From the IMG/VR virus record IMGVR_UViG_3300029993_000005, positions 1-64,000 of that record: a stretch of 64,000 nucleotides of DNA. One strand, given 5' to 3'. A program made the position numbers and the translations under genes. The number at the start of each line of letters is the position of its first letter. Position 1 is the stretch's first letter. Shown piece after piece: positions 1 to 64,000 of this stretch. Below the pieces are notes generated by a model. The model had not been told where the DNA came from and did not search any database. It saw only the letters and a program-made list of their open reading frames with translations.

Positions 1-353
1 TCTTTTAAGGCCTCCAGCTGCCGTTCGTGACGGGCAACTGCTAGCTTCCATTGGACGGGTTCCAAATCCTTCCCTATGGGGATTGCCTCCAATAAGTCAG
101 TACCAAATTGAGGAGCCTCTATAGCTGGCAAGCCTTCAAAAATAGAGTCAGCCAAATGTGCTAGCCATTGAGGCCTGATTTGTTTGGCAAAAGATTCATG
201 ATTGTATTCGTTCATTGTACAGCCGATAAAACAGCCACGTCCCCCTGAAAAACCCGTACCTTGGAGTACTTCATCAGCGACACGGTGTTGATCAAAACGC
301 GCTTGAAACATTTCTTTTACTTTGGGATCGTTTTGATAAGAAAGAATGGTCAT
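1..353 (-). CDS. Family-P paralogue 1 (truncated by window edge), hypothetical
   Basis: Manual translation MTILSYQNDPKVKEMF...GCFIGC...WLAHLADSIFEGLP...AIPIGKDLEPVQWKLAVARHERQLEALK; ATG at 353 behind an AAAGGAA RBS and a promoter cassette; not in the ORF track. Confidence 0.85.
   Translation of the reverse strand, partial: MTILSYQNDPKVKEMFQARFDQHRVADEVLQGTGFSGGRGCFIGCTMNEYNHESFAKQIRPQWLAHLADSIFEGLPAIEAPQFGTDLLEAIPIGKDLEPVQWKLAVARHERQLEALK
3..90. repeat. 88-bp dispersed direct repeat, copy 1 (copy 2 at 55613-55700)
   Basis: Direct comparison gives 4 mismatches in 88 bp, all synonymous on the coding strand. Confidence 0.95.
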
Positions 354-390
354 GATCTTGTTCCTTTAGTTGGGTTGTTGGTTCACGCTT

Positions 391-446
391 CAGTGCAGTG
401 ATTCCAGTATAATACAGATTGAAGCTGGTGCCAACAATTATTTTAA
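391..446 (-). promoter_or_regulatory. Class-A promoter cassette (TTGGCA-17-TATACT) with GCTGGTGCCAAC box
   Basis: -35 at 429-434, -10 at 406-411, conserved leader GGAATCACTGCACTGAAG. Confidence 0.8.
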
Positions 447-895
447 ATTACGCCAGCGTCCATTAGAGGTGGACGAGTCGCGAACACTCTGTGATTAAGA
501 TTAGGGTTCATCAGGCTCAACGTCACTTTTAACACTGGTCGCTGATCAGGGTACATTTCATCAATAAACAGAATGTGAGAAATGTGCATATTCGGAATGT
601 GATGCTTCAAGTCCAGCACGTTCATAAACAAAACTTTACGAGCGGTTAAGCGTTGTTCCTTCAGTGAATTCACAGTGAATCGCCACAAATTGTGCATAGC
701 CCTTGGTGCAACCACAATTATAGGTGACGACCGGTCAACCGGTACTTGACTCTCTAACGCGTCCAAGACAGCTAGGAAACGAGCCTCACGTTCGGGCGGT
801 GAACCCAGTTCGTGACCAGCGAATCGCGTGGTATTGTTAGCTAGTTTCTCGATTTCCTGGTCCGTGAGCTTTCGTGGATCTTTGTTTGAGTTCAT
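443..895 (-). CDS. hypothetical protein
   Basis: 150-aa ORF, start coupled to the stop of the upstream gene; stop lies in the cassette TTTAAAATAATT. Confidence 0.75.
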   Translation of the reverse strand: MNSNKDPRKLTDQEIEKLANNTTRFAGHELGSPPEREARFLAVLDALESQVPVDRSSPIIVVAPRAMHNLWRFTVNSLKEQRLTARKVLFMNVLDLKHHIPNMHISHILFIDEMYPDQRPVLKVTLSLMNPNLNHRVFATRPPLMDAGVI

Positions 896-1125
896 GCAGG
901 TTCCTCGTTTCCTTTGTGCTTGTGTTGTTGATTGCTTGCTCGTGTTCGGTGTTTGAGTTTAAGCCAAATCCTGAACATAGGATAACACAAGATCACTATT
1001 AAAGAGGCTTGACCCAAGCCATACATAAAGGCTAGAACTAAACTGAGCTTCGGGTACATTGGAGCACCGCAGATGCTGGCCGTCAAGAATAGAACAGACA
1101 GACAGTAAATTAGTTTGGACTTCAT
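892..1125 (-). CDS. small membrane protein
   Basis: Two hydrophobic stretches followed by a basic tail. Confidence 0.7.
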   Translation of the reverse strand: MKSKLIYCLSVLFLTASICGAPMYPKLSLVLAFMYGLGQASLIVILCYPMFRIWLKLKHRTRASNQQHKHKGNEEPA

Positions 1126-1128
1126 GGG

Positions 1129-1215
1129 TTATACCTCAATTGTAGTCAAGCAGTAAGCGTGGTATACATCGCGTTTTTTGCGCCCGGTCCCGAGGTAATA
1201 AGTTTGATGAATCAT
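1129..1215 (-). CDS. 28-aa peptide MIHQTYYLGTGRKKRDVYHAYCLTTIEV
   Basis: Manual translation; ATG directly behind the cassette RBS AAAGGGA and the promoter at 1250-1278. Confidence 0.55.
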   Translation of the reverse strand: MIHQTYYLGTGRKKRDVYHAYCLTTIEV

Positions 1216-1249
1216 GATTTTCCCTTTCGTTAGGACTTTCAATGAATTC

Positions 1250-1279
1250 AGTATAGTAAAGATTGAAGCTGGTGCCAAC
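1250..1279 (-). promoter_or_regulatory. Class-A promoter (TTGGCA-17-TATACT)
   Basis: -35 at 1273-1278, -10 at 1250-1255. Confidence 0.8.
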
Positions 1280-1336
1280 ATTTATATTTAAGTTTCGGTG
1301 AAGCTATCCAAAACAGCTTCCAAGTCTGCTAGGAGT

Positions 1337-1372
1337 ATTTGCTGTTTTCCAGCAATTTGCTGTTTTCCAGCA
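1337..1372. repeat. Perfect 18-bp tandem repeat x2; each unit contains TGCTG-N5-CAGCA
   Basis: atttgctgttttccagca at 1337-1354 and 1355-1372. Confidence 0.95.
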
Positions 1373-1378
1373 GTTCGA

Positions 1379-1513
1379 CTATAAATAGTGTCTAAGATGC
1401 GTCTCTAGAACTTGAGTAGCTTTAGCATTGGCATTCGTCGTGTAACAGAAATGCACGAAAGCCATGATCAACAAGAGGGCTATTACAAACCCAAGGGTTT
1501 CGTCTGGGGTCAT
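1379..1513 (-). CDS. 44-aa single-TM peptide MTPDETLGFVIALLLIMAFVHF...
   Basis: Manual translation; ATGA coupling with the 27-aa ORF. Confidence 0.6.
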   Translation of the reverse strand: MTPDETLGFVIALLLIMAFVHFCYTTNANAKATQVLETHLRHYL

Positions 1514-1593
1514 TTTGTCACCACTGCAGCAAGTGCCGATTGTAAATCAGCTATGAGCTTTCGGGCCGTTAGTGCAGAGAGCGTCTCAAGCAT
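1510..1593 (-). CDS. 27-aa peptide MLETLSALTARKLIADLQSALAAVVTK
   Basis: Manual translation; AAAAGGAG RBS upstream. Confidence 0.55.
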   Translation of the reverse strand: MLETLSALTARKLIADLQSALAAVVTK

Positions 1594-1614
1594 GCGAATC
1601 TCCTTTTGGTAGGG

Positions 1615-1655
1615 AAATGGGGATACCAACAGTGCAGTGAGTAGTATCCCCATTT
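1615..1655 (-). terminator. 12-bp stem-loop after nadV (possible terminator)
   Basis: aaatggggatac 1615-1626 / gtatccccattt 1644-1655, 17-nt loop. Confidence 0.5.
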
Positions 1656-1663
1656 ATTTACTA
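1655..1663 (-). promoter_or_regulatory. TAGTAAATA motif
   Basis: One of 9 intergenic copies, all upstream of minus-strand starts. Confidence 0.55.
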
Positions 1664-1682
1664 CGTGCTATAATAGGTGTGA

Positions 1683-3074
1683 TTACTTCAGATTGCTATT
1701 TGCCCGGACTTGCGCAAAGGTCTGGTCGTTGTACGATACACCATTCTCGTACACAACACGCAGAAGATTCTGACTCTCAGGACGCGAGCCTTTCGGGACA
1801 GCAATCATTTTGCCTGTAGCGTCATATACAACCATCTGACGACCCTTCAGCGACGCTTTCTCAGGTGCAGTAATCGGACTCTTGTTGATACCCGTCCAAT
1901 GTTCACCATCAGCGGAAATCGCTGAAGCCTTCTGCGCCCAACCTAAGTCATCCCGCATAACTTCTTGCAACAGCGCACCACCCATACCGTACCCGTTATT
2001 CTCGATTGAGAGCTTGTTAAGCTCCAAAGCGTGACAGATACCGTTAATGGATGTACGGTTTACGCCGTCACCCTGGATAATGCGTGCTGCAGGGTTCACC
2101 ACATCGTAACCCTTCTTATTGGTGTGGAAACCGTAAGAGTTAGCGATAGACTTAACCGCGTAAACAACTTCTGCGATAGGCTTACCTGAGTCAAGACGGA
2201 TGACGGCGGTACCACCTTTCGCCAAGACCTTATCCTTCAACTGCTTGCCCCAGATGTTATCTACTGAGTTACGTTGATCGTAAGCATCGCAAACACACGC
2301 GTACTTCTTGCCTTCGCCACCATACACATCAATCATGCGTTCGTAAGCTTGGGCTTCCCTTTCACGACCCCATGCGGTCACGGTGAAATGTTCCATGGCA
2401 GGAATTGAATACCCCGCCATCCATTCATCGTAGAACTCGGTTGCGGCCTCTAAGGCTGGGACAGTATCAGTGCCCATAAAGTTGATCAAATGCGACATAC
2501 CACCAAGCGCAGCTGATTCTTCAGAACTGGCACCGCGACCCCCAAAGTCATGCAAGCGAAATGCAAGCTCTTCCTCGGGATTATCGCACGTTTGCTCTAA
2601 CCACTTACGCAAGTCCTGTTTGATATGCCAGCTCAGTGTAGCGACCGAAGACTGATACCATGCAGCACGCAGAATCTCGGTCTCAAGAAACGAACCAAGA
2701 GTCGGCAATAACGGGTCCGTGCTTACTACCTGATAACACGGGACACCGACCGGAACAATCAACCCCTCGGGAAGAGCTTCAATGCGAACCGGAGGCAGTC
2801 CGTTATGGACCTCAACGATACGCTTGAACTCTTCGTATGGAAAGATGCCGCAGTGCTCGACAATACGACGGTTTGCGTACTCCACACTTTCCATTGTCAG
2901 CGGATTCTTCATCAGCTTCCGCTTCCAACTTTGGAGACCAAACCACAGTACCTGCTTGTACATGTTCAGACTACGAGCTGAACCATAGTTACTGGCGTAT
3001 TTCAAATCGTCGGGCAGCTGCGGTCCATGCGAATACTTGTAGCTGTCCGACCCTAAAGCAAATCCGTAAGTCAT
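1683..3074 (-). CDS. nadV: nicotinamide phosphoribosyltransferase (NAMPT)
   Basis: DSYKYSH, LHDFGGRG, GTDT, SIPAMEH, IRLDSG, IIQGDG and GMGGALLQ motifs. Confidence 0.95.
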   Translation of the reverse strand: MTYGFALGSDSYKYSHGPQLPDDLKYASNYGSARSLNMYKQVLWFGLQSWKRKLMKNPLTMESVEYANRRIVEHCGIFPYEEFKRIVEVHNGLPPVRIEALPEGLIVPVGVPCYQVVSTDPLLPTLGSFLETEILRAAWYQSSVATLSWHIKQDLRKWLEQTCDNPEEELAFRLHDFGGRGASSEESAALGGMSHLINFMGTDTVPALEAATEFYDEWMAGYSIPAMEHFTVTAWGREREAQAYERMIDVYGGEGKKYACVCDAYDQRNSVDNIWGKQLKDKVLAKGGTAVIRLDSGKPIAEVVYAVKSIANSYGFHTNKKGYDVVNPAARIIQGDGVNRTSINGICHALELNKLSIENNGYGMGGALLQEVMRDDLGWAQKASAISADGEHWTGINKSPITAPEKASLKGRQMVVYDATGKMIAVPKGSRPESQNLLRVVYENGVSYNDQTFAQVRANSNLK

Positions 3075-3075
3075 G

Positions 3076-3126
3076 GCAAATCTCCTTTGCAGTTTTTAAA
3101 GACCCAGGCTCTCTGCCTAGGGTTTG
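3076..3126 (-). promoter_or_regulatory. Twin-hairpin 5' leader of nadV
   Basis: Hairpin with AGAGA loop at 3103-3122, then GCAAA-GGAGA-TTTGC around the SD at 3076-3090; same design upstream of nadM. Confidence 0.6.
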
Positions 3127-3156
3127 GTCTAGTATAAACGACCGAACACGGAATTA

Positions 3157-4275
3157 TTAATCACACGGAATCAAGTTAATCATCTTATGGATGATCCAGA
3201 AGTGATCCGAGTATAGCTCATGCGCTTGAAGTAGCCCGAGCGGTACCCACTTGACCTCTTCGAAATCATCGTTTGCCTCTACGAGAGGTAAAGAAGTATT
3301 GTCGTTCAGTAGATACAGATACGCATGCGTGATGATGCGTCCCCGGTCATCTGACCGATTCGGATCAGAGAACACGTGCTTGAACCTGAATGACAGGTCC
3401 AACATTGAACGCGGTAACTTAATGCGTGTTTCCTCGTGAGATTCACGCAATGAACTGTCAGCTAACACTTCGTCATCGTGTGCAAATCCACCTGGTAGCG
3501 CCCACAGTCCTTTACCAGGATTCAATTTGCGTTTACCCAGCAGTACGTGTGATGACTGAATGAACACTGAATCAGTAGTCGTCATTATAGGACGATAGGG
3601 TTTGTTGCCCGCATACTGGTGCTCAATTTTGTACTGAGCAGCAAAGTCACGCTGATCGCGCAAACCATCTATAAACTCAACGTTACGTGGAATCCAAGTA
3701 TCAAGATACTCCGCCACGGGTTCAGGTACGTGCTGCCGTGAATAGTTCCACGTACCGGCCAGAATGGAATCGCGTAGATCCGTTGCATTTAGAGTCACAC
3801 CTAAGCCGGGCATACCCAACTGTTGTACCTTGTAACCATGCACGTTGACTGAACCCCACTGCGGGAATTTCTTCAGATAGTACGAGGTATGGTCCTTAGA
3901 GAAACCAATCAGTCCTATAGTCCTAGGTATAGGCCAATCATCATCTGCAAGTTTGTTCTGAACGTAAGCAACCTTCTTATGGACATCCATACACCAGTGG
4001 AAATCGTGGTCATGCATGTGATCGTCTAAGAACTGAACGATGATGCGACTGTCTCTGATTTCCTGCTTGTACGTGCGCCATAGCATCTCTTCGACTTCAA
4101 CTGCCGTCCAGGGATTCTTTCGGGTACGAGGGCGGTTGGCTGAACCCGTCAAGACCAGTACATGACGCGCTTTCTTTAATGCTTCATCAATAACATGCTT
4201 GTGGCCATTATGTAAGGGGCGAAATCGACCAATGAACACAAGCATATCGAATTCATACTCATAGATGTTTGACAT
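3157..4275 (-). CDS. nadM: bifunctional NMN adenylyltransferase / Nudix (ADP-ribose) hydrolase
   Basis: GRFRPLHNGH nucleotidyltransferase motif, NATDLR, Nudix box ALPGGFAHDDEVLADSSLRESHEET; start moved to ATG 4275 behind GGAG. Confidence 0.93.
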   Translation of the reverse strand: MSNIYEYEFDMLVFIGRFRPLHNGHKHVIDEALKKARHVLVLTGSANRPRTRKNPWTAVEVEEMLWRTYKQEIRDSRIIVQFLDDHMHDHDFHWCMDVHKKVAYVQNKLADDDWPIPRTIGLIGFSKDHTSYYLKKFPQWGSVNVHGYKVQQLGMPGLGVTLNATDLRDSILAGTWNYSRQHVPEPVAEYLDTWIPRNVEFIDGLRDQRDFAAQYKIEHQYAGNKPYRPIMTTTDSVFIQSSHVLLGKRKLNPGKGLWALPGGFAHDDEVLADSSLRESHEETRIKLPRSMLDLSFRFKHVFSDPNRSDDRGRIITHAYLYLLNDNTSLPLVEANDDFEEVKWVPLGLLQAHELYSDHFWIIHKMINLIPCD

Positions 4276-4276
4276 T

Positions 4277-4325
4277 TGCAAATCTCCTTTGCAGTTAATA
4301 AAAGAACACTCTCTGTGTTCAGTTT
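4277..4325 (-). promoter_or_regulatory. Twin-hairpin 5' leader of nadM
   Basis: GAACAC-AGAGA-GTGTTC at 4304-4320; TGCAAA-GGAGA-TTTGCA at 4277-4293. Confidence 0.6.
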
Positions 4326-4352
4326 GATTCAATTTGTATTTACTCCGCCGTT

Positions 4353-4670
4353 TTAATGACGAAAATCCTTAGGGTGTTGTCTCGTACTCCGACAGGAATG
4401 TGCGCACACGATGTAACCACAATTGTTTGTCTGACATTGAACGAACGTTTTTAGTTGGATGACGGTCATAATCACTGTGATATGCAGGCTTGAATAAATT
4501 AACTGCTTGAGTTGTCCCAGTTTTTCCTTAGGCACCAACTTCAGTAATTCAGCCGTGCGAGCTTTCTCGCTTTCAAGCTCGATGTTGGCCTGCATCCACA
4601 AATTCTTGAAATGCTCGGCCAGCGCGGCTTGGGAACGAACTCCGTTGCATAGGTCATCCGCGATTGACAT
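4353..4670 (-). CDS. hypothetical, paralogue of 22839-23030
   Basis: Shared AEHFKNLWMQA; start moved to ATG 4670 behind GAGG. Confidence 0.75.
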   Translation of the reverse strand: MSIADDLCNGVRSQAALAEHFKNLWMQANIELESEKARTAELLKLVPKEKLGQLKQLIYSSLHITVIMTVIQLKTFVQCQTNNCGYIVCAHSCRSTRQHPKDFRH

Positions 4671-4678
4671 AGTAGTCC

Positions 4679-5029
4679 TCAGATTTGAGCCGAAACTAAC
4701 ATCTTCGCGAATTTGCAGGCGTTCGACCAACCGCTAGTAGTGGGTTGGAAACGAGCAATTGGACTAACCCCGGAGGACGCGAAGTGCGGGTCTAATTTGT
4801 TTTGTGCTTGGTCCAGAAGTTCAGCCACCGAGGAGTAACCAAGATAAACCAAGGTCTTCATCCCTTCATAGTTTTTGGCATCGGGGTAGTGAACTTGAAG
4901 AACCAACACGTCTTGGTCCAGGCCTGGGAATGTTCGCGAATTGATGATCTTGAAATTCGATGGACTTGGATTGCTGTTGGGTGCAGCGTAAGGAGACGAC
5001 GAGCAACTCTTTAGCGGTGAGAGTCCCAT
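4679..5029 (-). CDS. hypothetical, paralogue of 12765-13121
   Basis: Shared SCSSSPYA..NSNP.P.NFKI, HYPDAKN.EG.K.LVY, DPHF. Confidence 0.85.
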   Translation of the reverse strand: MGLSPLKSCSSSPYAAPNSNPSPSNFKIINSRTFPGLDQDVLVLQVHYPDAKNYEGMKTLVYLGYSSVAELLDQAQNKLDPHFASSGVSPIARFQPTTSGWSNACKFAKMLVSAQI

Positions 5030-5031
5030 GA

Positions 5032-5625
5032 CTACTCCTCAAAGGGAATGAAACGGGAAAGAACCCGTTCAAGGTCAGCGAATAAAATTGAGTGACGACC
5101 TTCCTTTTCACTATTGACGGTGTACAGCGTAGGATTGGGCGAAGTATACCAACCGGGTGCAGCTTTGTAGGCTTTGACGAAGGCACGTAGGCGGGAAACT
5201 GCGTCCCTGCTCGTCCCACCAACCTTCTTTAGTGGTTGGTGGGAAGACACACTGGAGTCTACACGTTTAACTAAGGCCTCTGCCGTATGAACGGCATCAC
5301 GGGGACTTAAATACGGCCTATACTTAGCTGGTACTGTATCACACTTCGACACCCAGCGAATCGTAGTATCGTGCCAAGTGATCGTATGGATATACGCATC
5401 GGGCTTCTCGCTGCCCATCTCGTCCAGCTCTCTAAATGCGTCTTCAAGTTCTCTCGCTGCTTCTTCTGCACTGTCGTTCGCCGTTCGATCGGGATCCGGC
5501 TTGGATAGTGTCAGAAAGTTTGAAACAACGTGGTTGTTGACCGTAAGCTTAGCTTCAGCCACTAGCTCCGGACCAAGCTTGATGTTAGGAGCGCATAGAA
5601 TTGCAAGTGCATCAGTGATGTTCAT
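5032..5625 (-). CDS. hypothetical protein
   Basis: 197-aa ORF in the minus-strand array, AGGA RBS. Confidence 0.75.
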   Translation of the reverse strand: MNITDALAILCAPNIKLGPELVAEAKLTVNNHVVSNFLTLSKPDPDRTANDSAEEAARELEDAFRELDEMGSEKPDAYIHTITWHDTTIRWVSKCDTVPAKYRPYLSPRDAVHTAEALVKRVDSSVSSHQPLKKVGGTSRDAVSRLRAFVKAYKAAPGWYTSPNPTLYTVNSEKEGRHSILFADLERVLSRFIPFEE

Positions 5626-5699
5626 ATCAATTTCCTAATAGACGTCTACGATTTCTACTGAGTTTTAAATGATCGGCTTCCGTTGGGTCCCATAGAATA

Positions 5700-6164
5700 T
5701 CATAGAATATGCTGGCGGAAGTCAATATCCCAGGTACGTGGTGCATGCATGGCGAAACGTGGGTGGTAACTATCAGATTCAGATTTCCTAATGTCGAGGC
5801 GTAAGATTTGTAGGTCTTTCTCTAGTGGCAGGCACGCGAGATCCAGCTCATTTAACATGAGCATCAGTCCGTAGTCAGTGGGGGCAAAGACCGGGCTTTT
5901 ATACGCGCAGTCCACTCCTCTAGGTGAGGTCCATGGCCTATAGACTTCACCGACGCGCACCATGAGACCCGCCTTTACCAGCGCCTTACACGTATTGGAT
6001 ATACCAAGTGCTACATAGCCCACACGCCACAAGTTGTCGAACGTCCGTGGGCTTAGCTTGTGAATGTGACGAGCTTGCAGCCCTCTCAAGTCCTTGAAGG
6101 TGGTCCATCTAGTGTAGAAGGTGAAGGCCCCGAGTACTGCCCTATGTTTTAGGTTGAGTTGCAT
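5700..6164 (-). CDS. hypothetical protein (possible winged helix)
   Basis: 154-aa ORF; GISNTCKALVKAGLMVRVG resembles a wHTH recognition helix plus wing. Confidence 0.6.
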   Translation of the reverse strand: MQLNLKHRAVLGAFTFYTRWTTFKDLRGLQARHIHKLSPRTFDNLWRVGYVALGISNTCKALVKAGLMVRVGEVYRPWTSPRGVDCAYKSPVFAPTDYGLMLMLNELDLACLPLEKDLQILRLDIRKSESDSYHPRFAMHAPRTWDIDFRQHIL

Positions 6165-6779
6165 TATTGGTTAGTTCCTGCAATACGTGGTCCTCAATCG
6201 CACGGGCGAAGGCCTGCCGCAACATTGGTTCCCACTCTTTGTACGGCCGTCCGCTGTCTACGATAGCGCGTGGATCCAGCCCTTCCCACATGGCGCACAC
6301 CTGATTGGGTTCCAGCCGTTTGTAACCGGGGTCGTTGATGGATCGCCAAAAATCGTGGTCAAAACGTGAAGTGCCATGGCCATACGTGCTATGGTCTTTC
6401 CAGACTTCCCCCTCGGTGATCTGATGCTTAACTATATAGGCCTTAACTGCAGAAATAGATTCAAAATCTGGGTACGATTGTTGCGGATCATACGAGTAGA
6501 TATGATAGCTCGTCTGGTGACCCCAAGCGCGTTCAAGCTTCCATATGTGTCTACCACGGTAGTCCCTGAGCCGACGCCTGTCCACAATGCGTACCTCGCC
6601 ATAGCGACCGGGCTTGCGGTATATATATACCCACGCTTTATCGATTCGATAACACCGCCAACTAATACTTGGCAATACTTGTTACGGTCGTAGCTTATGA
6701 TCTCGACTTCGCGCACGGGTGCCTCTGCGTGCGGGCGGTCACCCAATTGGGTTATCGGATAGTCAGTCCAGGCTTTCAG
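6142..6779 (-). pseudogene. Gene split by a +2 slip in a (TA)5 tract; CTG start overlapping the upstream TGA
   Basis: Removing one TA at 6620-6629 joins MKAWTDYP...IKRGYIY to RKPGRYGEV..., giving 212 codons. Confidence 0.65.
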
Positions 6780-7153
6780 CGTAAGTAGTCCTCGTCGTCA
6801 TCGTCAACAACATTTATGACTCTGTAAATTTCTAACTCTGTACCATACAGTGCTTCAGCCTCCTTTATGAAAAAGTGCGTAGGACTCAACAAGAACGTAA
6901 CGCATACTTCATGCTCTGGTCTATGCTTGTCAGCTGGGTAACTATTGACCGCAATGTAATAACCACCGACCATCATGTTGAACGAAGCACGTCCTTCTGA
7001 GAGTGCGTCGTAATTCTCATCTATGATTTCCCGCATGTCTTTCAGAATCAGCTGCTCAATGTCCTGAACTGACCCGTAAGGGTACGCAGTCACCTGCCCC
7101 TTAAGCTTTAAGGCAACTACGCGAAGCTCGACTTCGTTGTAGGAGTATTTCAT
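6776..7153 (-). CDS. hypothetical protein
   Basis: 125-aa ORF, ATGA-coupled. Confidence 0.75.
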   Translation of the reverse strand: MKYSYNEVELRVVALKLKGQVTAYPYGSVQDIEQLILKDMREIIDENYDALSEGRASFNMMVGGYYIAVNSYPADKHRPEHEVCVTFLLSPTHFFIKEAEALYGTELEIYRVINVVDDDDEDYLR

Positions 7154-7374
7154 TTCGTTTGGTTCTTCGGGTATAGTGCCTCGTTCAACTTATCGATGAT
7201 GTCCATACGTGCGCGCACTTGTGCCACGTGAAGGTCGTAGTCGGCAACACTAACATTGCCGGTAACACTGACGACACTACGCAAGCACTTTATCGCAGAG
7301 ATTATAACTTCTGCGTCGTCCTCGCGTAGGTCTTTGTCCAGCACAACTGTAAGAGAATGATAACGATCAGTCAT
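7150..7374 (-). CDS. hypothetical protein
   Basis: 74-aa ORF in the array. Confidence 0.75.
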   Translation of the reverse strand: MTDRYHSLTVVLDKDLREDDAEVIISAIKCLRSVVSVTGNVSVADYDLHVAQVRARMDIIDKLNEALYPKNQTK

Positions 7375-7385
7375 GTTATTTACCT

Positions 7386-7616
7386 TTAGCGTTTAGCTAG
7401 TTCCCGCCGACGGCGATTTCTTTCTGTTTTCTGTGCTGCTTCATCTAGATCAATTTCAAGCCCCAGCTCTTTCTGATAACTGATCAGAAAATCGCCTAAC
7501 GCTTCTTTCATAGTTCGACCCCGACCTACCGAGGGTGACCCACATTTTTCATAAGGATCAATTTCGAACGAACGTCCATGGTTAATTATGCGAATTTTCA
7601 TAGCTTGTCTGTTCAA
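7386..7616 (-). CDS. hypothetical protein
   Basis: 76-aa ORF; start uncertain. Confidence 0.7.
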   Translation of the reverse strand: MNRQAMKIRIINHGRSFEIDPYEKCGSPSVGRGRTMKEALGDFLISYQKELGLEIDLDEAAQKTERNRRRRELAKR

Positions 7617-7618
7617 TA

Positions 7619-7939
7619 TCAGGAAATGTTTTTTGAGTAGACTTGATAAAATGATGAGTCGTCTATTAAATCATTGGTGCCTAGAGCCTTAACTATTTGT
7701 CGGGCAATCAATGCAGCCTCTAACCAATCCTCATCATCAGCCGCTGATGAAGTCTTAATATAAACCTTGTTGAAGGCTTCGGTCAAGACCTGCATTCGTT
7801 TCAACTCTGACTTGAGTAGATAGCGAGTCACATAATCTTTTCGATACCAACGAAACCAAGAATAAGATATGGAGAATAAGCTCAGGGTTAGGGCAAGCAC
7901 AGCAAAAATCAGAGCTACTATTTGTGGATTATGGTTCAT
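7619..7939 (-). CDS. N-terminally anchored membrane protein
   Basis: Hydrophobic IVALIFAVLALTLSLFSISYSWF. Confidence 0.7.
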   Translation of the reverse strand: MNHNPQIVALIFAVLALTLSLFSISYSWFRWYRKDYVTRYLLKSELKRMQVLTEAFNKVYIKTSSAADDEDWLEAALIARQIVKALGTNDLIDDSSFYQVYSKNIS

Positions 7940-7943
7940 AGTC

Positions 7944-8405
7944 TTAGACCAAAACTTGATTGTGTTTAGTAAAGAATAGACGCATGCGCGATAAAAATAT
8001 TTGACGGTCGGTACAGGCAGACCAATCTACATAGTCCTCAATTTGTTCGTTAGTTTTTACTGAGTCAAAAAGTTCCCTAGCAATAAGGTCATAACAAGTC
8101 CTAGGAAAATTAAATAATTTCGACAGCGCGTTAAAACTATAACTCGGGTCCGCATCTTCTGATGTTCTAAACACTAGGTGGAAGTACGTCAGGTCGTCGT
8201 CAAAAAAACGCCTATCACGTTCTAGACGTAATCCAAGGTCTCTGAATTTCTTTGCCTGTGTTAACTTGCCAGCAGCACAGAACTGCGTTCCGCACACCCA
8301 GGTATCCAGGTTGATTTCCTCGTCAGGAGAATCTTTTATCACTTCGTAAGCAGCACGCAGCAGATCGAAGTTTGGGATCCCCTGGTCTTTCAAGACTGAG
8401 TCCAT
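7944..8405 (-). CDS. hypothetical, tandem paralogue of 8414-8857
   Basis: Shared PNFDLLR, DSP.EEINLD.WVCGTQFCA, CTDRQIFLSRMR. Confidence 0.85.
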   Translation of the reverse strand: MDSVLKDQGIPNFDLLRAAYEVIKDSPDEEINLDTWVCGTQFCAAGKLTQAKKFRDLGLRLERDRRFFDDDLTYFHLVFRTSEDADPSYSFNALSKLFNFPRTCYDLIARELFDSVKTNEQIEDYVDWSACTDRQIFLSRMRLFFTKHNQVLV

Positions 8406-8413
8406 TTGAGTCC

Positions 8414-8857
8414 TTAAAGAGTTTGGCCTTCTCTGATAAAGTATACACGCATACGGGACAGGAAGATTTGACGGTCAGTACATTTCTCCCAGTCTACACT
8501 GCGTGGTTCGTCATGGTAATTATCGATAACGCTATCGAATAGAAATTCTGCGTCGGGATAGGGTATACCGAATAGGTTAGACAGGGCCTTAAATCCCAGA
8601 AAGTTATTACCATCCACAGACAGATACAACCAATCTGGTGGGTATCTCCGATCACCATATAGAGGTGTGAGTCCAAGACCTAGGTCTTGGAATTTCTTAA
8701 CCGTGGTTAGCTTACCTCCGGCACAGAACTGGGTGCCGCACACCCATTTATCTAGGTTGATTTCCTCTTCAGGTGAATCCTCAATAACTTTAAAGGCTTC
8801 ACGCAGAAGATCAAAATTAGGCCCAGATGCGGGGACTTCAGTATTCATGTAGCTCAT
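8414..8857 (-). CDS. hypothetical, tandem paralogue of 7944-8405
   Basis: Same motifs as above. Confidence 0.85.
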   Translation of the reverse strand: MSYMNTEVPASGPNFDLLREAFKVIEDSPEEEINLDKWVCGTQFCAGGKLTTVKKFQDLGLGLTPLYGDRRYPPDWLYLSVDGNNFLGFKALSNLFGIPYPDAEFLFDSVIDNYHDEPRSVDWEKCTDRQIFLSRMRVYFIREGQTL

Positions 8858-9258
8858 GTGGCGCTCCCTTCTTTGTTGGCATTGGCTTTGCGGAAAAGCT
8901 CACGCATCCGCTGTTTGAGTGCGGCGTGTATTTTTGCGTATGCGTCTGGGTCGCGTAGTGAGTCACGGTTGTAAGACGACGCGAATTCGTAGACAAGCAG
9001 CATGTGTTCTTGCATATCCTTCTCTACTTTGGCTTCAGCTCTAACATCCTTGCCGTTGACCTTTACGATGTCCCGCACCAAAATCAAGATTGGGAACCCC
9101 GCTTTGACCCAAGGTGCCACATAAACCCACTCAGGCTCCATTGGGCGTCTAGCACCAGGATTTATACTAATGATGGTACCATCTTTAGTCGGCCTCGATT
9201 TTAATCCAGATCGGTCGCCGCCTAGCCAATGTATCTTGTCACCGACTTCCAACTTCAT
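8854..9258 (-). CDS. hypothetical (N-terminal SH3/KOW-like start)
   Basis: MKLEVGDKI...GTIISI pattern; coupled ORF. Confidence 0.7.
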   Translation of the reverse strand: MKLEVGDKIHWLGGDRSGLKSRPTKDGTIISINPGARRPMEPEWVYVAPWVKAGFPILILVRDIVKVNGKDVRAEAKVEKDMQEHMLLVYEFASSYNRDSLRDPDAYAKIHAALKQRMRELFRKANANKEGSAT

Positions 9259-9698
9259 GACCGTCTCCTTAACTCACCTTTACGCATGGCTTCGAACTCA
9301 CCCTCTGATAGGAGTTGAAGCCCTCCCTTATTAAAGGCGACGTCAACTCTCTTCTGGATCTCGCGAGTGCGCTCTAGGGCCTTCACCTCGCGCAACATTA
9401 ATTCTTCTGAGGTCTCACCACCATCACCAACAACCACGGGTTTCTTTGGCGTCACGGACATATCAAACCGTGAGTGCAAAGTCCCGACATGGTGTACTTT
9501 GTTCTGTCGTGCGTAGACCGGTATCTTTGCGCGGTTATAGGCTTCATCCATTTCTGGCGGGCGCGGTGACCTGGCAAATCCTGCGGTCCTAGTCTTCAAT
9601 TCTGCTACGCGTGCATTTACTGCTGCAACCTCTCGTTCGCGTTGCAGTCTTAATTGCTCACGTTTCTTCTCTGCTTTAGCCTTCGATCTGAGGCTCAT
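9255..9698 (-). CDS. hypothetical basic coiled-coil protein
   Basis: Start moved to ATG 9698 behind GGGGA. Confidence 0.7.
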   Translation of the reverse strand: MSLRSKAKAEKKREQLRLQREREVAAVNARVAELKTRTAGFARSPRPPEMDEAYNRAKIPVYARQNKVHHVGTLHSRFDMSVTPKKPVVVGDGGETSEELMLREVKALERTREIQKRVDVAFNKGGLQLLSEGEFEAMRKGELRRRS

Positions 9699-9789
9699 AG
9701 TGAATCCCCCAATTAGATTGATTGGTGTGAATGCGTGTGACACTTCAATTATACCACACGCACACTCAACCCGTCAGTCAGTCTCTTAA

Positions 9790-10203
9790 TCAATTCTGAG
9801 GTAGCGGCAATTGCGTTACCTTCAACATAAAGGCTTGGGTGTCGTCTATACCGAGCTGGATTCTGCGTATGTCTGCGCGATAGTCCTCGACAACTTCGCC
9901 TAGCTTTCGCTCCCAGCTCTTTTGGAAGCTCGTAAACGTACTGAACTTTATGGTAAAACGTGCGCCGTCTACGTCGGTATCCTCGTATGCAGTCCATAAC
10001 CACACATCAAGTAGGAAACTGCGACGACCACCCACACAGGTACTCAAATCTACCTGAATCACCAGATTATTTATATTCTGCGTGGGCCAGCTAACACCGT
10101 GTCCCGTGCCGTAATAAGATTCCAACTCATAGCCCGTACCTAGGAAGGAGCACAAGAAAGCCATCACCTTATCTATCTGCTTGTTGCTATTCTTTGTCGT
10201 CAT
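9790..10203 (-). CDS. hypothetical protein
   Basis: Start moved to ATG 10203. Confidence 0.7.
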   Translation of the reverse strand: MTTKNSNKQIDKVMAFLCSFLGTGYELESYYGTGHGVSWPTQNINNLVIQVDLSTCVGGRRSFLLDVWLWTAYEDTDVDGARFTIKFSTFTSFQKSWERKLGEVVEDYRADIRRIQLGIDDTQAFMLKVTQLPLPQN

Positions 10204-10378
10204 GATATATGTCTCGTTCAGCGTACCCGGTCGTCCAGCCGTCTGCATAATCAAACCATGCCTGAGTATTTAGGTCTATGTAGTTCTGGGCGTACACACC
10301 TTTTAGACCATAGGTGTGTCCATCGTTCCAGGCGGCAGACATGCAGTCTGCGTTCGCGTAACAGGGTTTGTCGTTCAT
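10187..10378 (-). CDS. hypothetical protein
   Basis: 63-aa ORF with repeated Y.DGW..GY-type motifs. Confidence 0.65.
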   Translation of the reverse strand: MNDKPCYANADCMSAAWNDGHTYGLKGVYAQNYIDLNTQAWFDYADGWTTGYAERDIYHDDKE

Positions 10379-10452
10379 GGTAATCCCTAGAAACTAGGCA
10401 GCGTCAAACTCAGGGTCGTTCCAACACTTGAGAATGACCTTACGGTTCAGAT

Positions 10453-10860
10453 TCAAGCTTCCGACTTACACCATTTAAGGAATTCCTCGACACCACCCGA
10501 GAACAACATTTCGGGCTTCCGACTAAAAACTTGAACGCGCAGAGTTGGGGCTTCAAGCCCAACCCAGGTTTCGACTCGAATATCGTATCTGAATTCTTCA
10601 GTCGCAGCTGCGTCATAAGCCCGAACATAAATATGGCCGGGGCATGTTTTGAGTGAAGCAATCAATTGGGCAGCCAAACAGCCAGCGCCGTTACAACTTC
10701 GTTGTGTATCAGCTGGACCTAACCCGGTAACTAAACGCTGGGTACTGAGAAATTCTGCCAGTGCCAGTCCGTGGCCCGAAGGATAGCCATCGCTATGAAC
10801 GTACAGGCTAACAAGAGGCTGTTGGTTTTCAAAAACATTGGTGATTGCTCGCGTACCCAT
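10453..10860 (-). CDS. conserved-looking phage hypothetical (MGTRA...YVHSDGYPSGHG)
   Basis: First gene behind the cassette at 10893-10936; start moved to ATG 10860. Confidence 0.8.
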   Translation of the reverse strand: MGTRAITNVFENQQPLVSLYVHSDGYPSGHGLALAEFLSTQRLVTGLGPADTQRSCNGAGCLAAQLIASLKTCPGHIYVRAYDAAATEEFRYDIRVETWVGLEAPTLRVQVFSRKPEMLFSGGVEEFLKWCKSEA

Positions 10861-10892
10861 TTTATTCTTCCTTTTCGTTGGACTGTTTGCTT

Positions 10893-10936
10893 CAGTGCAG
10901 TGATTCCAGTATAGCACAATTTAAGATGGTGCCAAC
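10893..10936 (-). promoter_or_regulatory. Class-A promoter cassette (TTGGCA-16-TGnTATACT)
   Basis: -35 at 10930-10935, -10 at 10908-10913, extended -10, conserved leader. Confidence 0.75.
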
Positions 10937-10942
10937 ATCTAA

Positions 10943-11296
10943 TCAAATCTTTTTGAGTTTCGCCAGCAACTCGGCAACGTCAAACTCGGGGTCATTCCAA
11001 TATTTCAGAATGACCTTACGGTTCAGGTTCATCCATTCGATGACGGCCTTCACATCTTTCGGCGAAACCTTCACTTCGCCTTCGATAGACTCATCGTGAA
11101 GCGCGATTGAAAAATTGTCCTCGCCCGAGAACTTACCGCGTATATTGGAAACTTTCACACGACAAGCATGTGTTGGTTCCTTCTTTGAAATCCACACGAC
11201 AACATGAGGTATGCCCGTCGTCTTCGGATTCAAGTTAGCCATAGCCCCAACGAAGGACGTGGCAATCAATCGTTCTGCTGCCTTAACATGTGTCAT
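10943..11296 (-). CDS. TG[IL]P...NR..[IL]LKYW family protein, copy 1
   Basis: Aligns by eye to 35688-36182 and 36202-36708. Confidence 0.8.
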   Translation of the reverse strand: MTHVKAAERLIATSFVGAMANLNPKTTGIPHVVVWISKKEPTHACRVKVSNIRGKFSGEDNFSIALHDESIEGEVKVSPKDVKAVIEWMNLNRKVILKYWNDPEFDVAELLAKLKKI

Positions 11297-11304
11297 TTCA
11301 AGTC

Positions 11305-11412
11305 CTAGCTAAGTTGAAAGAATATGGTGATGGCCAGAAGCATACCAAGGATACAGGCACCAAGCAGTCCCAAGGTAGAATTTAACTTGGATTGTTGTTC
11401 AAATTTGTACAT
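11305..11412 (-). CDS. 35-aa membrane peptide MYKFEQQSKLNSTLGLLGACILGMLLAITIFFQLS
   Basis: Manual translation; fills the gap exactly, AAGGA RBS. Confidence 0.6.
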   Translation of the reverse strand: MYKFEQQSKLNSTLGLLGACILGMLLAITIFFQLS

Positions 11413-11422
11413 TGTTGGGTCC

Positions 11423-11593
11423 TTAATATTCGTTGCTTTCGGCAATGCGGTGATGCTTGTCGATCTCGTACTGTTCCATGGACTCAGTAAAGTCTAGACT
11501 ACATTTACCGCATATACTTTGTTCCATCTCTTCGTCGTAACCAATATATCCAAATTTGTGGCAACGTTCACATAAGGCTTGCTTTAACGACAT
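11423..11593 (-). CDS. 56-aa Zn-ribbon peptide (CERC...CGKC)
   Basis: Manual translation; AAGGA RBS. Confidence 0.65.
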   Translation of the reverse strand: MSLKQALCERCHKFGYIGYDEEMEQSICGKCSLDFTESMEQYEIDKHHRIAESNEY

Positions 11594-11602
11594 GATAAAT
11601 CC

Positions 11603-12250
11603 TTACTGTTGATCCTGTACGATGATCTTCGTACTCTGAATTGGGGGGACGATTGAGTTGGAACTGTCGGCCTTGTTGTCGGCTTCAATTTCTTTCGTGT
11701 CCGTATCCTCATCGTCAGACTTTTCTTGTTCACTGATTTCAGCCTGTTTCTTATTCCAAGCCCAAGGATTCTTTGCGTACCAGTCGACCACGCATTGACG
11801 AGCATTGTTATCATTTCGAGCCATGCACTGGTCCAAAAACTGGTGTTCAACCTGTGACATCGGGGATGGTGCATTCGGGTTGCTGGACTCGTTTGCTGGC
11901 CCAGCCTCGTCGGTCTCTGCTGGTGTGGAACTCGCGCTCGCAACCGGAGGCACATCAGCATTTGAGATGGCAGACGAGGCTACGTCAGTAGCCTTGTTCA
12001 GGACGTCACCAACAGTTACTGGCGGAATGGTGATTAAATTCTGATTCAGCTTCGCATGATAGGCATCAACGGCTGAACCTAAGAAATCGGAGACCCCGGT
12101 CATCGGATCCGAACTGTGGCCCATGAACACGAGTACAACAACAATTAGGGCTGCTACCAAGGCAATTCGCCAGAAGGCGACGATCAAGGCACCAGCAATA
12201 ACAGCCACTAGGATTAGGGCTAAAATATGGGGGTCTACTGAATAGTTCAT
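11603..12250 (-). CDS. membrane-anchored protein with acidic low-complexity segments
   Basis: About 40-aa hydrophobic N-terminus; first gene after the promoter at 12306. Confidence 0.75.
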   Translation of the reverse strand: MNYSVDPHILALILVAVIAGALIVAFWRIALVAALIVVVLVFMGHSSDPMTGVSDFLGSAVDAYHAKLNQNLITIPPVTVGDVLNKATDVASSAISNADVPPVASASSTPAETDEAGPANESSNPNAPSPMSQVEHQFLDQCMARNDNNARQCVVDWYAKNPWAWNKKQAEISEQEKSDDEDTDTKEIEADNKADSSNSIVPPIQSTKIIVQDQQ

Positions 12251-12305
12251 GATCTTTTCCTTTTTCGTTAGGACTTTGAATCGGTTATTACTTAACCATG
12301 AACCC

Positions 12306-12335
12306 AGTATAGACTAATTTGGTGCTGGTGCCAAC
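12306..12335 (-). promoter_or_regulatory. Class-A promoter (TTGGCA-17-TATACT)
   Basis: -35 at 12329-12334, -10 at 12306-12311. Confidence 0.75.
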
Positions 12336-12358
12336 ATTTATTTTAAATAGTTTATAGT

Positions 12359-12433
12359 TGGTCTGCCCTCTAGGAATCGAACCTAGACCCACAGCTTAGA
12401 AGGCTGTTGCTCTATCCGTTGAGCTAAGGGCAG
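12359..12433 (-). tRNA. tRNA-Arg (anticodon UCU), CCA encoded
   Basis: Full cloverleaf: CTGCCCT/AGGGCAG acceptor, GCTC/GAGC D stem, ACAGC-CTTCTAA-GCTGT, CTAGG-TTCGATT-CCTAG, A73-CCA. Confidence 0.97.
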
Positions 12434-12448
12434 ATTTGACACTAGATT

Positions 12449-12670
12449 TTATAGATCTTCTTCGTCCATGTGGGCATACTGGGGCGGAAAATCAGGATCG
12501 AATTCAACGTACTTGGAGACTTGGCTATAGTCACCATACATGTCAAGTGCTTTAGACTTGCATTCTTCTTTGTTATAACCACAAACTTCAAAAGTACGAG
12601 GAAGACGGTCGGCACCGGTTCTGTAATCAGTTCCACCGAAGGCTGTGATGGTGATTCGCGCGTGGATCAT
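12449..12670 (-). CDS. hypothetical protein
   Basis: 73-aa ORF behind the class-B cassette. Confidence 0.75.
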   Translation of the reverse strand: MIHARITITAFGGTDYRTGADRLPRTFEVCGYNKEECKSKALDMYGDYSQVSKYVEFDPDFPPQYAHMDEEDL

Positions 12671-12708
12671 TTTGTTCTTCCTTTTCGTTGGGTTGTTTGA
12701 TTCAGTGG

Positions 12709-12755
12709 AGTGATTCCAGTATAGTTTAGGTTGGTGCCAACGTCAACAATTATTT
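12709..12755 (-). promoter_or_regulatory. Class-B promoter cassette (TTGACG-17-TATACT, palindrome in the spacer), copy 1
   Basis: 47 bp identical to 54281-54327 and 57516-57562. Confidence 0.85.
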
Positions 12756-12764
12756 AGAGTTTAA

Positions 12765-13121
12765 TTAAGATTCTAGTCTAACCAGTAATTTAGCAAAGGC
12801 TAAAGCATTTCGCCAGCCTTTCTGCGTAGGCGGGAACCTAGCATCAGGACATGGTCCTGAATCATTGAAATGAGGATCGATTTTGTTACTCAGTTTAGCC
12901 AGTAGGTTATCAGCACCGTCTATATCACAATATACCAGTATTTTTATACCCTCAAAATTTTTGGCATCTGGATAGTGAATTTTAACAACTAAACAAACTT
13001 TAGAAGCATAGCGGGTCACCACAGACTGAAGAATCTTAAAATTATATGGATTCGGATTGCTGTTAGCTACAGCATAAGGTGAGCTGCTGCAGCTATCATG
13101 AAAAGGTTTCCAACCACCCAT
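12765..13121 (-). CDS. hypothetical, paralogue of 4679-5029
   Basis: Shared motifs, see 4679. Confidence 0.85.
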   Translation of the reverse strand: MGGWKPFHDSCSSSPYAVANSNPNPYNFKILQSVVTRYASKVCLVVKIHYPDAKNFEGIKILVYCDIDGADNLLAKLSNKIDPHFNDSGPCPDARFPPTQKGWRNALAFAKLLVRLES

Positions 13122-13204
13122 ATTGAAATCCTAGATTAAATAATATTGCTATTAGTTGGGACTGAGCAAGTAGTGATTGACCTGAACTTTCAGTATTTTG
13201 ATTT

Positions 13205-13525
13205 TCATGATAGCACATTTGAACGTATGTTATAGCCCGGGTTAGCTGCTTCCCAAGCTTCCAGCCTCTGGACTCCAACGTACAGTTCACCGTTCAAGAA
13301 CTTTTGATGTGCTTCTAGTTCCTGTTCTGGAGTCAATACCTCACAGCACGGGGGCGCGTGAGGGTATTCGTTGAGCCTGTTAGCACACGGAATACAGTAA
13401 TAAGTTTTAGTTGCTTTATTAAACACGGGTGCGAATTTTGAACTACAAGCATCGCGATTACATTTAGGTAACTGCAAGCTGCGTCCGAACTCTGCGTCAT
13501 AGCTATTCAGATTAACTAATGCCAT
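13205..13525 (-). CDS. Zn-finger-like hypothetical
   Basis: CNRDAC...YYCIPCA; start moved to ATG 13525. Confidence 0.7.
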   Translation of the reverse strand: MALVNLNSYDAEFGRSLQLPKCNRDACSSKFAPVFNKATKTYYCIPCANRLNEYPHAPPCCEVLTPEQELEAHQKFLNGELYVGVQRLEAWEAANPGYNIRSNVLS

Positions 13526-13991
13526 ATCTTTCCTTTGGTTTGATGTCAAGCCAAGTGGCAACGTCCGTAATGAAGGCCATGAACTCGTCACTAGGCTTCA
13601 CGTTATGCACCTCGATGTAGTGTCGATAACCTTCGGGCCACACCCAGTCACCAACGTGGAATTCGCGGTAGCCCATATCACGACCCTGCGAATCACAGAT
13701 CCGACAATTAGACGACCCCATGTAACTAAGGACTAACGCTTCTTCGTATCGCGGCTGAGGGGGTCGGTTGTCGGGATGAATGCTGCCCCAGGTATCATAG
13801 TACTCTGCGTACTCCTTGTTGTGCGCTAGAACGGCGGACATAGCTTCAGCCAGTAACTTGTCCTCGAATGGAACTAACACTGCAAGAAATTGATAAGGGT
13901 TCCACCCATCACTAGCACTCACTGGGTGAGGCAGACCCTGTTCGTACTTCGAATACCAAAAACCTTCACGCTTGGTCAATGCTGATTCCAT
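13512..13991 (-). CDS. hypothetical, paralogue of 14665-14991
   Basis: Shared REGFW, Y.G.S.CRIC, W.WP.G.RHY.EVH.V.PS. Confidence 0.85.
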   Translation of the reverse strand: MESALTKREGFWYSKYEQGLPHPVSASDGWNPYQFLAVLVPFEDKLLAEAMSAVLAHNKEYAEYYDTWGSIHPDNRPPQPRYEEALVLSYMGSSNCRICDSQGRDMGYREFHVGDWVWPEGYRHYIEVHNVKPSDEFMAFITDVATWLDIKPKERYGIS

Positions 13992-14367
13992 GATTAAGTC
14001 TACCTCTCTTGTAGTCGTAATCTATAGCCGTGTAGAAGGCCCGTAGGTTAGGACGCGCATACCAAGGAAACGTATGCAATGGTGATATATCGGCGGTTAG
14101 AGCATAAGCTCTAACCTCGAACCTCAGGTGAATTTCGAAGTCAATAAGTCTGGCATGGTGAAACCGAATACCACCTAGGTGCTCAGTCTTCTTTTTCTTC
14201 TTGTTGTATATGCGTTCGACGTTACGCTCATCGAACGCGCCCATACTTACTACTTCTCTATAGAAACCTTTGTCCCTAACATTCAAGCGCGGTATGACGT
14301 GGACTGCCCGTTTCTCACCCTCGGCAGACTCTGTGAAATACCATAGGTCCTCATGCAGAATCATCAT
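13966..14367 (-). CDS. hypothetical protein
   Basis: Start moved to ATG 14367. Confidence 0.7.
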   Translation of the reverse strand: MMILHEDLWYFTESAEGEKRAVHVIPRLNVRDKGFYREVVSMGAFDERNVERIYNKKKKKTEHLGGIRFHHARLIDFEIHLRFEVRAYALTADISPLHTFPWYARPNLRAFYTAIDYDYKRGRLNHGISIDQA

Positions 14368-14668
14368 TATACAACGCCTGCTCAACACACCAAACCGAAA
14401 TACCAAGCATCCTACCTATGGCACCATTGGAGTGACCAAGACTCACGAGCTTTCTAATCAGCGGTCGACGTTCTGTCGGTGTTAGAGAATCAGCACTACG
14501 CAGCTCATCATGCAGGAATAGAACAGTCTTGGTTACGCGCCCACCTGTTGAGGGACTATGCACAGAGTTCGCATACGTGAGTCCTGGACAACCTACAATA
14601 CTAAAGCCTATGACGGTGGGGTCACGAATCAATGCTTCTAAATAATTAGAGCTATTAATCATACTCAT
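14351..14668 (-). CDS. small C-terminal HTH protein
   Basis: LVSLGHSNGAIGRMLGISVWCVEQAL fits an HTH pattern. Confidence 0.65.
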   Translation of the reverse strand: MSMINSSNYLEALIRDPTVIGFSIVGCPGLTYANSVHSPSTGGRVTKTVLFLHDELRSADSLTPTERRPLIRKLVSLGHSNGAIGRMLGISVWCVEQALYNDDSA

Positions 14669-14991
14669 TTCAGATGCTCCCCAATTATAAATTCCTCAAA
14701 GGCCAATGAAGGCCTGACGAGATGGACCTCAACGTAATGTCGGAACCCAGAAGGCCAAGTCCACCCATCAGACGAATATTGTGAACAACCATTTCCTTTA
14801 TTGCAGATGCGGCACGTCGACCAACCACGGTACGAGGTACATAGTGTTGCTGCATCTTCCTCTTTGTCTTTTAACTTGTCAAGAAAACGTTGGTGCCCCG
14901 GCCAAGGCTTAGCTTTTGTCCTGGGAATCGGTAAGATCGAATCGGCACTATCTCGCCAGAATCCCTCACGTCTAATAAATGGTGTGGTCAT
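14665..14991 (-). CDS. hypothetical, paralogue of 13512-13991
   Basis: Shared motifs. Confidence 0.85.
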   Translation of the reverse strand: MTTPFIRREGFWRDSADSILPIPRTKAKPWPGHQRFLDKLKDKEEDAATLCTSYRGWSTCRICNKGNGCSQYSSDGWTWPSGFRHYVEVHLVRPSLAFEEFIIGEHLK

Positions 14992-14996
14992 GTCTT

Positions 14997-16514
14997 TTAT
15001 TTATTTGCCAATACTAGACCTTCTGCGACTAAGCCTTTGATAAGGGTCTCTAACTCGGGTTCAGAAAAATCGGTGTCTTTAATGGTGATCGACCGGTTAA
15101 CCAGACTATTTTGGGCTGGAGCCACAACTTTACCATAACCCAAGTTCCGTAACTCGTGAACCAGTTGGCGGCACTCGCTTAGGCTGAGGGGCAATCCTTT
15201 AATACGAACAGTTAGGTCCAACAATGGTACTTCTTGGACTAAGGATTCGTGGACCCTGACCTGGACCAAAGATTTAGAAGCTGGTGTTTGTAGACTTTGG
15301 CTAGTGTTGACGCTGGGCATTTCAAGTTTCTCCGGTGCAATTTGCATTACTTGTTTTTCAAGTTCTTGCTTGTCAATATTTTTGTATTTATAGTTGGCAT
15401 CCGTTGTTGTGTAGCTATGCGGATCAACTATTTCAGGCTTGAGTCTCCACATTAATCCCGCGACAGCACCTTTAGTCAGGCCCGCTGCAGGTTCAGTAAT
15501 GAACCAGCCCTTGGCTTTCATTGTTGACATCGTGTTCTGAATACGTAGGGCCTTCAAGTCGGGTCTAACTGCCTGAATTAATGCCGCGATGTCAGCTGAT
15601 TTATAAGGCTTCCTATCGGACATCGCTTTCCATATCAGGACAATCAAGGGATCATCTTTTGACATTGAAGCTGAGTGATCGACAAATTGCGAATTAGTGC
15701 TGGCGCTGCCTTCAACTGAAATTGATTCCTGTACTACTTGCTTCCAACCCAGAGTCATATCCAGATTATTTGTTGGCGCTTTATGCTTTGTTTCGTGGCC
15801 CTGACTCTGATTATAGGCATCAACCTCGACCTTAGTGGGTTGTGTCTGGTCAACTAAATTTTCAGTAGATTTCAGCAAGGACGGCATCGGGAAATCCTTT
15901 CTCAATGTATAAGAAGTACCACTCCCTTTATGTGACCGGCGTTCAAACCATCGATTGGTTCTAATCAGGGTGTCCAATCGTTTGTCAGTAATCCGGCTAT
16001 CGAACTTGTATTCAGCTAGAATTTTTCGAATTTCATAAGCGGTACGTGGCTTGTAATCAGACATCACTTTCCAGATACCGATGTCTAGTCCCTCCTCCGG
16101 ACGAATCACGCCTTTCGGGTCAGGGGCCAGTCTAACATTCGGTTCTCGGTGAACCCGTTTAGCCCTATGCGCGGTAATTGTCGTGTCCAAGATTTTCTTC
16201 TTTAGAGTAAATGTCAATATTCCGTTCGCGCCACGGACAGCCTCCAGTCTACCATCGGCTGCGTATTTAGCCATAATCGTTGGCACCAGATAACATTCTG
16301 GGTGATCCGGTAGCCTTAATTGTACGTCATGCACGGTCCATCCGCGATAATTGTACATTAATCCTAATACAGCATCATGGATATCCTGAACAGGTTCTGG
16401 TTTATTTTGTTCCTCCTCCAGCATAAGCCCGAAACCTAGTTCCGGCTCTGACTCTGGCTCAACAAACAATTCTGGCAACTGTGTCAGGTCGTTGACTTTG
16501 CGACTCTTAGTCAT
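14997..16514 (-). CDS. multi-winged-helix-like protein
   Basis: Internal repeats IWKVMSDYKPRTAYEI / IWKAMSDRKPYKSADI plus a third, weaker copy. Confidence 0.6.
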   Translation of the reverse strand: MTKSRKVNDLTQLPELFVEPESEPELGFGLMLEEEQNKPEPVQDIHDAVLGLMYNYRGWTVHDVQLRLPDHPECYLVPTIMAKYAADGRLEAVRGANGILTFTLKKKILDTTITAHRAKRVHREPNVRLAPDPKGVIRPEEGLDIGIWKVMSDYKPRTAYEIRKILAEYKFDSRITDKRLDTLIRTNRWFERRSHKGSGTSYTLRKDFPMPSLLKSTENLVDQTQPTKVEVDAYNQSQGHETKHKAPTNNLDMTLGWKQVVQESISVEGSASTNSQFVDHSASMSKDDPLIVLIWKAMSDRKPYKSADIAALIQAVRPDLKALRIQNTMSTMKAKGWFITEPAAGLTKGAVAGLMWRLKPEIVDPHSYTTTDANYKYKNIDKQELEKQVMQIAPEKLEMPSVNTSQSLQTPASKSLVQVRVHESLVQEVPLLDLTVRIKGLPLSLSECRQLVHELRNLGYGKVVAPAQNSLVNRSITIKDTDFSEPELETLIKGLVAEGLVLANK

Positions 16515-16523
16515 ATGTGTTCC

Positions 16524-16889
16524 TCATGTATATTTGTTAGACGCTCGTGTCAGTATCCTGTATATGCGGAATAATACGTATTCAACAGAACTAGGCATGT
16601 CCAGAGCTATACTAGGCCCACGTTGCTGGGCATAAATCGTTCTAATAGTGTGAGCCTCTAATTTTGGACTGTTCACTAGTATAGAATCTAAAATAGACAA
16701 ATTCAGTTTGCCTAGCCATCGCTCAGCAGCCAACAGTTTTGACAAAGAACGGGCCTCGGTAAATTGTCGAATCAGAAGTGACAAAATTGTAGCCAAGGTT
16801 TCAGCGTCTAAGTCCAAGTTCATACTTCTACCAACTGTATTTACACAGTGCAAAAGTTTTGGGTAGTCTTGCACAGTTTTAGGACTCAT
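16524..16889 (-). CDS. hypothetical protein
   Basis: 121-aa ORF coupled to ligA. Confidence 0.7.
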   Translation of the reverse strand: MSPKTVQDYPKLLHCVNTVGRSMNLDLDAETLATILSLLIRQFTEARSLSKLLAAERWLGKLNLSILDSILVNSPKLEAHTIRTIYAQQRGPSIALDMPSSVEYVLFRIYRILTRASNKYT

Positions 16890-18820
16890 TATTTTACTCC
16901 GTACTTGATACAGAATTTATCCCAGGTAATGGCCTTGGCACCAGCTTTTTCGATTTTGTCCATAAACCTTGCAGTTTCGCGGTAAAGCAGGATGTCCATG
17001 GACGCACCGTATTTCACGATGTCGCCACCATTTTCTTCTACGGTTTTTTCTTCATCCTTTGATCTATAACTGGTCCAAGCAACTTTTAGTCCCGCCAAGG
17101 GCAGGCCCTTAGCCCTAACTTTTTTCTTGGGTATTTCGCCATCAACGTCCAGCATAGTCTTCACCCGCTTGTACCACTTGCGAAACTCAATAACACCAGC
17201 TACAAGAATTTCAGCAGTTGTGGTATTAAAACCTTTGATCTTGGGGACCTCGCTACGTATTGTCTCCGGGGACATAGTTAAGAGCTCGCCCATAGACAAG
17301 CCAGCGGCTTCCAGCTGTTCGAGTTTACGTTTGCCCATACCACCTTTTTCAAAACAGCCAGAGGCCACCATCAAAAGCTTGATTGGAATCTTGGACTTCA
17401 GGACACGGCACAACTCAACTACGATTTTGGCTGATTGTTTTTCACCTAAGCCTCCGTCAGTAACCAAAAAATTGGTCGCTACCGATTCATTGTAGTTGTA
17501 AACCAAATCAATATACTGCTCAGGTGAATCAAGTCCCGAATAATATAGTTTTTCCAAAGTCTTAGCGGCCAGGAACTCAACATCCAGTGTGGTCATGAAA
17601 TGATGGATGCCCCGCACATCGGATGCCTTGTCACCTTCTAACATCAAGAAATGCACACCTTCGATTTTGTAGGGACCAGGAGGCGGTTCGAATTTCGCGG
17701 TCTTGACGACACCAACAATCTTTGGTATGACACCACCTGAACGTAGGACCTTGATTATAGCTCCAGGCCCTATACCACGGTCCATCATCCACTTGGCGTT
17801 GTGTGCTGTCGCGTGTTCGACCATGGCACCGTCCATTAGTGTTGGGGGAATCTTAACCTTACCTATCCAGCGCTTTAAGCGAGTTTTCTGCCAAATAATG
17901 GATTCAACTTTGACTTGGGGTGCGTTATCCTCGTCATTGAACTTGAAGGCCACCAACTCTTTCGGCTTGTCGCTTGTTTTATAGTCCAGTACGAAATTAG
18001 CGGGGGCAATTACTAAACCGTCCATCTCGTAGTTGGAACTATCCTTATGAGCTGCGAGGTGTAAGGAGTGCGCCGCTGAACTACGACTGTCGACGACCAC
18101 AGAATAGCGCACTGTTTTAAATCCCCAATCTTTGGCAAGTTCCAAACCGCATTCAAGCTCCAGGCCGTACACACCCAACACAACCATATCAATTAATTCA
18201 AGGGCAGGGTGTGCCTTCTTCTGGTTGAAGAGGCCGTTAGTCATATTGCGTATATTGTCAAACCCCGTTTTGCCCTTGGCCTCGCGACTCCACCGAGCCT
18301 CAAAAGTTTTGACCCGCATCAAAGCTTCCAGCCGAAAGACCGTGCTTTCGTTTACAGGAATTTGTGGCGGTATGCGCCCCCACTTAACTAGAGCAGGAAG
18401 CAAGAAGCTGACGTCGCCACCAAGTGTGCCGTCACCGCGTGTGAATAATTTGTAGGGCTTACCCTTCTCATAAACGACCTGTAGGCTTGCACCATCCAGT
18501 TTATCCATCCAAATCCATTTACGTGTCCCTACCATGGTCATGCGTTTATAGAACTTGTCCACCCCATCTTCGTACATTTTGTTGAGAGACGGCATCAGTT
18601 CAAAAAGCGGGGCTTCAACCTTCTTATCTTCGACCTGCACGCCAGTCTTCTTGAGTCCTACCCATTTTGGATCAAGCTTACGAATCCTGTCCTCCAGAGC
18701 ATCAAACTCTGCATCGGACATCAACAGTTTTTTCTTGCTGCCGTCAGCACTGTAGTACGCGGCCTTGGCCTTCGTGTAGACCAGTTTCAGTTCGGCCAGT
18801 AGTTCTGCTTTGGTCTTCAT
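16889..18820 (-). CDS. ligA: NAD-dependent DNA ligase
   Basis: AAYY...MSDAEFDAL (Ia), KLDGAS (motif I), TRGDG, EMDGLV, AFKF, RSGGVIPKI, HhH region, BRCT-like end. Confidence 0.95.
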   Translation of the reverse strand: MKTKAELLAELKLVYTKAKAAYYSADGSKKKLLMSDAEFDALEDRIRKLDPKWVGLKKTGVQVEDKKVEAPLFELMPSLNKMYEDGVDKFYKRMTMVGTRKWIWMDKLDGASLQVVYEKGKPYKLFTRGDGTLGGDVSFLLPALVKWGRIPPQIPVNESTVFRLEALMRVKTFEARWSREAKGKTGFDNIRNMTNGLFNQKKAHPALELIDMVVLGVYGLELECGLELAKDWGFKTVRYSVVVDSRSSAAHSLHLAAHKDSSNYEMDGLVIAPANFVLDYKTSDKPKELVAFKFNDEDNAPQVKVESIIWQKTRLKRWIGKVKIPPTLMDGAMVEHATAHNAKWMMDRGIGPGAIIKVLRSGGVIPKIVGVVKTAKFEPPPGPYKIEGVHFLMLEGDKASDVRGIHHFMTTLDVEFLAAKTLEKLYYSGLDSPEQYIDLVYNYNESVATNFLVTDGGLGEKQSAKIVVELCRVLKSKIPIKLLMVASGCFEKGGMGKRKLEQLEAAGLSMGELLTMSPETIRSEVPKIKGFNTTTAEILVAGVIEFRKWYKRVKTMLDVDGEIPKKKVRAKGLPLAGLKVAWTSYRSKDEEKTVEENGGDIVKYGASMDILLYRETARFMDKIEKAGAKAITWDKFCIKYGVK

Positions 18821-18858
18821 ATTCAGTCCCTTATTCTGATGATCTTAGGTTTGAGTAG

Positions 18859-19566
18859 TCATAAACAAAACCATTGTTCGATGGCGGCTATTAATAATAG
18901 GTAGTTCTTGCCATACTTGTTATCCCGATGCTCGAAAATAACGCGTTCTTTGAACTCGGAAAGACTACCCACGAAACATCCTCTGTTCACCCATACCCAC
19001 TGGTCAGAGCATCGATAGGCAGTTAGTACCCCACCCTCAGACCCTACGCCGCCGTACCACTGCACGTCCTCATTGTGCTGTATGAAAGCAGTCCCTAATA
19101 GTCTAGCCATGCCACTCACTCTAGCAACACCTGCAATATGCGCGTCGTCTTCCATAACAACATTGTCGCTAATTCCGCCGTTTCCTGTGAGCTTTGATCG
19201 ACCGTGCATGACAGCGTTACCAGAAGCTACTGTGTAGTCGGTAACCAGAGCATGATCGAATAGTATAGCGTTACCAAGAACTCGTGCGTGACCACTTAGG
19301 CTTGCGTGGTCTGATATGCACGCAGTACCGTAGAGTTTCGCGTCTTCAGTAACACGACTATAACCGCAGGCTTTGGCCTCACCACCGACCCAGCACTGCC
19401 CTTCATGTGAGAGATTGTCTTCAGAATGTATGTATCCGCCTAACGCTCCGGCCTTGACAGAAGAGCTACCGCCGCCAAGACTTACTAAGGCACGGATACG
19501 ATACAGCTCGTATCCCTGGTAAGTGATAACGTCCCCGCTTACAAACTCATATTTTTTGGCTATCAT
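18859..19566 (-). CDS. hexapeptide-repeat (left-handed beta-helix) phage protein
   Basis: LYRIRAL...GGYI.SEDNLS, repeated xGxAxx hexads, C-terminal GCFVGSLSEF. Confidence 0.75.
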   Translation of the reverse strand: MIAKKYEFVSGDVITYQGYELYRIRALVSLGGGSSSVKAGALGGYIHSEDNLSHEGQCWVGGEAKACGYSRVTEDAKLYGTACISDHASLSGHARVLGNAILFDHALVTDYTVASGNAVMHGRSKLTGNGGISDNVVMEDDAHIAGVARVSGMARLLGTAFIQHNEDVQWYGGVGSEGGVLTAYRCSDQWVWVNRGCFVGSLSEFKERVIFEHRDNKYGKNYLLLIAAIEQWFCL

Positions 19567-20012
19567 TTTATTTCCGTATGCGTATAATTTCTAAGGGTCC
19601 CAGCGAAGTGCTCCCAAGGCTCATCATCCTCCAGACAATTAGCCAAGTGCAGGTACAGGCCTGTTGTCATGCTGTCTAATACGTGCAGATCTCGAATCGG
19701 AAACCTCTCCAGTTTAAGTTCGGGGTTTCCCACGATTACACCTTTATAAATCTTTTTAAGGCCCTCGCCCATAAGTGGTCTAATCAAGATATCGAAGTAG
19801 TCGTCAGCATTAAGCTTCTTGCCCTTCTTTATGTTGCTACCCGTATCCGCTACCGACGAGTACCAGGCATTAAGTTCCTTGAGCCAGCCTTTAGTATAGG
19901 TACAGTGCGGAAACAAAAATACCTTGATGATGTGCTCTGCGATTTTTGGGGCTAAGTTTCCAACATGTTTTAATGCGGTCCCCCGATTCAGTGACATAGC
20001 AAGAATTTTCAC
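19563..20012 (-). CDS. hypothetical, DUF29-like pattern
   Basis: IAEHIIK.FLFP....GWLKEL resembles the DUF29 HLLK...W..EI signature (from memory). Confidence 0.45.
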   Translation of the reverse strand: MKILAMSLNRGTALKHVGNLAPKIAEHIIKVFLFPHCTYTKGWLKELNAWYSSVADTGSNIKKGKKLNADDYFDILIRPLMGEGLKKIYKGVIVGNPELKLERFPIRDLHVLDSMTTGLYLHLANCLEDDEPWEHFAGTLRNYTHTEIK

Positions 20013-20087
20013 TTTGAAATTCCCTTTTAATAATTTCTAGTTATTCCCGTTAAAAGACACCCAACTTAAAGTTGTTCGTTATATCTA

Positions 20088-20117
20088 AGTATATACTAAA
20101 TTAGGGTTGGTGCCAAC
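20088..20117 (-). promoter_or_regulatory. Class-A promoter (TTGGCA-17-TATACT), perfect GTTGG-TG-CCAAC
   Basis: -35 at 20111-20116, -10 at 20088-20093. Confidence 0.8.
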
Positions 20118-20322
20118 AATTATTTGCTGATATAGCATCAACTAAAGTACAGCGGATTTTTGGTGACAGCTACTCGGATGTTACGCATAGCCGCAGCCGA
20201 TCCCCAAATCTGATTAAACTTTGCATTGAAATCTTCAATCGTTTTGACACGTACCACCTGAATAACTTTACTGCCTTTGATCAAGAACTATTTTCACAGG
20301 ATAATCCTGATAGCCGATAATT

Positions 20323-21042
20323 TTAGCCTGCATATGCAATACGCAATCCTGTTGGGGTCTCTAGATTGTGCTCAGCATACCATTTTATAATTTGGTCGTA
20401 TAGACGGAGTGCGGAAGCCTCATTAGAAATCACGATGACCGTATTGTGTTCACAGACGTCCTCAGATTCAAACATGGGACCATCTGATTCCGAAAAATGA
20501 ATCAGATGTCGATAGGTAGGACCTTGGTCACTCCAGTCAGCAAGGGACACCGGGACCACGCTTCGAATCACAATGAAGAACTTGGTATCCAAATGTGCAT
20601 AATTTGGTACTCGTCTTGATACACCTTTCTTTGATGTATAAGCCCTGTCCTTGGAGTACTCGGCAACCACTTTAAACGTTGACGATTGGTCTTTATTCTT
20701 TGAGACCTCAACAATACCTGCTTTCTTCAACAAAGATAGTGAGGAACTGATTGAGGCAAACGTAGGACGCTTACCGTATTGTAAGGACTCTTGGTTCTTG
20801 ACTATGTAGAAGATCGTACATCCAGCCGGTTGGACCTTCACGAAATCGTAGACACACTCAATCAGAGGTTTTCCTTTGGCCTCGGATTTGAATCCAGAAT
20901 CAGTTTCATTTTCCGTTTCTTGAAATACAGAACTGAGCAACAAACGCATTGCTTTTTTAGCTGATTTATCAGTGCCCGTGCCCACGCTCGTGACGACTTG
21001 ATTTAACATTTGAGACTCCAGTTCACGTATTATGGACAACAC
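20323..21042 (-). CDS. winged-helix-containing hypothetical
   Basis: SISSSLSLLKKAGIVEVSK pattern; start uncertain. Confidence 0.6.
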   Translation of the reverse strand: MLSIIRELESQMLNQVVTSVGTGTDKSAKKAMRLLLSSVFQETENETDSGFKSEAKGKPLIECVYDFVKVQPAGCTIFYIVKNQESLQYGKRPTFASISSSLSLLKKAGIVEVSKNKDQSSTFKVVAEYSKDRAYTSKKGVSRRVPNYAHLDTKFFIVIRSVVPVSLADWSDQGPTYRHLIHFSESDGPMFESEDVCEHNTVIVISNEASALRLYDQIIKWYAEHNLETPTGLRIAYAG

Positions 21043-21916
21043 TGAGCTGCCTGTTAATGAGATTACGAAGGGTCTCTAGGCCACCCATAGTGCAGGTAAT
21101 CTTATCCAAAGACGATAACTTACCCTCAATGTTGGCCCACTTGGTTTTGTAGGTCCAGTCCATGAGTTCTACCGTTTTCTTTAATCGGTTAAATCCAATA
21201 TTACCGTCAAGAAAATGTAGGTCCAGCACATTAGCATATTGGTGCCTAAACAATTCTTGTTGAGAGGGCAGCAAACCTATGACACATACTTTAGGTAATC
21301 GAGTACGAGATACAGGGTCCTCAAAGTCGGTCCTTGGTTCTTCTGGTACGTCTGGTGCCAACACTCCGGGTAGTCGACGATTCAGCACGTCATTAACTTC
21401 CGATCTGATGAGGGTCCTCAGTTGTTCCGGACTAGAAAGGTCTTTGATGCGGACCGTTACTTCTGCCAATAGTTCGTCTAGGCTAAAAGTTTCCATACAG
21501 TGTGCAGCACTACATTGAGATTGAGAGTGGGTGTGGGCTTGAGCCAAGGCCTGTCTTTCGACTTCAGGAACAACCATTGGTTTGATTGCCTGATATTTCT
21601 CACTAGGGGCTGCGTCTACTCTTGCTGCAGATACAGGCAGCAAAGCCGACTCGGGATTGTCAGGATCCAGATGAAATGTAGATAAGCCTTGATTCTCGGC
21701 TGCTAGACCAGCATCAAAGATTTTCCACAGAGGCATCAACCAAGACATGTAGCTTTGCGACTGGCGGATGTCTCGGTGCCTAGAGCTTACGATTTGCTCT
21801 TCCATAGAGTCTCTAACGATTCGCGTCAAATTCCGGGCTGGGTGAATTTGACGCGTTAGCCAAGCGGCCAGAGCAATCTTGTGCTTCTCTTCCTTCGTCC
21901 ATATGATGTGTGCCAT
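21023..21916 (-). CDS. hypothetical protein
   Basis: 297-aa ORF; C-terminal KVCVIGLLPSQ alpha/beta domain. Confidence 0.75.
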   Translation of the reverse strand: MAHIIWTKEEKHKIALAAWLTRQIHPARNLTRIVRDSMEEQIVSSRHRDIRQSQSYMSWLMPLWKIFDAGLAAENQGLSTFHLDPDNPESALLPVSAARVDAAPSEKYQAIKPMVVPEVERQALAQAHTHSQSQCSAAHCMETFSLDELLAEVTVRIKDLSSPEQLRTLIRSEVNDVLNRRLPGVLAPDVPEEPRTDFEDPVSRTRLPKVCVIGLLPSQQELFRHQYANVLDLHFLDGNIGFNRLKKTVELMDWTYKTKWANIEGKLSSLDKITCTMGGLETLRNLINRQLSVVHNT

Positions 21917-21997
21917 TTCAGCCTTTTAGTTCCATGTACTATGTAAATAAGTTTAAGTCTGAGTCTAAGTTCAGCACAACATAACTTATATGAAAAT

Positions 21998-22026
21998 ATA
22001 ATAGCACAAGTTTTTAAAAGTGTGAA
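21998..22026 (-). promoter_or_regulatory. sigma70-like promoter TTCACA-17-TGnTATTAT
   Basis: -35 at 22021-22026, -10 at 21998-22003, upstream of the 21916 start. Confidence 0.55.
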
Positions 22027-22071
22027 ATTTACGAGCCGACGAATGCGGATGAGAGGTTAAATGTAGAATTA

Positions 22072-22099
22072 GGCCTATAGATTTCATTTTCTATAGGCC
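22072..22099. terminator. 10-bp hairpin after the 22109 gene
   Basis: ggcctataga / tctataggcc; no clear U tract. Confidence 0.4.
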
Positions 22100-22108
22100 C
22101 TTCATAGT

Positions 22109-22525
22109 TTAGACTTCGCCGTCTATAAGTTTAGCATGACGAGTCTTGCGCGCTTTCTTTGTGCCTTTTTCGACTTGCGGGTTCTGACCAGAACTGTGAA
22201 ACGCGCTGGTTAGGGCTGCAAAGTTCAAGGCTAGTGCTCTTGCTAAATTATCCCAATCCACCTTTCCGTCCACGGGAATACCTCGGATGTCATCGTCGCC
22301 GTCACAACCGCATTCATCGTAGTCCTGGGCATGCTCATCATCGTCACACTCACACTCACAACCGCCACCGCCGTCAATAATGGTTGTTACCAGAGGTCCA
22401 AAAGTCTCAGTTACAGCCTGAATAAAGACCTTGTCTTGTGCTACATTTATCAAAAACTCGTAGTTGCTACACTCGGTATCCGATTCAAATATTTTGCCGT
22501 CTGCCGCTTGGTAAACTGTTTTCAT
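22109..22525 (-). CDS. hypothetical with Cys/Asp-rich insert
   Basis: YQAADGKIFESDTEC..YE start; GGGCECECDDDEHAQDYDECGCDGDDD. Confidence 0.75.
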   Translation of the reverse strand: MKTVYQAADGKIFESDTECSNYEFLINVAQDKVFIQAVTETFGPLVTTIIDGGGGCECECDDDEHAQDYDECGCDGDDDIRGIPVDGKVDWDNLARALALNFAALTSAFHSSGQNPQVEKGTKKARKTRHAKLIDGEV

Positions 22526-22584
22526 TTTAATCCTTGTTCGTTGATTCTGACTGAACTGGCGTTAAATGCCGATTGAGTTTACGG

Positions 22585-22836
22585 TTATTCGTCATCTGGA
22601 TCAAATAGCATGGATGCGTAAACTTGTATGTGCGATGCTACCCAACATTTGCTTGTCCGCTTGAACGCACGAATAGCTGAAATCTTAGTTTCGAATTCGT
22701 AAACGTAGGACGTGGCCGAGAGGCTTTTGGCTGCGTTCGTGAAGCCTCTAGTCGTTGTTGTGAACAGTACCGGGTATTTACGAGCACCCTCGGTATTAGG
22801 TAAGTCACAAAGTCCATCCCCTCCTGATGGCGGCAT
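22585..22836 (-). CDS. hypothetical protein
   Basis: 83-aa ORF. Confidence 0.6.
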   Translation of the reverse strand: MPPSGGDGLCDLPNTEGARKYPVLFTTTTRGFTNAAKSLSATSYVYEFETKISAIRAFKRTSKCWVASHIQVYASMLFDPDDE

Positions 22837-22838
22837 GG

Positions 22839-23030
22839 TCAGGTCCTCATTAATTTAAGATGGTGCTCATAAGATCTGGTAGTGGCCTTGTGCGCAATCT
22901 TCTCCTCAACTAGCTCGGCTTTGACGCGTTCCAACTCTTCGCTGGCTTGCATCCAAAGATTCTTGAAATGCTCAGCAGCTTCAACCTGAGACTTAACTTC
23001 TGCTGCTAGATCCTCCGCTAGAGTACCCAT
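22839..23030 (-). CDS. hypothetical, paralogue of 4353-4670
   Basis: AEHFKNLWMQA shared. Confidence 0.8.
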   Translation of the reverse strand: MGTLAEDLAAEVKSQVEAAEHFKNLWMQASEELERVKAELVEEKIAHKATTRSYEHHLKLMRT

Positions 23031-23060
23031 AAAAATTCCTTAAATTAGAAGTTTAGCACT

Positions 23061-23165
23061 TTAGATGCTACCAGTATGGTGAAACAGACTAGCAAAAAAC
23101 ACTGCGCAAATGAACAGAATGACGCCCAGCATCAAGGCGAAGGGTCCCCAATAGGGAAAGGTCAC
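23061..23165 (-). CDS. 34-aa membrane peptide MTFPYWGPFALMLGVILFICAVFFASLFHHTGSI
   Basis: Manual translation; GTG start abutting the upstream stop. Confidence 0.5.
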   Translation of the reverse strand: MTFPYWGPFALMLGVILFICAVFFASLFHHTGSI

Positions 23166-23396
23166 CTAGTACCAAGACCAATCGACAACTAGGGGCACGC
23201 GAAATATCTTAAGCATGGGTAGCGCGAAGTAAGAAATGGACCAAACGATGCCTAACAGACGTAGGAAATCAATCCTTAGTTTGTAGCCTACCTGTGAACC
23301 TGAACTAGCCTTGGTCCCCGTACCATACTTTTGATTACTGTCCATGAGTCTAGCCTTGTATTTAGCCTCAACATCAGAAATAGGTTTATGCCTCAT
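23166..23396 (-). CDS. small protein with C-terminal hydrophobic segment
   Basis: 76-aa ORF. Confidence 0.6.
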   Translation of the reverse strand: MRHKPISDVEAKYKARLMDSNQKYGTGTKASSGSQVGYKLRIDFLRLLGIVWSISYFALPMLKIFRVPLVVDWSWY

Positions 23397-23437
23397 ATTC
23401 AGTAGTCTCGGTTACTAGCTTGACTAGCTTGAATAAT

Positions 23438-23734
23438 TTAACGCTTACGCTTTTTATTTCCGTAGGCACTCAAGTTTAAGGCCAGATAGTTTTGTTTTGC
23501 CTCAACCGGCTTTGGCTTAGTTTTGGACTCGGACTTATCCCCAAACCTAGACTTCAAGCAATAGAAACAAGCATTTAATAAAGCTTCACTTTTTCCGGAC
23601 CGTCCTGCGCGGTAAGCCAACATCCTGAACACGTTAAGTTCCATGCTACCAAAGTCAATGTCTGATTTGAAGTCTACTAAGGAGCCGTCAGACAAAAGGG
23701 CGTCAGCTTTAGTCTGAAAATCAGGATCAGTCAT
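23438..23734 (-). CDS. hypothetical protein
   Basis: 98-aa coupled ORF. Confidence 0.65.
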   Translation of the reverse strand: MTDPDFQTKADALLSDGSLVDFKSDIDFGSMELNVFRMLAYRAGRSGKSEALLNACFYCLKSRFGDKSESKTKPKPVEAKQNYLALNLSAYGNKKRKR

Positions 23735-24071
23735 GATTAAGGCTCCGGTCCACCACTAACTGTTTATGCCACTTAACACACTCTTGGATTCCGTATTCAA
23801 AGGCCTGCGGTCCTGCTAATCTAGGACTCGGTCGTAAGTTACGTATGTCAACAACCCTTATAGGTGCTCCATCCATGAGTTCAAGATTGTGTACTTGGGG
23901 CACTGCATACAAGACAGGCATTGTCGAAACAAGTACCATTGTGAAAGTCATATTGAGGCTCCGAACGTCCACAGAATAATCACAGATGCCGCCGTTACGT
24001 GTTGATTGGATATCACCAGATACGGTTAGTCCATCACATAAACAACTGAAGGGCCGTGAATAAGTGGTCAT
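23727..24071 (-). CDS. hypothetical protein
   Basis: 114-aa coupled ORF. Confidence 0.7.
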   Translation of the reverse strand: MTTYSRPFSCLCDGLTVSGDIQSTRNGGICDYSVDVRSLNMTFTMVLVSTMPVLYAVPQVHNLELMDGAPIRVVDIRNLRPSPRLAGPQAFEYGIQECVKWHKQLVVDRSLNHD

Positions 24072-24250
24072 TCTTTAGTCCTCAATTTAAAGGCTTTACT
24101 GTCGCGCTTGGCCTGAGCCTTTAACAACCGCTGTTTATCTTTCTCAGTTAAACGACCAGTAGTGAGACCAGGTCCGTTATGTTTCACGTGAGTCACTAAA
24201 GCTTCAGTAAGCTGAGCTAATTTCGTTTTAGATTTAATCATGTCGGGCAA
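24068..24250 (-). CDS. hypothetical basic peptide
   Basis: 60-aa ORF; true start probably ATG 24241. Confidence 0.6.
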   Translation of the reverse strand: MPDMIKSKTKLAQLTEALVTHVKHNGPGLTTGRLTEKDKQRLLKAQAKRDSKAFKLRTKE

Positions 24251-24351
24251 GCCTCAGGACCACAGGTGTACACCGCGTGAATAGTCATACCCTCGTCGGT
24301 CTCGTTGATGCTGGTCGGCGTCCGGCCCGGAAGTCTCAGAATGTCCGTCAT
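24238..24351 (-). pseudogene. 37-aa ORF resembling the N-terminus of an ISL3-family transposase (remnant)
   Basis: MTDILRLPGRTPTSINETDEGMTIHAVYTCGPEACPT* stops where CPxCG would continue; resemblance is from memory. Confidence 0.35.
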
Positions 24352-24358
24352 TGGGCTA

Positions 24359-24823
24359 TCAATTGTTCTGGATGGCTGGTGTTTCGCAGTTCTTCACTGC
24401 CCACTGCATCCAGAACTCAAGCCACATCAGCCGAGCAAGGTGGTAGTCATAGTTCGCGGACCCCTCGTAAGTCCAGTCCTTCTCAAATCCTGCGGGAAGG
24501 GTCGAGATCGACCGGTACCGATTCAACGCAGCAGTTACAAAGTCAGCATCTTCTTGCGTTATTCCGATACAGCCAGGATGATCTGCATGAAGGTGCCCCC
24601 GTGCATCGTAGAAAAATTCGTACAGACTAGTCGCACGGCAAAAATCTGACCACGCGGAATACGTCGGGCTCCGTGAATTGCTTTTTCCTGTCATCTCGTC
24701 ACCAGGAAACGATGGGGCCTCGTCAAGTTCCTTGCTCTCCACCTCCCATCTTGCGCTCAGGTGTGGGAAATAGTCTTTGTGATGCACGGGCACTGCGTTG
24801 CCAACCGTAAATGTGTAACCCAT
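24359..24823 (-). CDS. hypothetical protein
   Basis: 154-aa ORF, AAAGGAG RBS. Confidence 0.8.
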   Translation of the reverse strand: MGYTFTVGNAVPVHHKDYFPHLSARWEVESKELDEAPSFPGDEMTGKSNSRSPTYSAWSDFCRATSLYEFFYDARGHLHADHPGCIGITQEDADFVTAALNRYRSISTLPAGFEKDWTYEGSANYDYHLARLMWLEFWMQWAVKNCETPAIQNN

Positions 24824-24978
24824 ATCAGCTCCTTTCTACCAGTTAATCCGATTTCCTATTGTGCGGAGGAATCATGTTGTCTACCACTTATTCCGGAGAG
24901 CCACTATAGGCTCTAAACTATTCCTTATCCCAAATATATTATAGGGATATCCGCTGAATTGTTTATCAAGGCTCATGA

Positions 24979-25383
24979 TTATTCATCATCAACATGTCGG
25001 TCACCCGCTTGTAAGTCACGAACTGACTCAGTCAGAAGCACACCATTGTCAACGAACATGGTTAGGGCTTCAATAGCCATTTCGAACAACTTGGTTTCTG
25101 TCTTGGCCTCCATGACGAATGTATGAATGCTCAGTACGTAACCGTGGACATTACGCACATACAAATATCGAGATTGCCAAATTGTTCCGGATTTGTAGAT
25201 GATGAAATCGTAGTATGCAGAGGCCACCCTACACTTCACGTCAAATATGTAGTCTTTGATAGGCTTAGTTGAATCCGCAGCAACAGGCATCAAGCTTCGC
25301 GTAACCGTGCCCTCAACATTGAGGTTCGGTATGGCAAAGGCCTGGACTTCACCTTGTAAATCTAGCACTGTGGTTGCGGACAT
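24979..25383 (-). CDS. hypothetical protein
   Basis: 134-aa ORF. Confidence 0.75.
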   Translation of the reverse strand: MSATTVLDLQGEVQAFAIPNLNVEGTVTRSLMPVAADSTKPIKDYIFDVKCRVASAYYDFIIYKSGTIWQSRYLYVRNVHGYVLSIHTFVMEAKTETKLFEMAIEALTMFVDNGVLLTESVRDLQAGDRHVDDE

Positions 25384-25391
25384 TAGATTCT

Positions 25392-25601
25392 CTATTTTAA
25401 GCCTAGTTGTTGAATTATACGATTAGCCGTGTCTACGGTCAGTCGTCCGCTCTTAGTCATTCGATGCAGGCTTCGAAACACGTCTATAGCCTTCACGTAG
25501 TCACCCGTTTCGTCTTCCACTAGAAGGTCTATGTCAGGCGGTCCATAGTTGGTGCACGGACGATAGCGCTTGCACTTCAAATCAGAAATAGCTTTTGTCA
25601 T
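25392..25601 (-). CDS. hypothetical protein
   Basis: 69-aa ORF. Confidence 0.7.
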   Translation of the reverse strand: MTKAISDLKCKRYRPCTNYGPPDIDLLVEDETGDYVKAIDVFRSLHRMTKSGRLTVDTANRIIQQLGLK

Positions 25602-25602
25602 G

Positions 25603-25965
25603 TCAGGCTACATTTGTCATGTCGGATGTCAATTCTGTTTCTTCTGACTCTGGCTCCTGACTCAGGGCCATCAGCAGAGCTACAGCAGCCCTTGACTCGC
25701 TTAATACCGGACTTACATTCAGACCCTTAGCTCTAAGAAAAGCACCCAGTTTGTGAACACCAACCTGAAGCCTAGTGAACTGAATTTCTGAGGACTCAGA
25801 GTTCCCGTCTGGCAAACATTCACTGAGAGAGTTTACAGCGTTTTTAATATTAGTCAAGGCATCTGCATAATCAATATTGGCGCTGAATCCTGCAGCCTCT
25901 GCCTTAGTCAAAGGGCTAGTGCTGAATCGACGTTTTACGTTTTGTACCATGGTAGAAAGCTCCAA
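25603..25965 (-). CDS. hypothetical protein
   Basis: 120-aa ORF. Confidence 0.7.
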   Translation of the reverse strand: MELSTMVQNVKRRFSTSPLTKAEAAGFSANIDYADALTNIKNAVNSLSECLPDGNSESSEIQFTRLQVGVHKLGAFLRAKGLNVSPVLSESRAAVALLMALSQEPESEETELTSDMTNVA

Positions 25966-25973
25966 TTAATATA

Positions 25974-26318
25974 TCAATATGAAAGACGTGGGAGTTGCCA
26001 TGTAATAGGCCACGTCGGTTTAAGCCAACCGAATTGTGAACTGGTGAAGGGCTTGCCGAAGCCATCGTTGTCCAACCAATTCTTGAGATGCAAATGCATA
26101 CGAGCCCTGAACTGCGTCTTGTGTTTCTTTACCTTCAGCAGTTCAAGGACCGTCACCAGTTCTTCAGTCCTACATACGTGTGTGAGCTTTAGAAATTGAG
26201 CCAACGTTAATCCAAATTTCGCGGCGAATACTTCTTGCCTTTCGCGTAGCGAATTCTGCAACTCGATTTCGCCTAGATCACGGTCACCAGCTTCATGCTC
26301 GTACATAGGACTCTCCAT
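25974..26318 (-). CDS. hypothetical protein
   Basis: TAAATG coupling to the sigma-like gene. Confidence 0.75.
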   Translation of the reverse strand: MESPMYEHEAGDRDLGEIELQNSLRERQEVFAAKFGLTLAQFLKLTHVCRTEELVTVLELLKVKKHKTQFRARMHLHLKNWLDNDGFGKPFTSSQFGWLKPTWPITWQLPRLSY

Positions 26319-27269
26319 TTATCTTATGTGTTGTTGCAACCTTGTGAATAGTTTTTGAACCTGATTATCCGTGTACCCGAAGTAAGTTTGAGCCTTCTTC
26401 TGGTACCTGCTGAATGCTACATTATCAACTAATACCGAATTGTCGGATCCCAAGAATTCAGAAAATCCTTCATGGAAGTGTCCGGCACAACACAACAAAA
26501 ATTCTTGCGCGTCCTCACGAACCCTGTGCGATATATTTACTAGGGCCTCCAGATGCTCCTTAGCATGCGCTAAATAGGTGCTAGGGGCCTCCAAAGACAG
26601 TACTTCATCCACCTGTACATGATAGCTCTCGGTCATACCCTCGTGGTTGACGTACAAGCGTTGTCGTCCGGGACTCGTGTGATAAGTAATTAAGGTCTGT
26701 CCTGTGTTGTGAATCGCTGATTTTGCCGTGTTCTCAAAGTGCAGCAACGATTCAAAACGTGGGTACGACATATACAACGCCTTTATTGCTGCTGTCTCCA
26801 TGTCGGCTTGCAGATCATCCCTGCGTACACCATAACTCTTGATCAGAAAAGTCATCTTCTTGCTGATAAACTTTCCGATGTACGAGGACAAGGACTGACC
26901 AGTAATCGTGTCCGAGACTAAGGTATCGAAGTCCTCCACCGAGTATGCAGGATAAGTCAAAGGCAAGTGTTTCAGATTCAACCTAGATAGAAACTTAGCA
27001 TCTTTTAAAGTGACTCCAAAGTCAGAGGCCTTTGGCTTAGGTGAACCGAACCTAGATTTGTAGAAGGCCCAAGCATACAGCTTGCAGTTCTTTAACACCT
27101 CTCCGTCTGTTCGCACCATAGAGAGTACACGTTCGGCCTTCTCAGGGTCACCTACTAGTTTGACTAGTGTTCGTTGATCAATATCCGGTCTGTGAAACAG
27201 ATAAGCAAATAAAGCACCGCCAACATATGCCATCTCATGACTGGATAGCCCCAATTTATTTTGCAACAT
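26319..27269 (-). CDS. putative divergent sigma70-family factor
   Basis: RRDDLQADMETAAIKALYMSYPRFESLLHFENTAKSAIHN resembles region 2; C-terminal AQTYFGYTDNQVQKLFTRLQQHIR resembles region 4 HTH; ATG 27269 behind GGGGGA. Confidence 0.55.
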   Translation of the reverse strand: MLQNKLGLSSHEMAYVGGALFAYLFHRPDIDQRTLVKLVGDPEKAERVLSMVRTDGEVLKNCKLYAWAFYKSRFGSPKPKASDFGVTLKDAKFLSRLNLKHLPLTYPAYSVEDFDTLVSDTITGQSLSSYIGKFISKKMTFLIKSYGVRRDDLQADMETAAIKALYMSYPRFESLLHFENTAKSAIHNTGQTLITYHTSPGRQRLYVNHEGMTESYHVQVDEVLSLEAPSTYLAHAKEHLEALVNISHRVREDAQEFLLCCAGHFHEGFSEFLGSDNSVLVDNVAFSRYQKKAQTYFGYTDNQVQKLFTRLQQHIR

Positions 27270-27310
27270 GTTAAGTCCCCCGACGAGTCTTGAATACGTA
27301 TAAGTACAAT

Positions 27311-28021
27311 TCAACGTGTGATATTGAAACTCAATTGATCCACAACATCGGCAACGCGACTTCGCCGGGACCTGGACTTAGAGCTAGTCTTGGACTTATC
27401 TTTAGTATCAAACATTTGGGGAAACGTATCGATAGTCGGCGGTTCATACGCATCGATAATAGAGTTTCGTACAATCACTTTATTATTGGGATCATGAATC
27501 TTGTTGGCTAGTTGCAGTTCAGTGCGCTTGACTCGCCACTGCTGGGCCGTCATAAGTCCTTCTGAATTTTGATTGATATAAGAAACAAAGGATGAGCCAC
27601 GTGTGCGCTTGTCAGGACTACCCATGAGTATAAGTTGACCACCCGAGGTATAACCCATGACGAAAGCAGCCAGATAGTTTGAAACGAAGTCGCGACCCAC
27701 CTTGAAATAGAGTTTGGTTCCCATCTCGAATTGACGCTTGCGCTGGTCCCTGAGCAAGCCTAGAAATATCTTACGTTCTTTGGTAGTGAAATTTTGAAAC
27801 AGAGAAGCAATCTGTACAAACTGATCGCTATTTTTAGCTACTTGAGTGACGTCAGGGGTGAAACAACGAGGGGCAATACCCACGCCCTTCACTCCCTCCT
27901 CGATACATACTTTGTCTCTACTTGAGTGTGCATGATGTTTGTAATGCAGACACTCGTTGCAGCGAAATGCTTCACTTAAGGACTTTGCGCTTGCAGTACC
28001 CAGCGAGTCTTTTTTCAACAT
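27311..28021 (-). CDS. hypothetical with N-terminal Cys/His metal-binding motif
   Basis: CNECLHY...VC...PRCF. Confidence 0.75.
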   Translation of the reverse strand: MLKKDSLGTASAKSLSEAFRCNECLHYKHHAHSSRDKVCIEEGVKGVGIAPRCFTPDVTQVAKNSDQFVQIASLFQNFTTKERKIFLGLLRDQRKRQFEMGTKLYFKVGRDFVSNYLAAFVMGYTSGGQLILMGSPDKRTRGSSFVSYINQNSEGLMTAQQWRVKRTELQLANKIHDPNNKVIVRNSIIDAYEPPTIDTFPQMFDTKDKSKTSSKSRSRRSRVADVVDQLSFNITR

Positions 28022-28050
28022 GCTCTGTGATCCTAGTTAAGGCCTCAAAC

Positions 28051-28157
28051 ACTGTCTAGTATGAGTCCCTTAATGTGTAGCCTAGTCCCTAATCAAAGGT
28101 CTAGATCCCTTGTGAACTAATGTAGCCCCGAGTCCCAAGTATAGATGGGCTACATTA
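28051..28157. repeat. 20-nt periodic TCCCT motifs plus an 11-bp hairpin
   Basis: tccct at 28066, 28086 and 28106, tccca at 28133; taatgtagccc 28118-28128 / gggctacatta 28147-28157. Confidence 0.7.
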
Positions 28158-28170
28158 CGCGTGGCCTACA

Positions 28171-28545
28171 CTACACAATAATACTGGATTTATTTTGCTG
28201 GGTCTGGGGCAGGGACTGGGCCACCTGAATACTGGTCGTTGCCTTGATGTAGTCATTGACCAAGGCTTGTGGCGCGGGCAGCATGACTAATACAAGGTCA
28301 TCGGGTAGAACCAATGATTCTAAGGTCGGTAGAAACCCACCTAGACTTAGCCAAGGGCTTAATGTAAGTGCAGGTGCCCCCGTTTGAGGGTTACGTGTGG
28401 GCACCACTTCTAAGGCTCTGTGAACCCGCAGTCCAGGACTTTCTTCGTCGCTTAGTTCTGATTCGAATGTGGCCTTGGTCAGCAGAACAACACCGGTCTT
28501 GAGATGGATAAGAACCACATCGCCGTCATTCATTTGCGCACTCAT
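28171..28545 (-). CDS. hypothetical, possible Sm-like beta-barrel as seen in large myoviruses
   Basis: LIHLKTG..LL...LSPW...Y.K.TTSI pattern (from memory). Confidence 0.4.
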   Translation of the reverse strand: MSAQMNDGDVVLIHLKTGVVLLTKATFESELSDEESPGLRVHRALEVVPTRNPQTGAPALTLSPWLSLGGFLPTLESLVLPDDLVLVMLPAPQALVNDYIKATTSIQVAQSLPQTQQNKSSIIV

Positions 28546-28575
28546 TTTGCGTACTCCGTTGTTGTCTTTGTGGAT

Positions 28576-29022
28576 TTAGTCTGAGAAGTGTCTACGGTAC
28601 AAATTGTCTAAGGCTAGATTAATCAAGGCCTCTCTACTGCGCAAGCTTGGATACACTTTCTTTAGTACTTCTAACTGATGCTGCTTTTTTCGATCAAGCG
28701 TTAGTATAACAACGACTCGTTTGTTTGGATCATTTTTTACAGCTTCGAACGCATTAAAAACACGTGTTGCCAACCACAATATTTTCTGTTTAGCCTCGTC
28801 CGGCTCACCTAGCAAAAGTTGAAAATAGGGTTTTTTAGACTTGATGCTCAGCGCGATTTTGTGTAGGCAAGTATGGTGTCCATCGCACAGAGACACCGTG
28901 GGCCCGTCAGAGCCGCCAGCTGCACGGGGGACTATATGATGTTCCTCTCTGTTGGCCGAGCCACCGCAGCCTACGAACTTAGAACGACACACCCAACAGT
29001 GGTCAAGAACTATTGAGTCCAT
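28576..29022 (-). CDS. HNH endonuclease with C-terminal RHH-like segment
   Basis: CWVC...EEHHIVPRAAGG...LCDGHHTCLH; VILTLDRKKQHQLEVLK...SREALINLAL. Confidence 0.85.
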   Translation of the reverse strand: MDSIVLDHCWVCRSKFVGCGGSANREEHHIVPRAAGGSDGPTVSLCDGHHTCLHKIALSIKSKKPYFQLLLGEPDEAKQKILWLATRVFNAFEAVKNDPNKRVVVILTLDRKKQHQLEVLKKVYPSLRSREALINLALDNLYRRHFSD

Positions 29023-29045
29023 GATTAACTCCAGTTGGTTACAAG

Positions 29046-29450
29046 TTAAGACATGGTTGCTAACCAGTCAGCAGCCTGGTCACTATCGTCAGAGTCACAG
29101 CCAAGACCAATACCTAGAGCAGCTGCAATCTCATTGGCTAGTTCGTCACCAACAGCACTTCTGGGTGCTTCTAGGACAGAAACCTCAGCATTTGGATGTG
29201 CAGCTTTGAATAAATAGCCGAGAGGGTCGCGGACTAGTCCGCAAATAAATTTGGTTTCTGTTCTCTCCAGAGCTATACAAGGACCAGTAATACAGCCCAG
29301 GAATTCTTGAGCCAACATACAAGGTTCGACAGAACAGCAATAACCGCAACCATTACAGGATTCACCCATTTTTGGTTTTGCTAGACTTAAGCTGATTTGA
29401 GTCACGATTAATTTTAACTTTGAATTTATTTGGGATTGGGTTGGGGGCAA
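29046..29450 (-). CDS. CxxCxxCC (YkgJ-like) Cys-rich metal-binding protein
   Basis: CNGCGYCCSVEPC...GPC.AL...CGL; start uncertain. Confidence 0.7.
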   Translation of the reverse strand: MPPTQSQINSKLKLIVTQISLSLAKPKMGESCNGCGYCCSVEPCMLAQEFLGCITGPCIALERTETKFICGLVRDPLGYLFKAAHPNAEVSVLEAPRSAVGDELANEIAAALGIGLGCDSDDSDQAADWLATMS

Positions 29451-29510
29451 GAACTGCCAGATAGCCTTTTCGATAGCTTAGATGAATTTGGTATGTGTGA
29501 AACTATAGTG

Positions 29511-29519
29511 TATTTACTA
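29511..29519 (-). promoter_or_regulatory. TAGTAAATA motif
   Basis: Intergenic, upstream of 29450. Confidence 0.55.
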
Positions 29520-29533
29520 GCTAGCTTTAAGTT

Positions 29534-30049
29534 TTAGCGTTGAGTCTCAGCCATCATTGATGCATAAAAATCTGCTTGAGGCACCGAATGAAAGTCAGAT
29601 GCTGAAATAAGCTCAGCGTCAAAAGTAAGGGGTTGATAAGAACCCTGCAGGCTGTTCGAAATACTGATAATAAAGCTGCGGTAAGACCGGCTCAACGAGG
29701 GCATATCTGTTTTGATCACTAAATGCGGAAAATAGTGATCACCGTAGAAAGCAGATGGTGCGTGCTCGCGGACTTCAAGACAACGGTCAGTTAGCGATCT
29801 ACTGGTCAACGGAAGTAACAAGGACGATGTCATAGTCGAGGTGTCAAAATATACTTTGGCCGTGCCAGCCTGAGCCTCATAGAATGCCTCTTGATCAACT
29901 TCCATTTCATGCGCCGAAGAATTGATTTCAACAAAGGTTTGGTTCAAGTTCAAGTCAAATGGACAGCCGCTAAAAACATTCGACAAATAGCTCAATGTTT
30001 CTTTGGATGGTAAAACCAATAATTGATAGACTAACATTTGATGCCTCAA
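29534..30049 (-). CDS. Acb1/T4-57B-like 2H-phosphodiesterase fold with degenerate HxT motifs
   Basis: S.ETL..L, LLL.L.S..L..R, DHYFPHLVI and PLTFDAEL line up with the recalled Acb1 layout; first HxT replaced by FVE. Confidence 0.55.
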   Translation of the reverse strand: MRHQMLVYQLLVLPSKETLSYLSNVFSGCPFDLNLNQTFVEINSSAHEMEVDQEAFYEAQAGTAKVYFDTSTMTSSLLLPLTSRSLTDRCLEVREHAPSAFYGDHYFPHLVIKTDMPSLSRSYRSFIISISNSLQGSYQPLTFDAELISASDFHSVPQADFYASMMAETQR

Positions 30050-30627
30050 GTTTTGATCTGCAAAGGAATTTGGCTGATAGCTGCGAACGTCCTCAAATGT
30101 CCCGCTTCAGTGCCCCATAAATCCTTACGATGTTGAACCGCATCTTCTATAGAACGAAGCTCTATCAGTTTGTTTGGTGATGTCCTTCGGTTTAAGAAAT
30201 AAACCCGCAAATTGCTTTCCAGTGCACGATTAATAGCGTAGGTCCAAAATCTTTGGCCTTGTGAGGTCTGCTGCTTGTCTGCAATAAGTGCCTTGTACTT
30301 TGGCAGCAAATAGTCAAAGAAGATGTGGGCCGCAAACCCAGCAGAAGCGGGATCGGTTTTGTTGGACCACACCAAAACCTGACGCCCCAGCTCAAGCCTG
30401 TTGTGCTTCACGGCTTCATATCTAACGAAGTACAAGATTTCGTTATCACGTGCAAGAATAGAGTAGCCGTTCTGTTTGTCGCCGAGAAAATAAACGTCGG
30501 CTCCATGATATTTTGTTGTTGGCTTCGCCTTCTTCTCTCTTATTCTGGAGACAAGCAATTTCTTAACATACTCCACTAGGGAGTCGTCAAGTGGTTCTAT
30601 TAACTGAGTTGCAAGATGCTCTTCCAT
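30046..30627 (-). CDS. hypothetical, possible GNAT-fold protein
   Basis: RQVLVW...GFA..IF..YLLPKY..LIAD.QQTSQGQRFW resembles phage GNAT-like proteins (inference). Confidence 0.45.
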   Translation of the reverse strand: MEEHLATQLIEPLDDSLVEYVKKLLVSRIREKKAKPTTKYHGADVYFLGDKQNGYSILARDNEILYFVRYEAVKHNRLELGRQVLVWSNKTDPASAGFAAHIFFDYLLPKYKALIADKQQTSQGQRFWTYAINRALESNLRVYFLNRRTSPNKLIELRSIEDAVQHRKDLWGTEAGHLRTFAAISQIPLQIKT

Positions 30628-30646
30628 GATTTTTCCTAATCAAACA

Positions 30647-31642
30647 TTAAAAGGCTGGCCCCCAGGATTTCAACAGTATATGTGATCCTGGGAAGGCCTT
30701 GGCAAACAGCGTGACCTCAGAACTAGGCATGACCCAGAACCAGGCTCCACCAGCCATACCACAGGGCTTTTCTTCCACAAATGATAGCTTAGTTTTGAGC
30801 TGGAGTTCAATTAATTTTTTCACCGCGAACGCCACTTGTAGCCATTTGTCCCTAGGCACTTCCTGCCCGTCAGCATGGCGTTTGCTGAGCTTCACAGACT
30901 TGGGGTTGATGCCTATCACAAGCTGGCCGTGAACCACAGGGTAGCCACCAATCGAGTCAACGTTAAACCCATTGGCCTTGAGTGTTTCATAGTGCATGGA
31001 CTTTAGAGCAATCGGTATAACAGGAATTCTGGAGATTACAAAGTCTTTATCCTTCAGCGATTCTAGGTTCTTGCTGTCTTTAGAAAGACGTTCAATAATT
31101 GATGCGGCATCAACAGAAAACAGGGGATCGGCGTCTTCACCCAATAATAATCGTTGGTGCTTTGCTAAACTGGCTTTAGCCTTAACCAATTGTTTGTCGA
31201 TTTCTACTAAGGCCTTCGGCAACTCAGTCACTTCAAGCATAGACTCTTCTATGTCACCTATGAACACACCTTCTCTGAGTGTTGTGAGTTCATTCATATA
31301 TGATTTCAGGACCTTGCCTAGTCCGTGGGGGACCGGAGCCTTGAATAGGAGCTCAAGCTTACGCCTAGCAATCGTTAACTTCTTGAGCTTTAATTCTTTA
31401 GCTACAACTGGTAATGCCGCCAGACTGGCTGCGGATTTTCGCAGTTCAAATCTCAAGTCGGTTAGTGCTGAAACTCTACGTTCTAATTTGGTCCCTATCT
31501 GTGCGTCATCGGGTCCGGCCTTGGACCCGACTTGGAGTAAAGGTATGAGTTTCGTCAACTGCGATTGGTTCTTTGCTGATAAGCCTTGTCGTGCTTGATA
31601 ACGATCAAAATTTGAGTCAACAACCCGTGTCGCGTTTTTCAT
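30647..31642 (-). CDS. hypothetical protein
   Basis: 331-aa ORF. Confidence 0.8.
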   Translation of the reverse strand: MKNATRVVDSNFDRYQARQGLSAKNQSQLTKLIPLLQVGSKAGPDDAQIGTKLERRVSALTDLRFELRKSAASLAALPVVAKELKLKKLTIARRKLELLFKAPVPHGLGKVLKSYMNELTTLREGVFIGDIEESMLEVTELPKALVEIDKQLVKAKASLAKHQRLLLGEDADPLFSVDAASIIERLSKDSKNLESLKDKDFVISRIPVIPIALKSMHYETLKANGFNVDSIGGYPVVHGQLVIGINPKSVKLSKRHADGQEVPRDKWLQVAFAVKKLIELQLKTKLSFVEEKPCGMAGGAWFWVMPSSEVTLFAKAFPGSHILLKSWGPAF

Positions 31643-31682
31643 ACGTTTCTCTAGTGGCTTGTACTAAAATTGAATTCCAAAT

Positions 31683-31727
31683 AAAGAATGGGGCCGAACT
31701 CTTGACCTTGAGTAAGCCCCATTCTTT
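31683..31727 (-). terminator. intrinsic terminator after the 31766 gene
   Basis: aaagaatgggg / ccccattcttt stem, T-rich follow-on on the minus strand. Confidence 0.7.
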
Positions 31728-31765
31728 TGTTTCCTTCAGTTACCAAACGTATACTGATTCAGCTA

Positions 31766-32191
31766 TTAAATCAAGAAATCGTCCTTGCTGATTTTCTTGA
31801 CCTTGGTTTGCGCCGGAACTTTCGGACCCGGCTTTGTTGCTTGCGGACGGATCTTATTCTCAACTTTACCCTTGGTGTTGGCTACTTTAGCCTTCGGTGC
31901 CGGGGCAGCTTGGACTTTGGCGTTAGCACGAACCTTACGTACCGGCTCGTCATCTTCCTCAGCTGCACGCTTGGCACGCGGACCCTTCGGGGCACCCAGC
32001 TTCTTACCTTGGGTCGTGCCCTTAGCTTCAGCCTTTTCCTTAGCAGCTGCAGCGCGAGCCTTGATGTTTTCAATGCGTTCCGACAGCTTTTCATTCTGAG
32101 CTGTCAGCTTTGCATTTTCACGACTCAGATTTGCGACTACTGCCGCAATGTTCTTTGCTTGTTGCACTACGTTTTCTTGAGACGTTGCCAT
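31766..32191 (-). CDS. Lys/Ala-rich basic protein with N-terminal coiled coil
   Basis: Start moved to ATG 32191 behind AAAGGAAA. Confidence 0.8.
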   Translation of the reverse strand: MATSQENVVQQAKNIAAVVANLSRENAKLTAQNEKLSERIENIKARAAAAKEKAEAKGTTQGKKLGAPKGPRAKRAAEEDDEPVRKVRANAKVQAAPAPKAKVANTKGKVENKIRPQATKPGPKVPAQTKVKKISKDDFLI

Positions 32192-32253
32192 TTTGAATTT
32201 CCTTTGAGGGAGGGGTTTTAATTGCATGCACGTTTATTGTAATGCACACATAG

Positions 32254-32262
32254 TATTTACTA
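32254..32262 (-). promoter_or_regulatory. TAGTAAATA motif
   Basis: Intergenic, upstream of 32191. Confidence 0.55.
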
Positions 32263-32340
32263 CAAGACAAACAATGTTGTTCGAGAAAATAAATTTGTTT
32301 TTAAATCCTCGAACTGAATCATTAAATTACGGTTTGTGCA

Positions 32341-33744
32341 TTATTCGGGAAACGGGTAGATACCAACCAAATCAGTCTGACGGAAACGACGTTTTGCTGT
32401 CGTGGACTTTGGGTGACTCAATGTCGCAAGCATAGCGAACGGCTCTTGACTATCACCACGGACCTCGCAGCGAATACCCGTTGAGTTACCGACCTTGATC
32501 CAGGTGCAACCAACATGAAGGAATGGGCGGAAGAATTCTAGTTCTTTAAACTTGATGCGTGCCTGTGCCTGACTCGGAGTTGGTTCTTCGGCTTCGGCTT
32601 CGCACTCATCTGAACTTTCGTCTCCGTCCTCATCTAGTTCAAGTTCTGAGGAAGGAACTAACGTTAAGCCAGGAGTTAGCACTTGTTCAAAGTCTACCAA
32701 GGTCACCAATGTTTTCGGATGGGTAGCTTCAACTACTACACCATTACCAAACACTTTGTGATAGACGGAGGTCCCAGAGGCCCACCAGGATTCAGGTATA
32801 ACGTCACACATCAAATGCTCAGTGGCATCATTGTCTTCATCGGATTTAGCAAAAGTGTCGTCAACCCAAACTGAGTGCCATTCGCAATAAGGATCAAAAT
32901 CAAGATCAACAATTAGACCAAGAAGTTCTCCACTAGACTTGTCTCTGGCTGCCATATCAACCGCGAACTTTACACCGTTGTGGACCAAGGACACGCACTT
33001 GCCGTTTTTGTAGACGACATCACTGATCACGGGTTTCTGGTTGGCTACTGTGACTGTGCAACTAGTCTGGTCCACGCTAGACCGGCTCTTCTTTGTTTTC
33101 TTGGTCGATTTTATAGCAGTCTTTGACAACAGATTAGAGATCTTGGCTTTATCAATTTCAGCATCAGTGGCTAAACTCAAGTGTTCTTTAAGAACGTAAC
33201 TTGTCTTATCTGAAAAGTTTAAGCGAATGTCCAAATCACTGGAAAACGGAAACTCCACCACTTGACCGGTACCATATTGAGGATGACTGTACCAATCACC
33301 GGGCCTGAAGTCCGGCAGTTTAACTTTTTCAGGAAATTCTACAAGCTGACTATTATTGACGACGCTCCCTGCCTTATTGACATCTGACCTAAGTGCTGGA
33401 GTAAGATCAGAAATCTCAACTAGATATTTCCCATCCAGAAAACTCAACCACGCATGGTTAGGATCGCAGTCTTGAACTGATAGCGCCTGTCCAGGCCCCC
33501 GTTTGGGATGAATGTACCAAGCACAAGCAATAATGCGAATATCTGGTTGATTTTTGGCCTGTGCTTTTTTCGCAGCCTCAATAGACTTGCGGGTCGGAAA
33601 CTGAAATGCAAGGGCCTTTACCTTATCCTGCTTTTGTTGATCGCTTACAGCCTGCGTGTCCAGTGTGAGCTTGTCCCCATCCCCACCTTTTGGCTTCAGT
33701 TTAGAACTACGATCAGTATCTTGCACAACATTAGATTTTGCCAT
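32341..33744 (-). CDS. protein with three Tudor-like H(P)xxGxG repeats
   Basis: WYIHPKRGPGQALSV, GDWYSHPQYGTGQVVE, GTSVYHKVFGNGVVVE; start moved to ATG 33744. Confidence 0.65.
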   Translation of the reverse strand: MAKSNVVQDTDRSSKLKPKGGDGDKLTLDTQAVSDQQKQDKVKALAFQFPTRKSIEAAKKAQAKNQPDIRIIACAWYIHPKRGPGQALSVQDCDPNHAWLSFLDGKYLVEISDLTPALRSDVNKAGSVVNNSQLVEFPEKVKLPDFRPGDWYSHPQYGTGQVVEFPFSSDLDIRLNFSDKTSYVLKEHLSLATDAEIDKAKISNLLSKTAIKSTKKTKKSRSSVDQTSCTVTVANQKPVISDVVYKNGKCVSLVHNGVKFAVDMAARDKSSGELLGLIVDLDFDPYCEWHSVWVDDTFAKSDEDNDATEHLMCDVIPESWWASGTSVYHKVFGNGVVVEATHPKTLVTLVDFEQVLTPGLTLVPSSELELDEDGDESSDECEAEAEEPTPSQAQARIKFKELEFFRPFLHVGCTWIKVGNSTGIRCEVRGDSQEPFAMLATLSHPKSTTAKRRFRQTDLVGIYPFPE

Positions 33745-33767
33745 TCTTTTGCACTCTTCAATTGCCG

Positions 33768-33787
33768 GACATTCGATAGGGAGCCCG
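33768..33787. repeat. 20-bp exact repeat in 5' leaders (copy 2 at 34213-34232)
   Basis: gacattcgatagggagcccg at both sites, followed by gctagccctt / actaagccctt. Confidence 0.9.
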
Positions 33788-33808
33788 GCTAGCCCTTTGA
33801 AATTAAGA

Positions 33809-34192
33809 CTATACGTGTTTACGATTACTGAACACGATGATGGACCCATTCTTGCCGTACTTATGAACAGAAGCTGTGTGGTTGTCACCAAATGTTACGA
33901 CCTTTATGTCCAAGACACCGCACTTATTACGTTCGATGGGGAACCCGCCCTTCCACCATTTGCTGGTTGAATACTTATTAATTCGCATCAACCGGGCGAT
34001 AACTTTCGAACGTTTGCTTGCCACGACCACGGACACCAGTGTGCGTGATTCGTTGGATTCCCTCTGCAGCCATGCGGTAACCGGATGTAACCCGGCTTCT
34101 CGGGCTAACAAAAAGGCCCGACCTACGACATCGGTTTCAAAGCCGATGCTCTGTAATCGGGTGGGAATTGCTGGCCTGTATTTTTGCATCAT
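33809..34192 (-). CDS. hypothetical basic protein
   Basis: Start moved to ATG 34192 behind GGAG. Confidence 0.7.
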   Translation of the reverse strand: MMQKYRPAIPTRLQSIGFETDVVGRAFLLAREAGLHPVTAWLQRESNESRTLVSVVVASKRSKVIARLMRINKYSTSKWWKGGFPIERNKCGVLDIKVVTFGDNHTASVHKYGKNGSIIVFSNRKHV

Positions 34193-34333
34193 TCGTACTC
34201 CGTGGTATGCCTGACATTCGATAGGGAGCCCGACTAAGCCCTTGTACATTATTTACGAGCATATCAAAATCAAGAAATTGTTGTCAGGAAGTTGCGTAAC
34301 CAATTTTCATCAACGAGCTATGAAAGTGGGGGT

Positions 34334-35557
34334 TCAGCCCTTAACGCAGAGTACTTGTTTCAGCGTAGCCTTGATTTCTACCAATTCCGATTGTGCCTCC
34401 ATAACATCATCAATATTTTTATAAGCACCTGGAATTTCGTCCAACACGCTACTATCTTTTTTGCATTCAACACCGGCTGTTTGTGTAGCAATATCGGCTA
34501 ACGAAAAACTACGTTTTGCTTGCCCGCGAGACATGACGCGACCGGCCCCATGACTGCAAGAACAATAAGCTGCTTCATGTCCCTTACCACAGACAATGAA
34601 AGAACGGGCACCCATGGATCCAGGAATGATACCCAGTTGACCTTTGTACGCACCTACAGCACCTTTGCGGGTGATCCATAGAGGGCGTCCACCAAATTCC
34701 TCTTTAGACAGAAAGTTATGATGGCAGTTTACGGCTTCGTTCACCAAAGTGAAAGGTTTAATTGTGCGCTCAACAGCGGACAAAACAAGCATCAGCATGA
34801 GGTCACGATTCAGCTTCGCGTATTCTTGGCTCCACAGCATGGCTTCAACGTACTCATCAAATAGCTCGGTGCCCTCAGCGAACCAGGAAAGATCCTTGTC
34901 TGGCAAATTGACGTGCTGCCTGTACAGCTCTTCTTTTGCCAAGTTGGTCGCGGCCTCACCCACGGTCTTGCCAACATTACGACTACCCGAATGCAACATC
35001 ACCCACACATTTTGGTTTTCATCCACGCACAACTCGATGAAATGATTGCCACCACCCAAAGTACCTAACTGCATGTTCATACGAGCTTCGTCAAAACGTT
35101 TGATACGTTTCATGATACGAATTGAGGGAAATCTAGATAACAGTTCCGCACGACGACGGCTGAGTTCCATGCCGACTAAACCTTGATGACGCAGGTGAAT
35201 ATCCCGTTGATGGTAGCTAAAACCTACAGGTACATCGCGTTCGATTTGATGACGGACACCAACCAAACTATCAGGAAGGTCAGAGGCCTTAAGTGACGTC
35301 TGTACAGCACACATGCCGCATCCGATGTCGACTCCAACAGCTGCGGGTATAACTGCCCCAGTCAGAGGTATAACGGAACCAACAGTTGCACCCATACCAA
35401 AGTGTACATCAGGCATCACCGCAACGTGTCCACCAAGAATAGGCAGGTTTGACACGTTGCGTAATTGATCAAGGGCCGTCTGTTCCACGGGCATATTGCC
35501 CGTCCACAGTTTGATTTTACCGCCAAACATTTGCTCATAAACTTCGTTCTGTTGCAT
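34334..35557 (-). CDS. rtcB: RtcB 3'-phosphate/5'-OH RNA ligase
   Basis: MPDVH.G.G, VGVDIGCGM, GTLGGGNHFIE, HSGSR, HHN, RKGA, PGSMG, SHGAGR, DEIPGAYK. Confidence 0.97.
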   Translation of the reverse strand: MQQNEVYEQMFGGKIKLWTGNMPVEQTALDQLRNVSNLPILGGHVAVMPDVHFGMGATVGSVIPLTGAVIPAAVGVDIGCGMCAVQTSLKASDLPDSLVGVRHQIERDVPVGFSYHQRDIHLRHQGLVGMELSRRRAELLSRFPSIRIMKRIKRFDEARMNMQLGTLGGGNHFIELCVDENQNVWVMLHSGSRNVGKTVGEAATNLAKEELYRQHVNLPDKDLSWFAEGTELFDEYVEAMLWSQEYAKLNRDLMLMLVLSAVERTIKPFTLVNEAVNCHHNFLSKEEFGGRPLWITRKGAVGAYKGQLGIIPGSMGARSFIVCGKGHEAAYCSCSHGAGRVMSRGQAKRSFSLADIATQTAGVECKKDSSVLDEIPGAYKNIDDVMEAQSELVEIKATLKQVLCVKG

Positions 35558-35687
35558 AATAATCCTCTATTTAGTGATCGGAGTATTTTTACTGCTAGTT
35601 TTAATTACTTAACTTGGTCTAGTGTACACCAAGTCTTTCCACTGACAGATATTTAATGTTGGAGCCTAAATTAAAGATCCGTCAGTC

Positions 35688-36182
35688 TTATTTACGATCA
35701 GGAAACAGCTTGGAATTAGTATCAATAATTAGGTCGACTGCGTCTACTGGGACTTCCATTTGCGTGCTGATTTCTTGTTTGGTTGCTTGAGAAACCCACA
35801 TAGAACGCATACGGCCTATGATTTGGTCAAAGGTTTTGCCTTGGTCTTTACCATCAATCAGATGCTGTTCTACCTTACGTGTTTCAGTCTCAATACCATA
35901 CCAATATTTTAGAAGCATGGACCGGTTGGTACTTACCCACTCAGCAACAGATGCTAAGTCCTGATGCGACATACCTTTTGGGATTTTAGTTAAGGCTTCT
36001 GGATGTGGTGCTATGGACAACGACATGTTCAGACTATTGTTTTTGAAATCTGTCGTAGCTTGTGCAACCTTAATACGCGGTACCTTTTTGTTTGATGGTG
36101 CGTCACTGATCATAACAGCCAAGGGCAGACCCGTATCATTTCTTGATAGTCTGGACATGCCGGTTATTTCATGTTTGCTCAT
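35688..36182 (-). CDS. TGLP...LLKYW family protein, copy 2
   Basis: Tandem paralogue of 36202-36708; start moved to ATG 36182. Confidence 0.85.
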   Translation of the reverse strand: MSKHEITGMSRLSRNDTGLPLAVMISDAPSNKKVPRIKVAQATTDFKNNSLNMSLSIAPHPEALTKIPKGMSHQDLASVAEWVSTNRSMLLKYWYGIETETRKVEQHLIDGKDQGKTFDQIIGRMRSMWVSQATKQEISTQMEVPVDAVDLIIDTNSKLFPDRK

Positions 36183-36201
36183 TTTATTTTCCGCACACCA
36201 G

Positions 36202-36708
36202 TTATTTACGAACAGGAAACAAAGCTCGATTTCGTTTAACGATAAGCTCAACAGCCTGAATATTTATTTTAGCTAAAGCTGCCCGGGCCTGCGGCGTCAA
36301 AGATAGGTTCCACGCAGTACGTAACAGGTCTAAGGTAGTGTCAAAGGGCACACCGTAGTCTTTGTTCGAAATAAGCAAATTCTGTACAGTAATGCTGTCC
36401 GTGGTTATACCATACCAATATTTCAGGAGTAGCGAGCGATTCGACACAACCCAATTCGCAACTTTTCTAACGTCGCTAGCTTTAAACTTTATGCCTACAG
36501 GTGGGTCCATCAATTTTTTAGGCTCAAGACTAATAGACAATGAAAAATTCGGGCCTTTGTCGACTAAGCCGTCAGTGGAGTGTGCGATCTTGACGCTAGG
36601 GTCTTTCTTATTTTGAGGTGCTGCGCGAACCATCACAGCAAGAGGCAATCCTGTATGCTGTTGGGCCAGATTCGACATACCAAATATTTCATGCTTGCTC
36701 ATTTTCAT
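36202..36708 (-). CDS. TGLP...LLKYW family protein, copy 3
   Basis: MSKHEI.GMS.L...TGLPLAVM, NRS.LLKYWYGI and LFP.RK shared with copy 2. Confidence 0.85.
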   Translation of the reverse strand: MKMSKHEIFGMSNLAQQHTGLPLAVMVRAAPQNKKDPSVKIAHSTDGLVDKGPNFSLSISLEPKKLMDPPVGIKFKASDVRKVANWVVSNRSLLLKYWYGITTDSITVQNLLISNKDYGVPFDTTLDLLRTAWNLSLTPQARAALAKINIQAVELIVKRNRALFPVRK

Positions 36709-36798
36709 TCCTTTGACTGGGACTTAGCCACTAACTATTTGACTCTATCCTATACTAAGACTTTTCCACTAGCAAGACTTTAATGTTGGCCCCAACAG

Positions 36799-36831
36799 GG
36801 GGTTGCTTTTCGTGACCTATAAAGCAACCCC
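36799..36831 (-). terminator. hairpin after the topoisomerase A gene
   Basis: ggggttgcttt / aaagcaacccc; GTTGG-CC-CCAAC palindrome adjacent at 36785-36796. Confidence 0.6.
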
Positions 36832-36839
36832 ATCCAGAT

Positions 36840-38408
36840 TTAAATAACTTTGAGCTTACGTGTATCCTTGTTGGCCTGGAACGAACGATCTTTTAGAATC
36901 GCTGCCTTTACCTCAGCCAAGTCCAGCAGGACCTTGGATCGGGGTCGTTTAAGCCATTCATCCAGTTGCTTCAAAACTAATCGCTGTTCTTTCAGCTTGA
37001 GCTTAAGTACCTCTTGATCCAGTTTTGAAAGTTGCCTGACCCTGAGTTCAAGAATCTGCTTTGCCTGATCCCCATCGATTTCTAGATTCTTGGTGAGGAA
37101 CATATCAGGGTCCTTTGCTCGCAGGGCCTTGACTATGATATCAAGTTTATCACAGGCATAAATCAAGAGTTCCGAATAAGCAATAGCTGCTCGTTGCTTA
37201 GTCTGCCTGTAGGCCAAACTCTTGCGTTCCAACTCGATACGCATTACCAGCCACTGCTTAAGCAACTCAGGTACAGACAGTGCAAGAAACTCAGTCTTGA
37301 ACGTGGTGACGCCATCCAGGATCTGGGCCTTACGTTTCGTCACATTGAGTTTGAAACTCACGCTCTTGCGGGTAGCCAGCCTAATCTTTTCCACATATTT
37401 CTCAAACTGCGTCAGATTGTACGCCGGTTTGCATTCAATGGTAAGCGTGGCTGAACCCTTCGAATTGAAGCATCGTAGAGTCTCAGGCATAGCCCGAACC
37501 TTCTCTACAAATTTCTGTAGGTTGGTGCCCGGAGGCCAGTCATTGATTATCAGTTTCTTGCGGTCTAGTTCTACTTGAAGTTCGGACTCGAACTTAACTT
37601 GGGTCTCGCTGCCGGTGAAAAGCCCCATCCACCCTTTTTTGTTCTCCGGAGTCTTGAGTAATTGACCACCCCATTTGTGCGCAAACTTCAGGGTTCGTGC
37701 ATAATCCGTTGGGGCCAGCACTTCACCTTTGAGCATGCGTTCTAGAATCAGAATTACGGAGTCCGGGGTAAAAGTAGGAATCAATGTCGTGATGCCAACG
37801 CCAATTCCTTCGCCACCATTAAGAATTACATTAGGCAATTGAGCGGGTAGTGTTACAGGCTCCACTTCTTTGTTATCGTAGTTAGGTACAAAGCTAGTGA
37901 CGGATGCATGTAGGTAATTGGGATCAAAGAATGTTTGCCCGTATGCTGATAATTGCATGTTCGTGTAGCGCATGGCCGCCGCACCATCAACCATGTTACC
38001 CCAGTTACCTTTTCCGTAGAACACAGAAGTTGGGTGGTTGACCATGGTGGTTATAGCATCGCTAATTGACTTGTCGCCATGTGGATGATATCGACCTAGT
38101 ACAACGCCTACAATACGAGCTGTCTTTTCAAACGATGAAAAAGCTTCCTTTGCCGTCCCATACATATTGCGGCGCTGTACAGGTTTAAGCCCGTCATACA
38201 TATCAGGTACAGAGCGGTCTAGATTAACAGAGATTGCATAGGTAGTCATACGACTACGACCAAAATCTCTTAACGTGGAAGATTTAATGTCATTGTCTTT
38301 TGTGGGCACCAAATCTGCAGAACTTACGGTTTTACGTGATTTCGTCGTAATTCGACGTTTGGCTATCATCTTATTCCTTGTTGATTTGGGCTGGGGCTTG
38401 AACTTCAA
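36840..38408 (-). CDS. gyrA: type IIA topoisomerase subunit A (GyrA/ParC-like, lacks the pinwheel CTD)
   Basis: DGLKPVQRR, YHPHGD, GNWG, AAAMRYT catalytic Tyr; only 522 aa. Confidence 0.92.
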   Translation of the reverse strand: MKFKPQPKSTRNKMIAKRRITTKSRKTVSSADLVPTKDNDIKSSTLRDFGRSRMTTYAISVNLDRSVPDMYDGLKPVQRRNMYGTAKEAFSSFEKTARIVGVVLGRYHPHGDKSISDAITTMVNHPTSVFYGKGNWGNMVDGAAAMRYTNMQLSAYGQTFFDPNYLHASVTSFVPNYDNKEVEPVTLPAQLPNVILNGGEGIGVGITTLIPTFTPDSVILILERMLKGEVLAPTDYARTLKFAHKWGGQLLKTPENKKGWMGLFTGSETQVKFESELQVELDRKKLIINDWPPGTNLQKFVEKVRAMPETLRCFNSKGSATLTIECKPAYNLTQFEKYVEKIRLATRKSVSFKLNVTKRKAQILDGVTTFKTEFLALSVPELLKQWLVMRIELERKSLAYRQTKQRAAIAYSELLIYACDKLDIIVKALRAKDPDMFLTKNLEIDGDQAKQILELRVRQLSKLDQEVLKLKLKEQRLVLKQLDEWLKRPRSKVLLDLAEVKAAILKDRSFQANKDTRKLKVI

Positions 38409-38421
38409 TCAGTCAGCAGAC

Positions 38422-41400
38422 TTAGCCCTCGCTATCACAGTTTCCACCCGTAGCATTTGCGGGCAAGCCTAACATGTCCCTGCGATAAGCTACGTCTTCA
38501 TTCATGAGTCTGACAAAATCAACGTGGTCCTCGGACTCAAGAGCCTTGATTTTTATCAGGGATCTAGTAGCTGGATCCATAGCCATGATACGCATCAAGT
38601 CTACATCAATCTCACCGTACCCTTTAACGTGATTTATTAGCGTTGATGATGGGGCTTTAATTTTCTTGAGCTTAACCTGAACTTGACTTAAGGTCTCACC
38701 GCACACTAATTGGTCCTTATGAATAGCATAAAACTCAGGGCTGTTAGCCACGTAGATCAAACCTCGGGTGAACAGGTCCGGCAGATACTTATAAAACAGA
38801 GATAGGAGCAAAGAGTTGATGTGACAATTGCTGGACACGACTCCTGACGGCAGGACGAACGAATGATAGCGTGGGACTGTCAAACAATAGACGGGCACCG
38901 GCTCTTTCAGTTCTTGAACTCTAAGCTTGGATACCGCTTGGTAACCCAATCCACTTTCTTTGTCTGTTAAAGCCTGGTCTTTCAGATGATTGTTTGAGGG
39001 ACACCACACACGATCACCGACCTTCATATCCTTGGACTTAACGTACACAAGTTTTTCATGCTCTGGATGTGGTTCAGTATCACGACCATACATTGCTCGG
39101 GTTACTACACACACCCATTTATGATTTTCATCAACTCTGAATTTCGAACGTCCGATTTCAAAAGCCATTAGTCGGTCTACGTTTTTGACCAATTGCGCGG
39201 TTGCTGGTGCCCAGATTTCTTTTCCGTGGTGCCATACAGGCACCTCAAACACTAGTTGTTCTGCAGTGTTTCCCCGTTCCTGAGTTAAAGAACTATTAGC
39301 GAGGCCTCTAATAGTTGCCGTATGCTCAGTCCAAACAAAGTCCTCTGATTTTGACTGGCTGCGGGCCATACTCCTGACCCGAATTTGAGTGTCGCCAATA
39401 AATGGGCCATCTGGATCCGGGTCAGCCAAACAGATGATTTTGCCAACCGTGAGTTTTGCACAAGGGTCTACGGCCTTTGCGTCATATCCAATAGCTGCCA
39501 GAATATTAACAATTTCTTCACTTTCCAGTGTTGTACCTTTTTTATCCTTTTTTAGTGCATTTTTGACTTTGCCTTTTAATGGCAGTACAGCCTGGTAGGG
39601 GAACCTGGCCTCTTTGGCCGAGCCGCCTGCCGATTCCCCTTCTACGATAAAGAGTTCACGATCCGCAACTTTGGTACGCATATCAAATGAAGCATATTTG
39701 GCGGGCAGTCCATTGCGCTTCACAGCATTCAACGTGGCTGCTGCCTTTTTCGACATCGTGAATTTGGTCTTCAACTCATTGAGCTTAGTCGCTCTTTCAC
39801 ATAAGCGTGAAGCCAATGCTTTATTAGCCTTGAAGAATTCTATGGTGGCTACCGTTAATTTCTTTTGAAATTCAGGACCCATGCGCTCATCGCTAAGTTT
39901 TACCTTATCCTGGGAATTGAACTTGGCTTTATGCAATTTTGCGTTGACTAGGCCAACCAAGCCTTCTTTGAAATCCGATTCACGGAAAGGCAGAATTACT
40001 TTTCCTTTGACCGTTCGGGTCTTGATATGGGGCTTTAAACCCGCGTATAGGGCGCTGACAACGCTATCAACGTGCTTGCCACCCTGGCTATTGGGTAGCC
40101 CGTTGGTGAACCCCCTGAGATCACATCCATCGTAATTGGAGAACGACACAACTACGTCTGCTGCATTCGGATCACCGGGTTCTGATTTATACTCGAAATA
40201 TTTTGATTCGGCACCAACTTTAAACTTGTCTAAGCGTGCTTGAACATACTCAGCGACACCTGTCTTTGACAAGAACTGACGCTTGCCCCTGGGGGTGGAA
40301 ATAATGATGGCGAAACCTGGATTGAAATAAGCCATGATTTCAGCCCATTCAAGTGCTAGTGCCCCAGGGAACTTGTTGGTCGAGAAAATTGAAGCATCGG
40401 GCTTGAAATGAATAACCGTACCCTTCTTGACCAGTGTGCCGTCCGGACCTTTCGGAGCCTTACATTTTGCAACGGGGGATGTTAGCTTACCTTTCTTGAA
40501 ACCTACCGAGTACCATTGGTTCTCGTAGAAAGTATGAACATCAAAGAATTCGGCGGTAGCATTAGTTCCTTTAGCGCCAATACCATGAGTATTTGATACC
40601 AGCACTCCGGGTTCAATAAAATAAGTATGTTGGTTGTCAACAGTCATGCCGTAAACAGGCACGGGTTCTGTTGTGTGGAAAGTTTCCACACTAATGACCG
40701 TGAGCTCACTGTGCGTATACGGCGTGATCAGCATTTGTCCAGGTTCCAACTGTTGGGCCTGAACTTTCAACGTCCAGTAATCAGTGCGAACGTAGTACGG
40801 ATGGTCGGGAGTATTCTCAATAACCGAACCATCGCTTAGGGTTACGCGCACCAATTCATCAACGTATTTGGTTAGTTGTACATGTGATATGAAAGACTGT
40901 GCCTGGACATCATTATCAACGTCCCAAGCAACGATAGGAATTGGTTCTTTATTCGTGGTCCAACGTTCGTATAGTTCTTTGAAGGCTACGGTGTTTCCTT
41001 TAGCTATTCTGACTTGTGTTGAACCAACAAAGCAACCAATCGACACCTCGTAGGCTTCGCTATCATACTTACCTGACGTGTGCAAGGCACCAAAAGCCGC
41101 CTGCATCGTGTCCATTTTGTTGACGACATCCTTGCCATTCACATGAATGTGAGTTTTGGTCACGCCTTGAGGGATGCCGTGGCCCCTATCCAGTACCCAA
41201 AAACTACCGTCGCTATCTACGTGCAACAATACTGCATCGTTACGACCGGCCAGCCCTTCGTCCAACCCGTTGTCCATAAGCTCACGTACAACTAACCACA
41301 ATCCCGACGAATCAGTACCCCCAATGTATTGACTTGCGTTTTTGCGAATAGTGTCAGGCCAAACAAGAGTTTCAATATTTTTACTGGTGTAGGCTGCTAC

Positions 41401-41445
41401 TTTCTTTAACGCTGGATTTGCTTTTGTATTTGGTGTAAGGGCCAT
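38422..41445 (-). CDS. gyrB: type IIA topoisomerase subunit B (GyrB/ParE-like) with two inteins; 666 aa after splicing
   Basis: ELMDNGLDE, D.GHGIP, SIG|THGIG, VEGESAGG, PLKGK, DPDPDG|CHI, KGYGE. Confidence 0.95.
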   Translation of the reverse strand: MALTPNTKANPALKKVAAYTSKNIETLVWPDTIRKNASQYIGGTDSSGLWLVVRELMDNGLDEGLAGRNDAVLLHVDSDGSFWVLDRGHGIPQGVTKTHIHVNGKDVVNKMDTMQAAFGALHTSGKYDSEAYEVSIGCFVGSTQVRIAKGNTVAFKELYERWTTNKEPIPIVAWDVDNDVQAQSFISHVQLTKYVDELVRVTLSDGSVIENTPDHPYYVRTDYWTLKVQAQQLEPGQMLITPYTHSELTVISVETFHTTEPVPVYGMTVDNQHTYFIEPGVLVSNTHGIGAKGTNATAEFFDVHTFYENQWYSVGFKKGKLTSPVAKCKAPKGPDGTLVKKGTVIHFKPDASIFSTNKFPGALALEWAEIMAYFNPGFAIIISTPRGKRQFLSKTGVAEYVQARLDKFKVGAESKYFEYKSEPGDPNAADVVVSFSNYDGCDLRGFTNGLPNSQGGKHVDSVVSALYAGLKPHIKTRTVKGKVILPFRESDFKEGLVGLVNAKLHKAKFNSQDKVKLSDERMGPEFQKKLTVATIEFFKANKALASRLCERATKLNELKTKFTMSKKAAATLNAVKRNGLPAKYASFDMRTKVADRELFIVEGESAGGSAKEARFPYQAVLPLKGKVKNALKKDKKGTTLESEEIVNILAAIGYDAKAVDPCAKLTVGKIICLADPDPDGPFIGDTQIRVRSMARSQSKSEDFVWTEHTATIRGLANSSLTQERGNTAEQLVFEVPVWHHGKEIWAPATAQLVKNVDRLMAFEIGRSKFRVDENHKWVCVVTRAMYGRDTEPHPEHEKLVYVKSKDMKVGDRVWCPSNNHLKDQALTDKESGLGYQAVSKLRVQELKEPVPVYCLTVPRYHSFVLPSGVVSSNCHINSLLLSLFYKYLPDLFTRGLIYVANSPEFYAIHKDQLVCGETLSQVQVKLKKIKAPSSTLINHVKGYGEIDVDLMRIMAMDPATRSLIKIKALESEDHVDFVRLMNEDVAYRRDMLGLPANATGGNCDSEG
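38827..39405 (-). mobile_element. mini-intein 2 (193 aa), Pro-start, class-3-like, in the TOPRIM DxDG motif
   Basis: PFIGDT...NHKW (B12 Trp)...VYCLTV (F4 Cys)...GVVSSN|C; removal restores DPDG-CHINSLLL. Confidence 0.9.
40591..41034 (-). mobile_element. mini-intein 1 (148 aa), class 1, in the GHKL ATP lid
   Basis: CFVGST...TPDHPY...VYGMTV...GVLVSN|T; removal restores SIG-THGIG. Confidence 0.92.
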
Positions 41446-41458
41446 GGTCTTTATTAAG

Positions 41459-42070
41459 TTAGGCAGCGATTACGAAACGATAGGTAAATGGTGTAATTGC
41501 TTTCTCTAGTTTGGATTCGAAAGCTATAAATTGAGTATGAACGTCTCTAGCGGTTGGTCCCCACAAGTCAAGAACGTTATCCACTAGTACTCCAACTCTG
41601 TGTCCTGCATCAGTTTGATGTGCAAGTCGGTCTCCCCAGAAATACATACCATTAGCATCCGATGATAGTCTTAGACTCGAACACACGTAATTACCAGTTT
41701 TCAACAGCTCACGAATAAACCAATCATTGGGGCTAGTGGGTCCTCCCAGATCAGCAATGAGTTCCCGCCATACTTCTACCTGAATGGCTATTCTAGGTAG
41801 CACGGTATTACGCAAGACCAGCATGTGGACTAACCAACGTATCTCTGGATCGCAATAGGGTTCTTCCGTCGAGTGTATCAAATAGACTTCGTTGTGGGCT
41901 AAACTGAATTCCTCGAACTTGTTCCCGTTAAAATAGTTGGTGCTCAACAATTTATAGTCTTTACGGAAACGCTGGAGCTCAGCTGCATTAAACGCAAGAT
42001 GACCTTCGGCATTAGCCTTACCTAGACCCAAGTCGAGTAGATATGCAGCAGACGCAACATCGCAGCCCAT
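41459..42070 (-). CDS. hypothetical protein
   Basis: 203-aa ORF. Confidence 0.7.
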   Translation of the reverse strand: MGCDVASAAYLLDLGLGKANAEGHLAFNAAELQRFRKDYKLLSTNYFNGNKFEEFSLAHNEVYLIHSTEEPYCDPEIRWLVHMLVLRNTVLPRIAIQVEVWRELIADLGGPTSPNDWFIRELLKTGNYVCSSLRLSSDANGMYFWGDRLAHQTDAGHRVGVLVDNVLDLWGPTARDVHTQFIAFESKLEKAITPFTYRFVIAA

Positions 42071-42088
42071 GTTAGGTTCTCCTGTCTA

Positions 42089-42919
42089 TCAGTCAGCAGT
42101 GTTGTCGAAATTATGCTCGTCTTTGTCCAAGACCGACATCAAGGCATTCAGCATAGGCCTAACACTCGATACCTGGCTATAGAGACAGCGCGTCGTATGC
42201 AGCGGTGTAAAATTACCACCTTGGCTGATCTCAATCGCAGTATCAATGTACTTGGTCCCGAACTGCAGGGTAATTCTCGTGAATCCAAGCTTAAGCTGGA
42301 TCTTGGGTAGCGGTTTAGGTTCTTCTTCCAAGACCACGATGGGTAGCTTCTGGCTATCATACCAGTACTCTACATTTAATTTACAACGACCACGACTTTC
42401 GCTGTAGTCAAAGGTCGAACTGTAGCCCCAACGCTGAAAGAACGCACGCAGCTTTTCCTCCATTTGGGGCACCCAGCGCTTGGCCTTGTCCAACACTTCC
42501 GGTTTCAGGGTCTCGAACTTCATTGTTCGGTTCCCAATCGAGGCTTTAAAAAATTCTTTACTGTTCCAGGCGGTCCCCACCTTGTCTAAGAACGGATCCA
42601 GAATTTCGTCTTTGAACGAAACCTCGGTACCTCGCAGTTTATGCTTGTTGGCCAACAACTTTACCGCTGGCATAAAGTTAATGTGGATACGTGTCAAGGG
42701 TAGTCCAATTTCCTTGAGCGCGGTGTACGACTCAGCATCGGCAGGCAAGTACCACTGCTTGATACGCGTAAGCCTGACTGGCTGCTTTTTGTGTCCAGTC
42801 TTTGACGCTGGCTGGACGCTAGGCTCCGACGTGTCGTCGCTATCGTCAGCGTCGAGGTCAGTATCTAAGGAATTGGGGGCTTGGGATGGAGCTTTCGTAA
42901 CTCCAGATGGGATATTCAC
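42089..42919 (-). CDS. hypothetical protein
   Basis: 276-aa coupled ORF. Confidence 0.75.
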   Translation of the reverse strand: MNIPSGVTKAPSQAPNSLDTDLDADDSDDTSEPSVQPASKTGHKKQPVRLTRIKQWYLPADAESYTALKEIGLPLTRIHINFMPAVKLLANKHKLRGTEVSFKDEILDPFLDKVGTAWNSKEFFKASIGNRTMKFETLKPEVLDKAKRWVPQMEEKLRAFFQRWGYSSTFDYSESRGRCKLNVEYWYDSQKLPIVVLEEEPKPLPKIQLKLGFTRITLQFGTKYIDTAIEISQGGNFTPLHTTRCLYSQVSSVRPMLNALMSVLDKDEHNFDNTAD

Positions 42920-43227
42920 TCGGGCGTCTCCGGTGTTGTCTCAATAGCTGAATAGAAGCGTTCTTTGAAGGCCTCTGTTTGGGTCACAACAAAGGCTAAG
43001 ATACGAGCCTCACTTACAGCATCACGTGCATTACGCGCTTTCTTTATTTGTTCGGCCAAACGATAGGCCTTACCCACAACAACGATCTGAACTTCTTTAG
43101 CTGGACAGTAAGGATTGCCTTTTGTGTGATGGCACGAACTCCACTTTTTAGACTCAGCAGGGTCAAGGTGTCCACATTTCTTGCAATTTACTGAATACAG
43201 CGCGAGGTGATCTCTAGTGTCCACCAT
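42916..43227 (-). CDS. Zn-finger-like hypothetical
   Basis: CKKC...CH...YCP. Confidence 0.75.
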   Translation of the reverse strand: MVDTRDHLALYSVNCKKCGHLDPAESKKWSSCHHTKGNPYCPAKEVQIVVVGKAYRLAEQIKKARNARDAVSEARILAFVVTQTEAFKERFYSAIETTPETPE

Positions 43228-43315
43228 TACCCCTACTTTAAGTATAACAAATGAAGATAGGGCTAGGATCTACAAAAAGACCCCAACCCTAAGTTTACTC
43301 TAAAATGGCAACAAA

Positions 43316-44314
43316 TTAATCATCGGTATCAAACAAATCTTCTTCGGTATCATCGCTATCATCGCCGGAATCCGAATCATCGTCATCGTACTCCGAATCC
43401 GAGTCCTCGTCGTTATCAGAATCGTCATTGTCAGAGTCATCGTAATCTTGATCTTCGTCATCGTCCGGCGCTAGTTCATCGTCATCCGAGCTATCGTCGT
43501 CATCGTCATCCGAGGACACATCCAGTTCATCTTCGTCATCGGCGGTATCATCCGAATCGTCGTCTGAGTAATCATCAGCGTCATCCGAATCGTCGTTGTC
43601 TAAATCGACCTGATCTTCGTCGTCGCTGTCATCCGAGTCATCGTCCTCACTATCCGAATCCTGATTCTGTTCGTCATCCGCAGCTGCTGCAACACCGCTG
43701 ACGAACACATAATTAGGATCCAGGGCAATTACCGGTCCTGCCTTTGTGACGTAGATGAAAATACCGTCTTGCAATTGCACATCGTCAATCGTACCCACTT
43801 GTTGCAAAATTTCGTGATAGATCAGGTTGCCGACAACTGCCTTTACCGTTGAGCGCGGAATAACCAATCCACCGGCACCGAAGTACGCAACTTTTGAAGG
43901 CTTGCCCGAGGCTACAGTAGTCGTAATCACCCGGATAAACACTTGAGAACCCGTTTTAAGGGCCTCAGCTACAACAGACTGGGTGCTAGCCTTCGGACGA
44001 CCAGGCTTAGCCTTTGGCGTGGACTGGGCTTGGGCCTGTGCCTGACGTGCGGCCTTGGCACCAGGCTTCGGACCACGACGCTTGACTTCAGGTTCCGGCT
44101 GGGCCTTCGGACGCCCTGGTTTAGCTTTGGCCTTATTGGCCTGAGCCTTACGCGCTGCCAGCGCATCTGCTTTTTCTTGAGCCAGGGCTTCGGCCTTGCG
44201 CTTAGCCAGAACTGCAGGGTTCACTTTCTTCTGGACCTGCTCTTGAGGTTTCGGGCCTCGGCGTTGTTGCTGTTGTTGAGCCGCAGGACGTCCGACTTTT
44301 TTCTGAATTGCCAT
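43316..44314 (-). CDS. basic AT-hook-like N-terminus plus very long Asp-rich C-terminal tail
   Basis: VGRP, KPGRPK x2, RRGPK x2; C-terminal third almost only D/E/S. Confidence 0.85.
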   Translation of the reverse strand: MAIQKKVGRPAAQQQQQRRGPKPQEQVQKKVNPAVLAKRKAEALAQEKADALAARKAQANKAKAKPGRPKAQPEPEVKRRGPKPGAKAARQAQAQAQSTPKAKPGRPKASTQSVVAEALKTGSQVFIRVITTTVASGKPSKVAYFGAGGLVIPRSTVKAVVGNLIYHEILQQVGTIDDVQLQDGIFIYVTKAGPVIALDPNYVFVSGVAAAADDEQNQDSDSEDDDSDDSDDEDQVDLDNDDSDDADDYSDDDSDDTADDEDELDVSSDDDDDDSSDDDELAPDDDEDQDYDDSDNDDSDNDEDSDSEYDDDDSDSGDDSDDTEEDLFDTDD

Positions 44315-44404
44315 TTTTGAAATCCTTTGTTTAACGCGTTAATTAATTAGTTATAACTAGTTGGTGTTGTGACGGACACCCACATAAACCGTTTCTTCAC
44401 TTCT

Positions 44405-44413
44405 TATTTACTA
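44405..44413 (-). promoter_or_regulatory. TAGTAAATA motif
   Basis: Intergenic, upstream of 44314. Confidence 0.55.
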
Positions 44414-44418
44414 GGGTC

Positions 44419-45036
44419 TTAATTTTCGAACAGACTTTCCCCTTGAGCTATTAGTTCAGTCTCGTAGGCTCTTGCAATGATATGCAGATCGTCAGGTGTT
44501 ACTTGCTCGTTGACCAACATATAGTCCAAGGTCTCCAAGGCTGATGCCTTTTGGTTCTCTTTGATTTCTTTCTGTTTGAGAGACCCTAAATGTTTAAGCA
44601 CCAACGCTAATTGAGACTTAGACAAAATACCTAACATAGGCAATACGCTGTGCAGTCTGCGTGTGATAAGTGCCGTGGACTTGAATTGAAACGAGATCAA
44701 ACCTGAGTCCTCATTTCGTACTTCTTTTACGTTGGTGTCTGTCCTACGAAGATTATAGCTGGGTACCAAGATCGGGGCTTTTGATTCAACTAATCCGTTT
44801 AATGTTGGCTTTGTTGATCCTTCTACTAAGGGAAACACAAATAAGGTACCGTCGTCACTGATCGTATAACCTGGGGTCAATGTCTGTTTCTGTGTCTTGC
44901 GATTAGCCTCCAAGGACGCAAGCTGGAGTTCATGAACTTCAAATTCCTGGTCTTTTCCGAACTCCAACACTTTTGGTATAAAAACAAGGCTAGTGAACCG
45001 TTCAACTTTGGCTGTCATGGCTGTATGGAACCTCAA
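44419..45036 (-). CDS. hypothetical protein
   Basis: 205-aa ORF; ATG 45018 is an alternative start. Confidence 0.75.
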   Translation of the reverse strand: MRFHTAMTAKVERFTSLVFIPKVLEFGKDQEFEVHELQLASLEANRKTQKQTLTPGYTISDDGTLFVFPLVEGSTKPTLNGLVESKAPILVPSYNLRRTDTNVKEVRNEDSGLISFQFKSTALITRRLHSVLPMLGILSKSQLALVLKHLGSLKQKEIKENQKASALETLDYMLVNEQVTPDDLHIIARAYETELIAQGESLFEN

Positions 45037-45053
45037 AGGGTGTTGTTGACATG

Positions 45054-45062
45054 TATTTACTA
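45054..45062 (-). promoter_or_regulatory. TAGTAAATA motif
   Basis: Intergenic, upstream of 45036. Confidence 0.55.
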
Positions 45063-45092
45063 GCTTGAAATTAAAAGCTCACAACTAGCTAT

Positions 45093-45863
45093 TTACTCTG
45101 CTTCTTGAGTCTCAGCATTTTGTCCGCGTGTGCGCTTCGGTGGCATCAATACGTCCTTGAATGCAGCGGGCAACGTGCGCGAGGACTTACGGAAAGAGCG
45201 ATAAACCGGATCACTTTTTTCCAGGTCAACAATGACGGGACGTCCCGTTTTTTCATTCTTCGTGATTTGCTGAATGTACTTGAAGAGCACAGACAATGAA
45301 CCATCAGCGGCCTTGCGGTTGACGCGCAGGATCAGACGAAATACGGTGTTGGCAGGAAGTCGCATTGCGCCCTTGACCTCGGTACGACCTTTAATTTGAG
45401 TTGGAAATTTCTTGTCATTGGTTGCCTTGAACAAAGGTCCCGAGATACGAGCCATCAAGCCATTCAATGTACGTGGATCATAGGATCCCAAATCTGCTTT
45501 CTTGTTGTCCGCTGCGTTGACATCATAACGACCTTGATAGCGAATGGCGCGAACGGCGTTACCCAAGAGTCCATCTTTTTCGGTACGGACCGTGACTTCA
45601 AGAAAATGCGGTTTGAAATCCGCTGGTGCCTGGAACGTAGGTAGTCCTTTGCGGGCCACTGTTTTTGCTGCAGGCTTAGCCTTTGTTTTTTGGTTTGTTG
45701 ATGTGGTGGCGTGGGCTTGGATGGGTGCTGATGTCGGACTTTTGGATTTCAGCTTTGGACTTGAACTTGATGACTTTGTGGATGAGCTACTGGCTACTTT
45801 CTTTTGTGTCGGTGCTGGGTGCTGGGTGGAAGCTTGATTCTTCGCTACTTTCTTGTTGATCAT
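45093..45863 (-). CDS. basic protein with Ser/Lys-rich disordered N-terminus
   Basis: 256-aa ORF, CAGGAAA RBS. Confidence 0.8.
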   Translation of the reverse strand: MINKKVAKNQASTQHPAPTQKKVASSSSTKSSSSSPKLKSKSPTSAPIQAHATTSTNQKTKAKPAAKTVARKGLPTFQAPADFKPHFLEVTVRTEKDGLLGNAVRAIRYQGRYDVNAADNKKADLGSYDPRTLNGLMARISGPLFKATNDKKFPTQIKGRTEVKGAMRLPANTVFRLILRVNRKAADGSLSVLFKYIQQITKNEKTGRPVIVDLEKSDPVYRSFRKSSRTLPAAFKDVLMPPKRTRGQNAETQEAE

Positions 45864-46548
45864 GGTTATTTCCTGTTGTGTTTGAAACTGTCAATAGTGA
45901 ATGAAGCTCTGCATTTAAAGTTACGATCAGTTCCAGCAATCTGGTTTGAGCCAGAATAGATGCTCCTTTGTGATCCCCTTTCATGTGCAATCTGCAGATT
46001 TCAAATTCCGGTGTTGTCTGCAGAATTTTGGTGCTCACTTGCGGACGATCTACTTCTTGCTGCATATACAATAGGCCGTCTCTACAGCGCCAGAACGGAT
46101 TGTCAACTTTCAACGTAATATACAGCTCTTGGAGGAAAGTTAAATCCTTGAGTCTGTATGCTGCATTTACTAGCTGAAATAATTCAGGGTCTCCACCCCT
46201 ATCTGGATGCACTAAAGAAGCAACCATTCGATACGCAGCTTGTACCAAATGAGATTCCGCGTTGTATAGCTGCTCGGTGCCAAAACTAATGTATCCAGCA
46301 GTTGTTATAGCGTCCTGTGCAATTGTTTGTGGCGTGCCTTTGGTTGCGAGTCGGATTTCACGGCGCAATCGAATGACTGTTTTTGCTTCGGGTAGGGCAT
46401 CAAAATATAAATTGGCGAATTTCAGGACCTGTGTATGGAGCTTGTAGTATTTCTGACGATTGGCCTCCATCCTTGATTTTAGAATTCGATAATGATGAAG
46501 CTTAGCCAAGTCAATTGATGATCGTTCATAAACAGTTAATTGTCCCAT
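45787..46548 (-). CDS. J-domain (DnaJ-like) protein
   Basis: AYRMVASLVHPDRGGDPELFQLVNAAY with intact HPD. Confidence 0.8.
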   Translation of the reverse strand: MGQLTVYERSSIDLAKLHHYRILKSRMEANRQKYYKLHTQVLKFANLYFDALPEAKTVIRLRREIRLATKGTPQTIAQDAITTAGYISFGTEQLYNAESHLVQAAYRMVASLVHPDRGGDPELFQLVNAAYRLKDLTFLQELYITLKVDNPFWRCRDGLLYMQQEVDRPQVSTKILQTTPEFEICRLHMKGDHKGASILAQTRLLELIVTLNAELHSLLTVSNTTGNNHDQQESSEESSFHPAPSTDTKESSQ

Positions 46549-46907
46549 GACTTTTCCGAAATTTCAGCGTAAGCACCGCAGCCATGGGCCTGAATTTCGT
46601 AGATGCGGATGACAAAGAATTCGCGATTCGGTGGTGCCTCTTCCAAGAACACAATAATACCTAGGTGACCTGTGCTCAGTACAGATTCCCAATTGTTGGA
46701 ATTCTTGTTGAACCGCGAAGCCGTAACCCAGTTATCATTTGTTACGTCATAAGCAATACGACACAGGTAGTTTCGACCATCAGTAGACAAGGTGATGTCG
46801 TCTGAGCTCAACGTAACTTCCGTACCTAGTTGCGGTACATTCTTGAACTTAGGAATCGGCGGCTTAACGAAAGGTTTTTCTTGCGTGTTCGTGTTTGAGG
46901 TGGTCAT
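46536..46907 (-). CDS. hypothetical protein
   Basis: 123-aa ORF. Confidence 0.7.
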   Translation of the reverse strand: MTTSNTNTQEKPFVKPPIPKFKNVPQLGTEVTLSSDDITLSTDGRNYLCRIAYDVTNDNWVTASRFNKNSNNWESVLSTGHLGIIVFLEEAPPNREFFVIRIYEIQAHGCGAYAEISEKSWDN

Positions 46908-46949
46908 TTTAGTGTCTGGTATTTTGGTACTGATTAAATTCTATTTAGG

Positions 46950-47288
46950 CTAGGCTAGCACACCACGGGCTGGCGGCTTCAACAATCGTGCTTGATCCGA
47001 CGAAGCTTCGATGAATGCTTTTATTTCTGAGGGCTGGCGAACAACGGGCAGGCACTCAGGCAGATTGTCCGCGATCCACATATCGGCTTCGCCCTTAGTC
47101 TTGAAACTGTCGATAGCCGGACGCTTTTGAATTTCTACACCGAATTCATCCTGCACTGAAATGCTACGTGTTTTTGAGCGCAGGGCAGTCCATTCTTTGT
47201 GCCCTGGATTCTTGATGAGAACCACCCAGTGCGGACTATGATATTCGATACAGACTTCAAGTTTCGGACTTTTCTGTGCACGCCACAT
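46950..47288 (-). CDS. hypothetical protein
   Basis: 112-aa ORF, AAAGGA RBS. Confidence 0.7.
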   Translation of the reverse strand: MWRAQKSPKLEVCIEYHSPHWVVLIKNPGHKEWTALRSKTRSISVQDEFGVEIQKRPAIDSFKTKGEADMWIADNLPECLPVVRQPSEIKAFIEASSDQARLLKPPARGVLA

Positions 47289-47301
47289 AAACTGTATCCT
47301 T

Positions 47302-47310
47302 TATTTACTA
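47302..47310 (-). promoter_or_regulatory. TAGTAAATA motif
   Basis: Intergenic, upstream of 47288. Confidence 0.55.
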
Positions 47311-47362
47311 GGCTAAAAATGGTGATTGGGTGAAAGCTGTAATTAGTGTTGTTTTTGTCTAT

Positions 47363-47845
47363 TTACCGGGCTTGAATTTCTGCTCCTGCCTGGTCCAATA
47401 ATTGAAACAACCCGTCACGACACTTTAAAGCTCTTCCTTGCGAGTCAGTGGTACTCTTACGATCAACTGATCTATAATAATCAAATAATAAATCAAGATC
47501 AGCACCAACAGGGATCCTTTCGCGTAATTGCACATGGAAGATCTCACGTTCGCCTGCGGGCAGAGCTTCGAACATGGTGTCGTTTAACTCCACAAACCAA
47601 ATAGGCCATCCAGCGCTCTCAGCCACGATTTCATGTAAAAAATCTATATTAGTGTGAAAATTGGGTTTGAGCTCATATGCCATGCATCCAACGCTACAAC
47701 CCTTGAACTTTTGTCCCTTGATTGCAGGGAGAATACCGTAGGTGCCGGACATAAGCATATCCAGCTCGTAGTGCTTCTTGGCTAGATTGACGTGCAGTTC
47801 TTTGACTTTGGGATCGTTGTGATAAGACAGAATCTTGTTGGACAT
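47363..47845 (-). CDS. Family-P paralogue 2
   Basis: ILSYHNDPKVK, HYELD.L.SGTYG, GCSVGC, GWP.W, IPVGADL. Confidence 0.85.
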   Translation of the reverse strand: MSNKILSYHNDPKVKELHVNLAKKHYELDMLMSGTYGILPAIKGQKFKGCSVGCMAYELKPNFHTNIDFLHEIVAESAGWPIWFVELNDTMFEALPAGEREIFHVQLRERIPVGADLDLLFDYYRSVDRKSTTDSQGRALKCRDGLFQLLDQAGAEIQAR

Positions 47846-47888
47846 TTCGGTTTCCTTTTCGTTGGGTTTTTGTTTGGTAACTGCTAAT

Positions 47889-47897
47889 TATTTACTA
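47889..47897 (-). promoter_or_regulatory. TAGTAAATA motif
   Basis: Intergenic, upstream of 47845. Confidence 0.55.
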
Positions 47898-47978
47898 TAC
47901 ACTACTATTTCTCGCAGGCAGCAAAAATGTGTCAAGAACAGTTTTGTTGGGCAGTATAGACCTTTTAAACGTTTGAAT

Positions 47979-48656
47979 TTAGGTTGGTGCCGGAATAGGT
48001 GCTTTAGCCAGCAGGTAAGTAAGCATCAAGGATTCGAACACATAGTAATCAACTTCGGGTTGTCCACGAAATACTTGGGCTGCGCTAACTGTAGCACGGG
48101 ATGAACGTGTTAAGGATTGTACTGCAGACTGAGCCGCTGATTGATAGGACCAAGCCTCAGGATTTGTTTGAGACAACGCTAGTCTAGCATGGGCCGCCGC
48201 TTGTTCACAGGCGTCAATAGCCTCCACTAATTTCGAATATACAGGGTTACCAGTTAGCACCGAATTGCAGTAATCCTTGCACAGTTCAATAGCGGCACGG
48301 GTCTCCTTAGCGTAGTCCTCATCATTGTTGGTCAGGGCCGTCAACGTTTTGTTGGCCCTAACGATTGCCAATTGCCATTCAACTACAGACAGATCGGCAC
48401 CAACGGGAATTGCTTTCAGAGTTTGTACCAAATAGGCCCCTGAGTTGTCAGCCGGTTGTCCATCCAAAATAGCTGACACCAACCGAGCTAGCCACGATGG
48501 GATTCCCAGTTTATTTACTTTTTGCTCGGTAAAGGCTCCACCATACATATTTTGCTGTTGAATTAAACCTATTACTTCACGCACGTAATCAATGTCTGTT
48601 GTCAGTTGAGCAAGGCACTGGGCCTTGACTAAAGGATCACTATTGAAGGCTGGCAT
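47979..48656 (-). CDS. Family-P paralogue 3 (GCxxGC motif absent)
   Basis: AFNSDP..KA, LGIPSWLARL, AIPVGADLS.V.WQLA, NDEDYA. Confidence 0.85.
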   Translation of the reverse strand: MPAFNSDPLVKAQCLAQLTTDIDYVREVIGLIQQQNMYGGAFTEQKVNKLGIPSWLARLVSAILDGQPADNSGAYLVQTLKAIPVGADLSVVEWQLAIVRANKTLTALTNNDEDYAKETRAAIELCKDYCNSVLTGNPVYSKLVEAIDACEQAAAHARLALSQTNPEAWSYQSAAQSAVQSLTRSSRATVSAAQVFRGQPEVDYYVFESLMLTYLLAKAPIPAPT

Positions 48657-48733
48657 TTTGTTTTCCTATTTTCGGTTAGGTTTTGATGTAATAATTTTGT
48701 TAAGACTAGCACAGCACAAAAGATTCAACTAGA

Positions 48734-48979
48734 CTATTGTTGTTGCTTAATTTCATCGCGTTGAAAAATCAAATTACTAATCTGGTCTTGCATATCATCT
48801 GCTTGCTGTTGAAGCTCGTCAACTTGTTCTTGAAGAGCCTCATGTTCTGATTGTAGGTCAATCAGATCATTAGTTTTAGACCCATACTTGTTATCCATAT
48901 AGGTGTGGAAAGCATCGGCTAGCATCATGGCGCAGAAAAACAAAAAGGCGCAAATTATAAGTACGTTGAGACTGTTCAT
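48734..48979 (-). CDS. single-TM plus coiled-coil small protein
   Basis: Hydrophobic N-terminus, heptad-rich C-terminus. Confidence 0.7.
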   Translation of the reverse strand: MNSLNVLIICAFLFFCAMMLADAFHTYMDNKYGSKTNDLIDLQSEHEALQEQVDELQQQADDMQDQISNLIFQRDEIKQQQ

Positions 48980-49125
48980 TTGGACTCGTCCTTAGGAAAT
49001 TTTGTGGACAGCATCTCTTCTAGTTTAATACAATCCTCTAGGTTAGATGTCAGCATCCAATGGTTAAATAGTTTTCTCAGTCTGCCCCGTGTTGTTTTAT
49101 TTGCTTCTGAGTTCGGGGGCCTCAT
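48976..49125 (-). CDS. 49-aa peptide MRPPNSEANKTTRGRLRKLFNHW...
   Basis: Manual translation; stop overlaps the next ATG (ATGA). Confidence 0.5.
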   Translation of the reverse strand: MRPPNSEANKTTRGRLRKLFNHWMLTSNLEDCIKLEEMLSTKFPKDESK

Positions 49126-49152
49126 TCTCAGGGTATTGTTTCGACGCAGCCC

Positions 49153-49746
49153 TTATTTATCGTGGGCAATAGCGATGGCTTCAATCTCAGAAATGGCTTC
49201 ACGTAGAGCCTGCACATATGAATAACAGGCAACGCGGTCAAACGAGAAGTACGAAGACGAACGAATTTCTGGGGAAGTCTGCCGCTTACTTACGTTCAGA
49301 CAAGCGTGTGGGTTACCAAGCTGGGTTACTACGTTTATAGACAATGTGTATTCTTCCAGCTTATGGACGATCCAATCGATCAAGCCTGCCTCAACCTTGA
49401 CAACAGGTTGACCGAACGGCCGTTCAGTGTTCGCCATCCGGGTCACAGGAAATCCCTGTTCAATGTTTATACCACGAGAATTGAGGGCCATCGTCAAGTA
49501 AGCTGAAAATTCAATAACCGACATTTTGGCGACTGCACGCTTGCCGATCAGGGTATTGGCGTATCGGGTGTAAAGGACGGCACATAATTCCTTGACCTCT
49601 TTTATGGTCAGATGACTGCCGATCAATTCGTTAGTACCAATACGGTTTGTATCTGCAGATACCTCGCCTTTACGATTGTTGACGATGACGCGCATGTTGT
49701 TCAACACATTAAACTGGATCAATTCAAATTTCTGTTCGAAATTCAT
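49153..49746 (-). CDS. hypothetical protein
   Basis: 197-aa ORF. Confidence 0.75.
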   Translation of the reverse strand: MNFEQKFELIQFNVLNNMRVIVNNRKGEVSADTNRIGTNELIGSHLTIKEVKELCAVLYTRYANTLIGKRAVAKMSVIEFSAYLTMALNSRGINIEQGFPVTRMANTERPFGQPVVKVEAGLIDWIVHKLEEYTLSINVVTQLGNPHACLNVSKRQTSPEIRSSSYFSFDRVACYSYVQALREAISEIEAIAIAHDK

Positions 49747-49832
49747 TTGCTTTCTCTTCTTGGTTGTAAGAGGGTTAGACCGGCTTGGCCCTAGCGGTGT
49801 TGTCTGTGAACTCTATTTCAAATGTCCATTAG

Positions 49833-50708
49833 TTACGAAATGTTGAAGCCAGCCAGTGTCTTGGCACGCACACGTTCACCGAGATCGCGATTTTCAAAAC
49901 GTTGTGCACGGATGCTGGGTGGTGCACCAAAAAATCCCTGTGCTACGTTGAAGCCATCGGCTACACCCGCTTTGACAGCCGCTAGGATGTCATCCTTAGT
50001 CCAGGAAAAATTCTGTGTACTGGGGTTGCGAACCTCGCGAACTCGATCAAGCATGAAATCAAACTTGATTTCCTCCTCTAAGGAATAGAAGGTAACGGGT
50101 AGGTGGCGGTAATGATTGTATATGACACCACGTTTCACTAGATGCATATCGATGTCACGGTGCATTTGGCTGAAGGCCCGACCCTCAGGAGTATAAGCAC
50201 CAACGTCATAGCAATAGCCACGATCATCGCGTTCCATATAATACTGGATAGACTGGATAACCCAAGTGTAGGTTAAACGTTCCTTAGCAGTCTGCTGTTG
50301 AACCCAAACTTCGTCACCTTCCCAAAATTTGGTATCAGGTAATGGTCCGACGTAAGAACGGTTCACGAGTTTATTTTGCAAATCGTTGTAATTGTCCTCC
50401 TTAAGAAGACTGGCATATTCTTCTTGGTAGCGACGGTCGTCTTCTTGTTTGTCTATCAGACAGATAGAGTAACCATCACTGTTTTCAGTGACGCCGTTGT
50501 CCCAAGACACCACGGCTACCCCGTCTTGTTCATACACGCCTTGTTCGCGACACAGATAACCAATGCGTTCTCGATATGACAGAATACGCGTCTTGGATAG
50601 TATGGTGCCCTCTGTGCCATCGGCTACGCCCCGGCGACCCCAGACACGAGCCTCGTTATCCATTTGCATTACGACGCGATCACCGACACGAAGTTGTGAA
50701 CTTAACAT
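49833..50708 (-). CDS. hypothetical with SH3-like segments
   Basis: LRVGDRV...GTEGTI; FWEGDEV. Confidence 0.75.
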   Translation of the reverse strand: MLSSQLRVGDRVVMQMDNEARVWGRRGVADGTEGTILSKTRILSYRERIGYLCREQGVYEQDGVAVVSWDNGVTENSDGYSICLIDKQEDDRRYQEEYASLLKEDNYNDLQNKLVNRSYVGPLPDTKFWEGDEVWVQQQTAKERLTYTWVIQSIQYYMERDDRGYCYDVGAYTPEGRAFSQMHRDIDMHLVKRGVIYNHYRHLPVTFYSLEEEIKFDFMLDRVREVRNPSTQNFSWTKDDILAAVKAGVADGFNVAQGFFGAPPSIRAQRFENRDLGERVRAKTLAGFNIS

Positions 50709-50723
50709 TTGATTAACTCCAAA

Positions 50724-51617
50724 TTAGGAAATGAGGCGCATGAGGCGCTTCAAGTCGAGTAAGGCTTTCAGGGTTGCGGCGGTGAAAGACTCGGTATCCT
50801 CAGATGCGTATATACAGCGCTTGCTGGCGCGACCTTTGGCGAAGGTCTGCACATACATACACATACCGTACTCGAGACCTACCAAGTCGCGCTTGATCGA
50901 GATCTGAGGATTGAGCTCAGCTACTAGCCGCATAATTTCTGACAGGTTCGCAGCGGTCCCCGTAGGTTCAGGCTTTTCGAAATCCTCGATTGCGAGGTGC
51001 AACGCACGTACATAATCAGCTGTGACCGAAGGTTCATACAGAACCCAAAGCTTGGGTTCGCTGCCGAAGGTGTGGACGCCTAGGTAATGTCCATCGTCTT
51101 CCTTTATGGATACAGCCAATCCGTTGTGCGCCAGTCTATGGATCAAGCTGGTTTGATCGAGGTGCTCGTCGGTCGGGTCAACGGCTTTGTCGTTCGTAGG
51201 TTCGTCTTCGGAAGACTTGCCCAACGACTCGCGCGTGGCTTTCTGATTTGCGACGGCCAAACGTACCGAACGTTCAACTTTGCTAAGTCCCTCCTCACCG
51301 TGGATGGCGAGAATCTCGTAGAAGACCAGAAGCAATTGCTGTACGAATTCCTCGCCGGTCTTGGACCGGTAGCCTTTAAATGTAGTGAACGGGACCCGCA
51401 GGGCGGAAGTCAGGAACCGAATAAAGAACGAATGGTCTTCTATGCAACGAACAAATCCTTTGAGCTCAAACTGCAAATCACATTCGGTGTACACTATGAA
51501 TTCGGTATGAGTACGCTTAGCTTGTCTTAAGCTTAAGCAGTTTAGGGCAGTCAAAACCAGGCTACAAACCAGGCTACGGATGAGGTTGGTGTCTTCTGTT
51601 AAGTTGCGTGAGGTCAT
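50724..51617 (-). CDS. hypothetical protein
   Basis: 297-aa ORF. Confidence 0.7.
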   Translation of the reverse strand: MTSRNLTEDTNLIRSLVCSLVLTALNCLSLRQAKRTHTEFIVYTECDLQFELKGFVRCIEDHSFFIRFLTSALRVPFTTFKGYRSKTGEEFVQQLLLVFYEILAIHGEEGLSKVERSVRLAVANQKATRESLGKSSEDEPTNDKAVDPTDEHLDQTSLIHRLAHNGLAVSIKEDDGHYLGVHTFGSEPKLWVLYEPSVTADYVRALHLAIEDFEKPEPTGTAANLSEIMRLVAELNPQISIKRDLVGLEYGMCMYVQTFAKGRASKRCIYASEDTESFTAATLKALLDLKRLMRLIS

Positions 51618-51647
51618 GTTATGAAGTCCTGTCTTTGATTGTTGTGG

Positions 51648-51959
51648 TTACGCGGGAGCGCCGTTTACCATCCAACGGGCACAGAGGATACGGTCGTCAT
51701 GTAGCAACGATATACGAGCATTGACCGGAAAGACAAATTCAGGGCGGTTGCGAACCAAGGCCCCATACAGGGGGATCGAAGGCTGCGCCAATGCAGCGGC
51801 CATACTTTCGGACACAACCGGTTTGGAGTCGGCAGAAGCCAGTGTTAGGTACACACATTTTTGTGTGGATTCGACCACGCGTCGAGCCTTTTGTTGGTCG
51901 ATCGCACAGAAGCTACAGACATTAACATATGCGTGTTGGTGCGTTGAGCAGAACGGCAT
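51648..51959 (-). CDS. hypothetical with N-terminal C..H....C..C motif
   Basis: Start moved to ATG 51959 behind CCCAACGAAAAGGAAG. Confidence 0.7.
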   Translation of the reverse strand: MPFCSTHQHAYVNVCSFCAIDQQKARRVVESTQKCVYLTLASADSKPVVSESMAAALAQPSIPLYGALVRNRPEFVFPVNARISLLHDDRILCARWMVNGAPA

Positions 51960-51993
51960 GGTCTCTTCCTTTTCGTTGGGGTGCGGTTCATGA

Positions 51994-52395
51994 CTATGAA
52001 TAATAGTTCTCAGTGCGTGATAGGTAATCCACGAATTTTTCGGGGCCAGCGGCACGTGCTTTCACAAAAGCTGGATAGTCCTGTAGATGCTGCAATACAT
52101 GAAGAAGATCTTGAATAGTACTGCCGTAGCTATCGGAGATAATATAAGTATGATCGTCATATTTGCCCAAACCCAGTTCCCAACGTTCATCTTTGGTGGC
52201 GGTGTATAACAATTCGCCTCGAAACATCGGTTCTGAGTAGTCCACATTATCGTCCAGCTTGTCTGTGAGGGTTAGAGTTAGGCGGGACTCTGCGTGTTCG
52301 ATAGTTATTTTGTTTGCATTGTCCTTACGCTCAATAGTTAGACCCCATGCTTTTGCGAACTCTCTGAATACTATTGACGGTTTGTTGATTTTCAT
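51994..52395 (-). CDS. hypothetical protein
   Basis: First gene after the promoter at 52430. Confidence 0.75.
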   Translation of the reverse strand: MKINKPSIVFREFAKAWGLTIERKDNANKITIEHAESRLTLTLTDKLDDNVDYSEPMFRGELLYTATKDERWELGLGKYDDHTYIISDSYGSTIQDLLHVLQHLQDYPAFVKARAAGPEKFVDYLSRTENYYS

Positions 52396-52429
52396 TTTGA
52401 TTTCCTTTTCGTTAGGACCTAGTCACTAC

Positions 52430-52459
52430 ACTATAATTTATATTGCAGCTGGTGCCAAC
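52430..52459 (-). promoter_or_regulatory. Class-A promoter (TTGGCA-17-TATAGT)
   Basis: -35 at 52453-52458, -10 at 52430-52435. Confidence 0.75.
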
Positions 52460-52559
52460 CTTTATTTTACAAATCCAATGACATCAGCCAGTAACTGAGC
52501 CAAAAAATGAAGGGCATCTAACTTAGACAGCTCGGTATGAGTTGGGCTTAAACTCACGT

Positions 52560-52886
52560 TCACGCTTGTGCGTAACGCACTTTAACTTCAATCCACTCTT
52601 CAGTTTTGACCGGCGGTTGTTCTTGAATGTCCTCGAAATGGGCACGTACTAAATCTTCGTCTAGGATTTGGTTCGAACGGTCCTTGAATTCGAGTTCCAT
52701 CAAATAACCTTCATCACCATTGAACTGGAAATTCTGACCTTTAGCCTTATCGTACACGAACTGTTCCAAGCTCTCGATTTCGGTCTTGATATCTTTAAGC
52801 TGGGCTACTAAGGCCGCTCTCTTGACGCGTAGACTATATAATTCGTTGGCACGTTCACGTATCGTTTTGTTGTTAATGAACTTCAT
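52560..52886 (-). CDS. coiled-coil protein (Gam/Gp157-like layout)
   Basis: N-terminal heptads followed by a short beta-rich domain. Confidence 0.6.
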   Translation of the reverse strand: MKFINNKTIRERANELYSLRVKRAALVAQLKDIKTEIESLEQFVYDKAKGQNFQFNGDEGYLMELEFKDRSNQILDEDLVRAHFEDIQEQPPVKTEEWIEVKVRYAQA

Positions 52887-52888
52887 AA

Positions 52889-53137
52889 TCAGTCCTTACA
52901 ATGGAGCGGGGCAAAGAACAAGTTAAGTAGATCGGACATTTGCATGTTGAAACCAGCGTAGGCCTCGTTTTCAACATAGTCAACTTTATGTTTGAGTAAG
53001 CACAAACGGAAGCACGAGGCATTATTTCTCTCAAAGCTCCAGAACCTGGACAAAAATTTTATAGCTACGTTATTGTCTGCAAAGCCATCATAGGAATCCC
53101 ATACAATTTCTACTGCTGGGTTCCCTCTCAAAAGCAT
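52889..53137 (-). CDS. hypothetical protein
   Basis: 82-aa ORF. Confidence 0.6.
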   Translation of the reverse strand: MLLRGNPAVEIVWDSYDGFADNNVAIKFLSRFWSFERNNASCFRLCLLKHKVDYVENEAYAGFNMQMSDLLNLFFAPLHCKD

Positions 53138-53287
53138 ACCCGGAAGTTTTAGAATCTCTTTTTCCAGGATAAGTATAACTATAGCTTTTTAGTTTGAGAA
53201 TTCAGTGCTAATAGCTCATTGTATAAATCGAGATTGGTTTTCACAATTTCTCCTTTTCGTTAGGTAGTTTAGTTGGTGCCTAGGAAT

Positions 53288-53470
53288 TTATGTTACCAGT
53301 TCCCACTTGAGTTCTGAACCGGGCAGGAAATCCTCTTCAAATACAAGTTGCTCAAAAATTGAGCCATCAAAACGTATGACTAAAGCCTCTGCTTGACCCC
53401 TGAACTCGGGCACCTGACGTTCGGTAATAACGAATGACTCCAAACTAGAAAACACAACAACGTAGAACAT
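53288..53470 (-). CDS. hypothetical protein
   Basis: 60-aa ORF, AGGAG RBS. Confidence 0.65.
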   Translation of the reverse strand: MFYVVVFSSLESFVITERQVPEFRGQAEALVIRFDGSIFEQLVFEEDFLPGSELKWELVT

Positions 53471-53509
53471 GGTAACTCCTAATTAGGATCGTATAAATTC
53501 AAATAGACA

Positions 53510-54247
53510 TTAAATTTCTACAGGCATGGGCACAGGCACGGACGCAGCAGATAGCAAGTTTAGAAGTGTGTCGCGCTCCCAGAGCCAATGAGCTTCAGCT
53601 GAATCTGCTGCTGAGTATGCTGAATCTATTGCTGAGTATGCTGAATCTGATAATGACCAGTAGGCTGACCGTGCTGCTGACTCTGCTGACCAGGATGCTG
53701 ACTCTGCTGACCAGGATGCTGACCAGTAGGCTGACCGTGCTGACTCTGCTGCTGACTCTGCTGCTGACTTTGCTGCTTCTTTAGCCCTCAGTCTTTGTTC
53801 AGGATTAGCTAAATTTGCAATTTCGGCCTCAAAATAAGCCACGCATTGTTCAATTGCGCTAACACAAACGATGGCATACTCGGCGGGGTTCAAACGCAAA
53901 GGGACAAGTGTATGTTCTGCCCTAGCCTTTGCTAACTGCCATTTAACTTTAGAAACGTCGGCGCCTACGGGTATTACAGTCAAAAAGTCTACCGCAAATT
54001 GTTGAGCATCAATGGGAGAAAGATTCTCAAAAATAGTGTCCTCAAGTCGCGCCAGCCACACGGGTAGACCAAGTTCGATTGGATACTGATCGTGATCGTA
54101 GCTCTCCAAGGTACAGCCAACAGCGCATCCATGTTTAGCTTCAGGGTCCCAGCCTACACGCTGCATGATATTGTCTGCTTCATGATGAGCTTTAAGACGC
54201 GCTACGTATTTAGCTTTAATTGCAGGGTCGCCGTGAAATGCTTTCAT
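53510..54247 (-). CDS. Family-P paralogue 4 with Ser/Ala/Trp repeat tail
   Basis: AFHGDPAIKA, GCAVGC, LGLPVWLARL, IPVGADVS, SAYWSASWSAESASWSAE, HWLWERDTLL; start moved to ATG 54247. Confidence 0.9.
   Translation of the reverse strand: MKAFHGDPAIKAKYVARLKAHHEADNIMQRVGWDPEAKHGCAVGCTLESYDHDQYPIELGLPVWLARLEDTIFENLSPIDAQQFAVDFLTVIPVGADVSKVKWQLAKARAEHTLVPLRLNPAEYAIVCVSAIEQCVAYFEAEIANLANPEQRLRAKEAAKSAAESAAESARSAYWSASWSAESASWSAESAARSAYWSLSDSAYSAIDSAYSAADSAEAHWLWERDTLLNLLSAASVPVPMPVEI
53680..53741. repeat. 62-bp exact repeat (copy 2 at 55384-55445)
   Basis: Encodes the SAYWSASWSAESASWSAE block in paralogues 4 and 5. Confidence 0.9.
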
Positions 54248-54277
54248 GATCTTGTTCCTTTTCGTTGGGTTGTTTGA

Positions 54278-54333
54278 TTCAGTGATTCCAGTATAGTTTA
54301 GGTTGGTGCCAACGTCAACAATTATTTTAAATA
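54278..54333 (-). promoter_or_regulatory. Class-B promoter cassette, copy 2
   Basis: 56 bp identical to 57513-57568; TTGACG 54313-54318, TATACT 54290-54295. Confidence 0.9.
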
Positions 54334-54893
54334 GTCTCGTCAATCTGAGATTCGGCATCAAGCAACAAGCGTGTGAGAACCTGGGTCTTGTTCAATTTCC
54401 AAGTCTTGGCTAGGGCCTCCAAAATTTTTGAGGTTTCGGGACTAAGTGTACTACCGGGCAGGCGCTTGCCTCCAGCTTCTTTCAGTGATGTATAAGCATT
54501 GGTCTTACGAACTCGCTGTTTTGGTTCGGTCTTGGGTTCAATCACGGAGTCATCACTGGTCAGGAGTCTCGCCAAATAGGCGGTCTTTGCATATTGATAC
54601 TCATAGGCGGTCTTTGCATATTGATACTCGGTGAACATAAGTTCAGAGACTTCTTGAGCATACTCAGCAGTACGCAGACTTGCTGAGAAAGTACTCCAAT
54701 TAGGGGCCTCCGGGTAAACCGAGCTATACAGAGAAGTGCTTTTGTCAGCCACAGCTGCTTCAACCAAGCTGAGCATGTCGGCCTGAACTAAATCTGCCTT
54801 GAGTGTTATTTTGTCAAAGAAATCATGACCATCAGCATACGTCGCGGTCAAAATTTCCACCAGTGAGGCAGCGCTATAATATTGTGTGTTCAT
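54327..54893 (-). CDS. protein with C-terminal RHH-like domain; contains a 27-bp tandem duplication
   Basis: SLKEAGGKRLPGSTLSPETSKILEAL resembles the neighbouring gene; EYQYAKTAY x2. Confidence 0.75.
   Translation of the reverse strand: MNTQYYSAASLVEILTATYADGHDFFDKITLKADLVQADMLSLVEAAVADKSTSLYSSVYPEAPNWSTFSASLRTAEYAQEVSELMFTEYQYAKTAYEYQYAKTAYLARLLTSDDSVIEPKTEPKQRVRKTNAYTSLKEAGGKRLPGSTLSPETSKILEALAKTWKLNKTQVLTRLLLDAESQIDETI
54576..54629. repeat. perfect in-frame 27-bp tandem duplication
   Basis: ataggcggtctttgcatattgatactc x2. Confidence 0.95.
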
Positions 54894-54937
54894 TATCTTT
54901 CCTTAATTACGATTTATTTTGTTTTATTACCTACGTT

Positions 54938-55192
54938 TTACTTCGAGCTGGCACCAATACGCTTAGCCTGACGAATCAACGATTCTTCGATAGCCGAACG
55001 CTTGGTCCCATAGTGTTCGGTCAATGTAGCTAAGGCTGCGCTAGCCTCAGCGTTGATGCGGACGGTTCCTAGTCGCTGTCCACCATCTGCAAACAGTGAA
55101 TTCTCCATGGCTTGTACGCGCTCGTTAGCCGTCATGGCTGTGCCTGTGAAAGGACGACCGCGCTTGACTACTATGTTTTTAATTTTTTTCAT
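54938..55192 (-). CDS. AT-hook plus RHH-like small DNA-binding protein
   Basis: KRGRPFTG.AMTANER; SLFADGGQRLGTVRINAEASAAL. Confidence 0.7.
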   Translation of the reverse strand: MKKIKNIVVKRGRPFTGTAMTANERVQAMENSLFADGGQRLGTVRINAEASAALATLTEHYGTKRSAIEESLIRQAKRIGASSK

Positions 55193-55241
55193 TTTGCATG
55201 CTCCAGTTGTTTATTGATCGTTGGTGCCGTGCCTTGCCCTA

Positions 55242-55269
55242 ATTATAGCACAGAGGATTTAGGCTTCAA
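55242..55269 (-). promoter_or_regulatory. sigma70-like promoter TTGAAG-16-TGnTATAAT; half-box GTTGGTGCC in the leader (55220-55228)
   Basis: -10 at 55242-55247 with TG extension. Confidence 0.55.
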
Positions 55270-56008
55270 TCAACAGCTTCAGTAAGGTATCGCGCTCCCA
55301 GAGCCAATGAGATTCAGCTGAATTGGCTGACAGTGCTAACTCTGCTGATGACCATACTGCTGACCAGTAGGCTGAAAGTGCTAACTCTGCTGACCAGGAT
55401 GCTGACTCTGCTGACCAGGATGCTGACCAGTAGGCTGACCGTGCTAAATCTGCTAAACGTGCTGACTCTGCTGAATCCGCTGCTGAATCTGCTGCTTTTT
55501 CAGCTTCTTTACGCTGGTCCTCCGTAGCTGTTCCCTCAACCTTAGCTTTGCAATAGTTGATTACCAGATGGAGGGCTTGGTAGCATTTAACAGCGTAGTC
55601 CTCTTTGTTATATTTTAATGCTTCCAGCTGCCGTTCGTGACGAGCAACTGCTAGCTTCCATTGGACGGGTTCCAAATCCTTCCCTATGGGGATTGCTTCC
55701 CTCAAATCTACATGGAATTTAGCTCTAAGGTCTGCGGGCAATCCCTCAAACATTGACTCACTCAAGTATGCTAGCCACAAGGGCCATCCGGCATGATCAG
55801 CTACTGTCTTGTGCTTGTCCTCACTATCTGGGTCAATATCGTGCGCCATACAACCAATACTACAGGCTACAAATACTTCGTGGTCGTCACGCTTCTCTAA
55901 GTTACCGTATGTACCGGAACGAAGAATATCAAGTTCGTAATGTCTACGGGCCTGAGCTACATGGTAGTCTTTTACTGCTTGATCGTTGTGATAAGAAAGT
56001 ACGGTCAT
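55259..56008 (-). CDS. Family-P paralogue 5 with Ser/Ala/Trp repeat tail
   Basis: N-terminus like paralogue 2, middle nearly identical in DNA to paralogue 1, tail identical in part to paralogue 4. Confidence 0.9.
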   Translation of the reverse strand: MTVLSYHNDQAVKDYHVAQARRHYELDILRSGTYGNLEKRDDHEVFVACSIGCMAHDIDPDSEDKHKTVADHAGWPLWLAYLSESMFEGLPADLRAKFHVDLREAIPIGKDLEPVQWKLAVARHERQLEALKYNKEDYAVKCYQALHLVINYCKAKVEGTATEDQRKEAEKAADSAADSAESARLADLARSAYWSASWSAESASWSAELALSAYWSAVWSSAELALSANSAESHWLWERDTLLKLLIEA

Positions 56009-56033
56009 TTTAAGTTCCTTAGTGGTTTAAATT

Positions 56034-56090
56034 TAGTGCAGTGATTCCAGTATAGCTCAACTTAACGATGGTGCCAACAATTATTTTAAA
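56034..56090 (-). promoter_or_regulatory. Class-A promoter cassette (TTGGCA-17-TATACT)
   Basis: -35 at 56072-56077, -10 at 56049-56054, conserved leader. Confidence 0.8.
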
Positions 56091-56332
56091 TAGTCTTGAG
56101 CTTTTACCATCAGGGTCTCGAATTCTGAGGCAGTTAATCCAGTATTCATGCCACAACCACCGTCGCAGGTATCCAGGAATTCGGAAATCTCTAGAACGTA
56201 GGGGTCAGTGCCGTAGACAATCAAACAGTGGTCAATGATGCGTTGACGAGCTACGAACGCATCATTGTTGGATTCAGCCAAAATTCTTAAAGCTGAATTC
56301 AGGTTAGCCTTTGAAAGTTTGGTCTTCATCAA
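56081..56332 (-). CDS. hypothetical protein
   Basis: Ends YLK* inside the cassette. Confidence 0.7.
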   Translation of the reverse strand: MMKTKLSKANLNSALRILAESNNDAFVARQRIIDHCLIVYGTDPYVLEISEFLDTCDGGCGMNTGLTASEFETLMVKAQDYLK

Positions 56333-56545
56333 TTAGTCCATAGGTGGGTCAAAGGAACGAGCCTCTATGCACAGTGTATGGGCTTCGCTTAATGCCTTTT
56401 GCCCCAGTTCAAAGCCATTACCGTTGCGGTCATTTCCGTGATGCATCAAAGCCGTACCTATAAGCTTCTGCAATTCAGTGATAACCCTTAACAGGTCCTT
56501 ACGTGTGGGCTTACGTGTGGGCGCGGGCTTGGACTTGGTCCTCAT
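56333..56545 (-). CDS. hypothetical protein
   Basis: 70-aa coupled ORF. Confidence 0.7.
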   Translation of the reverse strand: MRTKSKPAPTRKPTRKDLLRVITELQKLIGTALMHHGNDRNGNGFELGQKALSEAHTLCIEARSFDPPMD

Positions 56546-56991
56546 AACTCATTCTCCGGTTGCCAATCATGACCGCACTTAACACAACGCTTGTACGCTG
56601 CGGTGCCACATCTCAGACTGTAACTGGTTCCTGCGCGGCCTCGACCCTCAGCACAGACCGGACATTTCGGCCAGTGACTAGGTTGATACACAACGTCATC
56701 TTTAATGTCTAAGTCCAAAAGTACCAAAGTTGTAACAAGTTCTTGGATAACCTCATGGGCTACCAAATGATTTACAAAATCGGTCAACAGTACCGCGCAG
56801 TGGTTTAATCCCGAACTCTTCTTAGACTCAAATAATTGGGTTCTGTAGTGTTTAGCCAGATCATCAAAGTCTAGGCCTACAGGACCTAGATAAGGGCCCA
56901 GTTCGTAATAATCGTCAGACGGGCCTTCGCCAAACATATAAAGAGTCATACCCTCGGGAATCAAAGTTGACGCGATGTTTGAGACGTTCAT
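56542..56991 (-). CDS. hypothetical with C-terminal Zn ribbon
   Basis: CPVC...CVKCGHDW; AGGAG RBS. Confidence 0.75.
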   Translation of the reverse strand: MNVSNIASTLIPEGMTLYMFGEGPSDDYYELGPYLGPVGLDFDDLAKHYRTQLFESKKSSGLNHCAVLLTDFVNHLVAHEVIQELVTTLVLLDLDIKDDVVYQPSHWPKCPVCAEGRGRAGTSYSLRCGTAAYKRCVKCGHDWQPENEL

Positions 56992-57028
56992 TTTTTGAAA
57001 CTCCTAAATTAAATAGGCTTAAACATCG

Positions 57029-57040
57029 GTTGGTGCCAAC
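57029..57040. promoter_or_regulatory. perfect GTTGG-TG-CCAAC box without a matching -10
   Basis: Intergenic, upstream of 56991. Confidence 0.55.
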
Positions 57041-57049
57041 TTTTTACGG

Positions 57050-57289
57050 CTAATCTTTAACTATACTTTTGTGGGTCAGATGAATTTTACGCTTAACGCA
57101 TGTCGGGCAATAGTCCAAGGTTCCAACGGAATACCAACCTCTGGTCTTAAGATCAGTCCTAAATTGAGCCTTAGTTGTATTTGGGCTATTCGTGTTATCC
57201 ACTCGGTGAGGATCGTCACAGCCCTCGCAGGAAATTTGAAGCCAGACCTCAATCCTGATTTGACTCAGGAACAAAGTATGAGCCGTCAA
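57050..57289 (-). CDS. small CxxC...CxxC protein
   Basis: CEGC...YCPTC. Confidence 0.65.
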   Translation of the reverse strand: MTAHTLFLSQIRIEVWLQISCEGCDDPHRVDNTNSPNTTKAQFRTDLKTRGWYSVGTLDYCPTCVKRKIHLTHKSIVKD

Positions 57290-57482
57290 TGCAGATAGCG
57301 CCGCTAGCCAGATGCACTTCGTATATACCGTTGTGGTAATGCCTCAAAACAGTAACTGAGAACCCACTATAGGTTCCACGTTGACCTGGAAAAAGTACAA
57401 CAGGTTCAAGACCACGCTGGTCCATGCTCGCTACCCAATCAGCATCGGTTCTGTGTGTCTTGGCAAATTCTGCTGCTTTCAT
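57249..57482 (-). CDS. hypothetical protein
   Basis: Start moved to ATG 57482 behind the cassette RBS. Confidence 0.7.
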   Translation of the reverse strand: MKAAEFAKTHRTDADWVASMDQRGLEPVVLFPGQRGTYSGFSVTVLRHYHNGIYEVHLASGAICIDGSYFVPESNQD

Positions 57483-57512
57483 TTTGCTCTTCCTTTTCGC
57501 TAGGTTGTGCGC

Positions 57513-57568
57513 TTCAGTGATTCCAGTATAGTTTAGGTTGGTGCCAACGTCAACAATTATTTTAAATA
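57513..57568 (-). promoter_or_regulatory. Class-B promoter cassette, copy 3
   Basis: TTGACG 57548-57553, TATACT 57525-57530. Confidence 0.9.
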
Positions 57569-57886
57569 ATTTATAGTTGCTTCGTCGGAGCCTTGCCATT
57601 CGGCAAACAAGAAGTCTGTGTTCTCAGTGTTCAAGCGTTCGTTCATGCGAATTCTGATGAATTCAAGTTCGCGTGCAGACTGAGCGTTACCTACGTGATG
57701 AACGAAACCCCGAATACACATGTCAGCCAGTCTACGCAGTCTTTGATCGCTAACACGTTGGGCTATCAACTTCTTGTTGATCATCACTTCTTGTTGGGCC
57801 TTGAAATTGTTATACAGCATGTCACTGGTGATCATGGACAGAAGTTGCGGGGCTGTCAACTTTGCCTTCTTGGATCGGTAGCTCAT
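57557..57886 (-). CDS. hypothetical protein
   Basis: Ends YLK* inside the cassette. Confidence 0.75.
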   Translation of the reverse strand: MSYRSKKAKLTAPQLLSMITSDMLYNNFKAQQEVMINKKLIAQRVSDQRLRRLADMCIRGFVHHVGNAQSARELEFIRIRMNERLNTENTDFLFAEWQGSDEATINYLK

Positions 57887-58160
57887 TTTAGTCTTCCCTT
57901 TCGTTAGGAACTTAATTTAAACTTGGTGTATGTACTTATTATACACAGGACAAAACGAAAAACAAGTATTTAATGTTGGTGCGTGCGTGGGTGGATGCCT
58001 GCTTAGAATTATAGACCCCTGATTAGAACCGAAATAGACGCGCCACGTGCTGTTTTGAGGCCCTTTTGAGGCCCGTGGCGACCCTAAATTGGGGGTCCTT
58101 GGTATTTGTACATAAACCGAAGTTTTGCCCGTAAAAGCATCAATTTGAGCCTCGAATGGG

Positions 58161-58205
58161 AAAAGGCTGCAGGAATCCACTAATCAAGGATTCCTGCAGC
58201 CTTTT
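58161..58205. terminator. 18-bp perfect hairpin, likely bidirectional intrinsic terminator
   Basis: aaaaggctgcaggaatcc / ggattcctgcagcctttt, 9-nt loop, 3 nt past the 58209 stop. Confidence 0.85.
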
Positions 58206-58208
58206 CTA

Positions 58209-58676
58209 TTAACGAACAATACTTTCTGTTATTACCTGAATTCGTTTATTTAAATAATGCAAGTTATTGAGCTGACGATTAATTGAATGTACTGTAGACG
58301 AAAGTTCTGAACCATGTTGGTTAAACGGAGAGATTTCACAATCACCTTGTTGAGCTTCTTTGTCCTCGAGCCAAGAACGGGGAAGATAAGGTTCAAGAGC
58401 TTGGACTAGACTTTTGATGTTCTCCTCTGCTGATGAAACTTGTGCCTCTAAATTGTATAGGGCTTCGTCCATAGGTCCTTGAAACTGAGTTTCCGCCGCA
58501 TCATAGTCCTCGTCGTAATCTGGAGCTTGGGTAACGTCAACGTCATCTTTACATTTGGGTTGGTGTTTAGTCATCTCTGCATAAACTCCTTTTAAGCCAC
58601 GGTTAATTGATTCCTGATCCAATCCGCTGAAAGCATCATGTAAATCAATAGACGCATATTTGTCATTAGCATACAT
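58209..58676 (-). CDS. hypothetical coiled-coil protein
   Basis: 155-aa ORF, AAAGGAA RBS. Confidence 0.75.
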   Translation of the reverse strand: MYANDKYASIDLHDAFSGLDQESINRGLKGVYAEMTKHQPKCKDDVDVTQAPDYDEDYDAAETQFQGPMDEALYNLEAQVSSAEENIKSLVQALEPYLPRSWLEDKEAQQGDCEISPFNQHGSELSSTVHSINRQLNNLHYLNKRIQVITESIVR

Positions 58677-58747
58677 CGCTTGTTCCTTTTGAACTAGCCT
58701 TTGGATATTGCGAATCTCTGGGCAGGGCTAGGCTAAGTCAAAAATCT

Positions 58748-59482
58748 TTATTTAGCTACTTTGGACGCAGCAATAAAAGACTTAACAGCAGCCACAGCTT
58801 TCGGATGATTCTTCAGGTTGTCACGGATGAACCGCAATTCTTTACGGCTGAACTTCGAACGTGTGCGAATCGCGTTTAAGGCCGAGATATCGTTCTCGGC
58901 CTTAATCTTGTCGACAAACATTAGGAACGATGGTTTGTAACCATCGTTGTCCTCAATGCCAGCTAGTGCAGCTTTCGCCACATTAACTTCTTCGTAGTCC
59001 TGTCCGTAGACGTCAACACGCAAGTCCTCGTCGTCCTTGTCCTTGCCGCCCTGCGAATTTGGCACATACATATCAACGTTAGAGTCACTAATGGTCCGGG
59101 CTGTCCCTGCCTGACGCACGTGACGATCAGAAGCTAGCAAACGTTGCTGTTCCTCACGTGCACCTTCACGTTCAAGAATTTTTTGAGCTTGGACCGGGTC
59201 AACCAGCGATAATAGACCGCTGTTAATTGCTGACCTGAATTCAGAACTCTCCAGCAGACGTTCTTTGGGGAACTTGGAGCTTGCGTCAAATGGGAGCCAG
59301 GATTCTTGAATAATCAGCGGGTCACCACCATTACCATTTAGTTTCGGAATACTAACAATAACGTTGCCACGGAAACCATGAACAGAGACTGCAGCGGCAG
59401 CAGAAGTAGACGCAGTATTCAGCACCCACACTGAACCCTTGACACCCTGCTCTTCAAGTTGCGATACGGTAAGAAATTTCAT
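58748..59482 (-). CDS. hypothetical protein
   Basis: 244-aa ORF downstream of a TAGTAAATA motif. Confidence 0.8.
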   Translation of the reverse strand: MKFLTVSQLEEQGVKGSVWVLNTASTSAAAAVSVHGFRGNVIVSIPKLNGNGGDPLIIQESWLPFDASSKFPKERLLESSEFRSAINSGLLSLVDPVQAQKILEREGAREEQQRLLASDRHVRQAGTARTISDSNVDMYVPNSQGGKDKDDEDLRVDVYGQDYEEVNVAKAALAGIEDNDGYKPSFLMFVDKIKAENDISALNAIRTRSKFSRKELRFIRDNLKNHPKAVAAVKSFIAASKVAK

Positions 59483-59592
59483 AAGTAAAACTCCATCTAT
59501 TTAATAAGTTTGCGCTTTAGTCTGTGGATTTGTGGGGTGGGTAGGTTTTGTTTTAAAAGCCGTCTGTTAAACAGATCTTTGCTTATGCACTT

Positions 59593-59601
59593 TATTTACT
59601 A
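59593..59601 (-). promoter_or_regulatory. TAGTAAATA motif
   Basis: Intergenic, upstream of 59482. Confidence 0.55.
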
Positions 59602-59614
59602 GCGGAGTAGAACT

Positions 59615-60466
59615 TTAGTCCAAAGGTGTAATCCTTGGTTTTATAGAGCCTTCAGGTTCCATGTGGTTCATCAATTCAGTCCAATTGCCGTAGGCTGTTA
59701 GAGGTTCCATATTTAGGGCTACTACTTTTGTCCTAGTAATGGGTCCTAACGGACGGTTCTTCTCCGGAATTCTTTCTATTTCAGCTTCAGTTAAATATTC
59801 TTGTACCTTTACCCTGCTGACATAAGTTCCACGTTTGAAGAACTGCGGGTAGTCGTTCCAATTGACACCCTTAGCAATCATCAGGTCATGCATATTAGCC
59901 GTATTCTTTTTATGCAGTTCTTTCTGCGTGTACAGAGCCTGTGCCGCCATAGACACACTATTCTTTGTCGCATCCAGTTCTCGCCACAAGAAATTATTGT
60001 AGACTTCCGTCGTATTCGGCAATTGAAATACGCGACAATCGAAAATAGGGCTCAGATGATTGCACTTGGGTAGAAAAAATCCAACCTGCTGATTGAAATT
60101 AACACTGGCACCAGCAGCTAATAGCGACGTCCATTTCTGGATACGTCCGTCAAACATCATCTCTGCGGGGGTAGGCATTGGCTTCTCCTCATCCCACTTT
60201 TCATTACGCCAGAATAAAGTTATTTCGTCACTCTGAGTGTACCCAAGATGAGCCTCAAATTTGTCTACCAAATAACGCGTGGTCTCGATCATGCAGCGAC
60301 TAAAACCTGAGTCATAAGGAAGGTCTAGTCCTTTCGTGAACGTGTGAAAAGAACGACCATCTAGTCGTGCCATGATAGGCAATCGCTGCATTAGTCGACG
60401 GCCAGCATTCTCCATTTCATAGCGCTTCATTCGGTCACCCAGCGGGTCTTTCTTGTTACTTGGCAT
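59615..60466 (-). CDS. thg1: tRNA-His guanylyltransferase / Thg1-like 3'-5' polymerase
   Basis: GDRMKRYE, RLDGRSFH, YTQSDEI, FDGRIQK, FDCR, WRELDA.KNS, GVNWND. Confidence 0.93.
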   Translation of the reverse strand: MPSNKKDPLGDRMKRYEMENAGRRLMQRLPIMARLDGRSFHTFTKGLDLPYDSGFSRCMIETTRYLVDKFEAHLGYTQSDEITLFWRNEKWDEEKPMPTPAEMMFDGRIQKWTSLLAAGASVNFNQQVGFFLPKCNHLSPIFDCRVFQLPNTTEVYNNFLWRELDATKNSVSMAAQALYTQKELHKKNTANMHDLMIAKGVNWNDYPQFFKRGTYVSRVKVQEYLTEAEIERIPEKNRPLGPITRTKVVALNMEPLTAYGNWTELMNHMEPEGSIKPRITPLD

Positions 60467-60671
60467 ATTTGTAATAGTCCTCAGTGTTCAGCAGGTTGTG
60501 GATTATACGTTGCCAGTCTTCTTTTGGAAACTGTGCATGAAACTTAGCCTTCTGTTCTTTATACAGCTTCTCGCTTAACGTTGCATCATCCGCTTCAATA
60601 ACTGACATGAGGATCGTGCCTGAGCTAACAATCATGCCGTGATAAACAACTGAACCTTTGTGCCTACTCAT
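60456..60671 (-). CDS. hypothetical protein
   Basis: 71-aa coupled ORF. Confidence 0.65.
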   Translation of the reverse strand: MSRHKGSVVYHGMIVSSGTILMSVIEADDATLSEKLYKEQKAKFHAQFPKEDWQRIIHNLLNTEDYYKYAK

Positions 60672-60976
60672 TTGGTCAACTCTTTTTGTAATTGGTTTAC
60701 AACAGAACGTTTGAGCACCGCTTCTAATGAAGGATCCAACAAAGGTAGGCCAACAATCGAGGCATAAGTGTTGGCACTAAACTTAGAACTGGCAAAATTC
60801 TCGTCATAAGTACAACGACCATGAACCCGGTGCTTCCACATGCAGCTATTTTTTGGGAGCGGGCAATTGGCAACTGCTATTTGCTGCTGGATAACCACAC
60901 AAAAAGTTCCACGTTCAGGATCAATTTTCGGAGTCAGAGTCAGAGTATTTTGCATTTGATATTCCGTTTTGTACAC
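60668..60976 (-). CDS. Cys-containing hypothetical
   Basis: C.....CMW......C pattern. Confidence 0.6.
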   Translation of the reverse strand: MYKTEYQMQNTLTLTPKIDPERGTFCVVIQQQIAVANCPLPKNSCMWKHRVHGRCTYDENFASSKFSANTYASIVGLPLLDPSLEAVLKRSVVNQLQKELTK

Positions 60977-61571
60977 TAGCCATAAGTTCGGTCAAGGCCT
61001 GCATCTGCGCCAAGCTAAAGGAACCGTCGAGATGGATACGATCTTTATCATACTCGTCCCGCACGTCGTAACGTGCGTAGTCCAGTTCACGAACTTCGGT
61101 ATGGACGCGTGACAGCTCTGCATCGATGGCGTCCTGGGTCCAGGTTTTGTACACCGGCAGTTCGCTGGACTTTAATCTCGGGCATTTAGAACTAATCAGT
61201 TCTAGGAACTGGGCACCACTGTTTATATGAAAACGGACGTCGACAACCACGTGCATTTCCACACGTTGGATAATATCGTTCTGATCCACATACACAGTGA
61301 CCGCGTTGTTAGTACCCATGTCCGCCAGTATCTGATCAATCTCTACAACACGCAGGGCCACAGGTCGCAACGTTGAGATGGCAGACAGCGCAATATGGTC
61401 CCACTTCGTACCCTTCAAATATTCACAGACCGGAAGCTTGATAAATACCTGACTCAATGGTGTGGATCCGGCAATAGTCTCTGGACCTACAATCGGCTTC
61501 GGTTCCGTTGGAACATCATGTAGAGCTTTGTATTGGCAGAACTCGCCGTTCTCGTTTTTATAGTTGATCAT
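60921..61571 (-). CDS. hypothetical, central segment resembling the I78/potato-I inhibitor fold
   Basis: LRP..LRV...I.AD...N.VTVYVDQNDIIQRV. Confidence 0.5.
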   Translation of the reverse strand: MINYKNENGEFCQYKALHDVPTEPKPIVGPETIAGSTPLSQVFIKLPVCEYLKGTKWDHIALSAISTLRPVALRVVEIDQILADMGTNNAVTVYVDQNDIIQRVEMHVVVDVRFHINSGAQFLELISSKCPRLKSSELPVYKTWTQDAIDAELSRVHTEVRELDYARYDVRDEYDKDRIHLDGSFSLAQMQALTELMASVQNGISNAKYSDSDSEN

Positions 61572-61771
61572 AAATATCTCCAGCTGGTGACCAGCCGTCC
61601 AACAGAATTGTCCACATCATGGTCAAAGAGCCAGCCGTAATGACCGCAAAGCAAAGTGTAGCGAGCAGTGGTAATGCGTCCGTTGGAGAACTGGACTTCG
61701 ACCTTGACGTCTGTGGCGGGATAATTAAAAATAGTCCATTCGCGGTCGCTGGTCATTCGATGTATCTCCAC
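61568..61771 (-). CDS. small DUF551-like protein
   Basis: W..FNYP...VEV...A.Y...W...V.SWRYL; paralogue of the neighbour. Confidence 0.6.
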   Translation of the reverse strand: MEIHRMTSDREWTIFNYPATDVKVEVQFSNGRITTARYTLLCGHYGWLFDHDVDNSVGRLVTSWRYL

Positions 61772-61974
61772 CTTTGGATTTCACTTGGGCTTATGTGCAT
61801 GTGTGGCGCGTCGTCGGACATCCACCAGTCGACAAGCCCATGATGATGTATGCGCGCCTTGATAAATATTCCGGTCTTCATTTCGAGCTCGACCAAGCGG
61901 CCTACCACTGGATAATTGTAGGTCATCCACGTGTTACACTGCTTGGTCTCGAAGTCTTGAGTTGGAAGATACAT
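61753..61974 (-). CDS. small DUF551-like protein
   Basis: W.TYNYP...VEL...A...W...I.RWRYI. Confidence 0.6.
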   Translation of the reverse strand: MYLPTQDFETKQCNTWMTYNYPVVGRLVELEMKTGIFIKARIHHHGLVDWWMSDDAPHMHISPSEIQRWRYIE

Positions 61975-61976
61975 GA

Positions 61977-62996
61977 TTAGGATTCCTTTGCATTGTTAAG
62001 CACCCGCCTACGGACTTGGCACACGTGCTTACGTGTCTCTACATCAACGTCTAAGCCCCGGACCCAGGTTTGAAAGAAGTCCTCTGTCTTGATGATCAGT
62101 TCTTTACATTCGGATAAATCTTCAGTCAGGACCAGGGCTAAGTCAGATTTTGATTTGTAGTTCTTAATAATTGCGATGTTAGTCAGGGACGCCCAATCAG
62201 AAGGTCCTACATCAGCACCATCTTGAATCACCAACTTTACCAAATCGAACTTCGAGTGCGGTATCAGTTTCAAGTCTTCTCTATGCTCCAACACAATATT
62301 GTGCAACTTGTATTTCGGCTCGTGATTGACCAATGTTATGTTGAAATCTTGAGCACTATTGAACTCGATATGATGGAAATACTTGGGTAGGGACTCTCCA
62401 AAATTAGTCTGATACAGGGTGCCGCAGTAATGCGTGTTACGAATCCTGTGTGCCGTATGTAAGTGACCGCCAATTGCCACAGCCTTTGACTTGGACAATG
62501 ACTCATCGGTAGCTAAACGTCCGCTATCACCTTTCGAGCCATAGACCTCGTTGTGAAATATGTTAAGGGCATTAGGATCGAAATTGGTAGAAGGATAAGG
62601 CAAGAATCTTACGTCCACACCATCAACGGTTATTGATTTAGGACGGGTAAAATATCGAACATTGGGTTGCTTGAAATTCTGTAGAATTTGAAGGCTGTGA
62701 CCGGTGTCCGGGGTCAGTCCGTAGAGATCATGATTTCCAGTCATCAAATAAAACGTAAAATCAGGATTGCTGGAAAACAGTCCCGAGAGAGCCAACATGC
62801 CAGGATAGCTCCCCCTAGGCCCGTCAAAGATATCACCAGGAAATATGATTTTGTTCAGGCCTTTTGAACGTCCATAGGCCAGTACTTTATCAACCTCAGA
62901 AACTACAAACTGGTCGGGGTCCTCTATGTATTTCGATAGTCCACCAGTTCCATCTGAGGCGGTAAGATGCAAGTCACCAACGCAAAGCAGCTCCAC
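61977..62996 (-). CDS. SbcD/Mre11/T4 gp47-like metallophosphoesterase nuclease
   Basis: GDLH, GDIFD, GNHD, FHNE, GGHLH, Y.GTLYQ..FGE. Confidence 0.88.
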   Translation of the reverse strand: MELLCVGDLHLTASDGTGGLSKYIEDPDQFVVSEVDKVLAYGRSKGLNKIIFPGDIFDGPRGSYPGMLALSGLFSSNPDFTFYLMTGNHDLYGLTPDTGHSLQILQNFKQPNVRYFTRPKSITVDGVDVRFLPYPSTNFDPNALNIFHNEVYGSKGDSGRLATDESLSKSKAVAIGGHLHTAHRIRNTHYCGTLYQTNFGESLPKYFHHIEFNSAQDFNITLVNHEPKYKLHNIVLEHREDLKLIPHSKFDLVKLVIQDGADVGPSDWASLTNIAIIKNYKSKSDLALVLTEDLSECKELIIKTEDFFQTWVRGLDVDVETRKHVCQVRRRVLNNAKES

Positions 62997-63592
62997 TATT
63001 TGCTCCGTTTACGTCGTGATAAAATATTCCAATAGCCAGATGCCTGGTCCTCCTCAGGTTCTAGCTCAGGTTCAAGATTTGGAAACGGATGAAATGCTGG
63101 TTTCTGTGTCGGATAGGAATGGTCACTATCAGACAAGACGCGATCAATAATAGGTTTGGGTTCTGTATCAAAGAGTCTTTGACGCTCTACAAGTCCTTCT
63201 TTGGACTTCAGCAAAAGCTTGGTGCGCCACTCAGGAATCACACGTAGTGAATCCCGTTCAACCAAATTAATGAAATCTGCGGTCCAACCAAAATTAGTTA
63301 GTGGTGCTTGCATTGTCAGATCAATGGGTATCCACGCAGCAGGAATCTTAATAGCGATGAGGTGTCTGGCTTCGTCAGCGCCATTAAACTTAGGAACCGA
63401 AAACAGAATCTCTGCCTGCTGGTGGCGAGCATGGGGAATCTGCGATGTTTCCCACGTACTAAGTTGGTGACTATTCACCACGTACAGAGGACCTTTAGCT
63501 TTAGCTAGGATCCCGCGTACCTTAGCCAAAGACTGACCCTTCAACAACCACAGAATGTAGCTCTTACGTAAATTAGCAATAATTTGTTTCAT
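62996..63592 (-). CDS. hypothetical protein
   Basis: 198-aa ORF coupled to the nuclease gene. Confidence 0.75.
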   Translation of the reverse strand: MKQIIANLRKSYILWLLKGQSLAKVRGILAKAKGPLYVVNSHQLSTWETSQIPHARHQQAEILFSVPKFNGADEARHLIAIKIPAAWIPIDLTMQAPLTNFGWTADFINLVERDSLRVIPEWRTKLLLKSKEGLVERQRLFDTEPKPIIDRVLSDSDHSYPTQKPAFHPFPNLEPELEPEEDQASGYWNILSRRKRSK

Positions 63593-63619
63593 TGAGAACT
63601 CCTTTGTATAATTACTTTT

Positions 63620-63628
63620 TATTTACTA
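63620..63628 (-). promoter_or_regulatory. TAGTAAATA motif
   Basis: Intergenic, upstream of 63592. Confidence 0.55.
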
Positions 63629-63636
63629 GACTCGAA

Positions 63637-63966
63637 TTAGTTACTATTGTGGAGATAGTGTGCCAACGCATTAAAATCTTTAGCACTTTTGAGTTCGGAT
63701 ATCAATTTAGGATGAATAACTAATATAGGGTTGCGTGCAAATTCAGTAGCGCCAAGAATGTAGACCGCTGGTTCCAACACAAAACCGTGTATTAAATTTA
63801 ACTTTTCTTGTTGGCGATTAATCCACCACTGGGGATGGAACCACTTTTTGTTGAAAATTACTTTTGGAATCGTTCCTGTCTTGGTCGCTAAATCGGAGAC
63901 CCTGAAGTCTAAGCCTAGTATTTGATTGTGAGTCTTAACGTTGGTCCTCAACATCAAGTCCCTCAC
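63637..63966 (-). CDS. hypothetical protein
   Basis: 109-aa ORF. Confidence 0.65.
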   Translation of the reverse strand: MRDLMLRTNVKTHNQILGLDFRVSDLATKTGTIPKVIFNKKWFHPQWWINRQQEKLNLIHGFVLEPAVYILGATEFARNPILVIHPKLISELKSAKDFNALAHYLHNSN

Positions 63967-64000
63967 CTCGTTGATAGATTTAAGAATATTGTCAGTAGCT

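What the first reader, a model, noticed from the sequence alone, without database searches (positions are those of the whole stretch)
38827..39405. Proline-initiated class-3-type mini-intein inside the TOPRIM DxD motif of topoisomerase B
Seen: the insert begins PFIGDT (no nucleophile at position 1). It has NHKW (Trp B12) and VYCLTV (Cys F4), ends GVVSSN|C with Ser at G5 and Ser replacing the penultimate His, and has no endonuclease. Established: class-3 inteins use the Trp-Cys-Thr triplet and a branched intermediate on Cys F4; the mycobacteriophage Bethlehem DnaB intein also starts with Pro. A W-C-S version lacking the G6 His, in a type II topoisomerase, is unusual. Splicing is obligatory because it sits next to the metal-binding aspartates.
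Basis: partly seen in the sequence, partly recalled or inferred. Interest (0 to 1): 0.7.

Follow-up and report, generated by a model that had tools for sequence, protein, structure and literature searches.

The report
Proline-start intein in phage topoisomerase
A 193-residue self-splicing protein insert (intein) that begins with proline sits inside the metal-binding motif of a jumbo phage's topoisomerase II and belongs to an unannotated family of at least 80 such inserts. They most likely splice through an internal cysteine, and they have ordinary cysteine-start relatives at the same site, which gives a natural series for studying how that unusual mechanism arose.

Summary
Window 38827-39405 (minus strand) encodes a 193-aa insert, DPDPDG|PFIGDT...GVVSSN|CHINSLL, in the TOPRIM motif of a 1007-aa GyrB-like topoisomerase II large subunit. 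The genome is a phiRSL1-like jumbo phage of 230 kb. Intein-free relatives read DPDPDG-CHINSLL, which fixes both boundaries.

The insert folds as a HINT domain (pLDDT 94; Z 16.7 to the Pho RadA intein). It has no endonuclease.

At least 80 homologous inserts occupy the same site. Invariant residues are Pro1, His B:10, Cys F:4, Ser G:5, Asn G:7 and Gly-1. Position +1 is Cys in 78 and Ser in 2. B:12 is Phe in 44 and Trp in 34. G:6 is never His. Cys at +1 tracks intein presence.

The best explanation is an active mini-intein using the class-3 route: Cys F:4 thioester, transfer to Cys+1, then Asn cyclisation.

It fails two letters of the published class-3 signature (Thr G:5; Ser/Thr at +1). It was absent from a 1701-member class-3 census. 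It is far closer to Cys1 inteins of the same phage genes (hhalign E 1e-23) than to canonical class 3 (E 2e-4). A class-1 allele and a Cys1+Cys F:4 allele exist at the same site. Its relation to canonical class 3 is unresolved.

I rate it a new variant of a known kind, of moderate to high interest.

The parts
38422..41445 (-). Host gene: GyrB-like topoisomerase II large subunit precursor. It is 1007 aa with two inteins; the exteins total 666 aa.
   Evidence: ORF. Pfam DNA_gyraseB, Toprim and DNA_gyraseB_C, and NCBIfam gyrB/parE hits. It is 59% identical to the Ralstonia phage phiRSL1 gyrB product.
38827..39405 (-). The finding: a 193-aa mini-intein, precursor residues 681-873, running PFIGDT...GVVSSN.
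   Evidence: Translation. Boundaries from intein-free alleles. HINT fold at pLDDT 94.3, with Z 16.7 to the Pho RadA intein. TIGR01443 scores 22.1 bits against a cut-off of 15.6.
39406..39423 (-). N-extein junction: the TOPRIM acidic motif DPDPDG (aa 675-680). Gly-1 is at 39406-39408, so the N-terminal scissile bond is Gly680-Pro681.
   Evidence: Gly-1 is present in 80 of 80 family members. The Pfam Toprim match ends at residue 681.
39403..39405 (-). Block A position 1: Pro, which is not a nucleophile.
   Evidence: All 80 inserts collected at this site start with Pro, and P0079 is a further Pro1 member. One homologous insert (P0081) starts with Cys.
39115..39123 (-). Block B core His95-Lys96-Trp97, that is B:10, B:11 and B:12.
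   Evidence: His is invariant (79 of 79). B:12 is Phe 44, Trp 34, Leu 1.
38884..38886 (-). Block F position 4: Cys174, the proposed initiating nucleophile and first branch point.
   Evidence: Invariant in 79 of 79 members, and the only Cys column conserved across the family. It aligns with Asp F:4 of the Pho RadA intein.
38857..38865 (-). Block F His181 (F:13) and Phe183 (F:15).
   Evidence: His in 66 and Gly in 13 members; Phe in 79 of 79. The F:13 and F:15 roles are from PMC2807308 and PMC7891396.
38827..38835 (-). Block G Ser191-Ser192-Asn193, that is G:5, G:6 and G:7. Asn is the cyclising residue.
   Evidence: G:5 Ser in 79 of 79. G:6 is Ser 51, Gly 13, Ala 12, Lys 3 and never His. Asn in 79 of 79.
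38824..38826 (-). C-extein +1 Cys874, the second branch point. It is followed by HINSLL of the TOPRIM motif.
   Evidence: +1 is Cys in 78 and Ser in 2 members. Intein-free homologues carry C, W, R, K, A, F, G or H at this position.
40591..41034 (-). Second intein of the same precursor: a class-1 mini-intein of 148 aa (residues 138-285), SIG|CFVGST...GVLVSN|THGIG, in the ATPase domain. It is homologous to the Pro1 intein.
   Evidence: It is an insert relative to phiRSL1, BcepSauron and BCSR5. Pfam PT-HINT and Intein_splicing hits. hhalign of the two intein families gives E 1.2e-23 over 145 columns.
36840..38408 (-). Downstream partner gene: GyrA-like topoisomerase II subunit, 522 aa.
   Evidence: Pfam DNA_topoisoIV at E 1.9e-65. 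The same gene order is seen in phiRSL1, BcepSauron and BCSR5.

Best explanation
The insert is a functional mini-intein that must remove itself from the topoisomerase II large-subunit precursor before the TOPRIM metal site can form.

It starts with Pro, so it cannot make the usual N-terminal (thio)ester. The proposed route is the class-3 one:
1. Cys174 (F:4), helped by His95 (B:10), the aromatic residue at B:12 (Trp97) and the hydroxyl of Ser191 (G:5), attacks the Gly680-Pro681 peptide bond. The N-extein is then held as a thioester on Cys174 (block F branched intermediate).
2. The N-extein is passed by trans-thioesterification to Cys874 (+1), giving the block G branched intermediate.
3. Asn193 cyclises, probably helped by His181 (F:13) because G:6 is not His, and releases the intein.
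4. An S-to-N acyl shift leaves ...DPDPDG-CHINSLL..., the sequence seen in intein-free relatives.

What is shown: the anatomy, the fold, the exact boundaries and the conservation pattern. What is inferred: every chemical step.

The intein has no homing endonuclease, has the same base composition as its host gene, and has diverged roughly in step with it. It therefore looks like an old, mostly vertically inherited resident of this phage gene. One 455-aa relative still carries an HNH-like insert.
For: Boundaries. Intein-free BCSR5, P0095 and P0098 join DPD(P/S)DG directly to CHINSLL.

Fold. AlphaFold2 gives pLDDT 94.3 and pTM 0.89. All top Foldseek and VIA matches are inteins: Z 16.7 over 147 aligned residues at 2.2 A to the Pho RadA intein, and Z 14.3 to the class-3 Msm DnaB intein.

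Sequence. A profile of 69 family members hits the Pho RadA intein at E 8.9e-10 and places Cys174 on Asp F:4. TIGR01443 intein_Cterm is over its cut-off.

Selection on the catalytic set. In the 79 aligned of 80 members (25-77% identity), His B:10, Cys F:4, Phe F:15, Ser G:5 and Asn G:7 are invariant, and all 80 have Gly-1. All 80 also start with Pro, but selected on that residue; the unbiased count is. No other Cys column is conserved.

The +1 nucleophile tracks the intein. It is Cys or Ser in all intein-bearing alleles. In intein-free homologues it is W, W, R, K, A, R, F, G or H, and Cys only in the three closest intein-free alleles, as expected after precise loss.

Ser+1 members. P0089, the fragment P0088 and the Cys1 allele P0081 have Ser at +1 and still keep Cys F:4. 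This fits thioester-to-ester transfer better than direct attack by the +1 residue.

Precedents. Pro1 inteins splice through Cys F:4 (PMC2807308). Bvi IcmO shows the obligatory F:4-then-+1 order with two cysteines (PMC5222942). A Cys-His-Thr(OH) triad is described in PMC7664689, and Ser supplies the same hydroxyl. AceL NrdHF works without Trp B:12, His F:13 and His G:6 (PMC7891396).

Not an intron. The frame is open and no Rfam family matches 38000-42000.

Long residence. GC is 46.6% in the intein and 46.0% in the gene. Intein and extein identities correlate at rho 0.64.
Against: - No experiment or proteomic observation of the spliced junction is available. Every chemical step is inferred.
- The published class-3 signature is not fully met: G:5 is Ser rather than Thr, B:12 is Phe in most relatives, and +1 is Cys.
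- Cys at F:4 also occurs in Cys1 inteins of the same lineage (P0078, P0080, P0090, P0093). Its presence alone therefore does not prove that it is the initiating nucleophile.
- With Cys at +1, a class-2-type direct attack is chemically conceivable.
- Pfam Intein_splicing scores below its gathering cut-off on the intein alone (21.2 against 35.8 bits).
Confidence: 0.75

Rival explanations
1. Class-2-like splicing. Cys874 (+1) attacks the Gly680-Pro681 amide directly, as in KlbA inteins. Cys174 would be only a structural or activating residue.
For: - +1 is Cys in 78 of 80 members.
- G:6 is Ser in the window, and all known class-2 inteins have Ser at G:6 (PMC4031507).
- Cys at F:4 co-occurs with Cys1 in related inteins, where it need not be the first nucleophile.
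Against: - Class-2 inteins are all KlbA orthologues with Ala1, and they need Asp at F:4 (PMC4031507). Here F:4 is invariant Cys, and the family profile found no KlbA chain among solved structures at E up to 10.
- Family members with Ser+1 keep Cys F:4, and a Ser hydroxyl attacking an amide directly is unlikely.
- In Bvi IcmO, the one studied intein with Cys at both F:4 and +1, Cys+1 could not replace Cys F:4 (PMC5222942).
Confidence: 0.1
2. Inactive relic. The insert is a degenerate HINT domain that is never excised, and the topoisomerase either tolerates it or is non-functional.
For: - There is no direct evidence of splicing.
- Three canonical residues are missing (Cys/Ser1, Thr G:5, His G:6).
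- There is no endonuclease.
- Pfam scores below its cut-off.
Against: - The catalytic set (His B:10, Cys F:4, Asn G:7, +1 Cys/Ser) is invariant across about 80 members that are otherwise only 25-77% identical. This is not expected of a relic.
- The insert splits DxDxDG from the following xHI inside the TOPRIM fold.
- Cys at +1 is kept only where the intein is or recently was present.
- The gene and its GyrA-like partner are intact and conserved in complete jumbo phage genomes.
Confidence: 0.05
3. Conditional (redox- or metal-gated) splicing. The intein works by the class-3 route but acts as a switch. The two catalytic cysteines, or Cys174 with the nearby variable Cys99 (B:14), form a disulfide or bind metal, delaying topoisomerase maturation until conditions in the infected cell allow it.
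For: - Both nucleophiles are cysteines.
- A third Cys at B:14 is present in the window and in 23 of 79 relatives.
- Class-3 N-cleavage is inhibited by H2O2 (PMC7664689).
- Paper titles in the list describe the mycobacterial class-3 DnaB intein as an oxidative-stress sensor and as zinc-inhibited (PMC6195587, PMC7360933). I did not read these papers in full.
Against: - This is purely speculative here.
- The extra cysteines are not conserved in the family.
- Nothing in the sequence distinguishes regulated from constitutive splicing.
Confidence: 0.1

Closest known systems
Mycobacteriophage Bethlehem 'DnaB' intein (MP-Be; class-3 prototype, Tori et al. 2010, PMC2807308)
   Same: - It starts with Pro.
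- It has His B:10 and Trp B:12, Cys at F:4, a C-terminal Asn and a phage origin.
- Splicing through a block F branched intermediate was demonstrated for it, and is proposed here.
   Different: - MP-Be is 341 aa with a LAGLIDADG endonuclease, ends T-H-N|T, and sits in the 903-aa gp11 (terminase-type host).
- The window's intein is a 193-aa mini-intein ending S-S-N|C in a topoisomerase TOPRIM motif.
- There is no meaningful sequence similarity. hhalign of the family against MP-Be gives probability 0.6%. Against a 117-sequence canonical class-3 profile it gives E 2e-4 over 25 columns only.
Burkholderia vietnamiensis IcmO intein (Bvi IcmO; PMC5222942)
   Same: It is a class-3 mini-intein with Cys at both F:4 and +1, so both branched intermediates are thioesters. 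It was shown to need Cys F:4 first.
   Different: It has the full WCT triplet and lies in a plasmid IcmO gene. [quoted passage not shown] I did not have its sequence, so similarity was not tested.
AceL NrdHF split intein (PMC7891396, PDB 6ZGQ)
   Same: It was shown experimentally to be class 3 despite a variant triplet (MCT) and no His at G:6. It comes from phage-like metagenomic DNA. It shows that the deviations seen here are compatible with efficient class-3 splicing.
   Different: - It is naturally split, lies in ribonucleotide reductase, keeps Thr at G:5 and lacks the F:13 His that the window's intein has.
- Structural match is Z 13.6 at 18% identity.
- The family profile did not find it among solved structures.
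Cys1 inteins of the same phage replication genes: the class-1 intein at the ATPase site of this very protein, the class-1 allele at the same TOPRIM site (P0087), and Cys1+Cys F:4 alleles (P0081 at the TOPRIM site; P0078 and P0080 in PolA-like proteins)
   Same: - They are clearly homologous over the full length. hhalign gives E 1.2e-23 over 145 columns, and blocks match: CF(V/T)GDT against PF(V/I)GDT, VPVY(D/G)xTV against VPVYCLTV, and GVLV(S/A)N against G(I/V)VS(S/A/G)N.
- P0087 and P0081 use the identical insertion point DxDxDG|...|SHI.
   Different: They begin with Cys. Many have Asp or Gly at F:4, Val at G:5 and often His at G:6, which makes them ordinary class-1 inteins or mixed-signature ones.
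Pyrococcus horikoshii RadA mini-intein (PDB 4E2T/2LQM)
   Same: It is the closest solved structure and the closest PDB sequence: Z 16.7, 147 residues at 2.2 A, 22% identity, profile E 8.9e-10.
   Different: It is an archaeal class-1 intein with a standard N-terminal nucleophile, Asp at F:4 and His-Asn at the C-terminus.
Class-3 inteins that retain an N-terminal nucleophile (MP-Catera Gp206, Nocardioides JS614 TOPRIM, Tfu2914; Tori and Perler 2011). The paper is not held, so this is recalled from memory and from citations in PMC5222942 and PMC4031507.
   Same: They have mixed class-1/class-3 signatures like P0081, P0078 and P0080, and one of them sits in a TOPRIM-domain protein.
   Different: As I recall, they have the WCT triplet and belong to the canonical lineage.

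Membership tests
Intein (HINT-fold protein-splicing element) | Hedgehog/intein fold | tested here: met
   The AlphaFold2 model has pLDDT 94.3. The 50 best structural matches listed are all HINT-fold domains (inteins, intein-like BIL domains, Hedgehog autoprocessing domains), with Z 12.8-16.7.
Intein (HINT-fold protein-splicing element) | In-frame insert in a conserved site of a host protein, with intein-free alleles that are colinear across the site | tested here: met
   BCSR5, P0095 and P0098 read DPD(P/S)DG-CHINSLL. More distant phage topoisomerases read DxDxDG-xHI.
Intein (HINT-fold protein-splicing element) | Block B His, C-terminal Asn and a Cys/Ser/Thr at +1 | tested here: met
   His95, Asn193 and Cys874. 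His and Asn are invariant in the family, and +1 is Cys in 78 and Ser in 2. TIGR01443 is over its cut-off.
Intein (HINT-fold protein-splicing element) | Excision with ligation of the exteins | not testable with these tools
   This needs expression or proteomics. Only indirect support is available: conservation of the catalytic set, and the link between Cys+1 and intein presence.
Class 3 inteins (Tori et al. 2010 signature) | No Cys/Ser/Thr at intein position 1 | tested here: met
   Pro1 in the window and in 80 of 81 inserts at this site; P0081 has Cys1.
Class 3 inteins (Tori et al. 2010 signature) | Cys at block F position 4 | tested here: met
   Cys174 is invariant in 79 of 79 members. It aligns to F:4 Asp of Pho RadA and to F:4 Asp/Gly of the sister class-1 inteins.
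Class 3 inteins (Tori et al. 2010 signature) | Trp at block B position 12 | tested here: inconclusive
   Met in the window (Trp97). The family has Phe 44, Trp 34 and Leu 1, so an aromatic residue, not Trp, is what is conserved.
Class 3 inteins (Tori et al. 2010 signature) | Thr at block G position 5 | tested here: not met
   Ser191, and Ser in 79 of 79 members. Ser keeps the hydroxyl. WCS and FCS triplets were 4 of 1702 in the published census.
Class 3 inteins (Tori et al. 2010 signature) | Ser or Thr at +1 | tested here: not met
   +1 is Cys in 78 of 80 members. The only published exception with Cys+1 was Bvi IcmO (PMC5222942).
Class 3 inteins (operational definition of Hoffmann et al. 2020) | No Cys at the intein N-terminus and a Cys at motif C2:4 (= F:4) | tested here: met
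   However, the accessions of the phiRSL1, BcepSauron and BcepSaruman proteins are not in that paper's list of 1701.
Class 3 inteins (mechanism) | Block F branched thioester intermediate; splicing abolished by mutation of Cys F:4 | not testable with these tools
   This needs mutagenesis and analysis of intermediates.
Class 3 inteins (canonical monophyletic lineage, PMC4031507) | Descent from the same ancestor as the WCT inteins of terminase/DnaB-type genes | tested here: inconclusive
   - Profile similarity to canonical class 3 is marginal (E 2e-4 over 25 columns). To Cys1 inteins of the same genes it is E 1.2e-23.
- The family profile finds no class-3 chain in the PDB at E up to 10.
- In ML trees, however, the long canonical branch (about 2.6-2.9 changes per column) joins among Pro1 TOPRIM inteins rather than inside the Cys1 cluster. 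Support is weak, and the result holds after the catalytic columns are removed. The trees have no independent root.
Class 2 inteins (KlbA type) | Ala1, Asp at F:4 required, orthology to Mja KlbA | tested here: not met
   The window has Pro1 and Cys at F:4, and no KlbA match in the PDB profile search. Only Ser G:6 and Cys+1 agree (PMC4031507).
Class 1 inteins | Cys, Ser or Thr at position 1 forming a linear (thio)ester | tested here: not met
   Pro1. The nearest relatives by sequence are nevertheless class 1.

The most novel reading that the evidence does not exclude
This family may be a natural record of how the internal-cysteine (class-3) splicing route arises from ordinary class-1 inteins. 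One insertion point (DxDxDG|xHI of phage topoisomerase II) holds three kinds of allele:
- a class-1 allele (Cys1, Asp F:4, His-Asn, Ser+1; P0087);
- a mixed allele (Cys1, Cys F:4, Ser G:5; P0081);
- about 80 Pro1 / Cys F:4 / Ser G:5 alleles.

One reading is that the Pro1 family is a second, independent origin of class-3 splicing. The other is that it is the deep link between phage class-1 inteins and the canonical WCT lineage. Either would revise two published views: that class 3 arose in a single event, and that it is unlikely to evolve directly from class 1 (PMC4031507, PMC7664689).
Probability: 0.4. Interest if true: 0.75.

Novelty: new variant of a known kind. Interest (0 to 1): 0.6.

Why it matters
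For phage biology. An essential replication enzyme of phiRSL1-like jumbo phages is made as a precursor that needs one or two protein-splicing events. In the window's phage, two mechanistically different inteins sit in one polypeptide. Public annotations do not record this. The phiRSL1, BcepSauron and BcepSaruman records simply say topoisomerase, and most family members carry no precomputed intein Pfam hit.

For the intein field.
- The family widens the sequence definition of inteins that lack an N-terminal nucleophile: an aromatic residue at B:12, Cys at F:4, Ser at G:5, no His at G:6, and Cys at +1.
- It adds a new host protein and insertion site.
- It offers homologous class-1, mixed and Pro1 alleles at a single site. 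The question of how class 3 could evolve, which Beyer et al. 2020 judged improbable from class 1 after a failed engineering attempt, becomes testable by swapping a handful of residues between natural relatives.

For tools. Compact inteins of 154-197 aa without an endonuclease, with an internal nucleophile and Gly at -1, may be useful for protein ligation or cleavage.

Tried and rejected
- Pfam on the intein alone gave only sub-threshold Intein_splicing and PT-HINT hits. I did not rely on these. Fold, profile and allele comparisons carry the argument.
- I looked for the Bethlehem 'DnaB' intein in the DnaB-like gene gp62 and in gp52. gp62 has no intein, and gp52 holds a different, class-1 intein. 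The published Pro1 intein lies in the 903-aa gp11.
- The family profile found nothing in the Bethlehem genome at E up to 10, not even its class-1 intein. That test does not discriminate.
- hhalign against the single MP-Be sequence was negative. I repeated it with a 117-sequence canonical class-3 profile and a class-1 control.
- I first read the trees rooted on canonical class 3 as showing an independent origin. After adding more Cys1 relatives and removing the catalytic columns, the canonical branch still joined among the Pro1 inteins, with weak support. I withdrew the claim of independent origin and report the relation as unresolved.
- Intron or RNA explanations: no Rfam match in 38000-42000, and the frame is open.
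- Recent horizontal acquisition: rejected for the window. Base composition equals that of the host gene and intein and extein divergence correlate. P0002 is a possible exception.
- Tori and Perler 2011 (PMC3133030) is not held, so statements about it are marked as recalled.
- The AlphaFold coordinates were not exposed to scripts, so active-site distances could not be measured.
- Sequencing-read tools were not used, because protein splicing leaves no trace in DNA or RNA.
Full report
**1. What is in the sequence**

The finding lies on the minus strand, inside one long ORF, window 38422-41445 (1007 aa). Pfam and NCBIfam identify the protein as a GyrB-like type IIA topoisomerase subunit, with DNA_gyraseB, Toprim and DNA_gyraseB_C domains and 220-310 bits to the gyrB/parE models. 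The gene immediately downstream (36840-38408, minus) is the GyrA-like partner.

The window is part of a 230,110-bp virus record estimated 97% complete. The nearest named relatives of the protein are Ralstonia phage phiRSL1 (59% identity) and Burkholderia phages BcepSauron and BcepSaruman. This is a phiRSL1-like jumbo phage.

Translating 38827-39405 on the minus strand gives 193 codons without a stop, PFIGDTQIRV...PSGVVSSN.

**2. Boundaries**

An alignment with phiRSL1, BcepSauron and BCSR5 shows two inserts in the window's protein.

- Residues 138-285 are absent from all three relatives.
- Residues 681-873 are present in phiRSL1 and BcepSauron but absent from BCSR5. BCSR5 reads ...VADPDPDG-CHINSLL... 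with no gap.

Two metagenomic intein-free alleles (P0095, P0098) read the same way.

It separates the acidic DxDxDG of the TOPRIM motif from the following xHI. More distant phage topoisomerases have DADDDG-AHI, DADVDG-RHI, DADPDG-FHI and similar. The Pfam Toprim match stops at residue 681. That the insert must leave before the metal site can form is an inference from this position.

**3. It is an intein**

- An AlphaFold2 model built on 69 family members has mean pLDDT 94.3 and pTM 0.89, and is a single beta-rich domain.
- Every good structural match is an intein or another HINT domain. The best is the Pyrococcus horikoshii RadA mini-intein (Z 16.7, 147 residues at 2.2 A, 22% identity). The class-3 Msm DnaB and Mch DnaB-1 inteins score Z 14.3 and 14.2, and AceL NrdHF scores 13.6.
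- A profile of the family finds the RadA intein among solved structures at E 8.9e-10. It aligns ...vPvYCLtVpkyHnFvlpsGvvSsN with ...[23 protein letters not shown], which places Cys174 on the block F position 4 Asp.
- TIGR01443 (intein C-terminal region) is over its curated cut-off. Pfam Intein_splicing is below its own. This explains why the element is unannotated in phiRSL1, BcepSauron and BcepSaruman and why most relatives carry no precomputed intein domain.
- There is no RNA-family match in 38000-42000.
- At 193 aa there is no room for a homing endonuclease.

**4. Block assignment (codon coordinates)**

| Block | Residues |
|---|---|
| A | Pro1-Phe-Ile-Gly-Asp-Thr6 |
| B | Asp92 (B:7), His95 (B:10), Lys96, Trp97 (B:12) |
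| F | Val172-Tyr173-Cys174 (F:4), His181 (F:13), Phe183 (F:15) |
| G | Gly188, Ser191 (G:5), Ser192 (G:6), Asn193 (G:7), Cys874 (+1) |

**5. It is a family, not a curiosity**

Searches of 5.8 billion and 1.84 billion proteins found the same insert at the same site in about 80 phage or metagenomic topoisomerases, 154-197 aa long, plus one of 455 aa. They are 25-77% identical to the window's copy.

| Position | Counts in 79 aligned members (of 80) |
|---|---|
| B:10 | His 79 |
| B:12 | Phe 44, Trp 34, Leu 1 |
| F:4 | Cys 79 |
| F:13 | His 66, Gly 13 |
| F:15 | Phe 79 |
| G:5 | Ser 79 |
| G:6 | Ser 51, Gly 13, Ala 12, Lys 3 |
| G:7 | Asn 79 |
| -1 | Gly 80 of 80 |
| +1 | Cys 78, Ser 2 |

No other cysteine column is conserved. 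Without pre-selecting on the first residue, 80 inserts at the site start with Pro and one (P0081) starts with Cys. A further Pro1 member with DADEDG was found later (P0079).

The 455-aa member (P0096) has the same P...HRW...MYCLTV...CSSN|C frame around an HNH-like segment, which matches Pfam HNH_3 at E 1.8e-4, below cut-off.

**6. The +1 residue tracks the intein**

Intein-free alleles within the same topoisomerase clade carry Cys (BCSR5, P0095, P0098) or Trp, Trp, Arg, Lys (P0099-P0102) at the position after DxDxDG. More distant ones carry Ala, Arg, Phe, Gly or His. The host enzyme therefore does not need Cys there. It is kept where the intein is present, and it lingers in the closest intein-free alleles, as expected after precise loss. 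This is the best indirect evidence that the inteins actually splice.

**7. History**

- The intein's G+C content (46.6%) matches the gene (46.0%) and the window (45.9%).
- Identity to the window's intein correlates with identity of the flanking exteins (Spearman 0.64, 70 proteins). On average the intein is more diverged (49%) than the exteins (61-64%).

This fits long, mostly vertical residence. P0002 is an outlier, at 77% in the intein against about 60% in the exteins, and may reflect intein exchange.

**8. Mechanism**

Pro cannot start splicing. Two routes are known for inteins without an N-terminal nucleophile (PMC5222942, PMC4031507).

- Class 2: direct attack of Cys+1. It is known only in KlbA orthologues with Ala1, and it requires Asp at F:4.
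- Class 3: attack by Cys F:4, giving a block F branched thioester, then transfer to +1.

The evidence favours class 3, for four reasons.

- Cys F:4 is invariant.
- It is retained in the members with Ser+1 (P0089, the fragment P0088 and the Cys1 allele P0081).
- There is no similarity to KlbA.
- In Bvi IcmO, which has cysteines at both positions, Cys+1 could not substitute for Cys F:4 (PMC5222942).

Ser at G:5 offers the same hydroxyl as the Thr of the Cys-His-Thr triad described for Mch DnaB-1 (PMC7664689). An aromatic residue at B:12 is kept.

The missing G:6 His has precedents. Mutating it had little effect in MP-Be (PMC2807308). It is often absent from phage inteins (PMC5050341). AceL NrdHF splices quickly without G:6 His, F:13 His and Trp B:12 (PMC7891396). 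Here His F:13 is present and may assist Asn cyclisation.

All steps are inferred. I put the class-3 route at about 0.75.

**9. Comparison with what is known**

By the original signature (no N-terminal nucleophile, Trp-Cys-Thr, Ser/Thr at +1; PMC2807308) the window's intein meets three of five features and the family meets two to three. By the operational definition of Hoffmann et al. 2020 (no Cys at the start, Cys at C2:4) it qualifies.

[quoted passage not shown] Its accession table does not contain the phiRSL1 or BcepSauron/BcepSaruman topoisomerase accessions, although it does contain other phage proteins. The caveat is that I searched a text version of a PDF.

Full-text searches found no paper describing an intein in phiRSL1 or in phage topoisomerase II large subunits.

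**10. Relatives**

Canonical class-3 inteins form a tight sequence family. MP-Be matches the Msm and Mch DnaB inteins at E 1e-22 to 1e-24. 2987 proteins match MP-Be at E up to 1e-5; of the 120 best-scoring, the 117 whose intein could be extracted mostly read P/A-LALDT...H-x-W...C...T-H-N|T/S.

The topoisomerase family is not part of that sequence cluster.

| Comparison (hhalign) | Result |
|---|---|
| Family vs 117-sequence canonical class-3 profile | E 2e-4, 25 columns (block B only) |
| Family vs class-1 inteins at the ATPase site of the same topoisomerases (including the window's own intein 1) | E 1.2e-23, probability 99.6%, 145 columns end to end |
| Canonical class 3 vs those class-1 inteins | E 8e-5 |

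Blocks of the family and the class-1 inteins match one to one:

- CF(V/T)GDT against PF(V/I)GDT;
- PDHP(F/Y) against xxHK(W/F);
- VPVY(D/G)xTV against VPVYCLTV;
- GVLV(S/A)N|T against G(I/V)VS(S/A/G)N|C.

The same lineage also includes:

- a class-1 allele at the identical TOPRIM site (P0087: DADADG|CLLGET...VYDLTV...FVHN|SHI);
- a mixed allele at that site (P0081: Cys1, HKW, Cys F:4, Ser G:5, Ser+1);
- Cys1 inteins with Cys at F:4 in PolA-like and other proteins (P0078, P0080, P0090, P0093).

**11. Trees**

ML trees of 49-54 splicing domains put canonical class 3 on a very long branch (2.6-2.9 changes per column) and group the Cys1 inteins together (99/96). The canonical branch joins the rest among the Pro1 TOPRIM inteins rather than inside the Cys1 cluster. 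This also holds after positions A:1, B:12, F:4, G:5 and G:6 are removed. Support is weak (83/57 and 90/63) and the junction lies next to another long branch.

The trees have no independent root. They allow three readings:
- an independent origin of the Pro1/Cys F:4 state within this phage lineage;
- a deep common origin with canonical class 3, with the TOPRIM family as the slowly evolving link to class 1;
- a long-branch artefact.

I therefore do not claim independent origin. I give about 0.4 to the broader statement that this family documents a class-1 to class-3 transition, whether independent or ancestral.

**12. Verdict**

It needs three corrections.

- The element does not carry the canonical signature.
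- The deviations individually have precedents.
- It is one member of a large, old, unannotated family whose closest kin are class-1 inteins in the same genes.

I rate it a new variant of a known kind, interest 0.6. It is not a new principle. It is a clean and sizeable natural system that bears on how internal-cysteine splicing evolved, and it shows that the replication enzyme of these jumbo phages needs protein splicing.

Noticed in passing
window 40591-41034 (-), precursor residues 138-285: There is a second intein in the same protein. It is a 148-aa class-1 mini-intein, SIG|CFVGST...VPVYGMTV...GVLVSN|THGIG, in the ATPase domain. It has Gly at F:4 and no His at G:6. It is absent from phiRSL1, BcepSauron and BCSR5, and homologous to the Pro1 intein (hhalign E 1.2e-23).
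   Followed up: partly
proteins P0087 (residues 910-1050), P0081 (130-329), P0096 (525-979), P0079 (793-961): The identical TOPRIM insertion point holds several other alleles in other phage or metagenomic topoisomerases:
- a class-1 allele (Cys1, Asp F:4, VHN|S);
- a Cys1 + Cys F:4 + Ser G:5 allele;
- a 455-aa Pro1 allele with an HNH-like insert;
- a Pro1 allele after DADEDG.
   Followed up: partly
proteins P0078 and P0080 (PolA-like, ...APD(F/Y)|CL(A/T)GDT...VYCFTV...SSN|SQME(L/I)R); P0090; P0093: Related inteins combine Cys1 with Cys at F:4 in other replication proteins. P0078 also has an HNH-like segment. Whether these use Cys1 or Cys F:4 first is unknown.
   Followed up: no
protein P0076 (3009 aa); also P0082, P0084, P0090: These metagenomic polyproteins carry many intein-like units in one chain. 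P0076 has at least six by HMM domain hits, which is unusually dense.
   Followed up: no
protein P0002 compared with the window: Its intein is 77% identical to the window's, but the flanking exteins are only about 60% identical. Every other family member shows the opposite pattern. This may be intein exchange or gene conversion between phage lineages.
   Followed up: no
own genome outside the window, G000:C1 about 127401-129680 (+); loci L017 and L019: A third intein lies in another gene, starting ...MSQEA|CLIGSTQIKLQNG. Pfam Intein_splicing scores 39.9 bits for the N-terminal part. The C-terminal splicing block lies about 2 kb downstream in a separate open frame, so it may hold an endonuclease, be interrupted, or be split.
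   Followed up: no
window 35688-36251 (-) and 36202-36708 (-): Two adjacent, overlapping ORFs (187 and 168 aa) are clear paralogues of each other (MSKHEI.GMS.L....TGLPLAVM...LLLKYWYGI...). They lie just downstream of the GyrA-like gene. Function unknown.
   Followed up: no
L001 2438-2980 (phiRSL1 ORF332), compared with window 41459-42070 (-): phiRSL1 has a free-standing HNH-AP2 endonuclease gene directly upstream of its intein-bearing gyrB. The window has an unrelated 203-aa ORF with no Pfam hit in that position. A free-standing endonuclease could help an endonuclease-less intein to spread.
   Followed up: no
L004 7578-9296 (-) and L005 7260-9971 (+), Mycobacterium phage Bethlehem: The published 'DnaB' Pro1 intein lies in the 903-aa gp11, which is annotated as hypothetical; its relatives are annotated as terminase large subunit. 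It is not in the DnaB-like gp62. gp52 carries a separate class-1 intein.
   Followed up: yes
window 49833-50708 (-): There is a weak match of the intein family profile (E 0.0037, profile positions 108-160) at the start of a 291-aa ORF (MLSSQLRVGDRVVMQ...). It is probably only an SH3-like beta-hairpin resemblance.
   Followed up: no
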